A stretch of 64,000 nt of DNA from a virus. Location: IMG/VR virus record IMGVR_UViG_3300034630_000009, positions 8,211 through 72,210 of that record. One strand, 5' to 3'. How positions within the stretch are numbered: position 1 is the first letter of the stretch; every line of letters begins with the position of its first letter. Both the position numbers and the translations under genes were made by a program. The notes beneath the pieces are model-generated. The model saw only the letters and a program-made list of their open reading frames with translations. It ran no database searches and was not told the origin of the DNA. Below are positions 1-64,000 of this stretch, piece after piece.

Positions 1-639
1 AACAGGCGTTGCTGTAGGGTCAAGCCGTAGATCAAGCGCTTGAATCTGTCCCTGGTTATCCTGCCAGAGCGCTTTCTGTCCGGCATACGCCACCTTGCCC
101 GCTTGCTGTACATAGCTCCCACCAATTTTGGGCAAGGGATGGGCGATCGGGTAGGCAGGCACCGCTCCCACCCATGTCGTGATGCCTGCTGCTGCAAGTA
201 TGGGCGCGATCGCGTCCGTGCGACTGGTTGCTACACCCAGCACAATGCCCGACTTATCGTTGTCCGGCTCGGCAAAGTCTCGTAGTGCCAGCAGACACCC
301 CACTTGCAACACCAGATCCGGTGTGTCTGGATGGGGTGGCAATGCTTCTTTGAGGATATACAGCCAGCCGCAGGGATGCGGAGTATACGTCACACCATCC
401 AGCGATGCCAGGACTTTGACGCTCTGCCCACGATGCCAGCGCTGGGCATTTAAGCGTGGATTCATGGATTCCGGCGCATAGTCCCAGTAAGTCAGCGTGA
501 GCGTGCCCGTGATCGGCAGCAATCCAGAGCGATCGCGCTTGGGTAGGCTGACATCAAAACTCTTCAACGTCTGCGACCAGTCCTGCTGATCGCTGCCAAT
601 CAAGATTTTCAGCCAGCAAGCGGACGCATTGACCGTCAT
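1..639 (-). CDS. Tail tip/hub-region protein (runs off window)
   Basis: Hand-translated from ATG at 639 (MTVNASACWLKILIGSDQQDW...); overlaps stop of 636..1139; position after tape measure and distal tail gene. Confidence 0.65.
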   Translation of the reverse strand, partial: MTVNASACWLKILIGSDQQDWSQTLKSFDVSLPKRDRSGLLPITGTLTLTYWDYAPESMNPRLNAQRWHRGQSVKVLASLDGVTYTPHPCGWLYILKEALPPHPDTPDLVLQVGCLLALRDFAEPDNDKSGIVLGVATSRTDAIAPILAAAGITTWVGAVPAYPIAHPLPKIGGSYVQQAGKVAYAGQKALWQDNQGQIQALDLRLDPTATPV

Positions 640-1139
640 GGCGCTACCTTCCGATCGCTTTCTTCCAGCGCGACCACCGCCTCTACCCGCGCTCCTTTGC
701 GGTTAAATTTGGGCGGTTGCGTAAACCGAAAGTAATATTGCGCGAAGTAGCTGATCTCAGTCGCGCTGATGTTGCTGACGGTGTTGAAAGGTGCGGGCGC
801 AAGCGCACGGGTGCGAGAGCCTTCCTCCTGAAACTCAGTCGTGGTATCAACCACTAGCGTTTCAACATTTGCCACAGGCTCACGCGCCTGTCTACGCTTC
901 TCCTGCCGACGATACAGCCCGTCTAAAAGCTTCCATTCGTCCCACTCCAGAAAGGCACTGAAAACCAGGATGTGGGGCGCTTCGTAAACCCGACCGTACC
1001 CGACAAAGTTGCCATACGCCGATCGCTGGCTGGCTGGCTGCTCAACAATCAGGCGTGGAAACGCATCGCCTGCAAACTGATAGTCGTAGATGGTTAGGCT
1101 TAAGTCGCCTAGCGTGAAGCTGATGTATTGATTACTCAT
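636..1139 (-). CDS. Putative distal tail protein
   Basis: 167 aa, translationally coupled directly after the tape measure gene; assigned by position. Confidence 0.6.
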   Translation of the reverse strand: MSNQYISFTLGDLSLTIYDYQFAGDAFPRLIVEQPASQRSAYGNFVGYGRVYEAPHILVFSAFLEWDEWKLLDGLYRRQEKRRQAREPVANVETLVVDTTTEFQEEGSRTRALAPAPFNTVSNISATEISYFAQYYFRFTQPPKFNRKGARVEAVVALEESDRKVAP

Positions 1140-4100
1140 AGTCCTGCCTGTCCCACCAGGCTCTTGCTGGCATCTGCCAAGATCTTGGAGGCATCGGCGA
1201 CGGGGTTTGCCGTGATCGCCGTGACGTTAGGGCGGTTCATCGAGTTAGCGAGGCGTTCTCCAAGACGGTCGATCGCGCTACTCAACGTACTGCTCAACTG
1301 CTGCAAACCGCCACCCATACCTTGCCCTGCCGCTTCCTGTACAGGGTTCCCGGTGGGGATGCCGTTGGGTGCGGTAGCAGCCACAAACCCATTGCCGCCA
1401 AAGGTTTGACCGGCGTTGTACGTCACGCCTGTAAAACCGCCACCTGCGGCTCCACCGTTGGGGTCAATACCACCAATAACTTTCACTTTGGCGGCATCTG
1501 CCGTCTCTGCCAGCTCTCTGGCACGTCCCCTACCCGCCGCCGCGTTCTGCTCGGACTGTGCTCGTTCCGCTGCCGCCTGCTTGATGTCTAGCGCTCCTAA
1601 ACCTAGCTGCCCTACCTCTCTCTGAGTGGCGGCGTTTGCCTGAGCATTACCAATCTGAGCGCCCGTGATGGCAACGTTTTGAGATGCCAGTGCAACCCCT
1701 TGTTGAGCATTGGCAATCTCATTGGCATCGCCCGTTTTGAGCGCTTTGAGTAGGGCTGACTTCTGCTCATTCTCGGCAATCCGAGCGCTCATATTCGCCC
1801 GTTGTGCCTCCAATACGTTATTGCGGGCAGTCACTTCAGCCTGCCGCAGCTTTAGTTTTTCGGTCTCTCGTTCGGCATCATTCTGCTTTTGCAGTGCTCT
1901 CAGCTTTTCGCGATCGGCAGCAGCTTCGGCGGACTGTTTGATCTGCACCAGCTTGACTAGATCGGCATTGTTGACCTTACCGCTAATGCTTAGCCCAGCA
2001 AGTTGCCCAACCTGTGCTTGTAGCACCTGCCGTTGATTGGTCCCCAAGTCTTTACTCTGGAGTTTTTTGAAAGAGTCAACTGCTTCCGAGGCGCGATCGA
2101 CCGCAGCCTTCAACTGCTGCTGACGCGCCTCTGACACCGCAGCGCTCACCTTTGCTTGAGCCTCTACCAGTTGGCTTTCGCGTTGAATGCTGCCTGCCAA
2201 GAGGTCATTGCTGGCTTTCTGCTGGTCAATCCCTGCATTAGCGGCGGTTAGCTGCCGTTTCTGGGCGTCGGCAACGTTCTGAATCCCCCGCAAAACTCGT
2301 TGTGTTTCCAGGTCTTGAATTTTGGCTCGCTCAGCATCTTGCTTTTGCAGGTTTTCGGTGATCTGGTTTTCGGCTTCCCGCGACCCGATGACTTTATCTT
2401 GCTGTAGCTTTTTAATCTCTTGCAGGTCAATTTGAGCTTGTGCTAAACGCTTCTGCGCGGCTTCGGCTTCGATCCTTTGGATCTCAGCCTGCCCACCTTC
2501 GCCAACGACACCATCGCCTGATAGCTGCGTTTGACGTGCAGAAAACGTTTGAGCCGCTGTGGCTCGCTCGATCGCAGCGTTAGCGACTTTACTACGCTGC
2601 TCAAAATCAGCTTGCTCGCGTTGGCGACGGATGCCCAGCAGTTTGACACGTTCATTGTCGAGGGCTTGCTCGATCGCCAGCTCTTTTTCAGCAGCTTCAC
2701 GGGCATCTAAAACGCCCGCTGCCCGCTGTTGCTTCGTGGCGGCTAATTCTTTTTGCTTCTGAGCAATGGTGTCGGTTGCCGTCCGCTCCTCAATCTGGCT
2801 CGTTTCAACGGTGCCACTCGCACTCGATAGCCGCGAGGCATTGGCGCGTCTAGCAATTGCCGCTTCTGCCTGTTTATTCTGGAATTCAAACTGTTTGAGC
2901 GTTTCCCGATTGGCAGCATCACGCGCCTTGATCTGGTTGTCCAGGTCGGACTTCTCCGCACTGGCAAGTTTTTTCTGAAGCTCCGATCGCTTGGTTGCTG
3001 CTTCCTTAGCCCCGATTTGCCCCGTTTTCTCAGCGGCATCAATCTGCGCGATCGACTCCTCAATCGCTTTCACCTTGCCCTGGCTCTCTTTTGCCTGAAT
3101 TTGGGCGATCGCGGCTTCAGTCTCCTGAGCGGTTTTAGTGCGGGAAAGTTGGGCTTTTTTGGCAAGGGCGATTTCGCGATCGGCTGACTCGGAGAGCTTA
3201 TTCTCCTTCAGCGTTAAATCACGGCTGAAATCTTGAATGTCTTTGAGCTGCCCCGATGCCGTTTTTTCAGAGGTATCGACACCTGCTCCCTTACTGCTAC
3301 TGCCTTCACTTGTCGCAAGACTCTTGCTGTCAACCTTGAGATCAGCCTTTGCCTCTGCTGCTTTTCTGACCGCTCGTTCTTGAAAGGTTTCCTCTTCTGG
3401 CGCACCTGCATCACGCTTAGCCGCTGCCGCTTTTTGCACTGCCGCCGCCTGAAAATCTGCCTTGGCAGCATCTTCGTCAGGTTTCGCTAATGTCCGTTTG
3501 CGAACTTCGTCTAGCTGCTTTTGGGTCTCCTCAAACCGGATTTTCTCAATTTCTTGTGGCTTGATCGAGCCAAAGGTAAGGGGTACCCCACCGATATCGG
3601 TGGTTAAGCTTTGCCGTCGCACTCGCGCCTGCGTCCGTTTTTCCGCAGCATCAGCATCGGCTTTGGTGCCCCCCGCACCCTGAATTGCCTTACTCGCGCC
3701 TTCTTTGTCGCCAGCATCAGGATTGAGCAACCCTTTCAGCCGTTGAGCGCCTTCGCCCAGCTTGTCTACAACCTTGCCTGCAACTCCAACCGCCTCATTC
3801 AGCAGTTTGACAAACTCCACCGTGCCCGACACCAGATCGGCGATCGCGCGTGGGTTCTCCTTCAGATACTCCGTGAGCGATCGCGCACCGCTGGCAACGT
3901 CATCTGCCAACACCTTGCCTGCTTCACCCAACGCCAGCGCTAACTCTTTCGCCAGATCAGGATCTTGTTCCAGAGAAAGCTTAAAGCCTTCGGCACTGCC
4001 CTTCAGCCCATCCAGCAACCCACTGGATTTAAGGATTTCATTGGCAGTATCGGTGCCTAACTTGGCTAAGCCCTCAAAGGCAGGCGCGATCGCCTCACCC

Positions 4101-5335
4101 AGGTTGAGCTTGAGCGTGGCAACCGACCCTTCTAAAAGCTTGAGTTGCCCTGGTAGCCCGGTAAGTAGTTTCTTTGCCGCTTCACCCGCTGCATTATCTT
4201 GCGATGCATTATTAATTGTCTTGAACGTGCTGTCGATCTTTTCCTGAGAGGTTGACAACAGCGCTAAAAGCGGTGCTGCTCCACCATCGCCAAAAATGGC
4301 TTTGACTAGAGACGCTTGCCGTTGTTGGGTTAGACCAGACAAGGATTTACGAAGCTCTGGAATAAGCGCTTCCAGGCTTCGCATTTTACCGCTGGCGTCA
4401 AAAACACTCACCCCAAGCTGCTCTATGGCATTCTTTGCCTCGGCGCTGGTCGGTGCCGCCAAGCTGCTAATGATGGTTTTGACACCTGTTCCGGCTGCTT
4501 CCATCTGGAAACCTGCCGATCGCAGCAAACCAAACGTGGCTGCTAACGTTTCAAAGCTCTGGTTGTTTGCCTTCGCCACACCACCAGCTGATGAGATGGC
4601 TTGCAGCAAATCCTGCGCATCCGCCGCTGTCGCGTTACTGGTGGCGGCGACAACATCAGCCGTTTTCTTGGTGTTGGTGCCAAAGACGTTAAATGCTGCC
4701 CCTGCCACCTCTGCCGCTTTGCCCAAGTCGGTCAGTCCAGAGGCTTCAGACAGCCTCACCACGCCTTCAACCTGCTCTTTAGTATCTTTGGCACTAAAGC
4801 CAAGCTTGGCAAGCTGTACTGCCGCCTCACCCACCTGTACAGGGGTTTTAGAAGTCTCAATGCCTAAACGCTTGGCTTCGTCAGCCAGGGCTTTGGTTTC
4901 TTCCTTCGTGGCGTTGGCAACCGCGCCAAAGGTGGTGAGCTTGTCCTGAAAGGCAATGAACGTATCCAAGCCTTCTTTGACGGTGCCCGTAACGGCTCCT
5001 ACAGCTCCTGCTACCGTGCCTTGAATGCTGTTGGCAAGGTTGATGCCAATGCCTTGCCCAATGCCTCTGCCAACTTCACCGAGCGCTTGCTTGGCAAAGT
5101 CACCCAGTTCTTTCAGTTTCTGTTTCGCAAGGCTGGTATCGGCATCGATCGGTGTCTTTACTCCACGCCCCGCCTGTTTTGCTAGCCCATCCAGTTCGCC
5201 TTTTGCCTTAGCTGTATCGGCTCCAACCTTAAGATTCGCGTCTTTGCCAGCGATCTGCTGTTGAGTCGCTGCAACCTGGGCAGGAATGTCTTTGGTATTT
5301 AAGACCGCCTTAAATTCTACTGAGCCTATTTCCAC
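1136..5335 (-). CDS. Phage tail tape measure protein (TP901-like core)
   Basis: 1399 aa, Ala/Gln-rich helical; TMP core motifs (LAKLGFSA, ATFGLLRSAGF..AGTG, LGVSVFDASGKMRSL). Confidence 0.93.
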   Translation of the reverse strand: MEIGSVEFKAVLNTKDIPAQVAATQQQIAGKDANLKVGADTAKAKGELDGLAKQAGRGVKTPIDADTSLAKQKLKELGDFAKQALGEVGRGIGQGIGINLANSIQGTVAGAVGAVTGTVKEGLDTFIAFQDKLTTFGAVANATKEETKALADEAKRLGIETSKTPVQVGEAAVQLAKLGFSAKDTKEQVEGVVRLSEASGLTDLGKAAEVAGAAFNVFGTNTKKTADVVAATSNATAADAQDLLQAISSAGGVAKANNQSFETLAATFGLLRSAGFQMEAAGTGVKTIISSLAAPTSAEAKNAIEQLGVSVFDASGKMRSLEALIPELRKSLSGLTQQRQASLVKAIFGDGGAAPLLALLSTSQEKIDSTFKTINNASQDNAAGEAAKKLLTGLPGQLKLLEGSVATLKLNLGEAIAPAFEGLAKLGTDTANEILKSSGLLDGLKGSAEGFKLSLEQDPDLAKELALALGEAGKVLADDVASGARSLTEYLKENPRAIADLVSGTVEFVKLLNEAVGVAGKVVDKLGEGAQRLKGLLNPDAGDKEGASKAIQGAGGTKADADAAEKRTQARVRRQSLTTDIGGVPLTFGSIKPQEIEKIRFEETQKQLDEVRKRTLAKPDEDAAKADFQAAAVQKAAAAKRDAGAPEEETFQERAVRKAAEAKADLKVDSKSLATSEGSSSKGAGVDTSEKTASGQLKDIQDFSRDLTLKENKLSESADREIALAKKAQLSRTKTAQETEAAIAQIQAKESQGKVKAIEESIAQIDAAEKTGQIGAKEAATKRSELQKKLASAEKSDLDNQIKARDAANRETLKQFEFQNKQAEAAIARRANASRLSSASGTVETSQIEERTATDTIAQKQKELAATKQQRAAGVLDAREAAEKELAIEQALDNERVKLLGIRRQREQADFEQRSKVANAAIERATAAQTFSARQTQLSGDGVVGEGGQAEIQRIEAEAAQKRLAQAQIDLQEIKKLQQDKVIGSREAENQITENLQKQDAERAKIQDLETQRVLRGIQNVADAQKRQLTAANAGIDQQKASNDLLAGSIQRESQLVEAQAKVSAAVSEARQQQLKAAVDRASEAVDSFKKLQSKDLGTNQRQVLQAQVGQLAGLSISGKVNNADLVKLVQIKQSAEAAADREKLRALQKQNDAERETEKLKLRQAEVTARNNVLEAQRANMSARIAENEQKSALLKALKTGDANEIANAQQGVALASQNVAITGAQIGNAQANAATQREVGQLGLGALDIKQAAAERAQSEQNAAAGRGRARELAETADAAKVKVIGGIDPNGGAAGGGFTGVTYNAGQTFGGNGFVAATAPNGIPTGNPVQEAAGQGMGGGLQQLSSTLSSAIDRLGERLANSMNRPNVTAITANPVADASKILADASKSLVGQAGL

Positions 5336-5366
5336 AGACAGCCCCTACGCTACGTGCTCAAAGTTC

Positions 5367-5774
5367 CTACTCAGACGCAGCCGCCTCCAGCAAACGCCGA
5401 TCGAGCCACTCCACTACCCATCCCGGCAGCTTGCCTTCATCCCATAGTCTGAGTGTCGTTCGCGCGGCTGCTACAGGCACCAATGCTTTAGCCTCGCGCT
5501 GGTAAAGCGCAAGGGCATAAGGATTCACAAACTCAGTCGCTTCGGTGGGGCGCTTGACCCCATTGCACCCCGCGATCGTGGCGGCTACTCCATGCAACGG
5601 AGTGGCGATACTATTCGCCTGCTGCAATTCACGCTCATTGAGATAGGCGATCGCCCCGCTAATGACCTTTACACCGCAACGGCTAAAGCTGTCGTCTCCA
5701 AATTTTTTGTTACTGGGGAAGTCGTAAGAGAGTCGCCAGAAGATTTCCGTCCAGAAGTCTTGAGGGGCTTTTTT
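5367..5774 (-). CDS. Tail assembly chaperone GT-type extension (-1 frame)
   Basis: -1 frame is open from the slippery site A AAA AAG (5774-5768) through KAPQDFWTEIFWRLSYDFP... into ORF 5367..5627. Confidence 0.8.
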   Translation of the reverse strand, partial: KKAPQDFWTEIFWRLSYDFPSNKKFGDDSFSRCGVKVISGAIAYLNERELQQANSIATPLHGVAATIAGCNGVKRPTEATEFVNPYALALYQREAKALVPVAAARTTLRLWDEGKLPGWVVEWLDRRLLEAAASE

Positions 5775-6229
5775 GCGGTGGTAGCCTCTGTCTCTGTTTC
5801 CATTTCAGAAGTAATTGTGGCAGTTTGCCAATGGGTACGCTCGCCAATAAAGAAATTATAGAGATCGTCGATTTGCTGTGTGCCCAGTTGCATAGTCTTA
5901 GCAACCGTCCAAGCGGCATCATGCCTGAATAACAGGATGAGTGTCACCGCTGCTGCTTTAAGGCGGAACAGTGTCAGTTCTTCCCATGCGACGGTACGAG
6001 TCGCGCTTTCTAAAAAGCACTGCCACGTAAATTCTTCGCCTTGAGTCAATTGATGAAGTTTGGGTAACTCAAAAAGCGACACGGTGATGGTTTTACCCGT
6101 GACTACCTCAGAGGGGAGCAAGTCAAACGGCAAAGCCGCCGCGATCGCGGGTAGTTCTGTTTTAAAGAACTCAAACAGTGCCTTAATTTCCGTGACCATG
6201 CCCAACGGTTTTAGCTCTGTCTCACTCAT
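5669..6229 (-). CDS. Tail assembly chaperone (gpG-like)
   Basis: Lies between major tail and tape measure genes; ATG at 6229; slippery heptamer near its 3' end. Confidence 0.8.
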   Translation of the reverse strand: MSETELKPLGMVTEIKALFEFFKTELPAIAAALPFDLLPSEVVTGKTITVSLFELPKLHQLTQGEEFTWQCFLESATRTVAWEELTLFRLKAAAVTLILLFRHDAAWTVAKTMQLGTQQIDDLYNFFIGERTHWQTATITSEMETETEATTAKKPLKTSGRKSSGDSLTTSPVTKNLETTALAVAV

Positions 6230-6449
6230 ACACTCGCTCCAAAACAACGTTGTAATCAGGGTTGTATTTAATTTCAGGCACCTTGACCAGGTAAAGCTCA
6301 CCATCTCGATTTTCGGTCTGGATCAGTGCCACCCTTTGCCCCATCAGCCCAGGATCGCGCAATGCCACCACACCAGCGGTAATGGTTTCCGCCTCTACTT
6401 GGCAGTGACTACAGAAGATGCCGCGTGTCTGTAAGCCGCTGATCAGCAT
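6222..6449 (-). CDS. Hypothetical tail-region protein
   Basis: 75 aa, overlaps both neighbours. Confidence 0.6.
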   Translation of the reverse strand: MLISGLQTRGIFCSHCQVEAETITAGVVALRDPGLMGQRVALIQTENRDGELYLVKVPEIKYNPDYNVVLERVYE

Positions 6450-7456
6450 CAGGGTGTCACTGGTACAGGTACAGCTTTAATCACGGCACCGCTGAAGCTA
6501 ATTTCCAGGTCGCCAGAAATGGGCGCGTTTGCCTGCCCCGCTTGTTTGTTGCTGGTAACAACGCCAATACCAACAATGCTGTCACCCGTGATAAAACTGG
6601 GGTTAGGTGCGGGTTCCAGCCGTTTGACATAGATAAATTTTTGCAAATCCGCTTGTTCTGCCGCAGTGCGAAAAGCTGCGTTGTAATGCCACTTAATCCC
6701 AGGCAGGGTGATTTTGCGATCGATGGTAGTCGGTGTCTGCAACTGTGCTCCACCTGTGTTAAACGTCACGGTTTGCACCGTAGCAAACGTTTCATCCAGG
6801 GAAGCATCGGTGCGATCCCAGAGATACGTGGGGAATTCTGCGCCTGATCCAGCAGTGATTGCCTCATCCAGTGCTCTGACGGTCAGGGTAGTGGCTCCGA
6901 TCGCGGCTGAAACCGTGACTTTTGCCGACTTCTCCACGTCGTTAGAGTCAGCAAAACAAAGATATTGCCCAGCATAAACGGGTCCCAACAAGGGCTCAAA
7001 CAGGGTCACGCTAGTTGCACCTTTGGCAGTTGTGTTCGTTACCAGCGCTGTTGCTCCTAACGTCATGTTGGCAGGGGTAGCACCCGTTGATGCAGCAGTA
7101 AAAGTTTGTCCGCTCAGCAGTACGAACGCACCTGTTGTTGGCTTGCCTGCAAAAATGCCCGTAGTTGGCGTGTTGAGCTTGACGCTTGCCAGAAGTGCAT
7201 TCCGAATGATGGCAACAGTGTCGCCAGCTCCAGCGGTATAAGAGCCAATGACCACACCGTTTACGGTAAGCGAGTACACCCCTGCTGCTGCTGTCGCTAC
7301 AGTCACGGTTTGCTGATAGCCACCGTCAAGGTAAATGTTTTGATCGACGATCGCGCTGGCGGAGACACCTGGATCAAGCGCTGCCAGATAAATTTGTACT
7401 AGCTTGCCCAGCACCGTTTGATGGCTAATCTGAGCGCGATTGCGAGTTAAAGGCAT
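6449..7456 (-). CDS. Major tail (tube) protein
   Basis: 335 aa, beta-rich, C-terminal ISFSG-type strand, position upstream of chaperones. Confidence 0.75.
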   Translation of the reverse strand: MPLTRNRAQISHQTVLGKLVQIYLAALDPGVSASAIVDQNIYLDGGYQQTVTVATAAAGVYSLTVNGVVIGSYTAGAGDTVAIIRNALLASVKLNTPTTGIFAGKPTTGAFVLLSGQTFTAASTGATPANMTLGATALVTNTTAKGATSVTLFEPLLGPVYAGQYLCFADSNDVEKSAKVTVSAAIGATTLTVRALDEAITAGSGAEFPTYLWDRTDASLDETFATVQTVTFNTGGAQLQTPTTIDRKITLPGIKWHYNAAFRTAAEQADLQKFIYVKRLEPAPNPSFITGDSIVGIGVVTSNKQAGQANAPISGDLEISFSGAVIKAVPVPVTP

Positions 7457-7499
7457 AGGAGAACCCAGCGCGGTTAAGGTCGCTGCTACTGTTCCCCCG

Positions 7500-7931
7500 C
7501 TAGACTCCCGCTCGCATCACCCGTTGCACTCGCGTCAGTGTGACGGTGATTCGTCGTGATTCAATGTTATCCAACACGGTCGATCGCACCACTCTGGGAG
7601 ACACTTCAGTAATCTCATCGATCGCCAGCAAGAGTGCTTCTGTGGCGGCAATGGTCGTGTCGTTCAAGTCCCACTGCTTGAGCGTGATGGTTGTCTCTGC
7701 GGCAATCTGGTTACTACCCAGCATTGCGGTAACAGGCGTATTGACCTCTGGCTGAATGACCACCTCTAACCCCTCGACACTCATCCCCTGGGGCGAACTG
7801 CCTGTGTCATCAATGGCGATAGCAGGTGTGGTTTCGCCATTTAAGCTGGTGTAAGTGCCCAGCAAATCGCCCAGCGCCGTGATGAGGCGTTGTTGCAGCA
7901 GTTGAGCGCGATCGAGGTAGGTTTCAGTCAC
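7500..7931 (-). CDS. Putative tail terminator/completion protein
   Basis: 143 aa; position. Confidence 0.55.
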   Translation of the reverse strand: MTETYLDRAQLLQQRLITALGDLLGTYTSLNGETTPAIAIDDTGSSPQGMSVEGLEVVIQPEVNTPVTAMLGSNQIAAETTITLKQWDLNDTTIAATEALLLAIDEITEVSPRVVRSTVLDNIESRRITVTLTRVQRVMRAGV

Positions 7932-8350
7932 AGCAATTTTGACTTCAGTAGAGTTGCAAAAACCTTTTGAGCATTGACACGCTCTAGACCATCTTTCACC
8001 CAGTCACGACCGGGGATGTTTGTGCTTTTACTGGTTGTATAGCCATACAAAATGGCAAGCCCATACGCAACATTCCAACTGTAACGGGCTTCTGTGTGAC
8101 TAACAAAATCAAGTTGCTGACTGGCTCTCAAGCGTCCCGTATCCACAATATCGCGTGGCGAACTCACTTCATGCGGGGTCTTCCTTTTGCCGCCAGACCC
8201 ATCGCCATAACGCTTGGTCGTAGTCGGAAAATCCCACTTTGGATCAGAAATTGACTGCGTAAAGCCAGTACCCATCAGCAGGCAGGTTTCTCTGAAGGCT
8301 GCTTGAGCGGCTTTCTCGATCGCGGCTGTATTGAGCTTAATGGTTGCCAT
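7928..8350 (-). CDS. HK97 gp10-like neck/tail-completion protein
   Basis: SPRDIVDTGRLRAS motif, PGRDW C-terminus. Confidence 0.75.
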   Translation of the reverse strand: MATIKLNTAAIEKAAQAAFRETCLLMGTGFTQSISDPKWDFPTTTKRYGDGSGGKRKTPHEVSSPRDIVDTGRLRASQQLDFVSHTEARYSWNVAYGLAILYGYTTSKSTNIPGRDWVKDGLERVNAQKVFATLLKSKLL

Positions 8351-9117
8351 CAGAGTAAGTACGCCTCCTCAAGTCCCAGTAGTAATTGTGTGGCACTGAC
8401 CGCTACGCCTACTTCCTGATAATAGCCCGGTGCCACTATGAGGGGGTTCTGTGTCAGGTTGCCAACGCTGCCCACAAAGACAGGCTGGTCTACCGTCCAA
8501 CTCCAGCCAGTATCTTGCATCAGCCCACTGGTGGCAAATTGTGGTTTTCCGCCTGCTGCCACTGCGTTCAACGTTAGCCCGATCGCGCCTTCAGTCTGGG
8601 TTATATCAGTCGCATCGGCATAGACTAATTGCCCATTGTGCAGCGCAACTAGCCGATGGAGGGAAAGTGCGATCGCGGCTGGGTATTGTCCTGGTGTGGG
8701 TTGTAGCGCAATGCCCTGAGCGCCACCTGCCACTGCTTGAGCGCGAAAAATACCCGATACTTTTGCCCCCAGCGCTGCCTCTACCCCAAAGGGGCTAGGT
8801 GTACCTCTGTAGAGCGTAAACCAGCCTGATTGCGTGTCTTTCGTCACCGGATCGGTAATCACTGCCCACCCTTTGCTGAGATGCCCCACACCGTTGGGTA
8901 CGGTGGAAGGGTTGGTCAGACGACCTGACAGAGGCTCATCAGACTCATCTATACCAGGATAGAAAAGCCCCCTCGGACGACTATCAGGTTTCAAGTAAGC
9001 CTTGACCGTTACCGTGAGTGTTGCTGGTTGTTTGTTGCCCGTGCGCGGGTCAGTAGCGATCGCACCCGTTGCGACCGAAAATGTCAGCACCGCGTTACTG
9101 GGAAACGGTGAAGCCAT
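8350..9117 (-). CDS. Head-closure protein fused to a decoration-like beta domain
   Basis: N-terminal head-closure-like half (DPRTGN, VKAYLK); C-terminal AIGLT...WSWT..PVFVG..G.LTQ..VGVAVSATQL domain. Confidence 0.55.
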   Translation of the reverse strand: MASPFPSNAVLTFSVATGAIATDPRTGNKQPATLTVTVKAYLKPDSRPRGLFYPGIDESDEPLSGRLTNPSTVPNGVGHLSKGWAVITDPVTKDTQSGWFTLYRGTPSPFGVEAALGAKVSGIFRAQAVAGGAQGIALQPTPGQYPAAIALSLHRLVALHNGQLVYADATDITQTEGAIGLTLNAVAAGGKPQFATSGLMQDTGWSWTVDQPVFVGSVGNLTQNPLIVAPGYYQEVGVAVSATQLLLGLEEAYLL

Positions 9118-9359
9118 TACTCAGGCTTGGTAGGTTTGGTGGTTTTAGGAGTGGCAGGAGCGGGAGGGGTGACAGGCGACGAAGTTAGAGCGCGCAGAGT
9201 TTCTGCTTCCAGCATCTCGACGATCGTCGAATCATCCTTGATATCGTTCCACACGTCATCATCCAGTTCACCCACGCCAGGTATGAACGAAACGCGGTGA
9301 TTAGCAAAGACGATCGTGGTCGCACCAGCACGGTTTGCAGGAGTAAATTGATAACGCAT
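9117..9359 (-). CDS. Small head-associated protein
   Basis: 80 aa after the capsid gene, Pro/Lys-rich tail. Confidence 0.55.
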   Translation of the reverse strand: MRYQFTPANRAGATTIVFANHRVSFIPGVGELDDDVWNDIKDDSTIVEMLEAETLRALTSSPVTPPAPATPKTTKPTKPE

Positions 9360-9408
9360 GGGAAAAACTAAAGGCTAAAGGCTAAAAACAACCAGCAATT
9401 AAGAACTA

Positions 9409-10416
9409 CTAAGACTTGTTGAGGATGTACAGGCGAGCACGGAACGGTTGCGCGTAAATCACTTCTGACGTAGCACACAGACCAATCTGGCGATAGGTCA
9501 TCCCATCGTCCAGGATGAAGGGTGGCATGGTATCGATGTCAGCATAATGGCGCATGATGTTGTTCTGCACTGTGGAGTCCATAAACATTAGCAGGTCAGC
9601 CGTTGCGGGTATACTCACGCCACCAATGCTGGTGATGTTACCGCCGTTCACATCGCGCACAATGTCAGCCCCAAACTCGTTCACCGTAGTCAGCTTCCGA
9701 AGTTGCGGTGATTCGGCGCGATTGGTCAACATTTGCGCTGGGGTGCCATCGTTTGAGTTGTCAGCAAAACGACGTTGCAGCGCGGCTCGGATGTCCTCGT
9801 CCACGATCGCCGCCGTTGCTTCCGCCGTGAGTCTCGTGTTTTTGCGAAAGTTGGACAACTCGGTTCTGAACCATTCGTAAGCGGTAGCTGCCGTTGCACC
9901 TGTCCCGGTTACGCCGTTGGCACCTGCCGTGACGTTGATCACTTCCACATAAGGGTTGTTGATAAAGCCCGTGAACCCGATCGTCGGGTCGCCGAACACC
10001 GTGCGGATGTGCATCCATTCACGCAATCCTTTTTCCAGTGCGTTGCGATAGCTCTGCACCACATTGGTGCGCGGTAGGAAGGTATTTTTCTGTGCGGCTT
10101 CTTCCGATCGCAGTTCCTGCCACGTCCACTCCGCTGCTAGTACGCCCACCTGGCACTTGTACTCATCCATGTTGATGCCAAAGTTGGCAAGGGGCAGCGT
10201 CGTGGCTTTACCGCCGTAGTTCACAGCACGACCGGTGTAGTCAATCCGGGCGGTGGTGTACTTCAAGGTGCCAAAGGGCAGATCTGAAATAGCTTCGTGA
10301 TACATGCCGTTGTACCCCCACATTTCAGGCCACACCGTTTCTACGAGCTGTGTTTCATACGTCGTCAGCGCTTCGGTCAGGAACTTCCCCGCCAAAACCA
10401 CCTCATTCTGAATCAT
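9409..10416 (-). CDS. Major capsid protein (DUF2184/encapsulin-like HK97 fold)
   Basis: 335 aa; WTWQEL and FGD..IGFTGFINNP motifs; position after decoration gene. Confidence 0.85.
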   Translation of the reverse strand: MIQNEVVLAGKFLTEALTTYETQLVETVWPEMWGYNGMYHEAISDLPFGTLKYTTARIDYTGRAVNYGGKATTLPLANFGINMDEYKCQVGVLAAEWTWQELRSEEAAQKNTFLPRTNVVQSYRNALEKGLREWMHIRTVFGDPTIGFTGFINNPYVEVINVTAGANGVTGTGATAATAYEWFRTELSNFRKNTRLTAEATAAIVDEDIRAALQRRFADNSNDGTPAQMLTNRAESPQLRKLTTVNEFGADIVRDVNGGNITSIGGVSIPATADLLMFMDSTVQNNIMRHYADIDTMPPFILDDGMTYRQIGLCATSEVIYAQPFRARLYILNKS

Positions 10417-10469
10417 GCTGTCTCCTGGTCAAATAATTGTTGGTTCTTGACGGGTCTATTGACGGATCC

Positions 10470-11075
10470 TTACATCACGCTGAAGCCAGTCGTCGGGGTC
10501 ACGGTGCCCAAGCGGACTAACACCAAAGAACCAGCAGAGCAGGCTTCATAAGCTCTGGCACCCGGCAGCAATTCGCAGCCCACCTGCGCCCCAGCCGCCG
10601 TGCCTGTAAACCCTTTGCGAATTTGCCCTAATTGGCTACCGCTCAGAGATGCCGTAGCAAAACGATAGGCAATCAAATCACCCGGATTCAGCGCTTCTTC
10701 GGAGTACATGACAATATCGCCCATCGTCATCGTTTCAACCAGTACGTTAGTTAGGGCGGGATAGCCAACTGCGTTTTCAGGGATGGTGCCCGATGCCTGC
10801 AAGCCGCTCTGCTGCTTGAGCAAATCGCGCAGATACAAGCCCCAGCGTTCATTGAAGATGTTGACACCCAGAATCAGGTGAGTGGCATCGGCGGCTTGCG
10901 TTGGTAGCACCGCTTTGCCGTTGACCAGATGCGTGACGCGACCAAAAGGCAGCACACCCGTTTCGCCGTTGGGTGTATTGACGATCGCGCCATCAAGGCG
11001 ACGGATGGAAGTATCACCAACCTGTCCTTCCGTAAGCCACTTGTTTTGACGGTAGCCGACAGTGGTTTGAGGCAT
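10470..11075 (-). CDS. Capsid decoration/cement protein
   Basis: LPFGR motif; lies between scaffold and major capsid genes. Confidence 0.7.
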   Translation of the reverse strand: MPQTTVGYRQNKWLTEGQVGDTSIRRLDGAIVNTPNGETGVLPFGRVTHLVNGKAVLPTQAADATHLILGVNIFNERWGLYLRDLLKQQSGLQASGTIPENAVGYPALTNVLVETMTMGDIVMYSEEALNPGDLIAYRFATASLSGSQLGQIRKGFTGTAAGAQVGCELLPGARAYEACSAGSLVLVRLGTVTPTTGFSVM

Positions 11076-11081
11076 AAAGCG

Positions 11082-12515
11082 TTACTCCATAGAAGATTGA
11101 GCGTTGGCACGGATGCGATCGGCACGTTTTTTCTTGGCTACCGCCATTGCCATCTCCGGGTTGCCGCCATCGCTGCGTTGGGCTTGGTTCAGCAGATCGA
11201 GCAGGTTATCAGAGCTATCCTTGCGCGTCACCTCCTTTAACCCAGGCGCGATCGTGTCCCACACCGCGTTGATGTAGTCTGCCGATTTACCATCCAGATT
11301 GAGGTGCGGCATTTTTTTGGCGATCGCCAGCTTCCGCACGTCCGCCACAGGCAGCTTGTAATCGGGCTGAAAGTCGGGCGCATCTAGTCGCAGCAAGGGT
11401 AGCACCGCATTCCACGCATCGGCACGATTCGAGACCTCAGCCGCGATCGTGTCGGCATCCATGCGGTTCCCTTCAGCAGCATCCAACTTGGTTTGCAGTT
11501 CGACAACTTGCGATTGTAGCCCTGTGGCAGTGCCATCAGCCGCGTCCAGTTTCGCTTGCAGCCCAGTTGTTTTTTGGTTTAGTCCCTCTACCGCTGCATC
11601 AGCAGAGTCGTAGCCGAGCGTTTTCCAAAGTTCCATAGCGTCCTCATCGGGGTTGTCGTCGCATTCACAGTCTTTTTCTCTGACCGCTTCAACCAGCCTA
11701 GAAAGCTCGTCGTGAAGGTGGGTGTTATCGTCTTTAAGCCAGCCGATCTGACCAATCAGATCCAGTACTTCACCAGCCAGCTTTTCATCTTCAAGGTTGA
11801 AAACTCTGCCACTGGGAAAGGCGATCATGTCGTCTGCGTTCGTATTGACTGATTGTTCCTGCGCGCTCGATCGCTTGCCCAAGTCGTAAAGCTGCCGTTG
11901 CTGAATATCTTTAAAAACTTCTCTCACCGTTTCGCTGTCAGCGTTATAGAGGTCGGTGGGTGCGTCGGTTTGATACCAATACTCAAACTCATCAGCCCCA
12001 TCCACATGGAAGCGGACATCGGAGCCAGCCCGACCACGCGGCACGATCGCCACATGATTCCCATCCCGCCTGATCTGCTCAAACTTCCCATCGCCGCGTT
12101 GCCTGGTGGCTGTGTCGTACCCGCAACTGGCTTCGGTCGCTGTACCAGAAAGGAGCGCATCCACCGCCTGCTTGTCGGTAACGGTGCCCACAAACCCCAG
12201 AAAATCGCCATCAATCACGGCATAATGCCCCAGCATCCCGCGCCCGTACTGCATCACGTTGTCCGATCGCACTTTCACGGGCGGATGGGGATAGGTGATC
12301 GGCTTCATCTTGAAGCTGTCGATCGAGTCCTTGGCAAACAACACTTCAGGCGTGACCACTTCGATCCGTTCGGTGCCGTCCAGGTTGCGGTAGGACAAAT
12401 CGCCTGTGCCACCGATACGCAAAAAACAACGCAAAAAGCCCTCCGAAGTCGGTTCTGGCTTCGGAGGGAGGAGAATGGCACCACGATCGCAGTGAAAGGT
12501 TGATTCAGCGGACAT
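11082..12515 (-). CDS. DUF2213 prohead protease/scaffold protein
   Basis: SFKMKPITYPHP, EASCGY, NHVAIVPRGRAG motifs plus C-terminal coiled coil. Confidence 0.88.
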   Translation of the reverse strand: MSAESTFHCDRGAILLPPKPEPTSEGFLRCFLRIGGTGDLSYRNLDGTERIEVVTPEVLFAKDSIDSFKMKPITYPHPPVKVRSDNVMQYGRGMLGHYAVIDGDFLGFVGTVTDKQAVDALLSGTATEASCGYDTATRQRGDGKFEQIRRDGNHVAIVPRGRAGSDVRFHVDGADEFEYWYQTDAPTDLYNADSETVREVFKDIQQRQLYDLGKRSSAQEQSVNTNADDMIAFPSGRVFNLEDEKLAGEVLDLIGQIGWLKDDNTHLHDELSRLVEAVREKDCECDDNPDEDAMELWKTLGYDSADAAVEGLNQKTTGLQAKLDAADGTATGLQSQVVELQTKLDAAEGNRMDADTIAAEVSNRADAWNAVLPLLRLDAPDFQPDYKLPVADVRKLAIAKKMPHLNLDGKSADYINAVWDTIAPGLKEVTRKDSSDNLLDLLNQAQRSDGGNPEMAMAVAKKKRADRIRANAQSSME

Positions 12516-12632
12516 GAAGCGGTTGCATTAGTTCAGCGCGATCGTTCCCACTTACAAGACGTTTAGCCGGAATGCCCACATACGTATCATCTGACTCTAG
12601 ATCGCGAGTGACTACAGCCCCAGCGCCAATTG

Positions 12633-12875
12633 TCATTGCAACCCAGGCAGGTTGATCGGGTCTTGCGAAAACTTCAGCAGGCTCTCTAGGGATACGGGAG
12701 ACAGTTCTTCTGAGGCTGGGTCATCTGTGCGGCTAAGCGCTACAACAGGCGCGTCACTGCCCTGTTCTTTGCCCACTAACACTAACGTCACGCCACCCAC
12801 GTCACCCACAGGCTTGATTTGGTCATCGGGCAGGAAGTCCACGTCAGGGAAGCGATCGCGGTTCTTAATTGGCAT
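12633..12875 (-). CDS. Small acidic protein, candidate immunity protein
   Basis: 80 aa, second small gene after the toxin-like fusion. Confidence 0.5.
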   Translation of the reverse strand: MPIKNRDRFPDVDFLPDDQIKPVGDVGGVTLVLVGKEQGSDAPVVALSRTDDPASEELSPVSLESLLKFSQDPINLPGLQ

Positions 12876-13161
12876 TGTCGTCTCCTGCTTTGTCTAGCCC
12901 CATAATTGTCTCTAGCTGCCCTGGTTGATCGTAAGGATAAGAGATCTTCAGCCGCTCAGCTTCAGCGATCGATGCCTCGCATTGAGCAAAGATTTTTTGG
13001 ATCTGGGGTGGCAGGTTAGCCTCTGTGTCTGCCTTTACGCAGTCGTTGATGAGGCGATCGCGCACAGCATCTCCATTGTCCGGTTCCTTGCTAATTTGAT
13101 AGCGGAACAACGGACTACCCATGATCAGCGCCAGCTTCCGGCTCAGTTCAGCTTGCATCAA
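12865..13161 (-). CDS. Small protein, candidate immunity protein
   Basis: 98 aa, overlaps the stop codon of the portal-MuF-toxin gene. Confidence 0.55.
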   Translation of the reverse strand: MMQAELSRKLALIMGSPLFRYQISKEPDNGDAVRDRLINDCVKADTEANLPPQIQKIFAQCEASIAEAERLKISYPYDQPGQLETIMGLDKAGDDNAN

Positions 13162-16100
13162 AGCGCACCCGTTTTCTTTGCTTTGGTATAATCCAACTCA
13201 TCTTTCTGAATCACGACCTTACTGCGGTTGAGCAGGGTCATAAAGGTCTTCTTTTCGTAGCTTTGATTGAGCGCTACGGCATCATACCCTTTGATCATAG
13301 CAAAATAGCTAATGCCGTTTGTATCGCCCAAATTTAAGCCCATGACGTGTTTGACTGCATCGATTTTGTCACGGAGCGCTTTCAGCTTTTGCTGTGTTAC
13401 CTGGCTCGTCTGACCAGGAGCATGGGTTAACCCTGCTGCCTTCAAAGCATCTTCAGTAGACTTGCGAGCGATCGCCGCCCTGTGTCCTTTGTCGAGTGCT
13501 TCCTTTCTGGTTTTGACCTTCTGCCAACTGCCATTTTCATCCTGGTAGTGCCAGTCTTTTTGAGAGTGCCCCATGATCGCACCGAACAAATCCTGCTCCG
13601 ACTTGATCTGAAAATCAAGCTTGCTGCCTTTAGCGGTACTTGCGGCAGAGTAGCTGTGAAGCTCTTCTGCGCCAAAGTTAGTCTGTATTTTCCCAGTTAA
13701 TTTGGGTTTGGCTGTACCGAACTCAGCGTCGTTATCGAGCGACGCTTTGGCGTGAGCAGCGTTGTACTTCTGCAAGTCTGCTGCATTCAAGTTTTGCCCT
13801 GCGGATTGTATTCGCTTTTCTTCTGCCTTTTGCAAGACTTGTAATTTTTTCAGCGCGGCTTTGCGCTGGCTTTGGATGGCTGACTGTGTGGCAACCTTGG
13901 CATCCTTGGTCAGAGCCATCTGCATGGTGACGCTGCTGGAGTTGATGTAGTTATGTTTGGCAACGTCATCAAACGCCCGTTTAGCATCTGCGGTCGCCGT
14001 TTTAGAATCGTGCCCCACAAACTTGCCGTTGACGATCGTGCCAGCGTGACCAACATACGTGCCATTCCCGTAGATGCCATTACCTGTAAAGTAATCGCCC
14101 GTTTGGAACTGTTTTAAGAATTGAGTGCGATCGGTGGTGCCTTGATTCACCCCGCGCACCATCAACGTCCCGCCGTCCTGCCATGTCTTAGTCACGTCAG
14201 CACTCGATCCGACCGTTGGCTTACCGTCATATCCGGCAATTTGGTACATCGCCTTGAGATACTTATCCCGCTCACCCGATGCCATTTTGACTGTGGCGGC
14301 GTGAGTCGCAATAGTATCAACGTGTGTAAAAATGCCCTGCAAGTCGCCTTTGTCGAGAGCGTCATTCAGGTTGTGGAGAGCGTGATCGGTCGGTGGCGTG
14401 ATGATGTGATCGACTTCCTGACTGGAAAGCTTTTTGCCACTGACATACAGATCAACATTGTTTGCTTTGGCAAATTTTGCTACGTCTGCTGATGGTCGAT
14501 CACTCACACCTGACGGCTCAAAGTGAATCGCAGCAATATCGGACGGTTTCACCCCACCATGCACCTGAGCCTCCATGTAAGCGTTGCCCGTAGGTGACAG
14601 CTTCGGTGCCAGATCGTCAATACTCTTTGCTTTGGCAGCATTTTGGAGGGCGGACTGGTCGTTCTGATCACCCTTCATGTAAGAGGGGTAGTGCGCGGGT
14701 AGCTGGTCGCGATCGTAGCCATGTCGTGTCAGGCTAACCAACGAAGCTGCGTTGGGGTTGTTTACTTCGCTAGCGATGCCTGACTTAAACGAATCGGCTC
14801 CAGTAAAGCTGGCACGGTCTTTGACATCGGACTTTAGCTTGACCGCGATCGAGCCATACGCTCGCGAGACATCGGCGTGAGACTGTCCATTCAGGTCGCT
14901 GCTTCCCAGATAGCCATAGATCGGGCGATCACCGGGCTGGGTCGTTTTCGCGTCGTAACCCAGTGTTCTCGCCTCCACTCGGTTCCGTGCATCTTGATAG
15001 TTCTTGTCTGCCAGGTTAGGGATACTATGTCCCGTGACGTTTAGCTCTGCCGATGTCTTGAAACCGCTGCCCAACACTTTTTCAAGCGTATCGGTCGATC
15101 CCACTCTCACAAACACATCGGCATCGCTTAGCACTTTCTTTGTGTTTGCTTCAGCATCCTGCACCAGCTTCTTGCCGAAACGTTTCTCCAGATCGGCGCG
15201 CTTACTGGTCAATTCGGTTTGATTGAGCTTGACTGGGTTGGCAGGCTGCGCTGGAGTTGTGCTGGAGATCGGAGTGTTGTTGGACTGAGCTTTTGAGGTC
15301 GATCGCTTGCCAGTCTGTTTTGCTGCCTTCGACTTTGCGGCGGTTTGGGCTGGAGCTGCACCACCGCCCCCGGATGGCAACGGCGTTTTGCCGCCGTGCT
15401 GCGAGTGAGCCGCCGCGTAAGCAGCGTGATCCGGGTGGTTAGACTGCGCGGCTGGATGCGTATGCTTGCCAGTCGTCGCCGCCATTGTGCCCTGATAAGC
15501 CGCGTGCCCTGGATGGTTGGGGTTAGCTGATGGATGCCCACCCGAAACACCTTTGGTGCACTTAGCTCCCGCCTTGATCCAACTCCGACCGCACGGCGTA
15601 CCAGCATCTTCACGCCACTCATCGCATTCAAAGCTGTCCGATCGCGCTTCTGGAGACCAAACTGGCTCTGGTGCGTCCAGCCCATTTGCCCGTTCAAACG
15701 GTGAAGCGCCGTCATCTGGTTCTAAGCCCTGCGATCGCAACTCTGCTAGTGACTTGGCTCTGAAGTCAGTCGCCCACTTGGTATCAATTAGCCCTAGCTG
15801 AAGCCAGCGCTCAGATGCCGGGGAGGCAAAACAACGACATGCAACGTGGGCTGGTAGCACAATGTCTTCCAACCGATAAATCTTCTGGTTACGGGCGGCG
15901 CAAAAAGGACAAAGGCGTGAGTCCAAAGTTGATTGCCAGGTGCCCAGTGACAACCCATTCGCCTGATAGCTAGCGATCGCACTCGCATTGCTGGCAGCAA
16001 GACTCTCAGTACGAGCAATGGCTGTAGCACGAGCTTTTACCACGCCTAACTGCTGGTGCAACAACGACGCTATTTTGTCCGTTCCAAAACCCTGTATCAG

Positions 16101-18812
16101 CCCTTGCGTGACAATGGTTGATGCTTTGTCTGCAAACGCTTCAGTGTGGTTGCGTAGCCGCGTCATGCCCTCTGTTGCTTGATTCACGATCGCGGCTATA
16201 GGCACATTCGCCGTTGCCTGTAACTGCTGATTGGCGATCGCTCTGCTCAAGTCATCCGCCAGCGTCACCCCTTGAGCAGCCGCACCCCGCAACAGGTCTT
16301 CAAAGGCTTGCTGGATGTCTTCAGCGCTACGTGTGTTGAGGAGTTGCAGCAGGTCAGACACCTGCAAGAGCAAGACCGCTGCTCGTTCACGACCCATGAG
16401 AGAGCCGGGTGTCTCCTGGCTGTAACTCCGCAGTATTTGCGCTTCTAACGCCTGGTAGCTGGATTCTAAAGCGCTGTTGACACGCTCGATCGCGCTATCC
16501 TCTAGTCCCTGGAGCAATTTGTCAGCGCGATCGATAATGCCGACGACTGGGTTTACCGCATCAATACGGCTCGTTCCACCAGTCGTTGTGGACTTTGGGA
16601 GTGTGCGATCGCTGCCTCCATCATCAGAATCAGCCCTGCCGTGACGCTCTTTGATGTCAGCAATTAATTTTCCGTAACGAGGCACCTTATACAAAGGATC
16701 GTCGTGAATGGCTTTGCCTGCTTCTGCTGCAAAAGCATTCTTCTGGCTATCGCTCAAGCGATCGTAGATTTGAGCCGAATATTCTAGTACCGCTCGATTG
16801 TTTTCACCGCCAGCCACCCCTCTCATGCCCTGCCGCAGATTCGCTCCAGCATCCCGTACCTGGTCTGCATCCAACGACTGCTTGCCCCTGAGTCTACGTT
16901 GATCCTGCGTTCTGTCAAGCGCTGCTTCTGTACTGCCATTTGGATCGATTGGATGCAGCAATGCGTTCTTGTAGGCTTTATCACCCGCGTCGGATAGATC
17001 GAGTTTCGCAAGTTCAGCCAAGCGGCTTTTTACTTCAAAACTGCTGTGTCCATTTGCTTCTAGCGTTTCTTTATCACTTTTTGTTTTGGCAGGTTTAGCT
17101 TTAAGGGCAGCAAGTCTCTCTCGCGTGCTAGTCCTTGAACCGCTTTTGTTCTTTGCTGAGCGAGCCTTTGCAGAGTTAGTTTTTACCTTTGGCAGTTCTT
17201 GAGGCGCGATTTCACCCTTGCCACCATGCACTGCAAATCCAGCTTTGTACGCCGCATGATCAGGATGGTCTGATGGTTTAGTGCCTTTCCACCCTTTACC
17301 ACAAGCTGCATCCAGGCGTACTTTATCTAGTCGATCGTCATCGTCATCCTCGTCGTCTTCAAAAACATCACTCAGAGCAGAAACGGTGTCTTCTGTCTCA
17401 TTCTCTCCCTCACCTTCTGCCTCTGCCTCCTCGCCCTCCGCCTCTGCTTGCTCTTCTGCCTCCGCTTGCTGCTTCGCCCATAGATCTGGCTGTAACTGAC
17501 GCTCGATCGTGTACTCACTGCCAGACCAGGCGCTTTCTCGCACCTCTTCTGGTAGTAGCACCCCTGCTTGGATTGAGGGCACATCTACGCCTTGCGTCTG
17601 GTCTTTGCGGAGCTCTGTTTGCTCTTTCAGGTTGAGGCGAAGTGCCGATCGATAGCTCACACCCCAACTATCAGGCAACCGTCCACCTGTTGGTCCGTTT
17701 TGCGCTAGGAAAGTGAGCCGCAAGAAATCCTCGATCGGCTCTTCAAAAATCTCGGCACGGTAATCACTGACGCAATCCGCCCAGCCGTACTTGTCACCTG
17801 TTGCTGAGTTGCTCAATGCCGTCTTCTGCGAACTGCCCCAAAGCTGCGAAGGCGGCATTGCAGCAGCAGCAGAAGTATCATCCTTGAGTCGATCGATCAG
17901 CGCATCCAGTCCGCCAAAGTTGCGGCTGATAAAGGTGCCATCTTCCCGATCGGCATCCATTGCCAGCCCACCCAGGCTAGACATCGACATCAAAATGGCT
18001 TGAAACCGATGGAAGATCTTTTCCTGGTCGCCTGACTGAATCAGTTGCGCCAACCCTTGCAACTTGTAGACAAACTGGTTGTAATCCTGCACCATGCGCG
18101 TCGAATACTCGATCGCAATCAGGTAGCGCACAAAGCTCTGGAAAAACGTTTGCAGCACTGAATCATGGAAGCCCGATGAACCAATCAGCATGTCGCCCCA
18201 GAGCCTTTTGCCAGGGAAGCGGAGGACACGCGATCGATGAATCTTGCCGTTTACCTGTTGTCCAGGTAATGCTTCTGTTGCGGGCACGTAAAGGCTATAA
18301 AGTTCAGGGTGCCCTGGTCGTCCTGTTTGCGTTTCAGGATAGATACGCCAGCGATCGACTGGATACAACCAGGAGATTTTACGGATGCGTCCTTCGTTGA
18401 CAGGTTCCCAAGGTTCACCACCGTCATCGATGCCAATAATCACAAAGCCGTCACCGTCCAGCCGTCCAGCGATCGCGGCTTCACGCACCATGCTTCGCAG
18501 CTTCAAATCTTCGCTGTACTGCACCGCTTTGGCAGGGATACCTTTGCGTCCCTTACCGATCGTCACCTCTAGCCAGTTGTTAGCAGTAGCAGCTTTGGGC
18601 AGCAGATCCACCACTTTCTCGCAGATTTTGCTCTTACGGTAGAGCGCTTGCAGTTCGACTCGCGAGAGCGGTGAGAAGTTGAGATTGATGTTGTGCTCTA
18701 AATACTTGTCGCGTCCCTGTTGCCCTAATCCTGTCGCACGGTTGCCTAGCATCGCCAGGGCATTGAGGGCAACACCATCATTGCGTATTTCAGTAATCGC
18801 CGAATCGGTCAT
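13158..18812 (-). CDS. Portal (DUF1073) + MuF minor head protein + DUF3626-like and ART-like C-terminal domains
   Basis: Portal: IHRSRVLRF, FGGLD; MuF: RATAIARTE, DSRLCPFC, PAHVACRC; DUF3626-like: RPIYGYL, RASFTGADS, YMEAQVHGG; ART-like: VRG, GIYGNGTY, GYDAV..LLNRS. Confidence 0.85.
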   Translation of the reverse strand: MTDSAITEIRNDGVALNALAMLGNRATGLGQQGRDKYLEHNINLNFSPLSRVELQALYRKSKICEKVVDLLPKAATANNWLEVTIGKGRKGIPAKAVQYSEDLKLRSMVREAAIAGRLDGDGFVIIGIDDGGEPWEPVNEGRIRKISWLYPVDRWRIYPETQTGRPGHPELYSLYVPATEALPGQQVNGKIHRSRVLRFPGKRLWGDMLIGSSGFHDSVLQTFFQSFVRYLIAIEYSTRMVQDYNQFVYKLQGLAQLIQSGDQEKIFHRFQAILMSMSSLGGLAMDADREDGTFISRNFGGLDALIDRLKDDTSAAAAMPPSQLWGSSQKTALSNSATGDKYGWADCVSDYRAEIFEEPIEDFLRLTFLAQNGPTGGRLPDSWGVSYRSALRLNLKEQTELRKDQTQGVDVPSIQAGVLLPEEVRESAWSGSEYTIERQLQPDLWAKQQAEAEEQAEAEGEEAEAEGEGENETEDTVSALSDVFEDDEDDDDDRLDKVRLDAACGKGWKGTKPSDHPDHAAYKAGFAVHGGKGEIAPQELPKVKTNSAKARSAKNKSGSRTSTRERLAALKAKPAKTKSDKETLEANGHSSFEVKSRLAELAKLDLSDAGDKAYKNALLHPIDPNGSTEAALDRTQDQRRLRGKQSLDADQVRDAGANLRQGMRGVAGGENNRAVLEYSAQIYDRLSDSQKNAFAAEAGKAIHDDPLYKVPRYGKLIADIKERHGRADSDDGGSDRTLPKSTTTGGTSRIDAVNPVVGIIDRADKLLQGLEDSAIERVNSALESSYQALEAQILRSYSQETPGSLMGRERAAVLLLQVSDLLQLLNTRSAEDIQQAFEDLLRGAAAQGVTLADDLSRAIANQQLQATANVPIAAIVNQATEGMTRLRNHTEAFADKASTIVTQGLIQGFGTDKIASLLHQQLGVVKARATAIARTESLAASNASAIASYQANGLSLGTWQSTLDSRLCPFCAARNQKIYRLEDIVLPAHVACRCFASPASERWLQLGLIDTKWATDFRAKSLAELRSQGLEPDDGASPFERANGLDAPEPVWSPEARSDSFECDEWREDAGTPCGRSWIKAGAKCTKGVSGGHPSANPNHPGHAAYQGTMAATTGKHTHPAAQSNHPDHAAYAAAHSQHGGKTPLPSGGGGAAPAQTAAKSKAAKQTGKRSTSKAQSNNTPISSTTPAQPANPVKLNQTELTSKRADLEKRFGKKLVQDAEANTKKVLSDADVFVRVGSTDTLEKVLGSGFKTSAELNVTGHSIPNLADKNYQDARNRVEARTLGYDAKTTQPGDRPIYGYLGSSDLNGQSHADVSRAYGSIAVKLKSDVKDRASFTGADSFKSGIASEVNNPNAASLVSLTRHGYDRDQLPAHYPSYMKGDQNDQSALQNAAKAKSIDDLAPKLSPTGNAYMEAQVHGGVKPSDIAAIHFEPSGVSDRPSADVAKFAKANNVDLYVSGKKLSSQEVDHIITPPTDHALHNLNDALDKGDLQGIFTHVDTIATHAATVKMASGERDKYLKAMYQIAGYDGKPTVGSSADVTKTWQDGGTLMVRGVNQGTTDRTQFLKQFQTGDYFTGNGIYGNGTYVGHAGTIVNGKFVGHDSKTATADAKRAFDDVAKHNYINSSSVTMQMALTKDAKVATQSAIQSQRKAALKKLQVLQKAEEKRIQSAGQNLNAADLQKYNAAHAKASLDNDAEFGTAKPKLTGKIQTNFGAEELHSYSAASTAKGSKLDFQIKSEQDLFGAIMGHSQKDWHYQDENGSWQKVKTRKEALDKGHRAAIARKSTEDALKAAGLTHAPGQTSQVTQQKLKALRDKIDAVKHVMGLNLGDTNGISYFAMIKGYDAVALNQSYEKKTFMTLLNRSKVVIQKDELDYTKAKKTGAL

Positions 18813-18850
18813 CTACAGTAAGAAACGCTTTGAGGCGAGAGTTCCTACTG

Positions 18851-19264
18851 TTATGGACCCGCAAAGATTGACATCACCGCACTGCCAGGATTCAGCACTG
18901 CACTAAACCCGTCTGGTACGGTCAGCCCCAGCGATCGATCCAAACGTTGCTGCTGCTCCATATAGCCCTGCACGAGGGCAGGCAAATTGAACAGCGTCTG
19001 CGCCGTACCCTTTGGTTCGCTCACAGTTAAACTTTGGAAGGTGGCACCATCGGCACTCACGATCGACTGATCCGATCGGTTTGTTCTGATCAACGTACTA
19101 CCGACAAAATATGGTCGATAGGTTTTGGTACCAGTGGAGTCTGTGCCAGCGCTGTCTGACAGCATGAGATTGACACGATAGTCGCTGATGGTAGCACTAT
19201 CGATGCTGGTCAGTTCTCGTACCAGTGCCAGCATTGCCGTTGCGTCGGTGTATGCATTTGCCAT
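18851..19264 (-). CDS. Putative head-tail adaptor
   Basis: 137 aa, YRPYFV and SADGATF motifs; between terminase and portal. Confidence 0.55.
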   Translation of the reverse strand: MANAYTDATAMLALVRELTSIDSATISDYRVNLMLSDSAGTDSTGTKTYRPYFVGSTLIRTNRSDQSIVSADGATFQSLTVSEPKGTAQTLFNLPALVQGYMEQQQRLDRSLGLTVPDGFSAVLNPGSAVMSIFAGP

Positions 19265-20572
19265 TTACCATTCTCCTACCCAGTTGCCGCTAAGCTGACT
19301 CTTAATCAAGGGAGACAGCGCATAACGTGCGCTGTCGATCGCGTGATTGTGTTTATCGACAATGGCTGGCAGAATGTCGCCCGCAGCATTTGTCTTGTAC
19401 CGATACAACCTGCATTCTTCAGCAAAATGCGTGCAGCGCTGATGTACTACTATCTTGTCAAAATTCCTGAGAAAAGCAATCCCGTCCTCTACCGAGCCTG
19501 CCCACTTATCGGCGGCAACCAAGTAGGGTATACCAGGACGATCGCGCTTTTGCTGCGAGACATGGCTAATCGATTCTGGTCGTGAGTTATCGGCACGGAC
19601 TGTGTGTTTTTCAATCTCTGGGAGGTCACGCATCCAGCGATCGGCAGTCTGGTCTAACTCTAGCTGTAACGCCCAGGATTCGTACTCTACCCACAAACAT
19701 TGATCATAAATCCAGAGCTTCACGGCTGCGGTCGGGTCAGCGGCAAAGCCCCAGTCGGCTCCAAAGTAGGGACCATCCCAGTCGCTACCTGGTACAAATT
19801 CATCCAGCCGCCACTTGTCGCCAAAGATTTGGAGCTGCGATTTGATGTTGTAGCCACCCTGCCAGACGTGTTGGTAATAATCAGTGTCGCGCTGACGGTC
19901 AAGTGCCATCTCTGCCAGTGATTCAGCAGGTAGCAGCGGATTCTGGTCGTAGTTCACTGAGACAACGATCGCGCCTTCTGGTACACCTGTTTCGCCACGA
20001 AAGAAATGATCAACAGCATCAGTGGGTTGATCGGGGTTCCAGGTAAACCAGATCTCCGAACCAGGGGTGCGAATGGTAGGGCGGAGGAGAGTGAGCGATC
20101 GGGCGCTCAAGTTCTGCGCTTCTTCGACCCAGGCAAGACCGAATCCTTCCAATGATTTGATGGAATCGGCTGTGTGGTCTTGCATCCCTTGAAAAATGCA
20201 AATGCCGTTGCCGCCCTTGCGCCTGATTTCAGTAGTAAGAATGGTAAACAGGTGCCTCACTCCCATCTCTTGAATTTTCTTCTCCAGTAGCGCTTTAGCG
20301 GAGAATTTGAGCGATTTTTGAATCTCACGAATACAGACCACTCGCAGATCTGGTTCTGCCACCATGCGCTGTACCGCTTTTTCAGCAAAGTGATGGGACT
20401 TACCCGCACTACGCCCCCCGTAAGCTGCCTTGTAGCGTGATGACTCCTTGAAAGGCAACGCCCAGTCTGGAATCTGAAGTTGTAGGTGAATAGGCTGCGA
20501 TCGCGGCTTCACAGGCGGCAACCACTTATTCAGTCGCTTCTCTCTCCGCTCTAGCCGCTCTAAGCCTTTCAT
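19265..20572 (-). CDS. terL: Terminase large subunit (PBSX family)
   Basis: GGRSAGKS Walker A, WVEEA Walker B, TWNP, GADWG, NHAIDSARYA. Confidence 0.95.
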   Translation of the reverse strand: MKGLERLERREKRLNKWLPPVKPRSQPIHLQLQIPDWALPFKESSRYKAAYGGRSAGKSHHFAEKAVQRMVAEPDLRVVCIREIQKSLKFSAKALLEKKIQEMGVRHLFTILTTEIRRKGGNGICIFQGMQDHTADSIKSLEGFGLAWVEEAQNLSARSLTLLRPTIRTPGSEIWFTWNPDQPTDAVDHFFRGETGVPEGAIVVSVNYDQNPLLPAESLAEMALDRQRDTDYYQHVWQGGYNIKSQLQIFGDKWRLDEFVPGSDWDGPYFGADWGFAADPTAAVKLWIYDQCLWVEYESWALQLELDQTADRWMRDLPEIEKHTVRADNSRPESISHVSQQKRDRPGIPYLVAADKWAGSVEDGIAFLRNFDKIVVHQRCTHFAEECRLYRYKTNAAGDILPAIVDKHNHAIDSARYALSPLIKSQLSGNWVGEW

Positions 20573-20915
20573 CTACCATTTTTTGTGTGAGTGCTATGTC
20601 TGCCAACGTTTCAGCGGCTCCGGTTATGGCAGCGATTGCCTCTGGTTTAGCGGGATCTGCCTGCTGCCCTGCCTGCTTCAAGAAATTGATGCAACTAGCT
20701 AAAGCAGCAGGTAAATCTTCAGCCCACTGTTCATCCTTAGCTTGCCTCAAATCCCGGAAAAATTCCCTAAACTTGCTGTCAGTTTCGAGCCTAACACGCC
20801 ACCCTTCGATAGACTTGACGGTCACTTCGTATTTTTCCGCAGCCGCACGATCGCCCATCAAAATCGCATCGACCAAGGCTTTCGCTGCACGCTCTTTGTT
20901 GAATTCTCTAGACAT
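20526..20915 (-). CDS. Terminase small subunit
   Basis: N-terminal HTH; directly upstream of and overlapping terL. Confidence 0.7.
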   Translation of the reverse strand: MSREFNKERAAKALVDAILMGDRAAAEKYEVTVKSIEGWRVRLETDSKFREFFRDLRQAKDEQWAEDLPAALASCINFLKQAGQQADPAKPEAIAAITGAAETLADIALTQKMVDERLRAARAEREATE

Positions 20916-20965
20916 AAATCAATCATTCCCCGCTCTCTGAGGGATTGCCCCAGATAACTAAAAGA

Positions 20966-20986
20966 AAACCCTGCCACAGCAGGGTT
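20966..20986. terminator. Hairpin AACCCTGC-CACA-GCAGGGTT, probable terminator of leftward transcript
   Basis: Inverted repeat followed by a T-tract on the minus strand. Confidence 0.6.
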
Positions 20987-21020
20987 CGTGCAGACTTCCA
21001 GAGAGTCGTAACAAGCAAAA

Positions 21021-21251
21021 CTAGAGATTGAGTGTTGACTCAGTTGTCACAGGTGTTTCTACTGGTGGCGCTGGCGTTAGTTCCGGTGCTGGCAGAATGC
21101 CCGTGAGCTTCACAATGAGCGCGTTCACCCTGTCCGTTTCAGGAGTCAGGTCAACCGTAGTCACCTGCCCAATTTTGGCATTCAGGTCAGCGATCGCCGT
21201 TTGCAATTCAGGCACCAGCACCACCACTTGATCAATTAGAGTTGTCATCAT
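21021..21251 (-). CDS. Small coiled-coil protein
   Basis: ATG at 21251 with GGAGAG RBS. Confidence 0.55.
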   Translation of the reverse strand: MMTTLIDQVVVLVPELQTAIADLNAKIGQVTTVDLTPETDRVNALIVKLTGILPAPELTPAPPVETPVTTESTLNL

Positions 21252-21333
21252 TTGCTCTCCAATAATCTGAGAATTTTGGGAAGGCTCTGAGGGAGGAGCG
21301 CGATCGCCTCCAAGCGATCGCTGCTGTGCATGA

Positions 21334-22023
21334 CTAAGATTCCTCACCCAAAAGCGAGCGCCCTTCTAATTGCAGTACTTCTGGCAGTACATTCAACCCC
21401 AGTACACGGCGCACAAACGCTTTAAGCTGATCCTCCAAGCTGATGGCTTGCAATTCAGGCTTCAGCAAATGCGTTTCGCCAGTGGATGTCGCGATCGTCA
21501 CAATATCACCCTTAATCGCTTTAACAGTGACGGGTTGCCCAAAAAGTGCATGGTTAGGGTTGCAGACGATCGCGGGTTGATTTGCTGCCAAGTCGCTGCG
21601 AGAACGGCGATCGACAACAGCTTTCACCACTGCTGCTGTGGGCTTACCACCTGCTGCTGCTACTGCTTCTGCCCAAGCTTCCCGTTGTTCTTCAGGTGCA
21701 AGGTTGGCTTTAGCGATCGGGCGTAATTGTGCTTCTGACTCTGGCAAGATGCCGACAATTGTCGGCATCTCAAGCATCAGGTTGGCATACACCTCCCCTG
21801 CTTTCATCAACATGTACGCATAGTCTCTGGAAAGGTTTAAGTCCGTTTGACAAAATTCTTCAAACGAATCGTATTCTTCACGGTAGAGGCGTTCTCCCCG
21901 AATAATTTGAAGCGCCTGTACGCCGTCCCAAAAGCCCTGCATCCCTTTGCGAAAGCGCTCTTTGAGGATGCCGTATTCCACACGTTGGTTTTCTGAAAGC
22001 CTGGTCAAGCGGGAAGAGGGCAT
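21334..22023 (-). CDS. Putative DNA-binding protein (ALQIIR..RLYRE.Y.SFEEFC family) with KOW-like tail
   Basis: Motif recognition; ATG at 22023 lies downstream of a GGGAAC element. Confidence 0.6.
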   Translation of the reverse strand: MPSSRLTRLSENQRVEYGILKERFRKGMQGFWDGVQALQIIRGERLYREEYDSFEEFCQTDLNLSRDYAYMLMKAGEVYANLMLEMPTIVGILPESEAQLRPIAKANLAPEEQREAWAEAVAAAGGKPTAAVVKAVVDRRSRSDLAANQPAIVCNPNHALFGQPVTVKAIKGDIVTIATSTGETHLLKPELQAISLEDQLKAFVRRVLGLNVLPEVLQLEGRSLLGEES

Positions 22024-22051
22024 AGCAGTATAGTTGCAGTACACGTCAACA

Positions 22052-22567
22052 CTACGGTTCCCTACCCGACTCTGCCAACTCGGTCAGGCTAACTACCCGT
22101 TTCTTGACTGCCAGCACAATAAACTCCCAGTCATCCTTGGGAGCGCCTGGGGCAGACTTCAGAATGGCGGCAATCTCCGCTAAAGATCGCTCAACCCCAA
22201 GTGCCGCTAACCTCTTTTGGTCGCGCTCCACACGTTGATAGAATTCAATTAAGCGCCGCGGTGTTTTGATGGCATCCCAGCGATCGCGCAAATGATGTCC
22301 GATCTCACCCGTGATATAAGGCACAGCGAAAGAGCTAAAAGCTGTACCGCGTTGCGGGTCAAACTTACGGATGGCTTTAAGCAAGCCCAATGAAGCAATT
22401 TGCTCTAAATCTTCATAAGGTTCTAAACACTGATGGCTATACTGGTGCGCGTATTTTCGTGCCAGGTTGCGGTGCTGTGCAAAAAACCTACTCTCTGCAC
22501 GTTGTTGTAACCTGTAACGCGCCACAATGCTGGAGGACGATAACCGTGTAGGAGCAGTACAAACCAT
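22052..22567 (-). CDS. Phage sigma-70 factor, SigF/SigB-like, lacking region 4
   Basis: YEDLEQIASLGLLKAIRKFDP..G.AFSSFAVPYITGEI.HHLRD (region 2); ends just after the region-3 SL motif. Confidence 0.88.
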   Translation of the reverse strand: MVCTAPTRLSSSSIVARYRLQQRAESRFFAQHRNLARKYAHQYSHQCLEPYEDLEQIASLGLLKAIRKFDPQRGTAFSSFAVPYITGEIGHHLRDRWDAIKTPRRLIEFYQRVERDQKRLAALGVERSLAEIAAILKSAPGAPKDDWEFIVLAVKKRVVSLTELAESGREP

Positions 22568-22767
22568 AGTGTCAGACGCTTCAGGATGGTTCTATTAAGC
22601 CCTAAAGTGAGCGCGATCGCCACTTTTGGAAGGGAACGTTAACACCGTACTACTGCACCTGAAAGTCATGTCCACCAAACCATCGATCAGCGCTGGGGTG
22701 AACTGACAGGGAGTGTTGCAGCAGGGACGATCGCCCCGTTCACCTTTAATGCGTTTGAATCGAACTA

Positions 22768-23973
22768 ATGCTGACCCGCAAAGAGTTGCACGAGCAGGTA
22801 CGTCGGGATCAGCGCGATCGGCAAACTGCTCCTGATGACCAAAGCCACAAAAGCGCGATCGTGGGCATGGGTAAACGCGACCCGCAGACGGGACAGCATG
22901 AGGTGCTGTTGCCTGATGGCTCGGTTGAGGTGGGGGAGAAAGTCTTCAGCAGCAGCCTGCCAGAAGGGAGTCAGGTGCTAGGGATTCTTCAAGAGGCTGG
23001 TGGGTGGTTGCTGGACGAACGGGATGTCACGGCAAGAATTTCGTCTGCGGCAGAGGAACCGGTTGGGAAGATCAAATATCTCTATTCAATCATCAACTCA
23101 ACCACAAGGAAAACTGAGTATTGGGTAGGAGGCTGGCAAGCGCAGCCTAAATTTTTATTCGTGGTGCAAGATTTTATCCCGCTAACCCCCTTCCCTAGCT
23201 TCAATATTCGCTTATCCAACCGTGCTAAAAGCGCTTATACGGTTGATCTGGGCAAGGTGACCGGAAGCGGGTTGCTCATACCAGGCTTTCCACCAGGGTC
23301 AAACAAAGCGGGTTATTTCGTCACTCTGGATCAAAACGGTTCTGTCGTGTATCAAAGCCGCACGTTAGTAGGCGATCGAGAAAACTTTTTCTCCATTGGT
23401 CTCGTTTCCAATAGTTTTTACTACGCTCCTATCAACGATGCCAGCAGTATCCTGACTGGCAGTTGGACAACGTGCTTTCAAGGTATAGCCACAAGCGGTT
23501 ATGGTGCTGATATTACTAATGTCCGGCAATACCATTTACCTGCCTTTATTAGTCTCAATCCTGCCAGTATCTATCGCGGTGATGCGCCTGATGGAACAAG
23601 TTTGGTGTATCAAACTTTTGCCATTAATAAAACTGGAAATTGCGGCGTTGGCAGACTCGCGGCAACGCCATACAGCAGCAGCCAACTTTATTGGCTTGAA
23701 GTCGGTATGCTAGGCGCAGCGCAGAGCTTGACTTTCTTGCCATTACAAACCGGAGCTTTAAGAGCGCAATATCGCATTGACTGCTTTGATCGAATTTTCA
23801 GTGTTTTTAGCCGCACAGATCTGGATTTGGCTAAACAAAAAACAGTGGCGATCGACTTTTACAAGGGGTTAACAGGTGAAAAAACGAACACAAAGAAAAC
23901 GAAAGTTTATCCAATACCACTGAAACAACGATCGCTCTCCCCGATTATCATTGACGCTTCTTATCATCCTTAA
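22768..23973 (+). CDS. Putative tail fibre/receptor-binding protein
   Basis: GKRDPQTG N-terminal module, then an AT-richer beta-rich C-terminal part. Confidence 0.45.
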   Translation: MLTRKELHEQVRRDQRDRQTAPDDQSHKSAIVGMGKRDPQTGQHEVLLPDGSVEVGEKVFSSSLPEGSQVLGILQEAGGWLLDERDVTARISSAAEEPVGKIKYLYSIINSTTRKTEYWVGGWQAQPKFLFVVQDFIPLTPFPSFNIRLSNRAKSAYTVDLGKVTGSGLLIPGFPPGSNKAGYFVTLDQNGSVVYQSRTLVGDRENFFSIGLVSNSFYYAPINDASSILTGSWTTCFQGIATSGYGADITNVRQYHLPAFISLNPASIYRGDAPDGTSLVYQTFAINKTGNCGVGRLAATPYSSSQLYWLEVGMLGAAQSLTFLPLQTGALRAQYRIDCFDRIFSVFSRTDLDLAKQKTVAIDFYKGLTGEKTNTKKTKVYPIPLKQRSLSPIIIDASYHP

Positions 23974-23981
23974 TTGTAAGC

Positions 23982-24010
23982 ATACCCCGGTCTGAAGACG
24001 CGGGGTTTCC
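23982..24010. mobile_element. Possible IS200/IS605-family end remnant (ACCCCG GTC TGAA GAC GCGGGGT)
   Basis: Hairpin resembles IS605/IscB-type subterminal palindromes; no transposase. Confidence 0.4.
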
Positions 24011-24030
24011 AAACGTATCAGGTATTTCTG

Positions 24031-24291
24031 ATGACCCGCACCGAACTCACCGCTCAAACCCGTTTCCAACAATCCATGCGCGTTCTCACTCAAGGTAACA
24101 GCTCGTCGCCCTACGGGTTGAGAGCAGTAACGGGCTATCTGGGCAAACGAGATGCTCAGACGGGCGATCGGACTTTCACTGATGCAACAGGTGTAACCAC
24201 CCCTGCCCGTGACTTGAGAACTGGCGCTCAACCCTCAGACCATGAGGCGGCAGGGATTCAAGTTGAAGGCGGCAAGAACTATGTGCGCTAG
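24031..24291 (+). CDS. Small paralog of the N-terminal module of 22768..23973
   Basis: MTRTEL...LGKRDAQTG versus MLTRKEL...MGKRDPQTG. Confidence 0.6.
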   Translation: MTRTELTAQTRFQQSMRVLTQGNSSSPYGLRAVTGYLGKRDAQTGDRTFTDATGVTTPARDLRTGAQPSDHEAAGIQVEGGKNYVR

Positions 24292-24439
24292 AGAGAAGAC
24301 AGCTATACTGGACTGATACAGAAGTTCTATATTGAGTTCTATGTCTGGGGCGATCGAAGTCACTCTTCCCCTTGTGCGAATGCCACGAGGGGTTTTTTAT
24401 GGCTTAATGGAAGCGTCCTGTACCAATGGAGCTAGTACA

Positions 24440-24763
24440 ATGTTTGCAAGACTTAAAGAATTGATTGATGGGATCGTGAGTCGCTTGAAAGCCGCGATCG
24501 CATCCTTAGCAGAGTACCAGGAAGAAAACGTAGCGCTAAAGGCAGAGAACGCTGATCTCAAACAAAGGCTAGCCGATACAGCAGCGCTACCTGCTGAGAC
24601 TGAAGAACGCATTCAAGCCCTGTTGCAAGAGGCGGCAACAGCCAGGGCAGAAGCCGAGACCGCCAAGGCTGATTTAGCAGTGGTGAAGCAGCAGGATGTG
24701 GAAGAAGAGGGGCAAATTCAGGAGTTGATCACCAACCTGGAAGCAGCAACCCCGTCCGCATGA
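24440..24763 (+). CDS. Coiled-coil protein
   Basis: ATG at 24440 with GGAG RBS; heptad pattern. Confidence 0.6.
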   Translation: MFARLKELIDGIVSRLKAAIASLAEYQEENVALKAENADLKQRLADTAALPAETEERIQALLQEAATARAEAETAKADLAVVKQQDVEEEGQIQELITNLEAATPSA

Positions 24764-24789
24764 CGTTACATTAAGCCATGCTCATGTTG

Positions 24790-24819
24790 GGACGCTCAGG
24801 GGGCTGAACGTCCTTTTTT
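24790..24819 (+). terminator. Rho-independent terminator
   Basis: GGACGcTCAG/CTGAaCGTCC stem followed by T6. Confidence 0.7.
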
Positions 24820-24848
24820 GTTGAGAACCACAAACCGTATAACTAAAT

Positions 24849-24964
24849 ACAATTGTCACAAAAGCATTGCCTACACATGCCAAGCGAGACAGACTTTCCT
24901 GTCTTGGCACGGAGATTAAGCCACTTACATCTAAGCCACCAATCAGTGCTTTTGTGACAATTGT
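24849..24964. repeat. Perfect 18-bp inverted repeat enclosing an inner hairpin and 2x TAAGCCAC
   Basis: ACAATTGTCACAAAAGCA (24849-24866) and TGCTTTTGTGACAATTGT (24947-24964). Confidence 0.9.
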
Positions 24965-25081
24965 TTAGAGCTTGATACAAAACAGAAAGGCAAGATCAAA
25001 CGTACTGGGCTAGGATATTCTCAGCAAAACAAAAGGCTCCCGCGCTTGGCAGTTTGGGAGCCTTTTGAAAACCAATTAGCA

Positions 25082-25933
25082 ATGATGTCATTATCTAATA
25101 TTTTCACGCTACCTGCAACCGAAGTGCAGATCGATCCGCCGCTTCTCGAAACCTTTAGAGAAGAAGTTGCTGCGATCGCGCTCCAATGGACAGATAAACG
25201 CTTGATTGCCACAATGGGCTACCTGAACAACCTGCTCTACTGCGCCGCCAAAGCTCAAGGCGTTGTAAGTCGCGGGTTTAGCAAGCTTTTAGAGATTGCC
25301 CAGTCCGCGCTTTTCAGGTTGCGAGAACAAGTCACCGTGACGGTGCCCATTACTTATAGCGAACAGTTCCTGTCGCAACACTGGAGCGGGGGCACCTTCA
25401 GCCGCAGCAGTTTGCGCTCAATTAGAGAGCAACTGTCTACAGTCTTTGGGTTGTTCGAGTACGAGAAGTTAGCGTTTTGTGCGCGTCAGGCAGGCGACCG
25501 AAAACAGCGTTCTACTTACGAGGCCTTTGATGTCGCCAAAGCGTTGCTGGTCTATGAGCAGTTGGAGCGGATCTACTGCGATCGCGGGCTTGAACTGAGC
25601 ACTTTAGGGCGGCATCAGGGTTGTTTCTGCAAACTACTGTACGAGGCAATTTTCATACGCTCGGCTGGGTTTCGTCGCGGTGATCAGTCCGCTGGCAGCA
25701 TCCCACCCACCGCAGAAGAGGCGGCGATTATACGGGCGGAGCGGACCTTAAAGACCAGCATTGATATGCAATCAAGCTACAACGCACACTGCGAGGCTCT
25801 CAAAGAGTATCGGCGTATCGGGATTGATCGCCGCCATCCAGAATTGTTTGAGGCGACTTATCTAAAATGGCAAGAGCTAAAGCATTGGTTAGCCAATCGA
25901 CCGGGCTGGGATTTTGCTGAATTGCCGTACTGA
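25082..25933 (+). CDS. Hypothetical protein with a possible winged-HTH (Rep-like?) domain
   Basis: YSEQFL....FSRSSLRSIREQL...GLF pattern resembles an HTH; start uncertain. Confidence 0.5.
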   Translation: MMSLSNIFTLPATEVQIDPPLLETFREEVAAIALQWTDKRLIATMGYLNNLLYCAAKAQGVVSRGFSKLLEIAQSALFRLREQVTVTVPITYSEQFLSQHWSGGTFSRSSLRSIREQLSTVFGLFEYEKLAFCARQAGDRKQRSTYEAFDVAKALLVYEQLERIYCDRGLELSTLGRHQGCFCKLLYEAIFIRSAGFRRGDQSAGSIPPTAEEAAIIRAERTLKTSIDMQSSYNAHCEALKEYRRIGIDRRHPELFEATYLKWQELKHWLANRPGWDFAELPY

Positions 25934-25990
25934 ACGTGCGCTCAGACGATGGGTAGGGCAGAATATGGGTGTACTACTACTCCCTGAAAG

Positions 25991-26215
25991 ATGCGTCAGT
26001 CGACTCTCGATGTGATTACTACCGTTTCTGGTGTTGGTGCCTCCGCTTCTGGTGCCTTGGCTGGGTTTGGTGTGGCACCGCACGTTACCATCCCGATCGC
26101 GGGTGCCCTGGGCAGCGTCTTTTCCTGGTTCACTCAGAAGCCAGCAACTCCTTACCAACCAATACAAGGCAATTACGCACCCTATCAACCACGTCAAGGG
26201 GGTAGCGATGGCTGA
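25991..26215 (+). CDS. Small membrane protein (holin-like?)
   Basis: Gly/Ala-rich hydrophobic segments. Confidence 0.5.
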   Translation: MRQSTLDVITTVSGVGASASGALAGFGVAPHVTIPIAGALGSVFSWFTQKPATPYQPIQGNYAPYQPRQGGSDG

Positions 26216-26441
26216 TTTATTACCCACAGACACCGATCGCCTCACGCGCCTTGAACAGCAAGTAGCAGCAATCCTAGCAATGCAACAGACCCAGAACGGG
26301 CGACTGGATGTCTTGGAAGTCCAGACGGGCATTACGGGACAGGCTGAGGTTGAACAAATTTTCAACGCGATCGCGGGGGCTGCCGAAGTTGCCAAAGGGA
26401 ACCTACCGGATGGGTTAATTGATGAGGCACCGGGCAAGTGA
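26208..26441 (+). CDS. Small coiled-coil protein
   Basis: MADLLP...RLTRLEQQV; coupled to both neighbours. Confidence 0.55.
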   Translation: MADLLPTDTDRLTRLEQQVAAILAMQQTQNGRLDVLEVQTGITGQAEVEQIFNAIAGAAEVAKGNLPDGLIDEAPGK

Positions 26442-26674
26442 AGCTGAACTTGAGCGATTGGCTGAAAACTGAGACGGTGTTCCACGCGGTAGCGATCGCG
26501 GTGATTCTTCACGCTTTGGTTTATAAGCAGGGTGTTGGCAGTAACGATTTAGCGGCGGCAGCAGCGATCGCGGCTTTGGGCAGGGTGACACCAACCGAGA
26601 AAGTAGATGAAAGGTTGGATATACCCCTGGATGGCAGCAAGAAAGAGCCGGATAGCGAGGATAGCGATGCTTAA
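26438..26674 (+). CDS. Small membrane protein, candidate holin
   Basis: One to two hydrophobic helices and a charged C-terminus. Confidence 0.5.
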   Translation: MKLNLSDWLKTETVFHAVAIAVILHALVYKQGVGSNDLAAAAAIAALGRVTPTEKVDERLDIPLDGSKKEPDSEDSDA

Positions 26675-26855
26675 CCTTCCCCATGCTGAAAACCGAGCCC
26701 CATTTGATTATTGCGAAATTGCCTTGGTGGATCTGATGGTTCAGATGTTTAAAGGCGTGCCAGTGTCAGAACTCAAGTCCATTTCTTTGCAGCGAGCCAG
26801 AAGAGTCTATATGGAAACGAAGCCAACACCTGCGATCGAGTCTAAGCAATCCTGA
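26667..26855 (+). CDS. Hypothetical protein
   Basis: ATG at 26667 overlaps the upstream gene end. Confidence 0.45.
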   Translation: MLNLPHAENRAPFDYCEIALVDLMVQMFKGVPVSELKSISLQRARRVYMETKPTPAIESKQS

Positions 26856-26889
26856 AATTGCCATCCGACTTGGTTTATTAGACGAGCGA

Positions 26890-26960
26890 GAAAACCCCCT
26901 CCTCTTGAGGCGGGGATGAAAGCGAGTCCGATGTTAGAAATCGGACGGAGACGGCTTTGC
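26890..26960. mobile_element. Probable IS200/IS605-family left-end remnant
   Basis: CCCC..CCTC TT GAGG CGGGGATGAAAGCGAGTCCGA...TCGGACGGAG..GGCTTT resembles cyanobacterial IS605 left ends; no tnpA/tnpB. Confidence 0.5.
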
Positions 26961-27007
26961 GGTGGATGCAGGCACAAGGTACGGAGAGGTAGAAGGATGG
27001 GCGATCG

Positions 27008-27607
27008 ATGCTGTGGAAACGAAAACAGAAACCACCGTCAATCCCTAAGTTTGGCGCGATCGCTAAGCCTGTTCTGCCTGTGGTGTATGAAGCCTACGGC
27101 TGCATTGAAACTCTTACTCCTCAACTGGTGCATTGGTTTACCATTGGCAGGCTTTCAAGCGCGACTGGCTATTCGAGACAGGTATCGCCTGGGAAACTAC
27201 TATCACAAAAAATATTGTCAACGGATGGCGATCGTGAAGAAGATCGGTTGCTCTGGCGATCGCTCCTCCAAGGATACCCCACCCACTATTTAAGAATTTC
27301 CTATCAATTAAGTAGTCAACCTCCAGCGCCCGCCAAAGAAATTTTGCATGTGTGGCTTAACCTCAGTATCAGGGGCTATGACAAAGACTCGATCGCGCGA
27401 TCGGTGGGTGAGTTTTTGACGTTTGTGGCACTCGATCAAAAACTGCCTGGGTTGCTCATCAGCACCAAGATTTACACAGCAGAGAGTTGGTTGATCTTTG
27501 TCTTTAGCCGGGTCCGTAGTTTCTACGTTGATGCTGGTATTGTCCAAGAGCGAGTGCCGCTTGACAATGTGCGCGGGTATGGCTTGCGTGGGAGGGAAGA
27601 ACCTTGA
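27008..27607 (+). CDS. Hypothetical protein
   Basis: 199-aa ORF coupled to the pilin gene. Confidence 0.55.
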   Translation: MLWKRKQKPPSIPKFGAIAKPVLPVVYEAYGCIETLTPQLVHWFTIGRLSSATGYSRQVSPGKLLSQKILSTDGDREEDRLLWRSLLQGYPTHYLRISYQLSSQPPAPAKEILHVWLNLSIRGYDKDSIARSVGEFLTFVALDQKLPGLLISTKIYTAESWLIFVFSRVRSFYVDAGIVQERVPLDNVRGYGLRGREEP

Positions 27608-28044
27608 GCGATCGCCGTCAGGGTTTCACGCTGCCAGAGCTGCTGCTTGTTCTCTTTCTCATTGGACTGTTAGCGGCGATCGCTATCCCTACCTACCTCG
27701 CCCAAGCTCAAAAAGCGCGTGACGTGCAAATTCAGACAGATTTGCGATCGGTGGCGATCGACCTGCAAGCCTATGCCGCTCACTATGGCTACCCGCCCGA
27801 TGCACCACCAGGTGCTGAGCCTGCACCTGAAATCAGTTTTCCTGTAGAGCCTGGTCGTGAAGTAGATTACGATCGCGCCTCTGCCAAAGATCCCATCCCC
27901 TGCTACAACGGGCAGCGCTGGGTGAAAATTGTGAGCTATCCCAATAGTGGACGGACAGATGATTATCGCAAGCCAGGGGCGATCGGTGAGTGGACGCACA
28001 CTGGCAAGGATTGGGCACTTACTTTGTGGGTGGGAAAATGTTAA
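27604..28044 (+). CDS. Type IV pilin-like protein (prepilin N-terminal cleavage/methylation domain)
   Basis: RRQG^FTLPELLLVLFLIGLLAAIAIPTY class III signal with Glu+5; two C-terminal-half Cys. Confidence 0.88.
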   Translation: MSDRRQGFTLPELLLVLFLIGLLAAIAIPTYLAQAQKARDVQIQTDLRSVAIDLQAYAAHYGYPPDAPPGAEPAPEISFPVEPGREVDYDRASAKDPIPCYNGQRWVKIVSYPNSGRTDDYRKPGAIGEWTHTGKDWALTLWVGKC

Positions 28045-28135
28045 TCGCGCCAAAATAGTAATACAGGGTGACTACGGTGCTTGTCCCATTCTCAACGCCT
28101 ACTGGCAAACGCCAAATACTTCGACGGAGACCGTA

Positions 28136-28390
28136 ATGCTTTCTAAGCCTGAGTCAATCGCCCACCAAATTCTGCTGCAATACCCGATCGACACAGACCG
28201 CGACCGGCTCAATGCTCTGATTGTGATGGCTGTAAAGAAGCGCGATCGGGAAGTCAATAGCTTACTGCAACAACTTTTAGGCGAGTTGCAAAGTGAGTCC
28301 GGGAAAGCTAAGCGACAACTGGAAGGAGCGATCGCGCTGCTGACCAGGACTAGAGCCGCGATCGAAGAAACGCTGCATCCGAGAGTGTAG
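28136..28390 (+). CDS. Hypothetical protein
   Basis: ATG at 28136 with GGAG RBS. Confidence 0.5.
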   Translation: MLSKPESIAHQILLQYPIDTDRDRLNALIVMAVKKRDREVNSLLQQLLGELQSESGKAKRQLEGAIALLTRTRAAIEETLHPRV

Positions 28391-28396
28391 GTCCGT

Positions 28397-28790
28397 TCAA
28401 AGCCACAAAACAAGGATGAAAATCAAAGCACCCAGCCCGCCACCAAACACATGGTTGCTGGACAGCGATGCACCCAACGCCACAAAGATAGCAGCGACAA
28501 GCAGCATTTTCAGGGAGCAGGGCAAACGTCCCCAATTGTGAGCAAGGCGCTGGGGCAGGTTGGGATAATGTTTTTGCTGGCGAGGGCGCTTCCAGCCTGA
28601 AAGCAACCCATGAATCAGCCAGTCGTGCGCGGCAGGCGATAAGACCAGAACATCCCACCAATAGGTCTCGTGCCCCAGGTTGCGGTAATCGAGATGGTGC
28701 ATGGCGTAATGATGTTTGCGCCCTACTTTTGGGGTGTTTGTCGCGCCATGCTGGAGAAGTGATGTAAGTGCGGTAGTTGGTTTTACTCAA
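28397..28790 (-). pseudogene. Frameshifted HNH-like protein with C-terminal membrane segment
   Basis: NYRTYITSPAWR N-terminus and HHLDYRNLGHE...AH core lie in different frames; break near 28725. Confidence 0.6.
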
Positions 28791-28799
28791 CTGTCTCTC

Positions 28800-30737
28800 C
28801 TACCTAAGGTCTAAACCATTCTTCTGTACTAAGGCAATAACTTCATTGCTTGGAGTGGCAAAACTGACATTTGAAAAACCGCCGTTCTCGTTAAGCCATG
28901 CAGATTTATTCACACCGATCATTTCACCTTGCTGATTAAATAATGGACCACCGGAGTTGCCATACCGCAAAGCGATCTTCGCTTTGATGTCAGCACCCCT
29001 CAAACCAAGAATGTACCCTTGGTTTATTTTTGCCTTGTTGGCGGGATTGCCAATTGAGCAAACTTTCTCGTTAGGCTGAACAGCCTTAGCCGCCAAACTT
29101 ACAACAGCTAGCGACTGAGCGGTAACTACTTTTACAATTGCAAGATCTCGCAATTGATTAAAAGCAACTACAGTGCCCTGGAAATTCTGCCCTGAAGCCA
29201 AACGGATATAGATTTTATTTTTCCTGTCCGCGATTGCTTCTTTCACTACGTGGTGATTAGTGACGATTAAGCCATCACTGGAAATCACGCTACCTGAACC
29301 AATCTCATAACCTGCATAAATTTGAGCAAATGCGGGGTTGTTCGTTATACATACTGACTGATAGCCGCTTTCATGCGAGACTGACGCGACTTTCTGCTTT
29401 TCCACTTTAGAACACACTTGGATTGTATAGTCCAGGATCGATGGATACTTGCCTTGCGGGGTGCTGCTGTTTTTGTTGCTAGCGCTGCCTGAGTACCAAA
29501 AAGAAGCCGTCGATCGACAAGCTTCAAAGCTACTCTCTCCGGCTTTACGCGCTCGTTTAAACTCCTGTGTGAGTTTGCAGGTAGCAATCTTTTCCTGATG
29601 ATCCGGGCTGCCAAGAAACTGCTGAGCCGTAAGCTGTTGCCCTAAACACTCCTGTGACCAGGAAGGCACATTGGCAGGCATAATCTGATATTTACCCAAG
29701 GCACCCGAATCAGCATTAGTAGTCGCATAATCACCGCCCGATTCTTGATTGGCGATCGCCTTGATGACTGGATTGCTACTACCTGCCGATCGTGCCGTCG
29801 CACCGACAACCGCCATCTCCAAATAGCCGCGCTGGGGTGGAATATATTTGCCGCCCACTTTTTGACCCCAGTGCAAATGCGGTCCGGTTGAATTGCCCGT
29901 GTTGCCAGAAAGTGCGAAGACTGAGCCTGTTTTATGGCTACCAGGATCGCACTGGGATAAATGTGCAGCGAGAAAGCTATAAAGCTGCCCAGAGGGTTTG
30001 ATCACGGCATAGGTGCCTGCTGCGTTACCCTCAGATTCAGAGTGGCATTCTACCGTGCCTGACATCGGCATTTTGATGGCAGTACCCACAGGCAAAGCAA
30101 CATCGGCACCTTGATGATTAGTAGAACCGATGCCGCCTGGACTGGAACGCAAGCCGAAGCCGCTGGTTACAGCGTAGCTGCCAATTTTTTGCCCTTGTTG
30201 CACGACTGAAGTGTCGATTATTTCATCGCCTTCCTGCAAGGGCAACTCATCTAGCTTGCTGTCGTGCATCGGCACCAATCCAGAGACAGGAAGGATGGCG
30301 TGCAGAATGATTTTCGCCCAATCTGTAGGGGACGCGCCTTTAACCAATTGAGCCGCCATCAAAATGGCAAGGCACACCCAAGGGGCAATGAGGTGAAACC
30401 CTAGCGTGTTGATGTAGAGCGATTCTTGTACGTCGCCTGAAACATCGTTGAGTTTGCGTTTGATTCCTTTCTCTACGCGGTTAAGCTTTAACTCAAAGAA
30501 ATAATCCCAAGCGTCTTTCGGATCTGGCTTGTCTTTGGGCTGACTGCTCGACCGCTTAAGACTTGTTTCGATGCCATCCAAACGATCGTTGATTTTGGAT
30601 AACGCTGCTGCTAGGTCATTGCTAACAGCCCCACCTGACTGGTACTCAGCAACATCGCTATCACTAGCAAATTTGCCTTTATGTCTGCCGCTGGTATGCC
30701 TATAGCGATTAACGTCTGGATCAAACTCAATAGCCAT
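28800..30737 (-). CDS. Membrane-anchored multi-domain wall hydrolase: M23 peptidase + lysozyme/transglycosylase-like + trypsin-like protease
   Basis: HQGAD...GNTGNSTGPHLH (M23); QESGG...ALGKYQIMP (lysozyme-like); TNHHV, DLAIVK, GNSGGPL (trypsin). Confidence 0.88.
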   Translation of the reverse strand: MAIEFDPDVNRYRHTSGRHKGKFASDSDVAEYQSGGAVSNDLAAALSKINDRLDGIETSLKRSSSQPKDKPDPKDAWDYFFELKLNRVEKGIKRKLNDVSGDVQESLYINTLGFHLIAPWVCLAILMAAQLVKGASPTDWAKIILHAILPVSGLVPMHDSKLDELPLQEGDEIIDTSVVQQGQKIGSYAVTSGFGLRSSPGGIGSTNHQGADVALPVGTAIKMPMSGTVECHSESEGNAAGTYAVIKPSGQLYSFLAAHLSQCDPGSHKTGSVFALSGNTGNSTGPHLHWGQKVGGKYIPPQRGYLEMAVVGATARSAGSSNPVIKAIANQESGGDYATTNADSGALGKYQIMPANVPSWSQECLGQQLTAQQFLGSPDHQEKIATCKLTQEFKRARKAGESSFEACRSTASFWYSGSASNKNSSTPQGKYPSILDYTIQVCSKVEKQKVASVSHESGYQSVCITNNPAFAQIYAGYEIGSGSVISSDGLIVTNHHVVKEAIADRKNKIYIRLASGQNFQGTVVAFNQLRDLAIVKVVTAQSLAVVSLAAKAVQPNEKVCSIGNPANKAKINQGYILGLRGADIKAKIALRYGNSGGPLFNQQGEMIGVNKSAWLNENGGFSNVSFATPSNEVIALVQKNGLDLR

Positions 30738-30740
30738 TGA

Positions 30741-30917
30741 TTACTCCTTTGGCGTTGGAGGCTGCATCTGATTTGCTTCCTTACCAATCAATGGCACTTG
30801 CCAACCTGTAGCTTTCTGAAGCTCTTGATTAGCAGGTGCAATCAGCCCAGGTGTAAGGATGTTGGCAGCTACCCACAGCATGAAAAGGTAATACAACCCG
30901 ATCGCAGTTCTTGCCAT
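30741..30917 (-). CDS. Small membrane protein (58 aa, not in ORF track)
   Basis: Hand-translated MARTAIGLYYLFMLWVAANIL...; coupled in the operon. Confidence 0.6.
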   Translation of the reverse strand: MARTAIGLYYLFMLWVAANILTPGLIAPANQELQKATGWQVPLIGKEANQMQPPTPKE

Positions 30918-31108
30918 CACTCCACCCCGTTCGGTGGCACCGGATTGCGGTTTTCAGCAGGGCGCGTTTGACCAGTCAAGATAAACGTGGCTACGTTCCA
31001 CAACACTTTGACCGTGCCTGCCACATCCACCGACAGTTTCACCGTGCCCGATCCCATGAGGTTAAAAAGCAGCAACACAATCACCAACGTCCCGATCGTC
31101 TTACGCAT
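30917..31108 (-). CDS. Small membrane protein
   Basis: Hydrophobic N-terminus; coupled in the operon. Confidence 0.6.
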   Translation of the reverse strand: MRKTIGTLVIVLLLFNLMGSGTVKLSVDVAGTVKVLWNVATFILTGQTRPAENRNPVPPNGVE

Positions 31109-32393
31109 GAGTCAATCCTCCAACTTTGTCTAATGCACCTTCCCAAACCTGTTTCACCCGTTGATATTTCGGGTCGTTGTTGCGTAGCTCTCTCAACCCA
31201 CAAAGAGCCGCAATTTGTCGCAGCGGGCTTTTAATTTCTTTGGCGTTGAACTGTTCAGCCAGATGCTCAATCTCTGCCATCACAGACTCACTGAACGTCT
31301 GCTGCGACCAAACCTCTAAAGGATCTGTTTCATCCACAGGCAGCTTAAGTTCAATGTTGCTCACGCTCAAATTAGGAATCAGTCGGATACTGATCTCCTG
31401 GTTGATGCGCACCACACCCAACCGTCTTGCACCTAAACCTTGGATACCTTTAACCCGATCGATGATGCTGTTCACATCCTCCACTCCTAACCGCCGCAAC
31501 GGGTCAGCTTTCTGTGCTGAGGTGTTAAGCACGATCGTATTGAACGAGTCTTGCGCTGCCAATGACAGTCCTGTGTCGGTGACAGTCAGGTTTTGGATGC
31601 CGCAAATCACCTTGATCCGCTGCTTCAACCCTCGATTAATGACATTCTTAAACGCACTGATGAGAGCATTGGCTTCATCCTTGCCACGACTCTTAGCCAT
31701 GTCAGTTACAGCGATCAACTCGTCGATCGCCAATAGTCTTGGCTGCCAATTGCGGGCATGTGTTGGATCTTGGCTTGCCTCTGCCCGCCGATCGACCTCT
31801 GCTGATTCGGCAATGATCGCATCCCGAATTTGCTCATACGTCGAACGGATGTAGCGATCGCGTGGCAGGTGAAACCACCAATTCGGTTCACTGCCTTCAT
31901 GGGCACTCCCATAATCGAGGTCACAGATGGTGACGTGCAGGTTGGGCTGGTGCTGAAAGTGGTGGGCTAGCTGCCACAACAAGAAAGTGGTCTTACCGTC
32001 ACCAGACACACCGCACACCAACTGCGATCGACGACTAAAATCACCCAGCCACTCACCCTTAATCGATTCAGTCTCCAACCACGCTTGCATGTTGGTACTG
32101 AGTTCCTTTTGCAGGTGCTTCACCTGAATCAGTTTGCGGGCTTCGCCAATGTCCGATCGCTGCAACCCATACACCTGGAATAGATGCTGCCAGCCTTCGG
32201 CAAACGTGTTAACTCCCAGTGCCAGCGCCTGAATGTAATCGCTATTATTCAGTTGCTCTTTGCGGTTTACGCCCACAGAGCCACCCAGCAGGGTCAGCCC
32301 TGCATAAAACCCGATCGGGCTACGAATGGTAGACATCACCAGTGCAGCACTACTTGCTAGCAGCAGGCTTGTTAGCGCTTTTGGTTGGTTCAT
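31101..32393 (-). CDS. Membrane-anchored FtsK/HerA-superfamily ATPase
   Basis: Two N-terminal TMs, GVSGDGKT Walker A, LLAIDE Walker B, RGLKQRI..ICGIQ motif. Confidence 0.8.
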   Translation of the reverse strand: MNQPKALTSLLLASSAALVMSTIRSPIGFYAGLTLLGGSVGVNRKEQLNNSDYIQALALGVNTFAEGWQHLFQVYGLQRSDIGEARKLIQVKHLQKELSTNMQAWLETESIKGEWLGDFSRRSQLVCGVSGDGKTTFLLWQLAHHFQHQPNLHVTICDLDYGSAHEGSEPNWWFHLPRDRYIRSTYEQIRDAIIAESAEVDRRAEASQDPTHARNWQPRLLAIDELIAVTDMAKSRGKDEANALISAFKNVINRGLKQRIKVICGIQNLTVTDTGLSLAAQDSFNTIVLNTSAQKADPLRRLGVEDVNSIIDRVKGIQGLGARRLGVVRINQEISIRLIPNLSVSNIELKLPVDETDPLEVWSQQTFSESVMAEIEHLAEQFNAKEIKSPLRQIAALCGLRELRNNDPKYQRVKQVWEGALDKVGGLTHA

Positions 32394-33051
32394 CAGCTTT
32401 TACTGGATTGAGAAAATTGGTACCGAGGATCAGAGAATACTGAGCGATCGCTTCATTTGCCGCGTCAAGATACTCTTTCGGCGCGATCGCTTTGTCGCTA
32501 ACAGCTTCTCCTTTCTTGACCGCACGTAAGGCATGAAGGCAGGCTAATGAATCAATGAAGCGGTCTTTCAACACGGCGAACTGCTCAACATCGCCCGATA
32601 GCGACCCATAACGCTTGGAGGCTTTGGCATAATCGCGGTACTGCTCAGCGTAAGTTTGCACTAACCAATACTCGGCATTGCTGCTCTTCTGCGCCTGTCG
32701 CTGAAACTGGTCGGCTCTGATCTTAATGAGCAACCCGAAATCACGATCACCTGTCGCAACGGCTTTATCCAGTGTGCTAATCAAGTCATCCATTGATGGT
32801 GAGTCAGTGGCAGGGGCTAGAGCTTGCCCATCCTTCTGCACCTGCCTCTGCACAGCAGCATCACGGACTGGTGTAGCTGGTGGGTTCTGGTGGGGTCGGG
32901 TAATCAGAGGCAACGCGATCGCGCCCACTACCACACCAAAGAACAACAGCTTACCTGCAAAGGTCGGCTTCCCTGGCGATGGGTTTGTCGAAGTTGGTGG
33001 GGTTGGTGTATGCCCATTTTGAGCGTTAAATTCTGGTGTGTCTGAAAGCAT
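32350..33051 (-). CDS. Single-pass membrane protein
   Basis: TM at aa ~35-50; in operon. Confidence 0.65.
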   Translation of the reverse strand: MLSDTPEFNAQNGHTPTPPTSTNPSPGKPTFAGKLLFFGVVVGAIALPLITRPHQNPPATPVRDAAVQRQVQKDGQALAPATDSPSMDDLISTLDKAVATGDRDFGLLIKIRADQFQRQAQKSSNAEYWLVQTYAEQYRDYAKASKRYGSLSGDVEQFAVLKDRFIDSLACLHALRAVKKGEAVSDKAIAPKEYLDAANEAIAQYSLILGTNFLNPVKADEPTKSANKPAASK

Positions 33052-33140
33052 GGTATTTCCCCACTAAAACAGTTTTCGTCCCACCAAATCAACGCAAGAA
33101 TCGGACTTTGAGGTCTGTCGCTGGTGGGTGGATGGGCTTT

Positions 33141-33563
33141 CTACGGATCGACTTTTTGATCCTCTCGCAGCGAAAGCAGGTTGCTTAAGCTGTCCAATTC
33201 AGCAGCAGTCAGGGTGCCGCGCTGCATTTGACGAGTGATAAATTTAGCCACTACCGCATCGTCATCGCGCTCTGGTATCGCTAGTGCAGTGGCTATGACT
33301 GCTGCGACAACAGACAAACCAGCAAACGGCGCAATGTGCGTCATCACCACACCCAGGAAGCGCTCACGCCCCTGCACGGTGGTGGCAGGATAGTTCTCTA
33401 AATAGTGGTTGGTGGCAACGCCAGTAGCGAGAAAAGCGGCAAAACCACTAGCGATCGCGCTGCTCAGTGTCTTCAGGGTGAGGCGCTGTAAAACTTTTGA
33501 GTAAGGGTTGGGCATGGCTGATAGAGAGGGTATAGAGAACGCCGAAAAGGAAGGCGAGAGCAA
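33141..33563 (-). CDS. Two-TM membrane protein
   Basis: Two hydrophobic helices; start uncertain. Confidence 0.6.
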   Translation of the reverse strand: MLSPSFSAFSIPSLSAMPNPYSKVLQRLTLKTLSSAIASGFAAFLATGVATNHYLENYPATTVQGRERFLGVVMTHIAPFAGLSVVAAVIATALAIPERDDDAVVAKFITRQMQRGTLTAAELDSLSNLLSLREDQKVDP

Positions 33564-34103
33564 TCAATCCTGAGACTTTCCCAGGCTTTGTAACGCTGTT
33601 AAACCTTCGGTGAGGCTAACAGTCTCAGCATTTGTGGCAGTGTGCAACCTGTTAGTTTCCATCTGGTAGAGACGCGCTTCTAGCTCCAACTTCTGACGCT
33701 TGGCTGCGATCGCAGCAGCGGCTTGCTTGGTCTGCTGCAATTTCTGTTCGCGCTGTTGAATGTCAACTGCCATTGAGGTTTCAAGCTGATCAGCCGCATT
33801 GATGAACTGAGCGGCTAGAGCCAACGGATCTTCGTAGGTTTGCACCTCAGAGACTCGTAAACCTTCCAGGGTGTACGTTTGTGGCAACTGAGGAGCGCCT
33901 AAAACAATCTGATGGTTACCAACCTCTACGGTTACAGGGGAAGCCTCAACGACTGGCTTCAGGTCAAACTCATGCATGAGCATGTCAAGGTCAACAGGGT
34001 TAAGACCATCCGTGATGTCCAAATTCAACTCTTGACAACGACGGTGAACGGTCGTTTTAGAAAGCTTGTTGTCCCTGCAAAATTTGGTTAAAGATGTGTT
34101 CAT
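33564..34103 (-). CDS. N-terminal HTH + C-terminal coiled-coil DNA-binding protein
   Basis: SLTKFCRDNKLSKTTVHRRCQEL HTH; long Q/A/E coil. Confidence 0.7.
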   Translation of the reverse strand: MNTSLTKFCRDNKLSKTTVHRRCQELNLDITDGLNPVDLDMLMHEFDLKPVVEASPVTVEVGNHQIVLGAPQLPQTYTLEGLRVSEVQTYEDPLALAAQFINAADQLETSMAVDIQQREQKLQQTKQAAAAIAAKRQKLELEARLYQMETNRLHTATNAETVSLTEGLTALQSLGKSQD

Positions 34104-34128
34104 TGGTCAAAAACCTCAAAGCCTTATG

Positions 34129-34213
34129 GGAACTGACTTGGAACAGGTCGGAACGGGTTGGAACACGATTCTTTCGTCAACACCTAGTTCCAATCGTGTT
34201 CCAAGGGCGTTCC
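34129..34213. repeat. Helically phased GGAAC array (4 direct + 3 inverted) with a 13-bp inverted repeat
   Basis: GGAAC at 34129, 34140, 34150, 34160; GTTCC at 34187, 34198, 34209; TTGGAACACGATT/AATCGTGTTCCAA. Confidence 0.85.
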
Positions 34214-34312
34214 ACGAATGAAATCACGGTAACACATTTATCCCCTTTGTGTTCCCTTAGTAGGGGTGAAATTAGGTAGATTAGTAGAAATGTGTAGCAA
34301 AGGCGTAAGATT

Positions 34313-34573
34313 ATGACTGAAACATCCCCTACTAGCACCATTGACGATATGCCACCAACCGACGCGCAAAAGATGGAGCGGATCGACTTTGCCGTACCCA
34401 AACCGTTGCTTGATGAAGCGATCGCAATGGCAAAGGAAGATGGGTTTAAGCCCGCTGAATTTTTCCGGCAGGTATGGCTAGACGGGTTGTTCGCTTACGC
34501 AGAGAAAAGCAACAAAGTCTTAGTGAATCGCAAGCTTAGGCGACAAGCCACAGAGACGGATGAATCTAAATAG
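34313..34573 (+). CDS. Ribbon-helix-helix-like regulator
   Basis: RIDFAVPKPLLDEAIAMAKEDG..PAEFFRQ. Confidence 0.65.
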   Translation: MTETSPTSTIDDMPPTDAQKMERIDFAVPKPLLDEAIAMAKEDGFKPAEFFRQVWLDGLFAYAEKSNKVLVNRKLRRQATETDESK

Positions 34574-34619
34574 CCAACTAAAACCCCTGTCGTCACTGGC
34601 AAGGGTTTCTTGTATGCGG

Positions 34620-34665
34620 TAAGGGGCTTTACTGCGACGGCTTTGTGGAGTACCTTGGGTATACC
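34620..34665 (+). promoter_or_regulatory. ~46-bp repeated putative promoter, copy 1
   Basis: TAAGGGGCTTTACTGCGACGGCTTTGTGGAGTACCTTGGGTATACC; near-identical copy at 35192. Confidence 0.6.
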
Positions 34666-34666
34666 T

Positions 34667-34855
34667 ATGCTTCAACCTGGATATACCCCTGAATTTAGAG
34701 CTGCGCGTAGAAACCTCCGTCGTGGGCTATGCCCCAACCTGGAGTTACTAGAGCACATCTATCAGCAAAACTGGGAAGACCATTTGGGGGAGTCTGAGAA
34801 AGTAGTGGCTAGAGAGTGCCTTCGGGAATATGGAGTAGCAGACCAATGGCTGTAG
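34667..34855 (+). CDS. Hypothetical protein
   Basis: ATG immediately after the repeat. Confidence 0.5.
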   Translation: MLQPGYTPEFRAARRNLRRGLCPNLELLEHIYQQNWEDHLGESEKVVARECLREYGVADQWL

Positions 34856-35160
34856 CAGTTGACCTGAGAGCGATCGATGCGTGGTTTGACCAAGTGCAAG
34901 GCTGGACACCTGTGCAGGCTGTTACCAATGAAGGTGTGCCACTTCCAGCTAACGCCTTGCCCGTTGTCACCCTAGAGCAAGTAAAGACGATCGCGTCTAA
35001 GTGCGAATGGGTTGAGATTGACGATATGTCTGACACCCCCTACGCCCAAAGCGGTTTTATGCATCCTGAAGGTATAAGCGTTGGCTGGGGTCACCCCGAT
35101 GATGCCTTTAATGGCAAGGCTGGCACAGGGGTATTGTTCTTTAATGCCTATCGGTTTTAG
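34846..35160 (+). CDS. Hypothetical protein
   Basis: ATG at 34846 with GGAG RBS, overlapping upstream gene. Confidence 0.55.
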   Translation: MAVAVDLRAIDAWFDQVQGWTPVQAVTNEGVPLPANALPVVTLEQVKTIASKCEWVEIDDMSDTPYAQSGFMHPEGISVGWGHPDDAFNGKAGTGVLFFNAYRF

Positions 35161-35191
35161 CGAGCGATCGCTCTCCCGATCAAACCCGTCA

Positions 35192-35238
35192 TAAGGTGGC
35201 TTTACCGTGAAGGGTTTGTGGAGTACCTTAGGTATACC
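35192..35238 (+). promoter_or_regulatory. ~46-bp repeated putative promoter, copy 2
   Basis: TAAGGTGGCTTTACCGTGAAGGGTTTGTGGAGTACCTTAGGTATACC. Confidence 0.6.
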
Positions 35239-35267
35239 GATACCAGAACAGCCTGGAGCGATCGCGG

Positions 35268-35498
35268 ATGTTGACCGACCCGGAGCACTACGAAGAGTGG
35301 TCTGATGAGGTTTGGGCTAAAACTCCTGAAGAGGCAGAAAAGCTTTGCCAATCCCTTGCTGGTCATGCTTTGACAGAGATCTTGCAAGTGACCCAAAAAA
35401 CCAAATCAGCTTCTCGAAACGGTACGTTCAAGTTTGTCTGTTGGTTCAAAACGGAGCAAGCATCTTATGACACTAGCGACAGCGACAGCACCGATTGA
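35268..35498 (+). CDS. Hypothetical protein, paralog of 39005..39226
   Basis: PE.YEEW...VWAK......LCQ..A.....VTQ.TK..S.NGT..FVC.F. Confidence 0.7.
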   Translation: MLTDPEHYEEWSDEVWAKTPEEAEKLCQSLAGHALTEILQVTQKTKSASRNGTFKFVCWFKTEQASYDTSDSDSTD

Positions 35499-35799
35499 GG
35501 GGCTTAAAGCTCTCTTTTACCCGCCCAAGCGTGGCGAGCACTGGCTTTCAATTAACCTGGCGTTAGTAGATGACGTAGCGGAAACATTTGCTGTTGCTAA
35601 AGGTCTGGGGTTTAAGCCCGAATTAGCGCAGATTTCTAGCCGTCAACGGGTAGAGCTTCATGCACTCCTTTTTTATGAACAGACCAACGGTGATCCGATG
35701 ACTACGACGAATCTGGACGACAAAATTGACTATCTAGCCGACCAAATTAACCCGGCTGCCATTCGCCATCCTTATGGGGGAAGGCTTTTACACACATAA
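35467..35799 (+). CDS. Hypothetical protein, paralog of 39207..39512
   Basis: Y.P.RG...LS.NLALVD...AK.LGFKPEL.Q...HALL...LADQ.N..AIR. Confidence 0.7.
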   Translation: MTLATATAPIEGLKALFYPPKRGEHWLSINLALVDDVAETFAVAKGLGFKPELAQISSRQRVELHALLFYEQTNGDPMTTTNLDDKIDYLADQINPAAIRHPYGGRLLHT

Positions 35800-35811
35800 C
35801 AGGAAAGCGGT

Positions 35812-36087
35812 ATGTCTGTGAACTTCACAATTGAGTTCGATGCTCAAGCGGAAGGCTATCAAGCCGAAGATATTGAGCAGTTGCTGAAGCAGATCTCTAA
35901 GAGCGCTGCCTGCCTCTCGACGGTAGTGATTTTGAAAAACGCTCACTACCTGACCACAAAAGCATTTTCTTTACTTCATGACTATCTGCAAAAGCACTCA
36001 ACACGGGTACTGATGGTGCTCATCTCTAGCGATCGCTCTCGCATTTTCCCACCCTTGCTTGCACTTGTTGTAGAAACCCCTCTGTGA
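35812..36087 (+). CDS. AAA+/DnaX-like fragment
   Basis: VVILKNAHYLTTKAFSLL resembles a degenerate clamp-loader Walker B/sensor region. Confidence 0.4.
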   Translation: MSVNFTIEFDAQAEGYQAEDIEQLLKQISKSAACLSTVVILKNAHYLTTKAFSLLHDYLQKHSTRVLMVLISSDRSRIFPPLLALVVETPL

Positions 36088-36098
36088 GCCTCAACGCT

Positions 36099-36479
36099 AT
36101 GAGCAACCAGGCAGATTTAGTGACCAAAGATGAATTTGAAACGGTCAAGCAACTACTAGCAAGCGCTGCTCGGTATGCTGAGTCTTCACATCAACGGCTG
36201 GATCAAGTCTCGATTCAACAGCAGCAGTCGGCTCAAGAAACGCGTGAACTGAGGGAGTCTCAGAAGCAGTCGGCTCAAGAAACGCGTGAACTGAGAAAGT
36301 CTATCCGCGAACTAAGAGAAGCCCAAAAGCAGACCGATCAGCAGTTGCAGTCTTTCATTTTTGAAGCGCAGCGGCTCTTTACGCAGCAAGCCGCCAGCAT
36401 TGAACAGCTTAAAGGCATGAATGAACGGCTGGATGGCGTACTGGCTTATCTCATCCGCAAAGAGCAACGAGGCGAATAG
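36099..36479 (+). CDS. Coiled-coil protein with an internal 42-bp tandem duplication
   Basis: QSAQETRELR repeated twice. Confidence 0.65.
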   Translation: MSNQADLVTKDEFETVKQLLASAARYAESSHQRLDQVSIQQQQSAQETRELRESQKQSAQETRELRKSIRELREAQKQTDQQLQSFIFEAQRLFTQQAASIEQLKGMNERLDGVLAYLIRKEQRGE

Positions 36480-36510
36480 CCTTGCGTAGCGCTTAACTCA
36501 TTCTTCCTTC

Positions 36511-36534
36511 AACCCTCGATCGCTACATCGAGGG
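36511..36534. repeat. Hairpin repeat AACCCTCGATCGCTACATCGAGGG, copy 1
   Basis: Identical 24-mer at 37136; variant at 40373. Confidence 0.85.
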
Positions 36535-36645
36535 CGACATTGACGGATTCCTCGACCAGTACCGCTAATTGCAAAGAATAGCGCTGCCAGTTAGAGTCGG
36601 CAGCGCTATAGTGATTTTGCAATTTCAACTCGTTCAATTCTACTT

Positions 36646-36999
36646 ATGGATACACAACCTAAAGAAATCGATCAATTCTTGTTCTTTTTCGTCAAAGGTG
36701 CCAACGAATTTGACCGACCAGTTACAGAAATTACCTTGAGTGTTCATGGTCTGCTGGTCACTGGTCAAATCATTGGCGCTGCTTTTTACGCCGAACAATT
36801 CAGTCAAGGCAAAGGCAAAGAGTCAGAACAAGCCTATGAACAGATCCGGCAAGACATCCTAGCGCAACAGGATTTGTATATTCACTTGCAAAATGCCAGG
36901 GTGCTGCTGAGTCGGGATTTCATTCCCACTGAAAGCACCGTTCTCTGGCGTGGAAGACTGGACGCGATCGACGGCTTTTTCTGGGGGCGTCTCGTCTAA
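36646..36999 (+). CDS. GvpU-like family protein
   Basis: ITLSVHGLLVTGQII, YIHLQNA, WRGRLDAIDGF motifs. Confidence 0.7.
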   Translation: MDTQPKEIDQFLFFFVKGANEFDRPVTEITLSVHGLLVTGQIIGAAFYAEQFSQGKGKESEQAYEQIRQDILAQQDLYIHLQNARVLLSRDFIPTESTVLWRGRLDAIDGFFWGRLV

Positions 37000-37135
37000 A
37001 GCGCTGCGAGCTTGCAAAATCTCTGCCATCATTTTTAATGGCTGCATGTCTGGATGCATGACGACTTTCATAGGGCATAGCAAAGATAGCAACATCCCTA
37101 CTATGCCCTAAGAGTTTGAGACAAACTATGCTTTT

Positions 37136-37168
37136 AACCCTCGATCGCTACATCGAGGGTTTCTTTAT
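37136..37168. terminator. Hairpin repeat copy 2, probable terminator
   Basis: AACCCTCGAT-CGCTAC-ATCGAGGGTT followed by TCTTT. Confidence 0.75.
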
Positions 37169-37263
37169 GGGCACCACATGCCGCACCACTGGTAGTTGCC
37201 CACTTCGGTAGCACGTCGCGATGATCCGTCAAGAATCACTGTGGCTTAAGCCCAGTGAGTATT

Positions 37264-38847
37264 TCAAGCCTCCACTGCTAAGGCGATCGCACTTTCTACC
37301 AGATCCCAATCACTAGCAGGGTAAAGATTGATGGGTCGCACTTCACCGTTGATGATGCCGCCTCGCTGTTGAGGGCTAGAGCCGTGACGGTTGCGGTACA
37401 TGCGGGCGGCTTGAATGCCTGCTTGTTGGATCTGGAAGGGAGAGAGCAATCTGCCATTGAGCTTGGCGTAGTCAGAGACAGTGAGCGGGTCAGGTTCGAT
37501 GATGGGTCTGGTGGATGTGATGTCCTTCGTCAGGTCTTCCAGGTGCATCAATTGCACAGCGCGGGACAATTGACCCGTGAGGATATTTTTGAGCGTGGAG
37601 CCTTCGGGTAGTGCCTCAATCTCGGTCGCGGTGCGCGTCGCTTGTGCGATGCGATCGAGCACCAGCAGCTTTGGATCAAGCGCGGCGAGTGGGGGCGTTG
37701 GGGTTGAAGGTGGGGTTGCGACCGCTGGGGTCACGTCCACCGTAGTGGTCGCTGGCTCCAAAAAGGTTTCTGTCTCAGCCGGGGCGATCAGAGCTTCACT
37801 CTCGCTGGCAGCGATCGTCTTCTTGCCCAGTTGGTTGAGCGCTTGGTGGAGGGTGAGATTTTTCAGTGCGCCTTCAAGCTGGTCACGTCCTTCCCAAAGT
37901 TGCATGGCACGTTGGGCTTTACGCTCTTGGATGCCGCGTTGTTTGAGAAACGGTAGCCATTCGCCGTACTTACATACCTCTCGTTTGAGCAAGAGCTTTT
38001 CACCCAGTTCGAGGTAGAGCAGTAGGGCAGACTTGCCCGATCGCACGGCGACAGTTTCCGCTTCGACAGCACGCAGATAGAGTTCGCTGATCTGATCGTC
38101 CAGGGAGAGGGCAGCGAGTTGAGGCAACAGACCCACTGTGGCGGTTAACTTTTGGGCTGGGTCAGATTTGGTGGTCATCGACGCTGCCAGGTAGGCAAGG
38201 GCGCGGGGTGTCCAGACAGTAAGGGTGTGAGCCTGATGCGAAAGACCGAGTTTGGTGCGGAGCGTTTTGGGTACTTTGCGCGTCTCCACGCCTAGCGTTT
38301 GCAGTGTTTCAGTGTGACGACGCTGGCAACCATACACAATGTGCAGCTCGACTTCGAGCCAGTCAGCGACGCCCTGGACGCTAGTTACTAAGTTGCCTTG
38401 CCATTTGACGAAGGGATGCGCGGGTTTGACCTGGAGGAGCGATCGCAGGAGAGCCAGGTCGGTTTGGAGGGGGGTGAGAGTAGGGGATGAGGGAGGAAGG
38501 GGTTTTAGTTGGGGGGCTTTGCCGTTAAGCTTCTGCTTGGCTTCGGAGAAGGCTTTGACCAACTTGAGCTTGCATTGCACTACTTGAGGTGTGTTGCGGC
38601 TCAGGGTCATCACGAAAAACGATTGATCTTCGTTGAGGAGGGCGTAACGCTCAGGACGACCGCCCTTACTACCTTCAAGGGGTTTCTCCGTTTCAAACGG
38701 AACAACCCCAAATGCTTGCTCTATCTGTACTTGGTGTTTCTGAATTGTTTCAAGGAAGTTGCTGTGATCAACGCCTAAACTTTCGGCAATCAAACGGGAA
38801 TCAACGACTAGGATGCTATCGTGTTCTGCGACTGATAAATTAGACAT
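37264..38847 (-). CDS. Rha-family antirepressor-like multi-domain protein
   Basis: VDSRLIAESLGVDH...GGRPERYALLNEDQ...RNTPQVVQCK.KLVKAF (Rha); ELGEKLL..GEWLPFL (DUF3102-like); extra C-terminal domain. Confidence 0.8.
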   Translation of the reverse strand: MSNLSVAEHDSILVVDSRLIAESLGVDHSNFLETIQKHQVQIEQAFGVVPFETEKPLEGSKGGRPERYALLNEDQSFFVMTLSRNTPQVVQCKLKLVKAFSEAKQKLNGKAPQLKPLPPSSPTLTPLQTDLALLRSLLQVKPAHPFVKWQGNLVTSVQGVADWLEVELHIVYGCQRRHTETLQTLGVETRKVPKTLRTKLGLSHQAHTLTVWTPRALAYLAASMTTKSDPAQKLTATVGLLPQLAALSLDDQISELYLRAVEAETVAVRSGKSALLLYLELGEKLLLKREVCKYGEWLPFLKQRGIQERKAQRAMQLWEGRDQLEGALKNLTLHQALNQLGKKTIAASESEALIAPAETETFLEPATTTVDVTPAVATPPSTPTPPLAALDPKLLVLDRIAQATRTATEIEALPEGSTLKNILTGQLSRAVQLMHLEDLTKDITSTRPIIEPDPLTVSDYAKLNGRLLSPFQIQQAGIQAARMYRNRHGSSPQQRGGIINGEVRPINLYPASDWDLVESAIALAVEA

Positions 38848-39004
38848 GGTTCTCCTTAGTGATATTGGGTGGACTAGGGCGATCGCAGCTTTGACCGGGT
38901 GCGATCGCTTCAAACTTTGAGCGGCACACTAATCAAATCCGTCATAGGTTGTTGTGACGGATTTGAGGTTATCTTTAGAAGAAGGACATACAGGGCGATC
39001 GTTG

Positions 39005-39226
39005 ATGCTCCAAAATCCTGAAAGCTATGAGGAATGGGAAGAAACCGTTTGGGCAAAACATAAGGATGCAGCTTGTGTGTTGTGTCAGGCGATTGCGGCT
39101 GAGGCAACGCTAACAGCGGTCATTAACGTGACTCAGGAAACGAAGAAACTTAGCAAGAACGGTACTTATAGATTTGTTTGTCGGTTTAGAAGCGAGGTAA
39201 GCCCCAATGACAGTAGCAACACTTGA
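39005..39226 (+). CDS. Paralog of 35268..35498
   Basis: Direct protein similarity. Confidence 0.7.
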   Translation: MLQNPESYEEWEETVWAKHKDAACVLCQAIAAEATLTAVINVTQETKKLSKNGTYRFVCRFRSEVSPNDSSNT

Positions 39227-39512
39227 GAGCGTCAAAACCTTTGCTTACATCCCAGCCAGAGGGCAACGCTTTCTCTCGGTCAATCTGGCGCTGGTTGATT
39301 TAAGTCAACTGAGTGACATCGCTAAAGCGCTTGGGTTTAAGCCAGAACTGGTACAAATGCAAGGCAAGTCTGGGACTCAAGTACACGCGCTTTTGTGGCA
39401 AGGGTCGATCGAGGATACGCCTGCTGATCTGGATGCACGAGTGGAGGTGCTGGCGGATCAGGTGAATACGGAAGCGATCCGCTATGCCACTGGCGCTTGG
39501 ACTAATCGCTGA
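39207..39512 (+). CDS. Paralog of 35467..35799
   Basis: Direct protein similarity. Confidence 0.7.
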   Translation: MTVATLESVKTFAYIPARGQRFLSVNLALVDLSQLSDIAKALGFKPELVQMQGKSGTQVHALLWQGSIEDTPADLDARVEVLADQVNTEAIRYATGAWTNR

Positions 39513-39624
39513 GCTTCAAACTTTCATTACTTACACATCACCTCCTTACCAGAGCTTTATCAAAAGCTCGCGGATTTCCTCTGTTGACCGGGAACTCTTT
39601 AAACGAACTTATCCCGGTCAACCT

Positions 39625-40344
39625 ATGAAACCTTCCTTTTACTGGCTGCTGCTACCAGCCGCACTTGTCTCGCTAACCTTAAGTAGTTGCTCTGGGCAGA
39701 CGACAAAAGCACCCGTTACCTCTCCTTCGCCAGTAGCCGTCGAATCACCATCACCTCAAACCGATACGTTTGACGCTGGTTTAGCCAAAGCTTCGGATGC
39801 CTCATATACCGCCAAAACGGCTGAAACTTCGGAGGATTGGGATCTGGCAGTGTCTCGCTGGCATCAAGCGATCGAGTTGATGCAAGGAGTACCAACAGGA
39901 ACTGCAAACTTTGCCCAAGCGCAAGAGAAACTGGCGGAGTACAAACGCGGTTTGCTTGCTGCCCAGAAGCGGATCACACCGAAAGAAGTTGCTTCAGCGC
40001 CTGTAGTATCTGAGCCTGAGAGCACGCCCATTGCATCAAAAGTTGATACAAGCAGTTGGTCAGAAGATCAGAAAGAGCAAGTGTTTTTAGCAGCGGTTGA
40101 TGGCACCGCGTCACCAGCAGAAAAGGCTTGGGGTGCAACGGTTTCCAACGCGAAAAAAGTTGAGATTGCCAAAGGCGCTTGCAAAGAATTTGATCGAGGC
40201 GCAACCTTCAACGACATAGGACTCGAAATCATTAAGGCTTTCGGCTCCAAGTCTGCCGCTGGTAGGTACACCGCTGCAATGGTGGGTGGTGGCGTATCAG
40301 TTTATTGTCCCGAACACCGCTCCAAAATACCTTCTAGCCACTAA
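39625..40344 (+). CDS. Lipoprotein with DUF732-like C-terminal domain
   Basis: Signal peptide with LSSC lipobox; FLAAV...AC..FDRG...YCPEH. Confidence 0.7.
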   Translation: MKPSFYWLLLPAALVSLTLSSCSGQTTKAPVTSPSPVAVESPSPQTDTFDAGLAKASDASYTAKTAETSEDWDLAVSRWHQAIELMQGVPTGTANFAQAQEKLAEYKRGLLAAQKRITPKEVASAPVVSEPESTPIASKVDTSSWSEDQKEQVFLAAVDGTASPAEKAWGATVSNAKKVEIAKGACKEFDRGATFNDIGLEIIKAFGSKSAAGRYTAAMVGGGVSVYCPEHRSKIPSSH

Positions 40345-40372
40345 CAACTCCTGACAATTCAACCTTTCACTT

Positions 40373-40402
40373 AACCCTCTATCGCACGATCGAGGGTTTC
40401 TT
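40373..40402. terminator. Hairpin repeat copy 3, between convergent genes
   Basis: AACCCTCTATCGCACGATCGAGGGTTTCTT. Confidence 0.65.
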
Positions 40403-40674
40403 TATGACTCTCCATCATGCTCTGTATTCAAAACCTGTCTAGGGAAATTAATGCCAAAATCAATCCCTAGAACGCTTTCTATCAGTCTTAGCGTCTCTTC
40501 TGGTAAAGATTGCTTCTCATCCTCAATGCGATACCAGTTTTGAACGGACATCCCTGCGGCAGCAGCAATCTGAGTAACGCTTCTAGCGTCTCCCTTCCGC
40601 GCCTCCCTGATGCGTTTTCCGAGCTCAGGTGCTTCTACTTCTACAGTCCGTACAACTCTCACATTTTGAACCAT
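40402..40674 (-). CDS. XRE-family HTH repressor
   Basis: LGKRIREARK..SVTQIAAAAGMSVQNWYRIE. Confidence 0.85.
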   Translation of the reverse strand: MVQNVRVVRTVEVEAPELGKRIREARKGDARSVTQIAAAAGMSVQNWYRIEDEKQSLPEETLRLIESVLGIDFGINFPRQVLNTEHDGES

Positions 40675-40718
40675 TAAATCACCACCTTAAAGTGTGTCAC
40701 GTCTTGAGTAATGTGTAC

Positions 40719-40790
40719 ATAGTAATGTATCACTCAACTCACGTCAAGTTTAAGTTTTAACTTGACGTGTTTAACGTAATGAGTTAATCT
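40719..40790. promoter_or_regulatory. Back-to-back sigma70 promoters sharing a palindromic operator
   Basis: CACGTCAAGTT-N8-AACTTGACGTG (40740-40769); rightward TTGACG-N17-TAATCT, leftward TTGACG-N17-TACTAT. Confidence 0.8.
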
Positions 40791-40796
40791 TAATTC

Positions 40797-41042
40797 ATGG
40801 GTGAGGGACGGGGAACAGAGAACGCCAGACACTACGCCCCCGCCACGCCGCTGAGACTCTCGCTAACCAGGCACTCAACCGGAACCTCACCCACACTCAA
40901 GACAACGCCATCACACGGTCACGCCAAGCGCCCGCCGTCACCAAAGGGCACCACGACGTAGGGTTCGTCACAGGGTCGCTGAGCAGCCAAATGGAGATTG
41001 GCTAGTGGAACGGCTTTACCGCCTCAGTCCTGAAATTACGTT
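40797..41042 (+). ncRNA. Putative structured leader/small RNA released by twister 1
   Basis: Starts at the predicted TSS; TGGGTGAGG (40798-40806) pairs with CCTCACCCA (40885-40893); five ACGCC motifs; no convincing ORF. Confidence 0.5.
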
Positions 41043-41090
41043 AATGCCAGCGAGGACGGTCTCAACTCCGTGTAAAGGCAGAGAGGCGTA
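41037..41090 (+). ncRNA. Twister ribozyme (type P1), copy 1; predicted cleavage U41042/A41043
   Basis: UACGU-UAA-UGCC-AG-CGAG-G-ACGG-UCUC-AACU-CCGU-GUAAA-GGCA-GAGAG-GCGUA: P1, P2, P4 and both pseudoknots can pair. Confidence 0.85.
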
Positions 41091-41111
41091 CTTTTCAACT
41101 GGAGAAACAAA

Positions 41112-41327
41112 ATGAAAACCACCGTAACGTTTGAAGAACTCAGAAAACTGCACATTGGCGACCAACTTGAAAATCCTTCCCGTTGCGGAGTGGCTGAAGT
41201 CATCCATAACGAGGAGCATTGCGTTGCGATCAGGGTCATCGACGGAGACGAAAGTCTCCGTATTGGAGCGACCATCAGCTATAGAGAGTCTGAGAGTTTG
41301 CACGGAGGATGGGAAATTCCTCAATAA
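41112..41327 (+). CDS. Small protein (71 aa) between the two ribozymes
   Basis: GGAGA RBS and ATG. Confidence 0.7.
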   Translation: MKTTVTFEELRKLHIGDQLENPSRCGVAEVIHNEEHCVAIRVIDGDESLRIGATISYRESESLHGGWEIPQ

Positions 41328-41372
41328 CTTTTAGAGCCGATCGCAGTTTTGGAGGCAAGCTTTAACGCCTCC

Positions 41373-41426
41373 CGCTAACGTGCCAACGCCCGATTCCAAG
41401 TTCGGGGGGAAGAAGACGGAGGAGCG
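41373..41426 (+). ncRNA. Twister ribozyme (type P1), copy 2; predicted cleavage U41376/A41377
   Basis: CGC-UAA-CGU-GC-CAAC-G-CCCGA-UUCC-AAGU-UCGGG-GGGAAGAAG-ACG-GAGGA-GCG. Confidence 0.8.
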
Positions 41427-41476
41427 TACACCAACAGTTAACGGAGTAAAACAATAACCACTTACAAAGACACACC

Positions 41477-41626
41477 ATGAGTAAAAACCAAAAGCCCAAT
41501 GTCTATACGCCCACAGGAGCGGGCACCGTCGCCTCCAAAGATGTCAAAAACAACGAGGTAACGGTAACGGTCGTCTATCCCAATGGCGATCGAACAACCT
41601 GGTCTGACGACGAGGTTGTTTATTGA
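41477..41626 (+). CDS. Small protein (49 aa, not in ORF track) after twister 2
   Basis: MSKNQKPNVYTPTGAGTVASKDVKNNEVTVTVVYPNGDRTTWSDDEVVY; SH3/KOW-like pattern. Confidence 0.6.
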   Translation: MSKNQKPNVYTPTGAGTVASKDVKNNEVTVTVVYPNGDRTTWSDDEVVY

Positions 41627-41638
41627 TCGCCGCGCAGC

Positions 41639-41842
41639 TTAGAGTAAGCCATCTTCCCGCAACTTTGCTTCCACCGCCGATCGCACGTAATCAGCTTTTG
41701 CTGTGCCCATCGCACGCAAGAGCGCGTCGATCGTGGGCGGAAATTTAAAAGATAACGGACGTTGATCGCTGGTTGTCCCTAGACCTTTGCTCCATTGTTT
41801 TTTTGCTGCTGCCGCTTCTGGATTATGTTTACGTTTTGCCAT
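41639..41842 (-). CDS. RHH-like DNA-binding protein
   Basis: PLSFKFPPTIDALLRAM...ADYVRSAVEAKL. Confidence 0.65.
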   Translation of the reverse strand: MAKRKHNPEAAAAKKQWSKGLGTTSDQRPLSFKFPPTIDALLRAMGTAKADYVRSAVEAKLREDGLL

Positions 41843-42235
41843 ATCGATCCTTTATCTTTTTACTACTATAGCGCGTAAACTCCCAGCAAAATCAGTAAAA
41901 CTACTGAGGACTGCGAGTAGACGCGCTGCTAAGATGGACGCATCACTTCAAGAGGTTTTTCAATGCACGCACCCACCCCTGCCGAACGCGCCGCTCTGAT
42001 CGCCCCCCACTTGGGCGTTTCGCGCCCCTTCAGCGCTGCTGGCTCGTCCCTGATCGACCAGATCCGAGAGCCGCTGTTTGAGGCGCAGTCGCTCGATCCA
42101 GCCGAAGAAGCGCGGCTACTGGCTGCTCTGTCCGTCCAGATCGCCGGACGGCTGGCAGCGCTCCACGGTTGCCGCTAGACCGCGAGGGGCGGGTTGCGCC
42201 GCCCCCTTTGCACCCCACACCCCACACCCCACACC

Positions 42236-42709
42236 ATGCAATCCTTAATCGCCCACTACAACACCGCCGCTTTTCTCCGCACCTTCGCTGCCTCCTGCTA
42301 CGTCGCTGGCAAATTGGTTTACGGCGAGATCAAGTCGATCGCGCTTGAACTCTGGACCATCTACACCAGCGAACGAGCGAAGCGGCTCTACACCTTCCTG
42401 ATCCTCTCGGTCATTGCCCTTGCTTGGATGGGTGCCTTCGCTGCCGTCTGGTTGGGCAATCGCAGCCGCGAACAATTTGACCGCTTCGTTGCTTGGCGCG
42501 ATCGGTTCATCGCTTCCCATCTAGAGCAGCCTTCCGAGTGCCTGGTCGGTGACGAAATTGCTAAAGCGGGTTGCGCTGTGATTGCTGAACTCTTTGCTCA
42601 AGCCGATGCCATCATGGCTCACCCGGTTTACGCTGATGCACCCGCCACACCCATCAAGCGCCGTCGCAAGGTCAAAGGTTTTCAATCCGCACAGGAGGTG
42701 ATCGCCTAA
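42236..42709 (+). CDS. Hypothetical membrane protein
   Basis: TM segment; ends in RRRKVKGF. Confidence 0.55.
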   Translation: MQSLIAHYNTAAFLRTFAASCYVAGKLVYGEIKSIALELWTIYTSERAKRLYTFLILSVIALAWMGAFAAVWLGNRSREQFDRFVAWRDRFIASHLEQPSECLVGDEIAKAGCAVIAELFAQADAIMAHPVYADAPATPIKRRRKVKGFQSAQEVIA

Positions 42710-43072
42710 CAGACCGCTGCTGCCTGCGAACAGCGTGAGCGATCGCGCAAACACCTATTTCATTCATTTCATTACTAAGGAGAAAGTAAAAATGGATCGC
42801 TACTTTTACAAAGAGATGGATGGCTGGTACGACACGCTGAGATCCAGCCTCAGCCCAGCCATACTGTCGAACAAAGGTTGGACTGAATGCAGCGAAAGCG
42901 CATTCCATGCCTACCGTGAGAAGAATGCAATGCGGAATGCTGGCTGGTAAACCGTCAAAACGAAGATTACAGAGACTAGAGATTAACGCGCAACGCAAAA
43001 GAGCGCCCCGACTGCAATCGGAAGCGCTCTCAACAAAGTCCATCCAACTAGCACAGAAGGTAGACAAGCACC

Positions 43073-43333
43073 ATGTTAACAGCACGGATCAATTTTCCTG
43101 CGACTGCTCCAGTTAGCGACCTTGACGCACCCGCCCTGAAAACGTTTAAGCATCGGGTCACCCTGGTCAACCATCAGACCGATCGCAGCCATCAGATCGA
43201 AGTGACGACTTTCAGCGACAGCTTTAACGCGATTCAGCGCGAAGTGGCTTACGTGCGATCGACCTGTCCCGCTTTGCAAGGCTACGCGATGGCTGATGCT
43301 CCGGTTGAATTGTTGAGCGGCAAACCGTTCTAG
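43073..43333 (+). CDS. Hypothetical early protein
   Basis: AAGG RBS; ends in PF. Confidence 0.55.
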   Translation: MLTARINFPATAPVSDLDAPALKTFKHRVTLVNHQTDRSHQIEVTTFSDSFNAIQREVAYVRSTCPALQGYAMADAPVELLSGKPF

Positions 43334-43374
43334 CTTTTTGGCTTAGAGGTGCATCTACTCCCATTCCTTCACCC

Positions 43375-43587
43375 ATGAGTAGCACCATGCCTCAAATTCA
43401 TATCGTTTGTCGTGGCAATTTGCGGCACCGCGTCGTTGCTTACGATGCCACTTTCTTGTTGTTTCTGCCCCATCTCCGATCGTTCCCTCGGTTTCTTGAT
43501 GCAGCCGAAGCCCATGACTACTGCACCAAACTCAACGCAAGAGCGATCGCCGCCGACCAAAGCAAAGCGATCGCCTTGAGCCAGTAA
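43375..43587 (+). CDS. Hypothetical early protein
   Basis: ORF in the early operon. Confidence 0.45.
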   Translation: MSSTMPQIHIVCRGNLRHRVVAYDATFLLFLPHLRSFPRFLDAAEAHDYCTKLNARAIAADQSKAIALSQ

Positions 43588-43608
43588 ACCACTAACTCTG
43601 CATCAATT

Positions 43609-43836
43609 ATGCACTTCTATACTCTTTGTCCCAAGCATCCTGAATGTGGATGCTCCGACTTCTGCAAGGATGGCGATTGCTTCGGTCCCAAACCTCAACA
43701 GCGAGGCATCATGGCTCTAGTACTTCTGTTTTTTATGGCATTGTTTCTGATGCCGCTGGCAGCACTGGCATCGCCTTACAATCCACCGCCCACGATCGGC
43801 AGTCCTTCTAGAACGGGTGGCTCTGGTACACGTTAG
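43609..43836 (+). CDS. Small Cys-rich membrane peptide
   Basis: N-terminal Cys cluster, TM, C-terminal P.RTGGSGTR. Confidence 0.5.
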   Translation: MHFYTLCPKHPECGCSDFCKDGDCFGPKPQQRGIMALVLLFFMALFLMPLAALASPYNPPPTIGSPSRTGGSGTR

Positions 43837-43888
43837 CTGAAGCTCGGTCCGTCGTGTGTTCCCCTTCCTTCCTTCATCCTTTCAAACC

Positions 43889-44110
43889 ATGTCAATAAAC
43901 GAACGCCTCCCCATCCCTAGCGCTGAACGAATCTGCCAAGCCACGCTCGCACCAGAACGGGTCGCTACATTGGTAAGTTGTGCCGTGAAACTAATTGATG
44001 TGCTTGATCTGTACATCGAAGATCCAAACCCGATCGGGTTACAACTGCTGCGAGAACTGGCTGATGATTTGGAGACAGCGATCGCGCAAGCCGTCTTAAC
44101 AGCACAATAA
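43889..44110 (+). CDS. Hypothetical early protein
   Basis: ATG MSINERL. Confidence 0.45.
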   Translation: MSINERLPIPSAERICQATLAPERVATLVSCAVKLIDVLDLYIEDPNPIGLQLLRELADDLETAIAQAVLTAQ

Positions 44111-44141
44111 CCCTGCCCGTGTGTTCCCTCGCCATTCACAT

Positions 44142-44432
44142 ATGCACTACCCAGAACCAGATGCTCTGACCCAGTTGGAGCAAAAATTAGACAATTTTCA
44201 CCGCACCAGCCGATCGCAGTACGCCAATTATCTGGCACTGCTCAACTCAGCAGAGAACTACACCCGCAAGGGGCAGGCTGTACCCGATCGCATTCGGGTG
44301 GCGATCGCCGCTCGGTTAGCGTACCTGAAACGGTTGCAAGATGTGAGCGATCGGCTGCTGGCTCAGAGCCTGATTTTGGCAGAAGCACTAACTACAACGG
44401 CGAGCCATGAACCAACCACAAGCAACTTTTGA
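44142..44432 (+). CDS. Hypothetical helical protein
   Basis: ORF in the early operon. Confidence 0.5.
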   Translation: MHYPEPDALTQLEQKLDNFHRTSRSQYANYLALLNSAENYTRKGQAVPDRIRVAIAARLAYLKRLQDVSDRLLAQSLILAEALTTTASHEPTTSNF

Positions 44433-44640
44433 CGGCGAACCCGTCACCGTCGCGCAGAGCACCACACCTGGCAAACTTATGCGCGACGGCGAAGCCCTCT
44501 ATCACGTCAAATTGGAGCCATTGCCCAGTGGCGGCATGGCTCAATACTGGCTGACGCAATCAGAAGTCGAGCAATCTATCAAAGGTGGGTTTGCAGCCAT
44601 CCGTCGATTGCAACAAGCTTGGCTGAACCAGGTGGCTTAA
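44407..44640 (+). CDS. Hypothetical protein
   Basis: Overlaps the upstream gene. Confidence 0.5.
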   Translation: MNQPQATFDGEPVTVAQSTTPGKLMRDGEALYHVKLEPLPSGGMAQYWLTQSEVEQSIKGGFAAIRRLQQAWLNQVA

Positions 44641-44798
44641 GTAATTCTACTGAAGGGGTAAATTTAAAAACGGTGATACCGTTGTACTTACCTCGATTCT
44701 CAGCATAATTGCTGAGACGAGTCGGTTTCCAAACCTGTCCAGCACTGTTCCAAAGATTACCAAGTCGAAAGACTTCCGGCGCTCTTGCATTAAAGTTT

Positions 44799-45530
44799 AT
44801 GTCTGACCTTCAAAACCTCAGCCTGTCAGCATTTGAGGCTGAAGTACGGCAAGCCTCTTGCACACTTTCCCTGTCTACAGAGCCAGGGTCAGATGTTCTA
44901 GAGCAAGGTGTTTGGTTCCTCAATTGCCCAGATGGTCCCACAGCCGATCGCTTCCTGTCGCAACGGCGGCGTTTAGCCCAAATTGCCTTGTTTAATCAAG
45001 TCCCTCAAATTAATGTGAGAGTGAGCGGCGATCGGTACGACACGATCTGCCCTTCGGTGCATTTATTATTGGGTGCCATGCCACAGAACAGGGTTTTAAC
45101 GGTCAACGATCTGCCTCGTGATGCCAGTGGGATGCGGCTTATTGGCGATCGTTCGATACTGCGATCGCTTGTGCTAAGCAATCCCAATCTTAAAGTGATT
45201 CAGTTTTCCAATGATGTTGGCTTAGCATCCGGATCTAACTGCCTTTCTGCTTGCGCGCTCAGTGTTGAGCAGTGGGAAGGGCGTAGAATGCATGGCGAAA
45301 CTCAGATTAAGGGTATTCGCACCTGGATACCGGAATACTGGGAGCAATTTCAGACGTTGTTGTTCAGCCATGCTAGCACCGATGTCGAGTTTGACTACCC
45401 CGCCTTCCGCTACGACGGCTCACCCATCTACCAATTTGTCAGAGCGGGCTTAGCCATTTACCGCGATCCTCAAGGCAAAAGTCAGCTCGTGAGGATGGTC
45501 GATCTTTTGCAGCTCAAGGATGGGCATTAG
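44799..45530 (+). CDS. Hypothetical protein with a possible C-terminal PAS-like domain
   Basis: W.G......W.P..EFDYPAFRYDGS pattern. Confidence 0.45.
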   Translation: MSDLQNLSLSAFEAEVRQASCTLSLSTEPGSDVLEQGVWFLNCPDGPTADRFLSQRRRLAQIALFNQVPQINVRVSGDRYDTICPSVHLLLGAMPQNRVLTVNDLPRDASGMRLIGDRSILRSLVLSNPNLKVIQFSNDVGLASGSNCLSACALSVEQWEGRRMHGETQIKGIRTWIPEYWEQFQTLLFSHASTDVEFDYPAFRYDGSPIYQFVRAGLAIYRDPQGKSQLVRMVDLLQLKDGH

Positions 45531-46170
45531 CTTGGTGATCAACTGATGCGTGCCCGTTGCCATGACCTTTCAAAACGCTAACGTAAAACTCGCTGGCAGC
45601 ATCCAGCCCAAACAACGCCGCCCAACCATAAACATTAAACGGTTTGCCATCTAGCTCCACAATCGCAGCCAGTTTACCCAAAAAATTGCCATCTAACCAG
45701 TAAGGCTGTCCTTGTAGTAATGTCGCCAGAAACGCTCTTTGGTCAGCTTTCTGCTGCGGGAAAATTTTAGCGGCTAATTGCTCAAGTGTCAGCCCGTCGC
45801 GCTCAGCCTGAGCCACGATCGCAGACCGTGCTTGCTGCAAATGCTCAGGTAAGAGCTGTATTTTTGGGGATGGCTCTGGTTGGGTATCCCCTCCTTCGGT
45901 CGCTACCAGGAGATAGTCTTCCAACGTGTAAGCTTGGCCATCCGCGCGACAGAAACGTTTTAGTCGTGCTAACGCCCAAACCAATCCGATCGGTGGTTCG
46001 AGTCCAACGCCCTTACGAAACCGTTGCAGCTTGGGCATGTTGGTGTCATAACCAACTGTTGCTAATTCTTCGACTAATTGCTCCATTGTGACCGGGGCGG
46101 CTTCCATCAAATCACGGATCAGCCTGCCTAACCGCTGCATTCCGGCTTCAGAAAAGTTGTAAGCGCCCAT
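45514..46170 (-). CDS. HTH repressor-like protein (two HTH-like halves)
   Basis: RLGRLIR...TMEQLVEEL and GLTLEQLA segments; divergent from a small regulator. Confidence 0.6.
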   Translation of the reverse strand: MGAYNFSEAGMQRLGRLIRDLMEAAPVTMEQLVEELATVGYDTNMPKLQRFRKGVGLEPPIGLVWALARLKRFCRADGQAYTLEDYLLVATEGGDTQPEPSPKIQLLPEHLQQARSAIVAQAERDGLTLEQLAAKIFPQQKADQRAFLATLLQGQPYWLDGNFLGKLAAIVELDGKPFNVYGWAALFGLDAASEFYVSVLKGHGNGHASVDHQANAHP

Positions 46171-46378
46171 AAGACCTCTGCCATTGCGTTGCTCAAATTG
46201 TACCAATTTGATTATCAAGTTTCGATAAATCAAGCTTGACAGATCAACATTGATCATTGATTATTGAAAAACCAGCAGATGGATGGGGCTGGTCACGAAT
46301 GATTCCTCAATGCACCCAACCCGCTATCTGAGCGGGTTCTTTCAGACCTTATTGGAGCGCCACAGGTATTCCCAAGCC

Positions 46379-46552
46379 ATGCATAGACTTCTAGAACTAC
46401 CGCACGCAGAACGCAAAACACTCTTTGTCCATGAAAGCTTGGTTACTCGGATCAAAGCCGCTGCCCTTCCCGGTGAGCATCAATGGCAGACAGTGCAACG
46501 ACTTCTTGAAGCTGGCTTGCGTCAGCACTCAGCCAACGATCGGGTTGCCTAA
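46379..46552 (+). CDS. Small Cro/RHH-like regulator
   Basis: RKTLFVHESLVTRIK...TVQRLL. Confidence 0.5.
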   Translation: MHRLLELPHAERKTLFVHESLVTRIKAAALPGEHQWQTVQRLLEAGLRQHSANDRVA

Positions 46553-46617
46553 AAATTAAACGCCGGAACACAACTCCGGCTTGTAGCCATTCGCCCGTGT
46601 CTTGGCACGGACAGACT

Positions 46618-47061
46618 ATGACCACTGTAACGCAAGACTCCAGTCAACCCGCGCTCACTACCGAAGCCGATCGCCTCCTCGAACAACTCCGCACCTGGAG
46701 CCAGCACGACCCCGACTTTTGCCGCATCGAGCGCACCAATTTCAGTGGCGGGCATGACATCGATGTACGGGTGGGGGATACCTGGTTCACCATTTGGGCT
46801 ACAACTTTTGGTGCCATTTCCAGCAGTGGGTTAGCGATGCTGCTGTCGGCATTGATGAGTGCGATCGCCATCAAAGAATGGTTGTTAGACCTTGAATTTT
46901 ACAAGCACTCCGAAACAAGTGAATTGCGCTGGGATGTAATGGTTTACTCTGCTGGGCGTTTAGCAGTAGACGAGCCATACAGAGGTGATCATACGCAAGC
47001 CGCGATCGCACTCCTCACCGCTTTCCTTGCAGCATTGGAGGGTAAGCATGGGCATTCATAA
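46618..47061 (+). CDS. Hypothetical protein
   Basis: Ends AAIALLTAFLAAL. Confidence 0.55.
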   Translation: MTTVTQDSSQPALTTEADRLLEQLRTWSQHDPDFCRIERTNFSGGHDIDVRVGDTWFTIWATTFGAISSSGLAMLLSALMSAIAIKEWLLDLEFYKHSETSELRWDVMVYSAGRLAVDEPYRGDHTQAAIALLTAFLAALEGKHGHS

Positions 47062-47299
47062 CCGCGAACCCCTGCGCCAGAAAGAGCGCGTTGCTTCAAT
47101 GCAGGCAAAGAATCACAAGCGGGTACTAGAGGCGATCGCCCGCTTGTCGCTGACAGGCAAACCATTTAGCAAACAGGAAGTTTTGCTTCAGGCAGGTTTG
47201 TATGTCACAGGTCACAGGGCAAGGACGTACATCGATCGCGCCCCTGAGTTGTCGGAAGCGTACCAAGCAGCGATGCAAAAGATGGAGGTTGGCGCATGA
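47048..47299 (+). CDS. Hypothetical HTH-like protein
   Basis: Coupled ORF. Confidence 0.5.
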   Translation: MGIHNREPLRQKERVASMQAKNHKRVLEAIARLSLTGKPFSKQEVLLQAGLYVTGHRARTYIDRAPELSEAYQAAMQKMEVGA

Positions 47300-47883
47300 C
47301 TGCAAAGTTACCCAAACGTCCCAGAGCTTTTTACTGCGGCAATGAAGACGAAGGCAAGATTAGTTTTTTGCATTCCATTAATCAAGCCTTGCGGGGTAAG
47401 GCATGGGAAAACGTGAAACCATTGCCCGCATACGATTGTTTTGCAGAGCTTGGTTTTGTGCCCGCTGGCTTACTCTTTCAGAATGGCTGGTGGTTTCACT
47501 GCACAGAATGCGATCGCAGCTTTGATGTCGATTGTTGGGACTATGACAAAGACGTTGCACTCCATCCCGTGTTTGAGCGCGATCGCCGCTTCTGCTCTCA
47601 AGCTTGCCGCAACACTTGGCATCAGAATGAGCAAAAGGTAGCCAGGCTTAAGGCGGAGGCGATCGCGATCGTAACAGCTAAATATCCAGGCAGCGTCATT
47701 CAGCTTGCTTACGTCAGCTTGGCGTACCTGGATCGACCAGACAAGCAGCGTGTTGATTTTAAAGTTCTAGGCGTGGCAGGTGCCGTTGAGTGGACAAGCG
47801 AACAGCCTGATACGGTGTCGGTCCGTAGATGTGACGTAGAAGCTTGGCAGGCATACAAAGCTGGCTTGGAGGTAAGCGCGTGA
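47296..47883 (+). CDS. Zn-finger phage protein
   Basis: GWWFHCTEC...FCSQAC. Confidence 0.65.
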   Translation: MTAKLPKRPRAFYCGNEDEGKISFLHSINQALRGKAWENVKPLPAYDCFAELGFVPAGLLFQNGWWFHCTECDRSFDVDCWDYDKDVALHPVFERDRRFCSQACRNTWHQNEQKVARLKAEAIAIVTAKYPGSVIQLAYVSLAYLDRPDKQRVDFKVLGVAGAVEWTSEQPDTVSVRRCDVEAWQAYKAGLEVSA

Positions 47884-48037
47884 TACTAATCAGCCCAGAA
47901 GCGATCGCCTACCGTCACCGTGCCAGCCTGAGGACGATCGACGACCTGCAATACCTCTGCAACTTTTACAGCATCGTTCCGAGCCCTGCCACGTTAGAGC
48001 GGGTATGGCTGAAGTTGCAGCAAAAGGAGGTAGGGTT

Positions 48038-49105
48038 TTGATTGCTGCTCTCACGCCTTTCCCCGGCTCTAAAACCGATTTCAAATATGATGGCGTACTT
48101 TACCCATCGTTAACGGCTAAAGCCATCTGTGAACCGTTCATGGGTGCGGCGTGTCGTTCGATGATTAACCATCATCTACCGACGACCTTGGGCGAGATTA
48201 ATGCAGCCCAACGGGCAATCGCGCTGGCTTTGCACAACCCGCAAGCTTATAGCGACAGTTACAAAGAAGCGGCTGAGCGTTTTTGGGGTGGCACGAACGG
48301 CTACCGCATTCTCGCTTACGCAGGGAGAAAGAAAGCGCAGACGCTTCTTGGTGAAAGAGAGCCGGAGCTTTGCGCCACTCTGACAGTCAACTGGCGATCG
48401 CTAACTGCTGACCTCTACAGATGGATGTACAGCGAATCAGATTGGAAGCTGGCAGGCTACTACGCTTTTTGTATCCGTGCCTGTTTTGGCAATGTGATGC
48501 GCCTCAATCCCCAAGGGACGCATTTTAATGTTGCTTGGCATATCGATAAGCTGAAAAACGCCTGTGAATACAGCCCTGAACGATGGCTCAAAGCACTGCA
48601 AGCAATTAACTGGAATCCTACTGTGTTGCCTTGTTGGGAGGCAGCGATCGCGGCTGTAGTTGAGCCTGCATCGACGTGGTTGTTGCTTGACCCTCCTTAT
48701 TGGGTACCGGGCGATCAGGAAAAAATGACACCGTGTTACCCAGGACACTCGATCGGTACTAACGGGGCGCACGAAGAGACATTTAGGTTGGCTGTTGACT
48801 CGTTGCAGGCAGGCTTAGAGCGCGGGTTTAGTCAGATTACCGTTTGCAATTATCACTCAGACAAGCTTGATGCTGCGCTGACTGCGCTGATGCAGGACGC
48901 AGGGTACAGCTACAAAGCGGTGTTGATGGGTGAATGCAAAGCTTTGGGCAACAGCAACGGGCGCTACAAGCATGGGCAGCGGGTAGACAAGCGCGATCGC
49001 CCTGTCGAGATGATCTACCAGGTTGAACGACAGCAGCGATCGTACTGGCAGGGTTTGAGCACGTCGCAGAGAAGTGAGCAGTTAAGTTTGCTGGAGGTTG
49101 CTTGA
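48038..49105 (+). CDS. DNA adenine methyltransferase (Dam/D12-like)
   Basis: PFPGSK, EPFMG (motif I), LLDPPY (motif IV). Confidence 0.75.
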   Translation: MIAALTPFPGSKTDFKYDGVLYPSLTAKAICEPFMGAACRSMINHHLPTTLGEINAAQRAIALALHNPQAYSDSYKEAAERFWGGTNGYRILAYAGRKKAQTLLGEREPELCATLTVNWRSLTADLYRWMYSESDWKLAGYYAFCIRACFGNVMRLNPQGTHFNVAWHIDKLKNACEYSPERWLKALQAINWNPTVLPCWEAAIAAVVEPASTWLLLDPPYWVPGDQEKMTPCYPGHSIGTNGAHEETFRLAVDSLQAGLERGFSQITVCNYHSDKLDAALTALMQDAGYSYKAVLMGECKALGNSNGRYKHGQRVDKRDRPVEMIYQVERQQRSYWQGLSTSQRSEQLSLLEVA

Positions 49106-49416
49106 TGGACAAACTCACTAAGGGAAACGCGATCGCAGGCTTAACCGTGATCAAGCATTCCAAGTCTGGAAATCCCCTGTACGACCAGACAGGCGTGCTG
49201 CAACCAATACCTGACGGGTGCGAGAGCATCTGTCCTGACCAACCCGATCGCGTGGTCTACCGCTGCCCCGGTCGATCGGGTTACTGGGTCAGCATCTTGT
49301 TTGAAAGGCGTGCCAAACCAGAGCATGTCTATCTCCAGGATCTAGAAATTGCACCAAGCAACGAAAAGCGCTCTCAGCCCCCTGAAAGCGCTCAAGCAGT
49401 AACATCTAATCTCTGA
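49102..49416 (+). CDS. Hypothetical protein
   Basis: Coupled ORF. Confidence 0.5.
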   Translation: MMDKLTKGNAIAGLTVIKHSKSGNPLYDQTGVLQPIPDGCESICPDQPDRVVYRCPGRSGYWVSILFERRAKPEHVYLQDLEIAPSNEKRSQPPESAQAVTSNL

Positions 49417-49420
49417 GATT

Positions 49421-50257
49421 ATGCCGTATAAACTTCAAACCGCCGAAAGTATTGAAAACTACGATCGCAAAAAAGCAACGGCGATCGCCATTTTGAAGCA
49501 ACGCGCCAACACGTTGTATGGGCTACCTGTCGATCGCTTTGCCCGTAGCTGTGGTATCAGGCTCAACAAAACGTACAAGCCGAGCACGCCCTGGAGTCGT
49601 CGTTGGAGCAAGCAGCTTAAGAGTTTTGTAGCGGCGCTGACCGCCGATGGCACGATCGTGGTACAGAAAACATTTCCACTTATAACTAACGAACCTTATC
49701 GGGTTTATTTGGCTGGCACACAACCGCCGTTTCAGATGCTGCGGAGCTACACCAGCTACAAACGAGCGCAAGGACGTGAGAGAGAAGCTCTGCCAATCCA
49801 CCCTCGCTCTCTCAGGGCTGATGACCTGCAACCCAAAGAAAAGAGCATCAAACAAGCGTTGTTACAGCTAACGGAGAATGACTACGACTGGCGGAGTGTG
49901 AGCGCGATCGACGCTTTGTTGTTGGACGAGAAAATAGCAGATTACGTCATACGAGGAAGCCTTTGCCGCATTTGTCAGCATTTAGCCGCGATCGGCGTCT
50001 TCCAACGGCAATATTTTGGCAAGGATTTAAGCTACCGCCGCACACCTGACAATGAAAAGCATTTTGACATTGGTTGTCAGGTCATCACGCTACCGGGTAC
50101 CCCTTCTGAGAAATACGGCATCGTACAGGCTGTACAAGATCACCCTCTGTATCCGACCGTGCAGCAACTTACGGTGGCGTGGGAAGACGGGACCCGATCG
50201 CTCACCAGCAATGAACTAACTTATGTTTGCGTCACAGCGGAGGAGCAATCAGCATGA
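49421..50257 (+). CDS. Hypothetical protein
   Basis: 278-aa ORF. Confidence 0.6.
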   Translation: MPYKLQTAESIENYDRKKATAIAILKQRANTLYGLPVDRFARSCGIRLNKTYKPSTPWSRRWSKQLKSFVAALTADGTIVVQKTFPLITNEPYRVYLAGTQPPFQMLRSYTSYKRAQGREREALPIHPRSLRADDLQPKEKSIKQALLQLTENDYDWRSVSAIDALLLDEKIADYVIRGSLCRICQHLAAIGVFQRQYFGKDLSYRRTPDNEKHFDIGCQVITLPGTPSEKYGIVQAVQDHPLYPTVQQLTVAWEDGTRSLTSNELTYVCVTAEEQSA

Positions 50258-50739
50258 GAACACTACTTGACGCGCTTTATGCTGGCATTCCTGCCGCTGA
50301 TCACGAGTGCTTGACTTTACTCCTGAAGCACCCGCTCATTCGCCGGGAGGCAAAGCATCATTTTGAAGCAGGGAGTCGATCGCTCCGGGGTCAACGAGAA
50401 GGATTGAGACGGGCGATCGCGTACCTCAGCATTCAAATCAGTCCGTTAGCTGAACAACGGGGCAGGCAAAAAGGGCAGAGACCAGCCAGCGCACCAAAGA
50501 CAAAAGCTTTGATCACTCGGTTGCGCTCAGAAAACCGCTGGCTGTTGTCGAGTGAATTTACCAAAGAAGAGCGATCGCTGCTTGGCTCCGCTGTTTATCG
50601 CCAGCTTGTAGTCAAACGGAGGCACGCGGGTAGCACGCGGTTGCAAGAGTATGGGTTGCCTGCATGGGTAGAGACGGAAGGAGCGATCGGGTTGGAGGTA
50701 GTAGTGGCAGGAGTTGAGTCTCAGGAGGTTTCCCCATGA
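50254..50739 (+). CDS. Hypothetical basic protein
   Basis: ATGA overlap, GGAG RBS. Confidence 0.55.
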   Translation: MRTLLDALYAGIPAADHECLTLLLKHPLIRREAKHHFEAGSRSLRGQREGLRRAIAYLSIQISPLAEQRGRQKGQRPASAPKTKALITRLRSENRWLLSSEFTKEERSLLGSAVYRQLVVKRRHAGSTRLQEYGLPAWVETEGAIGLEVVVAGVESQEVSP

Positions 50740-51024
50740 AACTTACCTACTACCCCACCTACCCTCCGTTCCATCTCAAGCTGTCGCGGCTAGCGCTGCT
50801 CTGGCAAAGAGAGCACGCGGCTCAGTCCCCCGTTCAGCGACGGTCGCCATGATGCTAGCCCTGTTAACGGCAATTTCTCTGAGCTTCACTGTCAAGTCAA
50901 TGTTTGACCTCGTTGCTGCTACCAAAAGCGCGATCGCGACTCACAAAAAATGCCGCCAACTTGAACGCGAACTAGACCTAGAAACGCAGAAAGAAACCCT
51001 GGAAACGCTCTATCGCAGGTACTG

Positions 51025-51230
51025 ATGATGTCTAAACGTTACTCAAAACCCATGCTCAAGCTCTTGCACAGATTAGGTAACTTCTTAGCAAGGCACGATC
51101 GCCTGCGTGTCATCCTCGACGACCAAAGCGGGTCGGTCTACCTGGAGCGCTATTTCTTGCTGTTTCAGGGTCGTAAAGATGGACAAAACAGCAGCAACAT
51201 TCAAGAACCACCTTTTAATCTACTGCTCGT
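51025..51230 (+). pseudogene. Truncated phage cupin-like gene
   Basis: RVILDDQSGSVYLERYFL...PFN N-terminus; the expected HDHPW core is absent and the frame runs into a convergent gene. Confidence 0.45.
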
Positions 51231-51532
51231 TGCCGTTCCTGTGCCTGTGCGATCTGCTCAGCCATCCATAGCCTTGTCTCTTCCTCCGTGCGGAAGCGCC
51301 GAATCGCTCCCAGCACAGGGAACCACTTGATATAAGCCGTAAAGGGAAGGGCAAGGATCGGATCGTGGCTGTAGTGCCCAAGCTTCTTCCCCGTTTCATC
51401 AAACACATCAGTCCACTTCCGTCGATCGCTGTCCGCCGCAAACCGTACTATAAGCCGCTCCGTCATGACATCAACCGCCCAGGTATGCGGGTGTTTATTA
51501 AAGTCCAAAAGCTCACAAATGCGTATACCCAT
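51215..51532 (-). CDS. Hypothetical protein
   Basis: 105-aa ORF downstream of the HTH gene. Confidence 0.5.
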   Translation of the reverse strand: MGIRICELLDFNKHPHTWAVDVMTERLIVRFAADSDRRKWTDVFDETGKKLGHYSHDPILALPFTAYIKWFPVLGAIRRFRTEEETRLWMAEQIAQAQERQRAVD

Positions 51533-51605
51533 GCTCGCTATATTTTCTCGCTATTCAAATCGCGATCGCACTCTTGAAACGACGGGCGATCGCTTTTCTC
51601 AATCC

Positions 51606-51842
51606 TTAAGCTGCTACAGACTCTTCGTCAGGAATGTGGACAAGAAAATCACCTGGCTGGACTCTGTAAGCAGCGCAAATTTTATCCATTACTGGGGCTG
51701 TAGGAACTTGCGTCGGATCGTCATACAGGTTGTACGCCGTGTTTTGAGACACGCCAATATCTTTCCAAAATCTGTATCGACTTTTCCCCATGCCATCTAC
51801 AAGTGGCTTAATGCGATTCCGAATCGCCATACGATCTCTCAC
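51606..51842 (-). CDS. Cro/C1-type HTH regulator
   Basis: SRYRFWKDIGVSQNTAYNL...KICAAYRVQPGDFL. Confidence 0.85.
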   Translation of the reverse strand: MRDRMAIRNRIKPLVDGMGKSRYRFWKDIGVSQNTAYNLYDDPTQVPTAPVMDKICAAYRVQPGDFLVHIPDEESVAA

Positions 51843-52041
51843 CTTGCATCACCTCCTACGCATCTGTTCGTTGTTACTACTCATTATATACTGCTTGGGT
51901 TGCTATATCAATCCATAACGTATAGAATAAGAGAAGGCAAGGGAAACCGAGCCTGCAAACAGATGCCAGCGCTGCCAGTTTCCGAGGCTTTCAGCGCTGG
52001 CTATCCCCAAGTCATTACGTACTCAGAGGACTGCACTAATT

Positions 52042-52440
52042 ATGGCATTATCCCCTTCTCCTGCGATCGCACCCTCTACCGCATCCCCACAGACCGAGAT
52101 ACTCCAGTCTTTAGCCGTAGCCCAACGTGCGGACGAGGCGCTACGAGTTTACCGAAAAGTGGCAGCGCAGCAAGTGATCGAGACGCAGCGCGTACCAGCA
52201 AAGACAACCCCGCAGACGTTTTACATCACAGCGATCCATCCCGATCGACCTGTCGATCAAATCGAGCGCCTCACAATTCTGATGGAAAACGAGTGGGAAG
52301 ACGAGGATGCACTCATCAACCTCGTCACCAATGCATCAGGCTTCCTGGAAGTGATGCAGGCAGTACGTCAGCATCCAGAGTTCCAGAACAAGCGCTGGTG
52401 TTTTCGGGAAAGTTGGGGGGAAGGCGAGTCCCCGTTTTAG
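52042..52440 (+). CDS. Hypothetical protein
   Basis: GAGG RBS; ends SPF. Confidence 0.55.
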   Translation: MALSPSPAIAPSTASPQTEILQSLAVAQRADEALRVYRKVAAQQVIETQRVPAKTTPQTFYITAIHPDRPVDQIERLTILMENEWEDEDALINLVTNASGFLEVMQAVRQHPEFQNKRWCFRESWGEGESPF

Positions 52441-52544
52441 TTTTTCAAAGCGGTCTTCTGAGGCTACCGCTTCGGTTTCTTGTGCGTGTTCGGGCGTGAG
52501 CGACGACGCGATCGCCCCTTCTAATCTTGCAAAATTGAGGTTTT

Positions 52545-53399
52545 ATGCAAAAAATTGACGACCTGCGTGATGCCAACCTGAGTGGTGCCGACCTGAGTGG
52601 TGCCAACCTGAGTGGTGCCAACCTGAGTGGTGCCAACTTGAGTGGTGCCGACCTGAGTGATGCCAACTTGCGTGGTGCCAACTTGAGTGGTGCTGACCTG
52701 AGTGGTGCCGACCTGAGTGATGCCAACCTGAGTGGTGCTGACCTGAGTGGTGCTGACCTGAGTGGTGCTGACCTGAGTGGTGCTGACCTGAGTGGTGCTG
52801 ACCTGAGTGGTGCCAACCTGAGTGGTGCCAACCTGAGTGTTGCCGACCTGAGTGGTGCCAACTTGAGTGGTGCTGACCTGAGTGGTGCCGACCTGAGTGA
52901 TGCCGACCTGCGTGATGCCAACCTGAGTGATGCCAACCTGAGTGGTGCTGACCTGAGTGGTGCTGACCTGAGTGGTGCTGACCTGAGTGGTGCCAACTTG
53001 AGTGGTGCTGACCTGAGTGGTGCCAACCTGAGTGGTGCCAACCTGAGTGGTGCGATCGGTATTGGCGAGCAATCTGAATATGCTGTTGGGCTGGTGAAAC
53101 AAATCGCAGAGATTGTGCTAGCCGACAACTCAAAACTACAAATGGATAAAGTGCATGTGTGCGAAACAACTCATTGCTTAGCGGGTTGGGTTTGCACACT
53201 GGATCAAACTGCCAAGACGCTAGAGCCAATTTTTGGTTGGAACGCCGCAGCTTGCTTAGCAGTGCCGATCCCTGCGTTTACAGACTTATTTTTTGCTGAC
53301 AACGCCACCGCGATCGCCTTCCTTCAGAAAGTGCAGAGCGGTGCCATTGATTTGAGCCGTAGGACGATCGCGCACAAACTTGACGCAGGAGAGCAATGA
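52545..53399 (+). CDS. Pentapeptide repeat protein with C-terminal C.T.HC.AGW domain
   Basis: ~32 A(N/D)LSG repeats; [10 protein letters not shown]. Confidence 0.92.
52560..53053 (+). repeat. 15-bp tandem repeat (GCYRACYTGAGTGGT) encoding the pentapeptides
   Basis: Directly visible. Confidence 0.95.
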
Positions 53400-54217
53400 G
53401 CAATTTAGCGACAGTACCAACCAGTGAAGCCTTTCATATCGATCGCGCTCAAGCAATGACGATCACAGAAAAAGTGATTGCTGAAAACGGCAATTTATAT
53501 CAATTAACGGGTGGAGAACGCAAGCTTTACTACCTTGCGATGTGCGATCGTTACGGACTTGATCCTTATAGCAACCCTTTTGATTATATGAAGGGGAAAG
53601 ACCGCAGCGGCAATCAAATCTTGACGCTTTATCCAAACAAGAAAGCTGCCGAACAATTTGGCTACCGGAAACGTTTGGATGTACGCATTGTAGAGAAAAC
53701 AATCACCGACGGCACAGCTATTGTTACCGTTATTGTTACCGATAACAGTCGCGTGATTGAAGAGATTGGTGCTGTCGAAATTACGAGCTATGTGAAAGCG
53801 GGTGATGCCCTCAAGAAAGCGTTAACACAAGCGAGGCGGCGCGGTATTCTTGCCTTTTGCGGGTTTTCCCCAGACGGGCATGATGACAACGCTATCCCTT
53901 CTGAAGCGCTTGATCATGGCATTGAAGCCACAGTGGTGGATGCCGCAATTTTGAGCGAACCATCAACGTTCGATCGACAGCCAACAATGGACGCGATTAC
54001 TGCTGGAATAAAGCGCTTGGGATGGTCAAAAAAACAGGGTAGTGAGTATCTTCAGCGAGCCTACGGCAAGCCGACACGCGATCAGTTAACCGATGCCGAG
54101 TTGACTGATTTTGCTGATTATCTCGAAAGTTTCAAAGCGCAGCCAGAAGTAGCGCAAGCAGAGTCGATCGACGTTGGAAATTCTGCTACCGCTGATGAAT
54201 TTCCTGCCTTGGATTAG
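53396..54217 (+). CDS. RecT/Bet-like single-strand annealing protein
   Basis: C.RYGLDPY..PF, KA.TQA.RR; C-terminal LGW...YL...YGK..R..LTD.EL domain. Confidence 0.65.
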
Positions 54218-54236
54218 CCCTTTATTCCTGAGAGTC

Positions 54237-54662
54237 ATGGTTAACACGAAGTTTGGTTATGCGAAACGGGCAAGAATTTTAGCAAAGACCCAAAACCTTT
54301 GCTGGTATTGCGGTTGCGGGTTTGATGAATTGACGGACGATCTAAGTAAAGCGCCGTGTCTCGATCACGTCATACCTCAGTCAAGAGGCGGCACTCATGA
54401 CGAGGAAAACTTAGTCGCATCATGCCGCCTCTGCAACGCACGTAAATCCAGCAAAAGTCTTGAAGAGTTCAGGTCAAGCCTGTACTGGAAAAACTCTGCT
54501 GAGTATCGAGCCATCTGTCGTCTTGAACAAGCAATGGAAGAAGCGTCAACGCCTTTTGATGCAGAAATTGTTAAGGCGATTGCATACCTGAAAAGCCAGA
54601 TTGAGCCAATTGTTTTCTACGGCGAAACACTCACGACGATCGCGGGGAGCACTCAGCCATGA
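54237..54662 (+). CDS. HNH endonuclease
   Basis: CWYCG, LDHVIPQSRGG, NLVASCRLCNARK. Confidence 0.9.
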   Translation: MVNTKFGYAKRARILAKTQNLCWYCGCGFDELTDDLSKAPCLDHVIPQSRGGTHDEENLVASCRLCNARKSSKSLEEFRSSLYWKNSAEYRAICRLEQAMEEASTPFDAEIVKAIAYLKSQIEPIVFYGETLTTIAGSTQP

Positions 54663-55719
54663 AAACTCATTACGAACGCGAGCGGATTATTTGGGATGCA
54701 GCACTATCCCCCACCGAAAAGCTGTTTTTACTTTGCCTGAATAGCTTTGTTGATTCTAAGGGTGAGTGTTTTCCTGGCAAGGAGACGATTTCGCAAATGT
54801 GTGGTGTTGACGTGCGAACGGTGACACGCATAGCACAGAGGCTCATAGAAGCTGGTGTGCTTTCAAAAGACTCCAGACGTTTAGGCAGCAGACAACAATC
54901 AAATCTTTACCGTATTCGGTTTTCTGCTATTCCGCAAAGCGCTCAAAAACCACAGATCGAAGCTGTTGATTTTCAGCAGGACATTGCGTCCAAAACTCAG
55001 CAGGACAATTTGTCACCCTCAATCAATTCTCAGCAGGACATTCGATCCACTTCAGCAGGACATTCGATCCACTTCAGCAGGACACTGTGCCACCCGATCT
55101 ATCCATTGATCTATCCATTGATCTATCCAGAGAGAAAAGAGAGCGCTCCCCCGAGGTTGAACGATCGCAATCCGAACCAGTAACCCCACAGTTACCCGCT
55201 CCGAGTAGTCATGCAACCGAACCTCCCGCAGCGAGTAGCGCTGGCTCAGAGGCGAAAAATACTGCCCCGAATTTTCCGAAAAAAGAAAAATTGAGAGATC
55301 CGATGGGCGATCGCCTTCGTGCTGGAGCCAACGTGCATCGCTATCCGGCGTTAGTCGAAGCTGGCTTTGGCGCTGTGTGGGTTGGTCCTGGGTTCCGTGA
55401 TTTTGCTCCTGATGTTGTGAGGGCTGCGTGTCGTCATAAGGCTAAAAACAACTTGCCTGACGAGTACGCAGACGGACAGACCTACATTGCCAACGCTATC
55501 CGCGACGAAAACTGGGCAGCGATCGAGATGCTTGTAACGGCTGTAGAAACCCAGTCGAAGCTATCATCTGCCCCCGCCTATGAAGTCCTGCCGATCGAGC
55601 CACTTCCAGACCGGGACCCACCCCCCACGCCAGAGCAAGCCGCGCAGAAGTTGGCTCACATCAAAGCTCTGATTGCCAATGCCAACAAGCCGAAGGAATC
55701 AGCCCATGCAAGCCACTGA
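54659..55719 (+). pseudogene. Phage replication initiator (HTH_36-type), split by a frameshift in the iteron array
   Basis: LSPTEK...CFPG..TIS..CG...RTV...L...G.L...SNLYR N-terminus (54659..55183); C-half in another frame (55087..55719) coupled to dnaB. Confidence 0.8.
54973..55128 (+). repeat. Iteron array / probable phage origin
   Basis: 5x TCAGCAGGACA, including two 22-bp units at 55030 and 55052; 3x GATCTATCCA at a 12-bp period. Confidence 0.85.
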
Positions 55720-57058
55720 CCGCAACGAACTATTGCGCCTTGCCGATCGTAAGCAGCCGCAGAATATCGACGCTGAAGAAGCCATTATTGGCGGTTGCCT
55801 GCTAGACCAGAACGCGATCGCACGAATTGCCGACACACTTCCCGCTGAGGCGTTCTACCTAGCCGCGCACCGTGAGATCTACCGCGCCATGCTGGTGCTG
55901 CACGCCGAAGGCAAGACGACCGATGTGATGACTGTCCTCGCCTGGTTGAGCGATCGGGGGTTGCTCCAGAAGATAGGCGGTCAATCGAAGCTAGCCAGCC
56001 TCATGCGGGAGTGCGTCAGCGCTGTCAACATCGACCAACACGCGGCTCTGGTCAATGACAAATACTTTCGCCGTCAAATCATGGCGCACGGGCAAGAGCT
56101 AACGGTCAACGCTGGCGATGGCACGCTAAGCCAAGCCGCGATCGTCGAATTGCTGCAAAAGGAAGCCTACGCTTTTGCACAACAGCAGGTTGATCAAGGG
56201 GCAGAACCTGTCAGAGAAACATTGCAGACCGTTTTCAACGAAGTGCAAGAGCGCTCAGTCCTCAAGCGTCCAGTCGGCATTTTGAGCGGATTCTATGACC
56301 TTGATGCAATGACGCAAGGCTTTCAGCGCGGCGATTTGATCATCGAAGCCGGACGGCCATCAATGGGTAAAACAGCGTTTCTGCTGAACCTTCTTGTGGT
56401 TGCTGCCATGCACGACATTCCGGTGCTGCTATTTAGCTTGGAGATGAGCAAAGAAAAGCTGGCTTATCGGTTGCTGGCCTCCGAGTCGCGGATTGAAACT
56501 GGGCGCTTAGGGGCTGGGCGGATTACGGACAACGAATGGGTGCCTTTGGTCGAGCACGTTAATCGGCTTTCATCGTTGCCAATCTGGGTCTATGACAAGT
56601 CCGCGCCGTCGATCGCAGACATCCGCGCGATCGCGCGTACCGTGCAAGCCGAAGCCGGAACGCTGGGGATGATTGGGCTTGATTACTTGCAGTTGATGGA
56701 GTTGGGCGATAACTCCGTGCAAGGTTTAGGGCGCATCACCAAAGGACTGAAAGGGCTGGCGAGAGACTTTGATTTACCAGTCCACGCACTGTCGCAGCTC
56801 AGCCGAGGGGTAGAGTCGCGCACCAACAAGCGCCCAATGATGTCGGATCTGCGTGAGTCAGGAGCGTTAGAGCAAGACGCTGATCTGATCCTCATGCTCT
56901 ACCGAGCGGAATATTATGAACCGGATACTCCAGACCGTGGTATTGCGGAACTCATCATTTCCAAACATCGTAATGGTCCTACGGGAACCGTCAAACTTCT
57001 GTTTGAACCTGAGTTCACGCAGTTCCGGAACCTCGCCGGGCGGAGGAATTCGATATGA
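55706..57058 (+). CDS. dnaB: Replicative DNA helicase
   Basis: PQNIDAEEA, AGRPSMGKT, FSLEM, DYLQL, LSQLSR, DLRESGALEQDAD, KHRNGPTG. Confidence 0.97.
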   Translation: MQATDRNELLRLADRKQPQNIDAEEAIIGGCLLDQNAIARIADTLPAEAFYLAAHREIYRAMLVLHAEGKTTDVMTVLAWLSDRGLLQKIGGQSKLASLMRECVSAVNIDQHAALVNDKYFRRQIMAHGQELTVNAGDGTLSQAAIVELLQKEAYAFAQQQVDQGAEPVRETLQTVFNEVQERSVLKRPVGILSGFYDLDAMTQGFQRGDLIIEAGRPSMGKTAFLLNLLVVAAMHDIPVLLFSLEMSKEKLAYRLLASESRIETGRLGAGRITDNEWVPLVEHVNRLSSLPIWVYDKSAPSIADIRAIARTVQAEAGTLGMIGLDYLQLMELGDNSVQGLGRITKGLKGLARDFDLPVHALSQLSRGVESRTNKRPMMSDLRESGALEQDADLILMLYRAEYYEPDTPDRGIAELIISKHRNGPTGTVKLLFEPEFTQFRNLAGRRNSI

Positions 57059-57222
57059 GCACAATTACAGGACAAGACCCCTGGTCAGTTGAACCCGGAG
57101 TTCTGCGAGTGGCTCATGGGATTCCCAATTGGGTGGACAGAATAAAAGGCTGTGGAAACGCTGTCGTTCCTCAAGTGGCTGCGATCGCGCTTCGGCGGGT
57201 ATTTGCGGAAGGTGTTCCATGA
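57055..57222 (+). pseudogene. C-terminal fragment of a C5-cytosine methyltransferase (55 aa)
   Basis: W..EP.V.RVAHG.P..VDRIKGCGNAVVPQVA (motif X); overlapping frame GQLNPEFCEWLMGFPIGWT. Confidence 0.7.
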
Positions 57223-57506
57223 GCGCTCTGGATGAGGATCGAGAACGCCGCGTCTACCAAGCTTTTCTCTCCCTCCCCTCCTCCCGTCTTCCTACTCCCC
57301 CCTTCCACCTCACCCCCTGGACACGCATCAACGACCCGATCTGGTTTAACCTTCTCCGCTCCGAAGTGCAAGCCGCCATTGACTACCTCGAAGGCAGAGC
57401 CGACAGACCCCAACCACGACAACGCACAGACGCGCTACTCGCCACGCTCCGTTACCTCAAACCCCTCTTGGAATGTATTTCTGATGAGAAACCTAAGCTT
57501 GTTTGA
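57219..57506 (+). CDS. Hypothetical protein
   Basis: ATGA-coupled, MSALDEDRE. Confidence 0.5.
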   Translation: MSALDEDRERRVYQAFLSLPSSRLPTPPFHLTPWTRINDPIWFNLLRSEVQAAIDYLEGRADRPQPRQRTDALLATLRYLKPLLECISDEKPKLV

Positions 57507-58689
57507 TGTCGATCGCCTGACGTTGCCCAAAGCGATCGACCTTACTGTCCAGTCTTTGAACCATTACGGACAGTGCTACAAACATTGGGCGGTCAGTTTC
57601 TCTGGTGGAAAGGACAGCACAGCCACAGTGACAGTGCTTTGCCATCTAATCGAATCTGGGCAAGTTAATCCTCCAGAATCGTTGACTGTGCTTTATGCGG
57701 ACACCTTGCAGGAACTGCCGCCGCTACACCTTGCCGCTCTAAACCTGCTCAGCAAATTACGCGATCGCGGCATCGCTACCCGCGTCGTGAAACCTGACCT
57801 AGACCACCGCTATTTTGTTTACATCTGTGGTCGTGGGGTACCACCACCATCCAACGTGTTCCGCTGGTGCACACCAAAGCTCAAGGTCATGAGTATGGAG
57901 CAAGCACTGGAAGCGTTGAGACAGGAGTGCGGTGAAAAGTTGCTAATGCTGACTGGTGTGCGGGTGGGCGAAAGCGCCGTCCGTGATCAACGTATTGCTG
58001 TTAGCTGCACAAAAGACGGTGGTGAATGTGGACAAGGCTGGTTCCAACAGTCTTCCGTCGACGCGATCGCGGACACATTAGCGCCGATTTTGCATTGGCG
58101 TGTTTGCCATGTGTGGGACTGGCTGACTTTACATGCTTCAGAACTTGGTTTTGACACTTGGGAAGTAGCGGCGGTCTACGGTATGCACAACATTGATGGT
58201 GAAGAACCTCTCAATGCGCGTACGGGTTGTTTTGGTTGTCCTTTAGTTCAAAAGGACTCAGCCCTGGAACGACTATGCCAGCAACCTGATTGGGTGCATC
58301 TCACGCCATTGTTGCAATTGCGATCGTTGTACTGGGAGGTACACAAGCCTGAATATCGCCACCGTCAACCGCCAGGTGAACGCCGCAAAGACGGCAAATT
58401 GGCAGCTAAACAAAACCGCTTAGGGCCACTAACCCTGAGCGCAAGGCGTTGGCTGCTAGGGCAATTGCTTGAAATTGAGGCAGAAGTGAACCGACTAGGA
58501 ACATTGAACGATCGCCCTCATTTTGAATTGATTGGTGATGCAGAGATCGATCGCATTCGTCAACTGATTCAAGCCAAAACTTATCCAAACAAGTGGAGCG
58601 GCACAGAACCGCGCGGCGACGCGTTGTTAGAAGAAATCAAGCAAGACGGATCTGTACAAAAGAACCTTTTTGCAGCCTTGAGCCTTTAG
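57484..58689 (+). CDS. PAPS-reductase-family (DndC-like) protein
   Basis: SFSGGKDS PP-loop, YADTLQELP, FRWCT.KLK, GVRVGESA.RD, RTGCFGC. Confidence 0.85.
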   Translation: MRNLSLFDVDRLTLPKAIDLTVQSLNHYGQCYKHWAVSFSGGKDSTATVTVLCHLIESGQVNPPESLTVLYADTLQELPPLHLAALNLLSKLRDRGIATRVVKPDLDHRYFVYICGRGVPPPSNVFRWCTPKLKVMSMEQALEALRQECGEKLLMLTGVRVGESAVRDQRIAVSCTKDGGECGQGWFQQSSVDAIADTLAPILHWRVCHVWDWLTLHASELGFDTWEVAAVYGMHNIDGEEPLNARTGCFGCPLVQKDSALERLCQQPDWVHLTPLLQLRSLYWEVHKPEYRHRQPPGERRKDGKLAAKQNRLGPLTLSARRWLLGQLLEIEAEVNRLGTLNDRPHFELIGDAEIDRIRQLIQAKTYPNKWSGTEPRGDALLEEIKQDGSVQKNLFAALSL

Positions 58690-58787
58690 GAGAAAAGTCA
58701 AATGCAACAAGCTAAATCAAAACGGCGGCATGGTAGAAGGTTGGGCGATCGCTATGCTACCAACCGCTTGGTGAGGCAATCCCCGCC

Positions 58788-58991
58788 ATGACCGAGCCTG
58801 TTATTCCCGACCCGCCAAAGTCACGCCGCAAGAAAGCCGCTCCCACCATCAAACCCCCGCACGCTCAATGCCCTGACTGCAAATGTCCTGATCGCTACCA
58901 TTCCGTCACTCAGATCGACATTGAAGATTGGCGCTGCCAGCACTGCCACCGTTTTCTCGCCTGGATTAAACACCCCATTTTCAACCTTTAA
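58788..58991 (+). CDS. Small zinc-ribbon protein
   Basis: CPDC...CQHC. Confidence 0.6.
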   Translation: MTEPVIPDPPKSRRKKAAPTIKPPHAQCPDCKCPDRYHSVTQIDIEDWRCQHCHRFLAWIKHPIFNL

Positions 58992-58996
58992 AAACC

Positions 58997-59654
58997 ATGA
59001 ACACCGCAACGCTAGAACCAACGATCGCAGCAAAAGAGCGACCCATTTTATTTTCAGGGGCAATGGTAAGAGCAATCCTGGAAGGGCAAAAAGACGCAGA
59101 CCAGGAGAGCGATAAAACCTCAGCCGTTGCCAACTGCACAAGAATTTGTGCGATGGACTGTGCAGGGAGAACGGCGGTACAGAGGCAGAACACCGCTGTG
59201 GATTGCTTGCCTCAAGGGTGGATTTGGGCAGGAATACGGATGTCCCTATGGCGATGTAGGCGATCGCCTTTGGGTGCGCGAGACGTGGTGTTACTACGGC
59301 GCTGGCGATGCCCACCTTGGCTACAAAGCGACCGATGAAATCTGCCCTGACGCGATCGACAAATGGAAGCCGTCGATCTACATGCCCCGCGCAGCATCAC
59401 GCATCATGCTCGAAGTTACAGAAGTTCGTGTGCAACGGCTTCAAGACATCAGCGAGGAGGATGCGATCGCGGAGGGTATACCAAAAGATGACTGGTTTGG
59501 ACTGCTTACGGTTAAGCGAGACTTCCAGGAACTCTGGAATGCCATCAACGAAAAGCGCGGTTATGGGTGGGATAGCAACCCTTGGGTGTGGGCTGTCAGT
59601 TTTGAAGTTTTGCTTCCTACCCCTTTGCACTCACAAGAGGATACAGCTTCCTGA
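58997..59654 (+). pseudogene. ASCH-like phage protein with a +1 frameshift
   Basis: KERPILFSGAMVRAILEG then KTQTRR in another frame (extra A at 59088-59092); GDRLWVRETW, WKPSIYMPR, NPWVW. Confidence 0.8.
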
Positions 59655-59662
59655 AAATAATT

Positions 59663-60052
59663 ATGAAACGATCGCAACGTCAAACCAAACAACGTAGCTG
59701 CTCAAAATTGGTCATCAGTCGCGCTCCCCACACTGACGACTACGATCGCGTCACCTTGTCTTGTGGGCACGAACGACTGGTCAATTTTGAGCGACCACAT
59801 CACATCTGCTTTATTTGCCAACAGGCAGAGTATGGAAGCAGCGCCCATACGTTCAATTGGTGCTTGCAAACAGCGCATGGGTTTGTGTTAACAACGACCC
59901 ATTTGTTTAAGCCCGTTGAAAGTGTCGATCGCACCTGCGTGAAGCGCTTTAGAGACAGGCGATCGGCTCAGGCATACGCTAAGACTTTAAGGGTTTCTGC
60001 CAACCTGGGACCGATACGTTGGGACACGCTTTTAGAAGAGGATGCGGCATGA
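59663..60052 (+). CDS. Hypothetical Zn-binding protein
   Basis: LSCGH...CFIC. Confidence 0.55.
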   Translation: MKRSQRQTKQRSCSKLVISRAPHTDDYDRVTLSCGHERLVNFERPHHICFICQQAEYGSSAHTFNWCLQTAHGFVLTTTHLFKPVESVDRTCVKRFRDRRSAQAYAKTLRVSANLGPIRWDTLLEEDAA

Positions 60053-60261
60053 CACCTTGCCTGATCATCGCTCTTTGCTTCCTGTTCTCAACCCTCGCAG
60101 TGCTAGCGATCGCCGCTTGCCAGTTACGCTTTCCGCACCAACCTGACGCACTGGAGGTGTTGGAGCAAAGCCAATACGTTGATGAAACTGAAGTGATTCA
60201 AAACTGGGGGAATGTTTTTCCGCCACATCCGCCTGATGAAACTGAGGAGAGCGATCGATGA
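60049..60261 (+). CDS. Small membrane protein
   Basis: N-terminal TM. Confidence 0.5.
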   Translation: MTPCLIIALCFLFSTLAVLAIAACQLRFPHQPDALEVLEQSQYVDETEVIQNWGNVFPPHPPDETEESDR

Positions 60262-60512
60262 TGGGAGTTGACTACTATCACGAAGGCAACATTGGCGTGA
60301 TCGCCTTTAAGCAAGAGCGTCAACTAGAAAAGCTTTATGTCTGGGTTGCGATCCAGCACTAGGATTACGAGCCTGGTAATCAGTGGGGTGTGTTTTTTAA
60401 CGAAGCCGCTGCTGTCGCTAAAATGCGGCAACTCCAGGACGCTGGCTACTCGGCAGATGGATGGTACGTCATTGAGTTTGAAGTGGAGGGCGATCGCAAT
60501 GCCAACCAGTAA
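60258..60512 (+). pseudogene. Small gene with an in-frame TAG at 60360
   Basis: Frame continues after the TAG and overlaps the next gene start. Confidence 0.45.
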
Positions 60513-60888
60513 CAAAATCATCACGTTTGAAGCAGCGATCGCGGCTCTAAACCCCACTCGGTTTGCCGCGCTGAAACCTAAAGCCAAGCTGACGCTTTTG
60601 GGCGAAACGGTGTTGCTGATGTTGAGCGAACAGGTGACGACAAAAGAACGGGAGAAGTTGAGGGTGGCGATCGGTAGGGTGCAGAGACGAACAGGCAAGA
60701 GCAGGAGCGATCGCACCAAGGCTGAGAAACGCATTCATTACATTGGTATACCATGCAAAGCTGATCTTCGCGCAGGCGGACGCTGGCACTCCAGCACGAT
60801 GAGCAGCAATAGCAATCCGCAAGCAGTGACGTGCAAAGGGTGTTTGAAAGTGATGGCAAAACCAATTAATTTTAGGGACGAGAAGTAA
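60499..60888 (+). CDS. Hypothetical basic protein
   Basis: VTCKGCLK C-terminus. Confidence 0.55.
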   Translation: MPTSNKIITFEAAIAALNPTRFAALKPKAKLTLLGETVLLMLSEQVTTKEREKLRVAIGRVQRRTGKSRSDRTKAEKRIHYIGIPCKADLRAGGRWHSSTMSSNSNPQAVTCKGCLKVMAKPINFRDEK

Positions 60889-61042
60889 TGACCTGGCAAC
60901 TATTAAACGAAAATATTGAAGCATTCACTCAGCGACAAGAGGCGCTAGAGAAAATTGCTAAAATTGTTGCTGAGCATCCCGACTGGCACAACACCGCTCC
61001 AGAATTGAAAGTCTATCTACAAACAGTTTTGCAAAAAGCGGC

Positions 61043-62371
61043 TTAGACCCACAGATCAACGGCTTCAATTTCTCCTCTTTGACAAAGAACTTTCTTAACC
61101 AGTAGACGATAAATCGTGTGTTTATCTTCTTGCCTGATTTCTCTCCAAAAAGCAGGATTAGAGCAAGCTTTCAGTGCTTTCTCTCTGCTTGGTTGTAGCG
61201 TCACCGTCTCTTGTATTGCTGCCGTCTCAATCACAGCAATATCTGACTGGATACCCGCGATCGCAGCTTCAATATGAGAGTTTGCTGGCAACCCTACTAA
61301 GGTAAACAATTGTTCTCTAAGCTCCAAAAGTTCAGGCTTTTCAGCTATTTTTTGTTCTGCTTGAGTAGCCCGTATGGCTATCGCTTCAGCCCTGCTAACA
61401 AGAGCAGCAATAATCGCTTTCTGAATGTTTTCGGTTCTTATATATTTTCGGTTAGAACAAGATCGCCGCACGCCGTTATAGCAACGATAGTAAATAGTAG
61501 GATTGGCGCGATCGTGCTTATAAGAAACTGACATACTGCTGCCACATTCAGCACAATAAATTAACCCAGTTAACGGAAACCGCACTGGATCAGCTTTGAA
61601 GCCATGATGTTTCTGCCTGAAGCGCAAAGACTCTTCCACTTCTAAGCGCTCTTGCTGAGTGAAAAGCGCTGGATGGTTGTTGTAGTAAATCGTCGTAGCG
61701 CCGCGTCGGTTGTGTCGGTCGTACCAAAGATTCCCGTAGATTGTTTCGCATTGCAGCCAGGTTTTGATGCCCCCTGGCGAACGTGGGATTTTAGCCAAAT
61801 CCTTGTGCTCAACATTAATGGCTTGTGTGGTCTTGATCAGCCCAACAGCAATCACTGATTGCCGTAGCCACCGTGCGACAACTTCTACGTCTGCATCGAT
61901 CTCTAGCCGCTTGTCAATGATTCTGTAACCAAAAGGGGCGTGAATCGGCATCTTATTGGCTCGGATGCCGTCATAGCCCGCATTAATCCTTTCTTGGATT
62001 AACTCGCGCTCTAGTTGTGCAAACACAGCTTGCATCTGTACGTTTGCTCTGCCTGACGCTGTGTCAATGTCAATTTTCCCGTCAAGCGAAGTAAATTTAA
62101 CTTTTCTCTCAGCAAACAAGTCGATCGCATCAACCATCTGACGGGTTGATCGCCCTAACCTAGTAAGCGAACAAACGACAACCTCTTTGACATTGCCCGC
62201 CTCAATCAACGCCAACAGTTCTTTATAGCCAGGTCGCTGCTTGCTGGCTCCACTCATGCGATCGGTAAGAATGCGATCGCAGCCGTACCGCTGCAACCGC
62301 TGTATTTGCCAAGCTAAAGCCTGATTTTGCTCTGACTTCAGCGTTGACTCCCTAGCGTAGCCGCATTTCAT
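61043..62371 (-). CDS. Large serine recombinase (integrase, XisF-like)
   Basis: GYAREST catalytic Ser, D.MSG...RPG, RLGRS; recombinase domain; CAECG..YYRC..C zinc ribbon; coiled coil. Confidence 0.93.
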   Translation of the reverse strand: MKCGYARESTLKSEQNQALAWQIQRLQRYGCDRILTDRMSGASKQRPGYKELLALIEAGNVKEVVVCSLTRLGRSTRQMVDAIDLFAERKVKFTSLDGKIDIDTASGRANVQMQAVFAQLERELIQERINAGYDGIRANKMPIHAPFGYRIIDKRLEIDADVEVVARWLRQSVIAVGLIKTTQAINVEHKDLAKIPRSPGGIKTWLQCETIYGNLWYDRHNRRGATTIYYNNHPALFTQQERLEVEESLRFRQKHHGFKADPVRFPLTGLIYCAECGSSMSVSYKHDRANPTIYYRCYNGVRRSCSNRKYIRTENIQKAIIAALVSRAEAIAIRATQAEQKIAEKPELLELREQLFTLVGLPANSHIEAAIAGIQSDIAVIETAAIQETVTLQPSREKALKACSNPAFWREIRQEDKHTIYRLLVKKVLCQRGEIEAVDLWV

Positions 62372-62414
62372 GATACAATAATAGTCTACACATTAAATAT
62401 TCCAGGATTGTATC

Positions 62415-63254
62415 ATGCCTCAGGCGATTAATCTGTTAAACCGTAGATTTGGTTCTTTATTGTGTGTTGAGAAAACTGAAGAACGCAATACTGGCAGTAT
62501 TGTTTGGGTTTGCCAATGTGATTGTGGAGTTACTGAGAAAGTACCAGGTTATCTTTTGACTTCAAAAAGTAGAAATAGGCAAAAAACAAATTGTAAGGTA
62601 TGTGCTAAGAACAAGATTGCTATAAATCTTTCAGGGAAAACATTTTCAAGTTTTGAGGTTTTAAATAAAAGCGAAAAGCGTGTCTCAGGGTTAATAGCGT
62701 GGAATTGTCGGTGTACCTGTGGTGTTTTAGAAGTTGTTAAGACCGCAGATTTGCTTTCTGGAAGTAGGAAAAGGTGTAGACAGTGTGCGCGCTTATTAAA
62801 GATAAAAGTTTCTACCAAGCATCAAATGTGCTACACGAAAACTTATAGATCGTGGTCTGAGATGCTTTCTCGATGCACTTGCGAAACGAATGCTAGCTAT
62901 CCCCGTTATGGTGGTCGGGGTATTAGCATTTGCGATCGTTGGCTAGGCAGGGAAGGATTCATAAACTTCTTTGCTGACATGGGCGAAAGGCCAGAAGGAA
63001 TGACATTGGATCGCCACCCAGATAACAACGGCGATTATGAACCAGAGAACTGCCGTTGGGCTACACCAAAAGAACAAGCGTTAAATCGTCGGTCTAGCGT
63101 CCTTATAACTTTTCAAAACAAAACACAAACCGTATCGCAGTGGTCAGAAGAACTTGGCATTCATTCGGAGACTATTCGATTTAGGCACAAAAAAGGATGG
63201 GGCGTTGATGACATTTTTAAGAAGACAAAAAAGCGTCAGCGCCATAGCGCTTAA
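62415..63254 (+). CDS. HNH homing-endonuclease-like protein
   Basis: W.C.CDCG repeats, YGGRGI.ICDRW, F..DMGERP, TLDR..NNGDYEPENCRWAT; low GC. Confidence 0.88.
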   Translation: MPQAINLLNRRFGSLLCVEKTEERNTGSIVWVCQCDCGVTEKVPGYLLTSKSRNRQKTNCKVCAKNKIAINLSGKTFSSFEVLNKSEKRVSGLIAWNCRCTCGVLEVVKTADLLSGSRKRCRQCARLLKIKVSTKHQMCYTKTYRSWSEMLSRCTCETNASYPRYGGRGISICDRWLGREGFINFFADMGERPEGMTLDRHPDNNGDYEPENCRWATPKEQALNRRSSVLITFQNKTQTVSQWSEELGIHSETIRFRHKKGWGVDDIFKKTKKRQRHSA

Positions 63255-63301
63255 AAACTTGTAGCCGACGTGCATATCCCAATATCATGCCGATAGGAAA
63301 G

Positions 63302-63334
63302 ATGAGAGTATGTCTTCAATCAGCATACTATCAT
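63302..63334. other. Candidate att junction with an imperfect inverted repeat
   Basis: ATGAGAGTATG-N11-CATACTATCAT at the point where the host gene breaks. Confidence 0.5.
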
Positions 63335-63931
63335 TTCGTGATTATCGTAAACGTCCTGAGCCGTCCATTCAAATGGCAACTGGGCTTCCAGTAGAGCATG
63401 GGCGGGACCAACAGCAGTGGTCGGTGGTAGCAATCCTAACCGAATGGCAACACGATGATGGTGGCTATCGACAGGTAAGGCACGTCGGCGCAGTTGGCTA
63501 AAGGACAACACCGCTGCGCTGGTTTTGGGTCCGACCCCAGGCAGCGATTCTAACCAGGCTCGTGCTTCAGGAACCGGAAGGTCTGCCAAAAAAGCGATCG
63601 ACAGGCTACCACACCGATCGCCAATCAGCCTCAACACCTGCTGAATACGCGGCGCTTTTTGTTCTGCCCAGGTACAGGCGGCGATCGTCCGCTCTACGTC
63701 TTCCACAGGCGCATCACGTACTGCTTTCCAGTCGGGATATTGCTTGCGAAGTGCTTTGAATGCACGACCCGAATCGGCATTGCGGGTGCGGTGAGAGAGG
63801 AGAGACGACACCAATTCACTGAGCGGATCGAGGCTATGGAAGTAGGCGATCGGGCATTTATACACATCACATAGTCGCTGATGGATCAGCACGGCTCGTT
63901 GTTGAAGCGCTGGTAGATTGGTCGATGTCAT
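63320..63931 (-). pseudogene. Host HhH-GPD endonuclease-III-like DNA glycosylase, 3'-truncated
   Basis: DPLSELVSSLLS, LPGVGPKTSA HhH, PVDSHHHRV; ends at DNHE without the HG...C-X6-C-X2-C-X5-C Fe-S tail. Confidence 0.8.
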
Positions 63932-64000
63932 AGCAGGCAAACGTGAGGCTAAGGATCGTAGCTTTATGAAGGTGCCATTCTGTGCGTAGGGGCGTGGCAT

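What the first reader, a model, noticed from the sequence alone, without database searches (positions are those of the whole stretch)
40797..41626. Tandem twister ribozymes process the early transcript and could excise a circularisable 334-nt coding RNA
Seen: a consensus promoter (TSS ~40797) is followed by a leader, twister-like 1 (41037-41090), a 71-aa ORF, twister-like 2 (41373-41426) and a 49-aa ORF. The two ribozymes differ in sequence but keep P1/P2/P4, the UAA cleavage loop and compensating pseudoknot pairs (AG/CU versus GC/GU; UCUC/GAGAG versus UUCC/GAGGA). Established: twister cleavage leaves 5'-OH and 2',3'-cyclic phosphate ends, which RtcB ligates; this is the basis of the engineered Tornado circRNA system. 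Inference: double cleavage releases 41043-41376 (334 nt) with a complete RBS and ORF. Joining its ends rebuilds a chimeric twister, because CGC 41373-75 pairs with GCG 41086-88. This could be a natural phage circular-mRNA cassette. The simpler alternative is that each ribozyme gives its downstream ORF a 5'-OH end that changes mRNA stability.
Basis: partly seen in the sequence, partly recalled or inferred. Interest (0 to 1): 0.93.

Follow-up and report, generated by a model that had tools for sequence, protein, structure and literature searches.

The report
Two twister ribozymes flank a prophage gene
A prophage in a cyanobacterial genome carries one clear and one divergent self-cutting twister RNA on either side of a tiny early gene, which most likely trims the early messenger RNA into pieces; nothing here shows that a circular RNA is made.

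Summary
The observation largely holds. Twister 1 (41038-41089) is the best Rfam match in the whole window (twister-P1, 41 bits, E 1.5e-5, below the 67.2-bit gathering score because P3 is absent). Twister 2 (41372-41427) is weak by Rfam (13.7 bits, E 1.9). A model built only from other genomes' twisters scores it 22 bits (E about 0.001). It forms all five pseudoknot pairs, and its counterpart in a same-genus genome (G075) keeps P4 through three double changes. The window is a tailed prophage, and the element sits just after the repressor/operator region.

The promoter is not consensus (-10 matches 3 of 6). ORF71 and ORF49 have no relatives but show coding-like codon usage. G075 has the same leader and one twister but lacks exactly the 334-nt ORF71 unit. 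The junction lies 1-4 nt from the cut site.

The host genome has no RtcB, and no RNA data exist, so the circular-mRNA idea is unsupported.

Tandem ribozymes flanking prophage genes, with circles suggested, were described for hammerheads in 2011.

Verdict: real ribozymes that most likely process mRNA; a new member of a known kind.

The parts
40402..40674 (-). 90-aa helix-turn-helix repressor-like gene, divergent from the ribozyme transcript
   Evidence: Pfam HTH_31 E 2.3e-7; PHROG transcriptional repressor/regulator families
40740..40769 (.). 14-nt inverted repeat (candidate operator) that holds the TTGACG -35 boxes of both divergent promoters
   Evidence: the repeat finder I1, 93% complementary, 2 nt between arms; minus-strand promoter TTGACG-17-TACTAT scores 9/12
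40763..40791 (+). Candidate rightward promoter: -35 TTGACG, 17-nt spacer, -10 TAATCT (3 of 6)
   Evidence: Read; not called by the scan; homology with G075 starts at 40793
40797..41042 (+). About 246-nt non-coding leader, 88% identical to the leader in G075; it would be the 5' cleavage product of twister 1
   Evidence: Indels of 1-3 nt against G075 break the 54-aa ORF. No more stable than shuffles (z +1.52). No Rfam family
41038..41089 (+). Twister 1, type P1, no P3; predicted cut between U41042 and A41043
   Evidence: Rfam RF03160 41 bits; R2 38.7 bits, E 3.7e-8; P1 4/4, P2 4/4, T1 3/3, T2 2/2
41112..41327 (+). ORF71, a small gene without relatives, with GGAG at 41101-41104
   Evidence: only itself found. 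Codon-usage score 0.158 in frame against -0.16 and -0.63 out of frame; real genes average 0.188. The Atlas's own model has pLDDT 0.77, pTM 0.68
41351..41372 (+). Hairpin GGAGGC-N10-GCCUCC abutting P1 of twister 2; it would be the 3'-terminal stem-loop of the ORF71 RNA after cleavage
   Evidence: Read; it overlaps the 13-mer GCTTTAACGCCTC (41359-41371), which is also found with 12 of 13 matches at 41013-41025
41372..41427 (+). Twister 2, a divergent type-P1 twister without P3, with a long 3' linker and P2 of 3 pairs; predicted cut between U41376 and A41377
   Evidence: Rfam 13.7 bits, E 1.9; R2 22 bits, E 0.0013-0.0016; P4 5/5, T1 3/3, T2 2/2; the G075 counterpart keeps P4 through 3 double changes
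41477..41626 (+). ORF49, a small gene without relatives and without a clear Shine-Dalgarno sequence
   Evidence: codon-usage score 0.264 in frame
41043..41376 (+). 334-nt unit between the two predicted cuts; G075 lacks a 334-nt unit (41039/41042 to 41372/41375) that coincides with this interval to within 1-4 nt
   Evidence: Predicted fold pairs 41083-41089 with 41363-41369; z -1.97, 3 of 100 shuffles fold as well

Best explanation
The window is a tailed prophage of a cyanobacterium of the family Leptolyngbyaceae. Its rightward early transcript starts about 40797, next to a repressor gene and a palindromic operator.

The transcript carries two type-P1 twister ribozymes that cut the RNA as it is made. 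Twister 1 cuts at U41042|A41043. Twister 2 cuts at U41376|A41377. This gives three products:
- a leader of about 246 nt ending in a 2',3'-cyclic phosphate;
- a 334-nt single-gene RNA whose 5' end is the folded twister body with a 5'-OH, followed by the ribosome-binding site and ORF71, and whose 3' end is a hairpin plus cyclic phosphate;
- the downstream mRNA, beginning with the twister 2 body and ORF49.

The likely purpose is to uncouple the stability and translation of the early genes from the leader and from each other.

Shown here: the motifs, their statistics, their covariation and the prophage context. Inferred: cleavage itself, the end chemistry (established for the twister class) and the effect on expression.

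The ORF71 unit with its own twister looks like a module gained or lost by recombination inside the shared P1/cut-site sequence.
For: - Twister 1: Rfam; independent family model.
- Twister 2: 22 bits, E about 0.001 with a model that never saw it. All five pseudoknot pairs form although pseudoknots are not in the model; by my own arithmetic (6/16)^5 is about 0.007 by chance.
- The G075 counterpart changes P4 from CCCGA/UCGGG to CUGCA/UGCAG, three double changes, with loops conserved.
- The long 3' linker has precedent in the P3-less twisters of the same bacterial family.
- Both twisters are on the strand of the flanking ORFs and lie between genes.
- Prophage identity: tape measure, portal, terminase, protease, major head protein, serine integrase, DnaB, Rha, HTH repressor.
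- Twister-P1 matches at E<=0.01 occur in 21 of 90 genomes of the family and in 0 of 14 control genomes. In the loci printed they lie between genes ahead of same-strand small ORFs (not tallied).
- Literature: processing of polycistronic prophage RNAs by flanking hammerheads (PMC3088659, passages). Bacterial twister and hammerhead roles in mRNA processing are suggested but unproven (PMC6765202, passages).
- P3 is optional and P1 is dispensable for cleavage (PMC5408937, passages).
Against: - No cleavage data of any kind. No RNA run holds the stretch.
- Neither twister reaches Rfam's gathering score.
- Twister 2 is close to the noise level of the family model: a spurious hit scores 18.6 bits. It has a non-standard innermost P2 pair and a purine-rich 9-nt linker where the consensus has UAAA, so it may be slow or inactive.
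- The G075 counterpart scores only 18.2 bits (E 0.014-0.017) and is not listed by Rfam at E<=10.
- The promoter is weak by consensus.
- ORF71 and ORF49 have no homologues, so the benefit of processing cannot be tied to a known function.
- A weak terminator-like hairpin at 41305-41322 lies between ORF71 and twister 2 (1 found against 2.0 expected by chance).
Confidence: 0.6

Rival explanations
1. Only twister 1 is an active ribozyme. Twister 2 is a decayed or structurally conserved but catalytically dead twister-like hairpin, so the transcript is cut once. That cut removes the leader, and ORF71 and ORF49 stay on one RNA.
For: Rfam scores twister 2 at 13.7 bits, E 1.9. It has a non-standard innermost P2 pair and a 4-nt insertion next to the conserved A-rich linker. 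The G075 counterpart is not listed by Rfam at E<=10 and scores 18.2 bits with R2, at the noise level.
Against: In G075 this type is the only twister after the same conserved leader, and it kept P4 through three double changes, with T1, T2 and the loops intact. That is the pattern of a selected fold. Long A/G-rich linkers occur in higher-scoring P3-less twisters of the family.
Confidence: 0.17
2. The main product is the leader. Twister 1 serves to give a 246-nt non-coding leader RNA a precise 3' end, and that RNA acts as a regulator of the prophage switch. ORF processing is secondary.
For: The leader is the best conserved part between the two prophages: 88% over 255 nt, starting at the predicted start site, while the flanks differ. 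It is non-coding, because indels break the frame. In other genomes of the family, a conserved two-hairpin motif with no Rfam family sits directly 5' of the twister.
Against: The leader folds no better than shuffles (z +1.52). The two-hairpin motif model does not hit the window or G075 at E<=1. Only two genomes carry this leader. No target is known.
Confidence: 0.1
3. Circular mRNA. Double cleavage frees the 334-nt ORF71 RNA, and its 5'-OH and cyclic-phosphate ends are joined into a circle that rebuilds a twister and is translated.
For: The ends are compatible: CGC 41373-75 pairs with GCG 41086-88, so the circle would carry a complete twister 1. The predicted fold brings the two ends together through 41083-89 pairing with 41363-69. 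The unit contains a ribosome-binding site and a complete ORF. The same 334-nt unit is the indel against G075. The idea was raised for prophage hammerheads in PMC3088659.
Against: The host genome has no RtcB (PF01139: 0 matches in a 100% complete genome, while 10 of 14 controls ring). There is no T4-type Rnl1 match, though that control was silent. Only a LigT-like 2H protein and a weak PF09414 match were found. The rebuilt twister would re-cut the circle. No twister-ORF-twister unit exists in the other 89 genomes of the family. The one other tandem pair (L024) holds no ORF, and its P1 strands are not interchangeable.
Confidence: 0.07
4. Chance resemblance: neither element is a ribozyme.
For: Both are below the Rfam gathering score.
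Against: E 1.5e-5 for twister 1 over the whole window and all families. The pseudoknots are compensated. Related elements in 21 of 90 family genomes against 0 of 14 controls.
Confidence: 0.02

Closest known systems
Type-P1 twister ribozymes (Rfam RF03160; class described by Roth et al. 2014, which I could not open; features taken from the review PMC5408937)
   Same: P1-P2-P4 stack, cut between U and a conserved A in the P1/P2 junction, T1 and T2 pseudoknots between L4 and the internal loops, termini in P1, location near phage genes.
   Different: Both copies lack P3 and score under the gathering threshold. Twister 1 has an AG/CU T2. Twister 2 has a 3-pair P2 and a 9-nt purine-rich linker in place of UAAA. 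The host is a cyanobacterium: my search for 'twister ribozyme' plus 'cyanobacteria' listed 8 papers, none on this by title.
Arrays of hammerhead ribozymes flanking single genes in prophages (Perreault et al. 2011, PMC3088659, passages read)
   Same: Several self-cleaving ribozymes on one strand bracket an individual small gene in a prophage. Processing into single-gene mRNAs was proposed, with spliced or circular products named as a possibility.
   Different: A different ribozyme class (twister) and a different host phylum. Here a related 'empty site' genome is available.
Tornado circular-RNA expression system (twister ribozymes flanking an insert, ends joined by RtcB). Recalled; only search listings that mention twister, RtcB and circular RNA were seen
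   Same: An insert flanked by two twisters, so that cleavage leaves a 5'-OH and a 2',3'-cyclic phosphate on one fragment whose ends can pair.
   Different: Natural, with both ribozymes type P1, so each twister body stays attached 5' of its downstream RNA. The host lacks RtcB. No circle was observed.
Ribozyme-bearing circular RNAs (viroid-like RNAs, retrozymes), as reviewed in PMC6765202
   Same: Ribozyme cleavage defines unit-length RNA that can be ligated.
   Different: Those are repeated or replicating non-coding or retroelement units. This is a single-copy DNA-encoded unit inside a dsDNA prophage. The only reverse transcriptase match in the genome is on another contig.

Membership tests
Twister ribozyme, type P1 (RF03160): twister 1 | Covariance-model score at or above Rfam's gathering score (67.2 bits) | tested here: not met
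   41.0 bits. The alignment shows the loss comes from the deleted P3. E 1.5e-5 for the whole window.
Twister ribozyme, type P1 (RF03160): twister 1 | Essential stems P1, P2, P4 (P3 optional, PMC5408937) | tested here: met
   P1 4/4 (one G-U), P2 4/4, P4 ACGG/CCGU.
Twister ribozyme, type P1 (RF03160): twister 1 | Pseudoknots T1 and T2 | tested here: met
   T1 C-G, U-A, C-G. T2 A-U, G-C. Both are compensated against the family consensus.
Twister ribozyme, type P1 (RF03160): twister 2 | Covariance-model score at or above the gathering score, or a significant E-value | tested here: not met
   Rfam 13.7 bits, E 1.9. The independent family model R2 gives 22 bits, E 0.0013-0.0016, with noise up to 18.6 bits.
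Twister ribozyme, type P1 (RF03160): twister 2 | Stems P1, P2, P4 | tested here: inconclusive
   P1 3/4, P4 5/5, P2 3 standard pairs plus one non-standard pair or bulge. In G075, P2 needs a bulged A.
Twister ribozyme, type P1 (RF03160): twister 2 | Pseudoknots T1 and T2 and the conserved loop nucleotides (UAA at the cut, L4 U.CCAAG.., GAG after P2) | tested here: met
   T1 3/3 and T2 2/2 (one G-U). UAA, UUCCAAGU and GAGGA are present. The A-rich linker reads AAGAA instead of UAAA.
Twister ribozyme (both copies) | Site-specific Mg-dependent self-cleavage giving 5'-OH and 2',3'-cyclic phosphate | not testable with these tools
   No RNA run holds the stretch. Contigs cannot show RNA ends.
Prophage gene flanked by self-cleaving ribozymes (Perreault 2011 type) | Two or more ribozymes on the gene's strand bracketing a gene inside a prophage | tested here: met
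   with the reservation on twister 2.
Ribozyme-plus-ligase circular RNA cassette (Tornado-like) | A ligase able to join 2',3'-cyclic phosphate to 5'-OH (RtcB) in the host or phage | tested here: not met
   PF01139: 0 matches in G000 (100% complete); 10 of 14 controls ring.
Ribozyme-plus-ligase circular RNA cassette (Tornado-like) | Ends of the excised RNA brought together by pairing | tested here: met
   CGC 41373-75 pairs with GCG 41086-88. The MFE fold pairs 41083-89 with 41363-69.
Ribozyme-plus-ligase circular RNA cassette (Tornado-like) | Junction-spanning circular product | not testable with these tools
   No RNA data.

The most novel reading that the evidence does not exclude
The 334-nt ORF71 unit may be a ribozyme-delimited mobile module. 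Three states are seen or implied, and each carries a complete twister. The 'empty site' (G075) has one twister. The 'occupied site' (this window) has two unrelated twisters that share an interchangeable P1 (…CG[U/C]|UAA… paired with GCGUAC). The excised, joined unit would again carry a complete twister. That is the pattern expected if units are excised, circularised and inserted at twister cut sites, at the RNA level or as DNA circles using the cut-site core. Such a circle could also serve as a circular mRNA.
Probability: 0.07. Interest if true: 0.9.

Novelty: new member of a known kind. Interest (0 to 1): 0.5.

Why it matters
The biological role of bacterial twister and hammerhead ribozymes is still called largely elusive (PMC6765202).

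This locus offers a compact test system: a repressor-controlled prophage promoter, a conserved leader, two different twisters, one small gene between them, and a natural relative without the unit.

It also shows that twisters are common in Leptolyngbyaceae mobile elements. About a quarter of 90 genomes carry one, yet all score under Rfam's threshold, so standard annotation misses them.

If the unit did form circles in a host without RtcB, that would point to an unknown joining route. If it does not, the locus is still a clean case for measuring how ribozyme-made ends affect mRNA fate in cyanobacteria.

Tried and rejected
- Default Rfam scan of the window: no hit. Rejected as a verdict, because the permissive scan shows a significant sub-threshold twister.
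- RNA evidence: no RNA holder listed. Laying the two DNA-labelled runs gave only the probable source run, plus two 151-nt contigs in a second run. Contigs cannot show RNA ends, so this is not used as evidence.
- Relatives of the leader or of twister 2. Searches covered order (90 genomes), phylum (401 genomes), viral contigs, metagenome contigs and genome contigs. Only G075, or one record with two identical copies, was found. The patterns had one N too many and could not have matched; they were corrected.
- The 45-nt DNA matches in G085 and G348 to the start of ORF71 are unrelated genes.
- ORF71 and ORF49 homologues: none. The Atlas gave only weak leads below 0.9, among them small phage proteins, DUF4222 and KilR.
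- I thought the small divergent ORFs upstream of other family twisters were ribbon-helix-helix repressors. Pfam supports this above its cut-off for only 1 of the 10 small upstream ORFs tested, and that one (L032) lies on the twister's own strand, not divergent, so the claim is dropped.
- I thought the window's leader might be a diverged copy of the two-hairpin motif seen upstream of other twisters. Model R3 does not hit the window or G075 at E<=1, so this is dropped.
- RNAalifold on a MAFFT alignment of the leaders predicted no pairs because the hairpins were misaligned. Stems were then read per sequence (that script stopped with an error at the last row, G075).
- Reverse transcriptase in the prophage: the only PF00078 match lies on another contig.
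- ACGCC occurs 5 times in the leader (0.28 expected). The motif was chosen after looking, and only 3 copies are kept in G075, so it is not built upon.
- The supplements of the papers were closed. The gene-context figures of PMC3088659 and the alignments of the twister papers may bear on how common twister-gene-twister units are.

Full report
**What is there.**
- After a palindrome (40740-40769) that holds two divergent TTGACG boxes comes a 246-nt leader.
- Next is a twister-like element at 41038-41089, then ORF71 (41112-41327, GGAG 7 nt before the ATG).
- Then comes a second twister-like element at 41372-41427, followed by ORF49 at 41477-41626.
- The promoter is not 'consensus'. Its -10 TAATCT matches 3 of 6, and the scan did not call it. 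The scan did call the leftward promoter of the 90-aa HTH repressor gene at 40402-40674.
- The start near 40797 is supported indirectly, because similarity to the related prophage begins at 40793.

**Setting.** The window is a tailed prophage.
- Structural and integration genes: tape measure, a portal/minor-head fusion, protease, large terminase, major head protein and serine integrase.
- Early-region genes: Rha-like regulator, DnaB-type helicase, a PAPS-reductase-like gene and the HTH repressor.
- A genome contigs record titled 'MAG: Stenomitos rutilans HA7619-LM2' carries the twister 2-type pattern twice. That species belongs to the Leptolyngbyaceae, Cyanobacteriota. The genome search lists the one relative with the same leader, G075, as the same genus as the window's genome.

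**Twister 1.**
- The default Rfam scan finds nothing. The permissive scan gives twister-P1 at 41038-41089 with 41.0 bits: E 2.3e-7 in 1 kb, E 1.5e-5 for the whole window against all 4227 families, where it is the best hit, and E 3.7e-7 genome-wide.
- The alignment shows that only the optional P3 is missing. According to the review PMC5408937 (passages), P1, P2 and P4 are the essential stems, P3 is present in 78% of twisters, and P1 is dispensable for cleavage.
- A model built from 11 twisters of other genomes (R2) scores it 38.7 bits, E 3.7e-8.
- Its unusual loop letters are compensated. T1 is C-G, U-A, C-G and T2 is A-U, G-C.

**Twister 2.**
- Rfam gives 13.7 bits, E 1.9 even in a 121-nt search, so on its own it would not be called.
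- Three things raise it. R2, which never saw it, ranks it second in the whole window at 22 bits (E 0.0013), although one spurious hit reaches 18.6 bits. In 84 kb of related loci it scores E 0.0016, and every other hit there lies at a twister site also scored by Rfam or is the G075 counterpart.
- All five pseudoknot pairs form, one of them a G-U, although pseudoknots are not part of the model.
- G075 has a counterpart after the same leader in which P4 changed from CCCGA/UCGGG to CUGCA/UGCAG. That is three double changes, while L4, the GCC, the GAGGA and P1 stayed the same.
- Its long purine-rich 3' linker resembles the linkers of the P3-less twisters of the family, such as UUGAGAAA.
- Points against: P2 has only three standard pairs (a bulged A is needed in G075). 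The consensus UAAA reads AAGAA after a 4-nt insertion. The G075 copy scores 18.2 bits, at noise level, and Rfam does not list it at E<=10.
- I put about 0.75-0.8 on a true twister fold, and less on full activity.

**The family picture.**
- Twister-P1 matches at E<=0.01 occur in 21 of 90 genomes of the family, none over the gathering score, and in 0 of 14 control genomes. My model R1 finds 26 matches in 22 of 90 genomes.
- T1 and T2 covary across 27 aligned sequences. At the middle T1 pair the counts are 16 C-G, 6 A-U, 1 U-A and 1 U-G.
- In the loci printed, the twisters lie between genes ahead of same-strand small ORFs in mobile-element-like contexts (not tallied).
- In one search, only G000 has two hits within 1 kb of each other.
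- One other tandem pair exists, in L024 (36.9 and 40.3 bits by Rfam). It is 111 nt apart with no ORF between, and its P1 strands are not interchangeable.

**The comparison with G075.**
- G075 matches window 40793-41047 at 88% identity and then continues directly with 41373-41433.
- The three positions that tell the copies apart are 41038, 41041 and 41045. They place the junction between 41038 and 41041, or 41044 if one substitution is allowed. That is 1-4 nt before the cut at 41042/41043.
- The missing piece is 334 nt, the same as the predicted excised RNA.
- Twister 1 resembles twisters of other genera (L021, L031, L034 share its P4), while twister 2 is found only here and in G075. The pair is therefore not a local duplication.
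- Yet both share the P1 3' strand and flank GCGUAC.

This pattern is what the circle or mobile-module idea predicts. A plainer cause fits as well. P2, P4, T1 and T2 are each internally compensated and differ between the two twisters. Only crossovers in the shared P1/cut-site core (CG[U/C]UAA) or at the 3' end would therefore leave working ribozymes. Selection alone would place surviving junctions there (my inference). Elsewhere in the family, mosaic breakpoints lie at various distances from the twister. A small ORF family sits after the twister in L029 and L030 but before it in L011.

**The circle model.**
- The pairing claims are right.
- The host genome, 100% complete by markers, has no RtcB, while 10 of 14 control genomes ring. 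It has a LigT-like 2H protein and a weak PF09414 match. Rnl1 was not found, but that control was silent.
- No RNA data exist.
- The idea itself is in print for prophage hammerheads (PMC3088659).
- My searches for a natural twister circle in prophages found only engineered systems by title.

**The genes.**
- ORF71 and ORF49 have no relatives among 5.8 billion clustered proteins or 1.84 billion representatives.
- Their codon usage is gene-like in frame: 0.158 and 0.264, against a mean of 0.188 for real genes and an off-frame mean of -0.365.
- The Atlas's own model of ORF71 has pLDDT 0.77.
- The 54-aa ORF in the leader is broken by indels in G075.

**Verdict.** These are real twister ribozymes, one firm and one probable, in the early leader of a cyanobacterial prophage. 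They most likely process the early RNA (confidence 0.6). The circular-mRNA reading stays possible but unsupported (about 0.07).

This is a new member of a known kind. It is made more useful by a natural empty-site relative and by the finding that such sub-threshold twisters are common in this bacterial family. An earlier first-stage note on the same stretch gave the same reading, which is not independent evidence.

Noticed in passing
Loci L009-L034 (other genomes of the family): Twister-P1-like ribozymes occur in 21 of 90 (Rfam model) or 22 of 90 (model R1) genomes of the family. All are under Rfam's gathering score, so routine annotation would miss them. T1 and T2 covary.
   Followed up: partly
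L010:1453-1496(+), L015:1266-1309(-), L017:1460-1501(+), L021:1558-1602(-), L011:1442-1483(-); weaker in L031, L034, L030, L012, L016: A conserved two-hairpin RNA motif (GAC, hairpin 1, GCGGAR, hairpin 2, UGAGAAA) lies directly 5' of the twister. Both stems covary, for example CUCAC/GUGAG, CUCUC/GAGAG, CUCUU/AAGAG, CUGCU/AGCAG. No Rfam family matches it. Model R3 finds it in L011 about 290 nt upstream, with an ORF in between. It is not detected in the window.
   Followed up: partly
L024:1319-1389(-) and L024:1501-1581(-): A second case of tandem twisters (40.3 and 36.9 bits). They are 111 nt apart with no ORF between, and the first follows a terminator-like hairpin.
   Followed up: partly
window 41377-41527 and 41526-41676: In run X2 (labelled 'DNA?', a different study from the probable source), the only material on 40000-43000 is two 151-nt contigs. 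The first begins exactly at 41377, the first base after the predicted twister 2 cut. Contigs cannot show RNA ends, so this is a curiosity only.
   Followed up: no
window 41013-41025 and 41359-41371: A 13-mer (GCTTTACCGCCTC / GCTTTAACGCCTC, 12 of 13 identical) lies upstream of both twisters. It is complementary to the GAGGCG-type 3' side of the ribozymes. Before twister 2 it forms the 3' arm of the hairpin at 41351-41372. It could compete with ribozyme folding.
   Followed up: partly
window 40822-40925: ACGCC occurs 5 times in the leader (0.28 expected from the window). Only 3 copies are kept in G075.
   Followed up: yes
window 41639-41842 (-): A 67-aa ORF converges on ORF49 only 13 nt after its stop codon, so the early transcript runs into an opposing gene. 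It has no Pfam or PHROG match.
   Followed up: no
L037 / L038 (one contig, two places about 102 kb apart): The leader-twister region of the relative lies in a repeat that is at least 9.7 kb long and 100% identical. This is either a duplicated prophage segment or an assembly repeat.
   Followed up: no
L029, L030, L012 (after the twister) and L011 (before it): A family of small ORFs ending in …NPWELP…IAA sits on different sides of closely related twisters, which shows module shuffling around the ribozyme.
   Followed up: no

Follow-up and report, generated by a model that had tools for sequence, protein, structure and literature searches.

Can a self-cleaving RNA carry its own off-switch in the sequence just ahead of it? 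The question is raised by a locus at which two predicted self-cutting twister RNAs flank a tiny gene, in a prophage-like region whose host is a cyanobacterium. A preliminary description of this DNA had pointed to short words upstream of each ribozyme that are complementary to ribozyme strands. It had proposed that pairing of these words would inactivate the ribozymes, and that one long-range pair would also bring the ends of the excised RNA together and keep a circle from cutting itself again. In what follows, the window is the whole 64-kb stretch of DNA that was analysed, and G011 is the genome of a cyanobacterium of the same genus. The features to which the argument refers are these:

40402–40674, minus strand: Xre-type helix-turn-helix regulator, 90 aa (Pfam HTH_31, E 2.3e-7; PHROG transcriptional repressor families)
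40740–40769, no strand assigned: inverted repeat of 14 nt with a 2-nt gap, 93% complementary, in the divergent intergenic region
40794–41042, plus strand: conserved non-coding leader of ~250 nt, recognised by similarity to G011 and ending at the predicted cleavage site of twister 1
41013–41025, plus strand: motif copy 1 (GCTTTACCGCCTC), holding the words CTTTAC and CGCCTC; one of two zero-mismatch matches
41018–41025, plus strand: 5′ arm of a competitor helix (ACCGCCUC), pairing with 41052–41060 (GAGGACGGU) with A56 bulged; the strongest predicted competitor
41024–41042, plus strand: 5′ strand of the extended P1 of twister 1, with its partner at 41085–41102 (MFE, pair probabilities 0.5–0.97)
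41038–41089, plus strand: twister 1, type P1 without P3 (Rfam RF03160, 41 bits)
41112–41327, plus strand: 71-aa ORF between both ribozymes (ORF list)
41351–41372, plus strand: P0/L0 hairpin, GGAGGC, a 10-nt loop and GCCUCC (p 0.9–0.99 in precursor contexts)
41373–41426, plus strand: twister 2, a putative divergent type-P1 twister (MFE fold, TJE1 relative, covariation)
41477–41626, plus strand: 49-aa ORF downstream of twister 2 (ORF list)

Two twisters at the head of an operon of small genes

The ribozymes head a rightward operon of small ORFs, from which the gene for the Xre-type regulator runs divergently, with a Rha-like regulator further left (Pfam and PHROG searches). The inverted repeat at 40740–40769 is operator-like and may act as an operator; a promoter-like site on the minus strand overlaps it, and the other inverted repeats (I2–I4) are at chance level for the 781-nt region. 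With its Rha-like regulator, Xre repressor and ORFs without known relatives, the context is prophage-like. It resembles the phage-gene neighbourhood reported for bacterial twisters, which, according to a review, sit near phage genes and may process polycistronic transcripts (PMC6765202). The 71-aa ORF, whose ribosome-binding site is the GGAGA at 41101–41105, seven nt before the ATG, had no Pfam or PHROG match, and a search of 5.8 billion proteins, covering near lengths only, returned just the protein itself. The 49-aa ORF had no PHROG match. A look-up of sequencing runs for 40790–41650 gave no RNA run, and alignment of two sets of DNA contigs revealed neither joints nor differences. The leader ahead of the first ribozyme is ~88% identical to G011 across 255–265 nt, with a similarity that begins abruptly at 40794; indels of 1–3 nt relative to G011 exclude a coding function, and the consensus fold contains one compensatory pair.

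No match anywhere in the 64-kb window reached Rfam’s curated thresholds. At 41 bits, twister 1 falls short of the RF03160 gathering score of 67.2 (covariance model) because its P3 is missing, with E-values of 3.4e-7 in a 1.5-kb scan, 1.5e-5 in the window and 3.7e-7 in the whole genome. The cmscan alignment spans model positions 1–68, the full model except P3, and shows the features of the family (positions given less 41000): P1 (38–41 with 86–89, from A38-U89 to U41-G86), P2 (45–48 with 77–80), P4 (56–58 with 69–71), the UAA cleavage-site loop and two pseudoknots read from the alignment, namely T1 (61–63:83–85, as C61-G85, U62-A84 and C63-G83) and T2 (49–50:66–67, as A49-U67 and G50-C66). Both pseudoknots differ from the consensus by paired changes and both are kept. 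From the sequence, the scissile bond is predicted to lie between U41042 and A41043, where the RNA would be cleaved. P1 continues outward into an extended helix of 16 bp, the 3′ strand of which overlaps the GGAGA ribosome-binding site of the 71-aa ORF. Beside this helix the upstream region offers only a 3-bp GGC/GCC stem, and no P0-type hairpin comparable in strength to that of twister 2 precedes twister 1.

Twister 2 had no Rfam match even at E ≤ 10. Its MFE structure shows P1, P2 and P4, P1 being only 3 bp (CGC/GCG), and an intergenic element of Tetrasphaera phage TJE1, itself scoring as Rfam twister-P1 (26.8 bits, E 0.032), is 87% identical to it over 46 nt. The covariation alignment consists of three sequences, those of the window, TJE1 and the G011 copy. 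It holds 16 pairs in 47 cells, 97.9% of them paired, with both-sided changes in 6 of the 16 pairs (four of the five in P4, one in T1 and one in P1), a result equalled by none of 500 shuffles and by no slid register. This covariation for helices and pseudoknots is modest with three sequences, yet consistent. We therefore treat twister 2 as a divergent type-P1 twister, in which cleavage would be expected between U41376 and A41377; GAAGAAG stands where the type-P1 consensus has UAAA. Relatives were found only in G011 and in an actinobacterial phage. A pattern scan of viral contigs matched phage TJE1 alone, and a covariance model built for twister 2 found no further copy in the genome. A 24.9-bit match to this model on contig 4 lay in coding-like sequence and was dropped.

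Both twisters are new examples of a known ribozyme type. They share with type-P1 twisters (RF03160) the P1-UAA-P2-P4 layout, both pseudoknots and the GAGG-type 3′ strand, and, like the twisters described in PMC6765202, they lie between small phage-like genes in more than one copy per operon. They differ from the family in that twister 1 lacks P3 and scores under the cut-off, and in that twister 2 is missed by Rfam. A literature search at the level of titles and abstract openings returned no paper on twisters in cyanobacteria, which is not proof of absence.

Upstream complementarity, the shared motif and the P0 hairpin

With no mismatch allowed, the 13-mer GCTTTANCGCCTC occurs just twice in the 64 kb, ahead of twister 1 at 41013 and ahead of twister 2 at 41359, and both units also finish in GCGTAC. 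The repetition before each ribozyme is clearly non-random, and since both ribozymes have the motif before them, the two motif–twister–small-ORF units look paralogous from their sequences. Fifteen matches to a motif-plus-cleavage-site pattern in genome contigs are about the number expected by chance, and the one that was viewed, from a cyanobacterium, is coding-like. A 38-nt fragment in another genome (G102), an 85% match that includes the motif and CCCGCTAA, lacks the 3′ half of a twister and drew no Rfam match.

The complementary words are all present as the preliminary description had listed them. Ahead of twister 1, CTTTAC (41014–41019) is complementary to GTAAAG (41072–41077), CGCCTC (41020–41025) to GAGGCG (41083–41088) and GTCCT (41027–41031) to AGGAC (41053–41057). 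Ahead of twister 2, the choice it described between a local hairpin (GGAGGC 41351–41356 with GCCTCC 41367–41372) and a 7-bp alternative (ACGCCTC 41365–41371 with GAGGCGT 41083–41089) likewise exists. CTTTAC:GTAAAG crosses CGCCTC:GAGGCG, so both cannot form together in a nested structure, and the former had a probability of at most 0.15 in every folding context.

Set against chance, the matches to twister 1 are mostly unexceptional. When the 33 nt upstream (41005–41037) were compared with the 52-nt ribozyme, three complementary runs of at least 5 appeared in 10.8% of 5000 shuffles and 10.6% of 3740 genomic 33-mers, and two runs of at least 6 in 3.1% and 2.8%, respectively. A longest run of at least 6 against twister 1 was reached by 28% of 9024 window 40-mers. 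For a wider comparison, a core pattern retrieved 102 IMG/VR stretches with 110 pattern matches, of which 6 had no recognisable P2 and 81 had a P1 of at least 3 bp (79 of those usable), and 31 phage twisters were left after sequences at least 75% similar had been dropped; more than one twister on one strand occurred in 7 of 102 locus-strands. Among the 31, all unrelated to the locus, 12 had a run of at least 6 against their own upstream 40 nt. The mean longest upstream run was 5.45, against 5.24 in same-locus control windows, and no twister (0/31) exceeded the 95th percentile of its controls. Upstream regions matched their own 3′ strand no more closely than those of other twisters (4.00 vs 3.80). 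Duplex energies placed the region upstream of twister 1 at the 57th percentile of genomic 40-mers and that of twister 2 at the 86th; in the survey, 6 of 31 reached p ≤ 0.05 where ~1.6 would be expected, an excess confounded by GC-rich P0 stems. The anti-ribozyme words are thus mostly chance-level matches plus a known hairpin.

That hairpin has a 6-bp stem (GGAGGC 41351–41356, GCCUCC 41367–41372), includes motif copy 2 (41359–41371) and the word ACGCCTC, and forms with a probability of 0.9–0.99 across nearly all precursor contexts. Because it abuts the P1 of twister 2, it corresponds to the auxiliary P0/L0 stem-loop, and it matches the reported P0/L0 system in its position directly before P1, with a gap of 0 (PMC11662667). 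The same source gives P0/L0 in about 10% of tested twister candidates and a mean cleaved fraction in vitro of 0.40 with P0/L0 vs 0.85 without auxiliary stems, and its authors suggest inhibitory alternative conformations for P0/L0 twisters (PMC11662667). In view of these lower in vitro values, a modulatory role is conceivable here. In the phage survey, a P0-like hairpin preceded 22 of the 31 non-redundant twisters, with a gap to P1 of 0 in 15 and of 1 in 5, a stem of 4–7 bp in 19 and a loop of 3–7 nt in 20; the 10-nt loop before twister 2 is longer than these. The TJE1 relative also carries a P0, with the unrelated stem GCCCCC/GGGGGC, so that it is the hairpin that is conserved and not the word ACGCCUC.

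Folding of the precursor and of the excised segment

Folding was predicted with nearest-neighbour models, which ignore pseudoknots and real kinetics. Within these models the active fold wins in the full precursor because of the 16-bp extended P1: native P1 and P2 have probabilities of 0.85–0.99 and the listed pairings of at most 0.02. The CGCCUC:GAGGCG pairing and the 7-bp pair occupy G83-A84-G85, the 3′ strand of T1, and G86–G88, the 3′ strand of P1, and for this reason they are incompatible with the active fold. The idea that the alternative pairings inactivate the ribozyme thus holds for their geometry; it does not hold for the full precursor, where they are hardly populated. For 41005–41105, the MFE structure is the native twister inside the extended P1 (41024–41042 with 41085–41102), and CGCCUC:GAGGCG and GUCCU:AGGAC each have a probability of 0.00. 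Nested together, these two pairings form the MFE only for transcripts ending at 41088–41089 (p 0.3–0.6) and are below 0.02 by 41096. Once 41096–41102 has been transcribed, the native fold is the MFE (p 0.85–0.99) from any 5′ end, the transcription start itself being only presumed.

A helix absent from the preliminary list, formed by 41018–41025 and 41052–41060, was predicted to be stronger than any listed pair. It blocks P4 and the start of T1, reaches a probability of 0.83–0.97 in prefixes ending at 41060–41079 and is at most 0.09 from 41105 on. With the whole leader attached, it stays at ~0.5–0.7 until 41099, and the native fold takes over at 41102, where the extended P1 is complete. In that context the best competitor structure lies 0.6–2.1 kcal/mol above the native fold, and direct-path barriers from findpath, which are upper bounds, are 15–26 kcal/mol. 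Given near-equal energies and high barriers, a kinetic trap by this helix is conceivable in the model.

As a control, 41000–41023 was swapped for 297 random genomic 24-mers. Upstream bases sequestered 41052–41060 at 0.87 in the real sequence and still at 0.60 on average in the controls, and 6.1% of the 297 controls matched the real value, which makes the competitor helix, as modelled, only marginally unusual (p about 0.06, in a post hoc test). The probability of native P2 was 0.99 for the real sequence vs a mean of 0.85 for the replacements, of which 13.5% misfolded. Replacing the segment therefore worsens native folding on average and does not improve it. With complementarity near chance, the listed pairings at or below 0.02 in the precursor and a hairpin that is the known P0/L0, a built-in switch is conceivable but unsupported.

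The long-range pair behaves differently before and after cutting. In the precursor, ACGCCUC (41365–41371) pairs with GAGGCGU (41083–41089) at a probability of ~0.01, since one strand is engaged as the 3′ arm of P0 and the other in P1. In the doubly cut linear RNA of 334 nt (41043–41376) the probability is 0.79, with the long-range fold at −104.2 vs −102.4 kcal/mol for P0, a margin of 1.8 kcal/mol; in the circle P0 wins, at −98.7 vs −98.0 kcal/mol, and the long-range pair has a probability of 0.25. All of these differences are within model error. The predicted layout of the linear product reads 5′-AA, P2 hairpin, GA, long-range helix, CCGCU-3′, which leaves the excised ends 2 and 5 nt from the adjacent helices, and in this respect the expected juxtaposition of the ends is borne out by the predicted fold. 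A hybrid P1 (CGCU:GGCG) spanning the junction could restore a twister, in competition with the 7-bp helix. Three of the seven long-range pairs come from ACG, which resembles twister 1’s own P1 strand, and the other four are CCUC:GAGG, on offer in any twister core. No RtcB (PF01139, E ≤ 1e-5) was found in the genome, which is rated 100% complete, by a search that matched 10 of 14 control genomes. From the models, the end-juxtaposed fold is plausible; with P0 favoured in the circle and RtcB not found, the circle that the pair would guard is unsupported.

Engineered twister-flanked circles have been made with RtcB. Viroids and retrozymes are natural ribozyme-bounded circular RNAs (PMC6765202, PMC7229834). 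The locus shares with such systems a segment between two self-cleaving ribozymes, whose predicted 5′-OH and 2′,3′-cyclic phosphate ends would be held by a stem. It differs from them in having no RtcB in the genome, no reverse transcriptase or replication context and an ordinary-looking small ORF.

The G011 homologue and the reading of the locus

BLAST searches with the locus covered 61 relatives, 90 genomes of the family and 401 of the class; together with pattern scans of three public collections, they yielded G011 as the sole homologous locus, in two identical copies ~102 kb apart on one contig. Exact leader patterns had no match in viral contigs. A 20-mer of the leader recurred in 16 stretches of metagenome contigs, and the leader itself was present only in two, from the G011 contig. 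In G011 the leader runs directly into a twister-2-like ribozyme, and the segment that the window has between the equivalent twister positions is missing there; the resemblance changes from twister 1 to twister 2 inside CG(Y)TAA, no further than 4 nt from the cleavage sites. The neighbouring 171-aa ORF is syntenic with G011, with a DNA identity of only 73%. All 19 nt of the extended-P1 5′ strand are identical in G011, where the 3′ partner is absent; this orphan strand suggests either a recent deletion in G011 or the insertion of a cassette in the window. The leader of G011 stands before a different ribozyme, so that this locus does not bear on covariation of the proposed pairings. The G011 motif, ACCGUCCUC, is a perfect 9-nt complement of 41052–41060 of twister 1, a match reached by only 0.4–0.6% of control 40-mers in a post hoc comparison, and the fold predicted by the model for the G011 unit itself is non-native and engages the motif region.

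Taken together, the locus is probably a processing site with tandem twisters of the ordinary kind, and no switch is needed to account for its anti-ribozyme words, though some doubt attaches to this reading. An early-type operon of a prophage-like element would begin here, with a ~250-nt leader and then two paralogous units, in each of which a motif leads into a type-P1 twister, followed by a small ORF. The twisters would most likely cut at 41042/41043 and 41376/41377 and thereby release the leader, a 334-nt piece with the 71-aa ORF and the downstream mRNA, a processing role of the kind commonly put forward for twisters of bacteria and phages. Twister 1 would be kept in its active fold by the long extended P1, and the 3-bp P1 of twister 2 would be capped by the stacked P0 hairpin. 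Every twister carries a G-rich 3′ strand (GAGG plus P1). The words would then be by-products of a C-rich upstream strand matching the G-rich 3′ strand of any twister, the shared motif would reflect common descent of the units’ P0/L0 region and not a designed switch, and the alternative pairings would be at most short-lived co-transcriptional intermediates. Counting against this ordinary reading, a near-identical motif beside strongly diverged ribozymes could point to selection on the motif.

That the leader motif is a real co-transcriptional attenuator we regard as unlikely. Here ACCGCCUC (41018–41025) would capture the emerging GAGGACGGU (41052–41060) and block P4 and T1, so that the ribozyme would become active only once the 3′ strand of the extended P1 (41085–41102), which overlaps the ribosome-binding site, had been made; cleavage would be delayed or coupled to downstream events such as translation initiation. 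The helix does dominate prefixes ending at 41060–41079 (p 0.83–0.97), the native fold takes over only at 41102 when the full leader is present, and in the long context the two states are nearly isoenergetic and the findpath barriers high. The perfect G011 complement to the 9-mer in the twister 1 segment and the place of the 41052–41060 sequestration in the top 6% of controls point the same way, as does the reduced in vitro cleavage of twisters with upstream elements (PMC11662667). According to the same paper, the HDV-like CPEB3 ribozyme is naturally preceded by a short sequence that pairs with it and suppresses its self-cleavage (PMC11662667). This is the mechanism that the preliminary description proposed for the present locus, in another ribozyme class; the CPEB3 inhibition was measured, whereas inhibition here is predicted only, and for transient prefixes. 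Against an attenuator, the control test was post hoc and its significance marginal (p about 0.06), the duplex energy stands at the 57th percentile of genomic 40-mers, and at equilibrium most controls reach the native fold less well than the real sequence does. With another ribozyme following the motif in G011, that locus gives no evidence of a conserved pairing, the 31 phage twisters have no general enrichment in contiguous upstream complementarity, and their excess in duplex energy (6/31 vs ~1.6 expected) is confounded by GC-rich P0 stems.

The remaining alternatives concern the 334-nt segment. It is very improbable that, after both cuts, the 3′ strand of P0 (41365–41371) pairs with GAGGCGU (41083–41089), freed as twister 1 loses its 5′ P1 strand, and so clamps the ends and favours a circle that does not recleave. 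A rise of the long-range pair from 0.01 in the precursor to 0.79 in the excised linear RNA, ends 2 and 5 nt from adjacent helices, and a 7-bp helix in competition with the hybrid P1 (CGCU:GGCG) that could re-form a twister would all fit such a clamp; set against them are an edge of 1.8 kcal/mol in the linear form that is reversed in the circle, the lack of an RtcB-family ligase in the genome, and pairs that either resemble the P1 strand of twister 1 (ACG) or are generic to twisters (CCUC:GAGG). There is a slight chance that the event lies in the DNA, with the motif and ribozyme cores marking recombination joints, the cut-to-cut segment of 334 nt being a cassette gained or lost through recombination of twister cores and the motif copies being relics without RNA function. 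G011 does lack exactly the segment between the equivalent positions of both twisters, the changeover falls inside CG(Y)TAA and no more than 4 nt away from the cleavage sites, the flanking genes are syntenic (171-aa ORF, 73% DNA identity), and G011 retains the extended-P1 5′ strand at 19 of 19 positions without its partner. This is a single comparison that could reflect an event in either direction, however, the indel ends do not coincide with the motif copies, and the near-identical motif beside differing ribozymes is left unexplained. Quite improbable, too, is a staged RNA device that would combine these elements: the motif ACCG(U)CCUC would trap nascent twister 1 via its P4/T1 segment, the extended P1, with its 3′ strand over the ribosome-binding site, would free the trap and tie cleavage to that site, and after both cuts the P0 3′ strand would change partner and clamp the ends of the 334-nt RNA. 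As the 334-nt segment is a unit present in one genome and absent in its relative, that RNA may even be a ribozyme-bounded, exchangeable cassette.

The locus bears on matters that are still unexplained, namely the role of bacterial and phage twisters and the lower cleavage of those that bear P0. It is compact and testable. It pairs two different twisters, one with an extended P1 over a ribosome-binding site and one with a P0 hairpin, and a natural relative exists in G011 without exactly the segment between the two predicted cleavage sites. If it is true that flanks tune cleavage, the locus would be a natural example of context-controlled twister activity.

The leader and its flanks

Features of the window cited in this part
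40740-40769, near-perfect 14-nt inverted repeat in the region from which the Xre-type gene and the ribozyme operon diverge
40794-41042, non-coding C/A-rich leader of roughly 250 nt upstream of twister 1, shared with a same-genus genome, G011 (L003 1558-1816, minus strand)
28800-30737, minus strand, 645-aa protein with M23 peptidase, lytic transglycosylase and trypsin-like domains

The leader is approximately 88% identical between the two genomes, versus 73% at the DNA level for the adjacent 171-aa gene, and in this comparison the similarity begins abruptly at 40794. Consensus folding predicts a 9-bp helix in which UGGGUGAGG pairs with CCUCACCCA, as well as a hairpin at about 40986-41002 with one compensatory pair between the two genomes. 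Predicted twister cleavage would free the leader as a separate RNA, and the leader is possibly an independent small RNA. Upstream, the inverted repeat resembles an operator, with TTGACG hexamers of both strands overlapping it. Downstream, in the 3′ strand of the extended P1 of twister 1, ACUGG at 41098-41102 shares bases with GGAGA, the 71-aa ORF's ribosome-binding site (region 41085-41105); in the modeled structures this site is partly paired in uncut RNA and likewise in RNA that is cut but still annealed.

Twisters in other phage loci

Multiple twisters were also found elsewhere in IMG/VR, where 7 of 102 locus-strands carried two to three canonical copies on the same strand, spaced 0.6-6.9 kb apart.

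IMG/VR loci with two or three twisters on the same strand
L084, L093, L103, L107, L109, L117, L129

The auxiliary P0 hairpin, immediately upstream of P1, was present in 22 of 31 non-redundant phage twisters from IMG/VR and is far commoner here than in the mixed set, for which PMC11662667 gives roughly 10%. Elsewhere in the window, the 645-aa protein has the architecture of a cell-wall-degrading protein, of a type characteristic of phages or conjugative elements.

Copies of the unit and the twister-to-twister segment

On G011 contig 70, the leader-twister unit occurs twice (about 44.9 kb and 147.1 kb), each time with at least 3 kb of surrounding sequence. The copies lie 102 kb apart and are identical across all sequence compared, reflecting either a large duplication or one element in two copies. 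In a genome of another genus, G102, contig 219 contains GCTTTTAACGCCTCCCGCTAATGC (L014, about 1520-1560, minus strand), which comprises the 13-mer motif preceding both twisters and the twister-2 cleavage-site context, followed by a P4-like loop. This fragment has no twister 3′ half and no Rfam match, and may be a decayed copy.

The 334-nt twister-to-twister segment, 41043-41376, corresponds exactly to the presence/absence difference between the window and G011 (L003/L005, L045/L048). At the cleavage sites, CG(Y)TAA contains the switch point, and the ribozyme cores may serve as module boundaries in cassette exchange.
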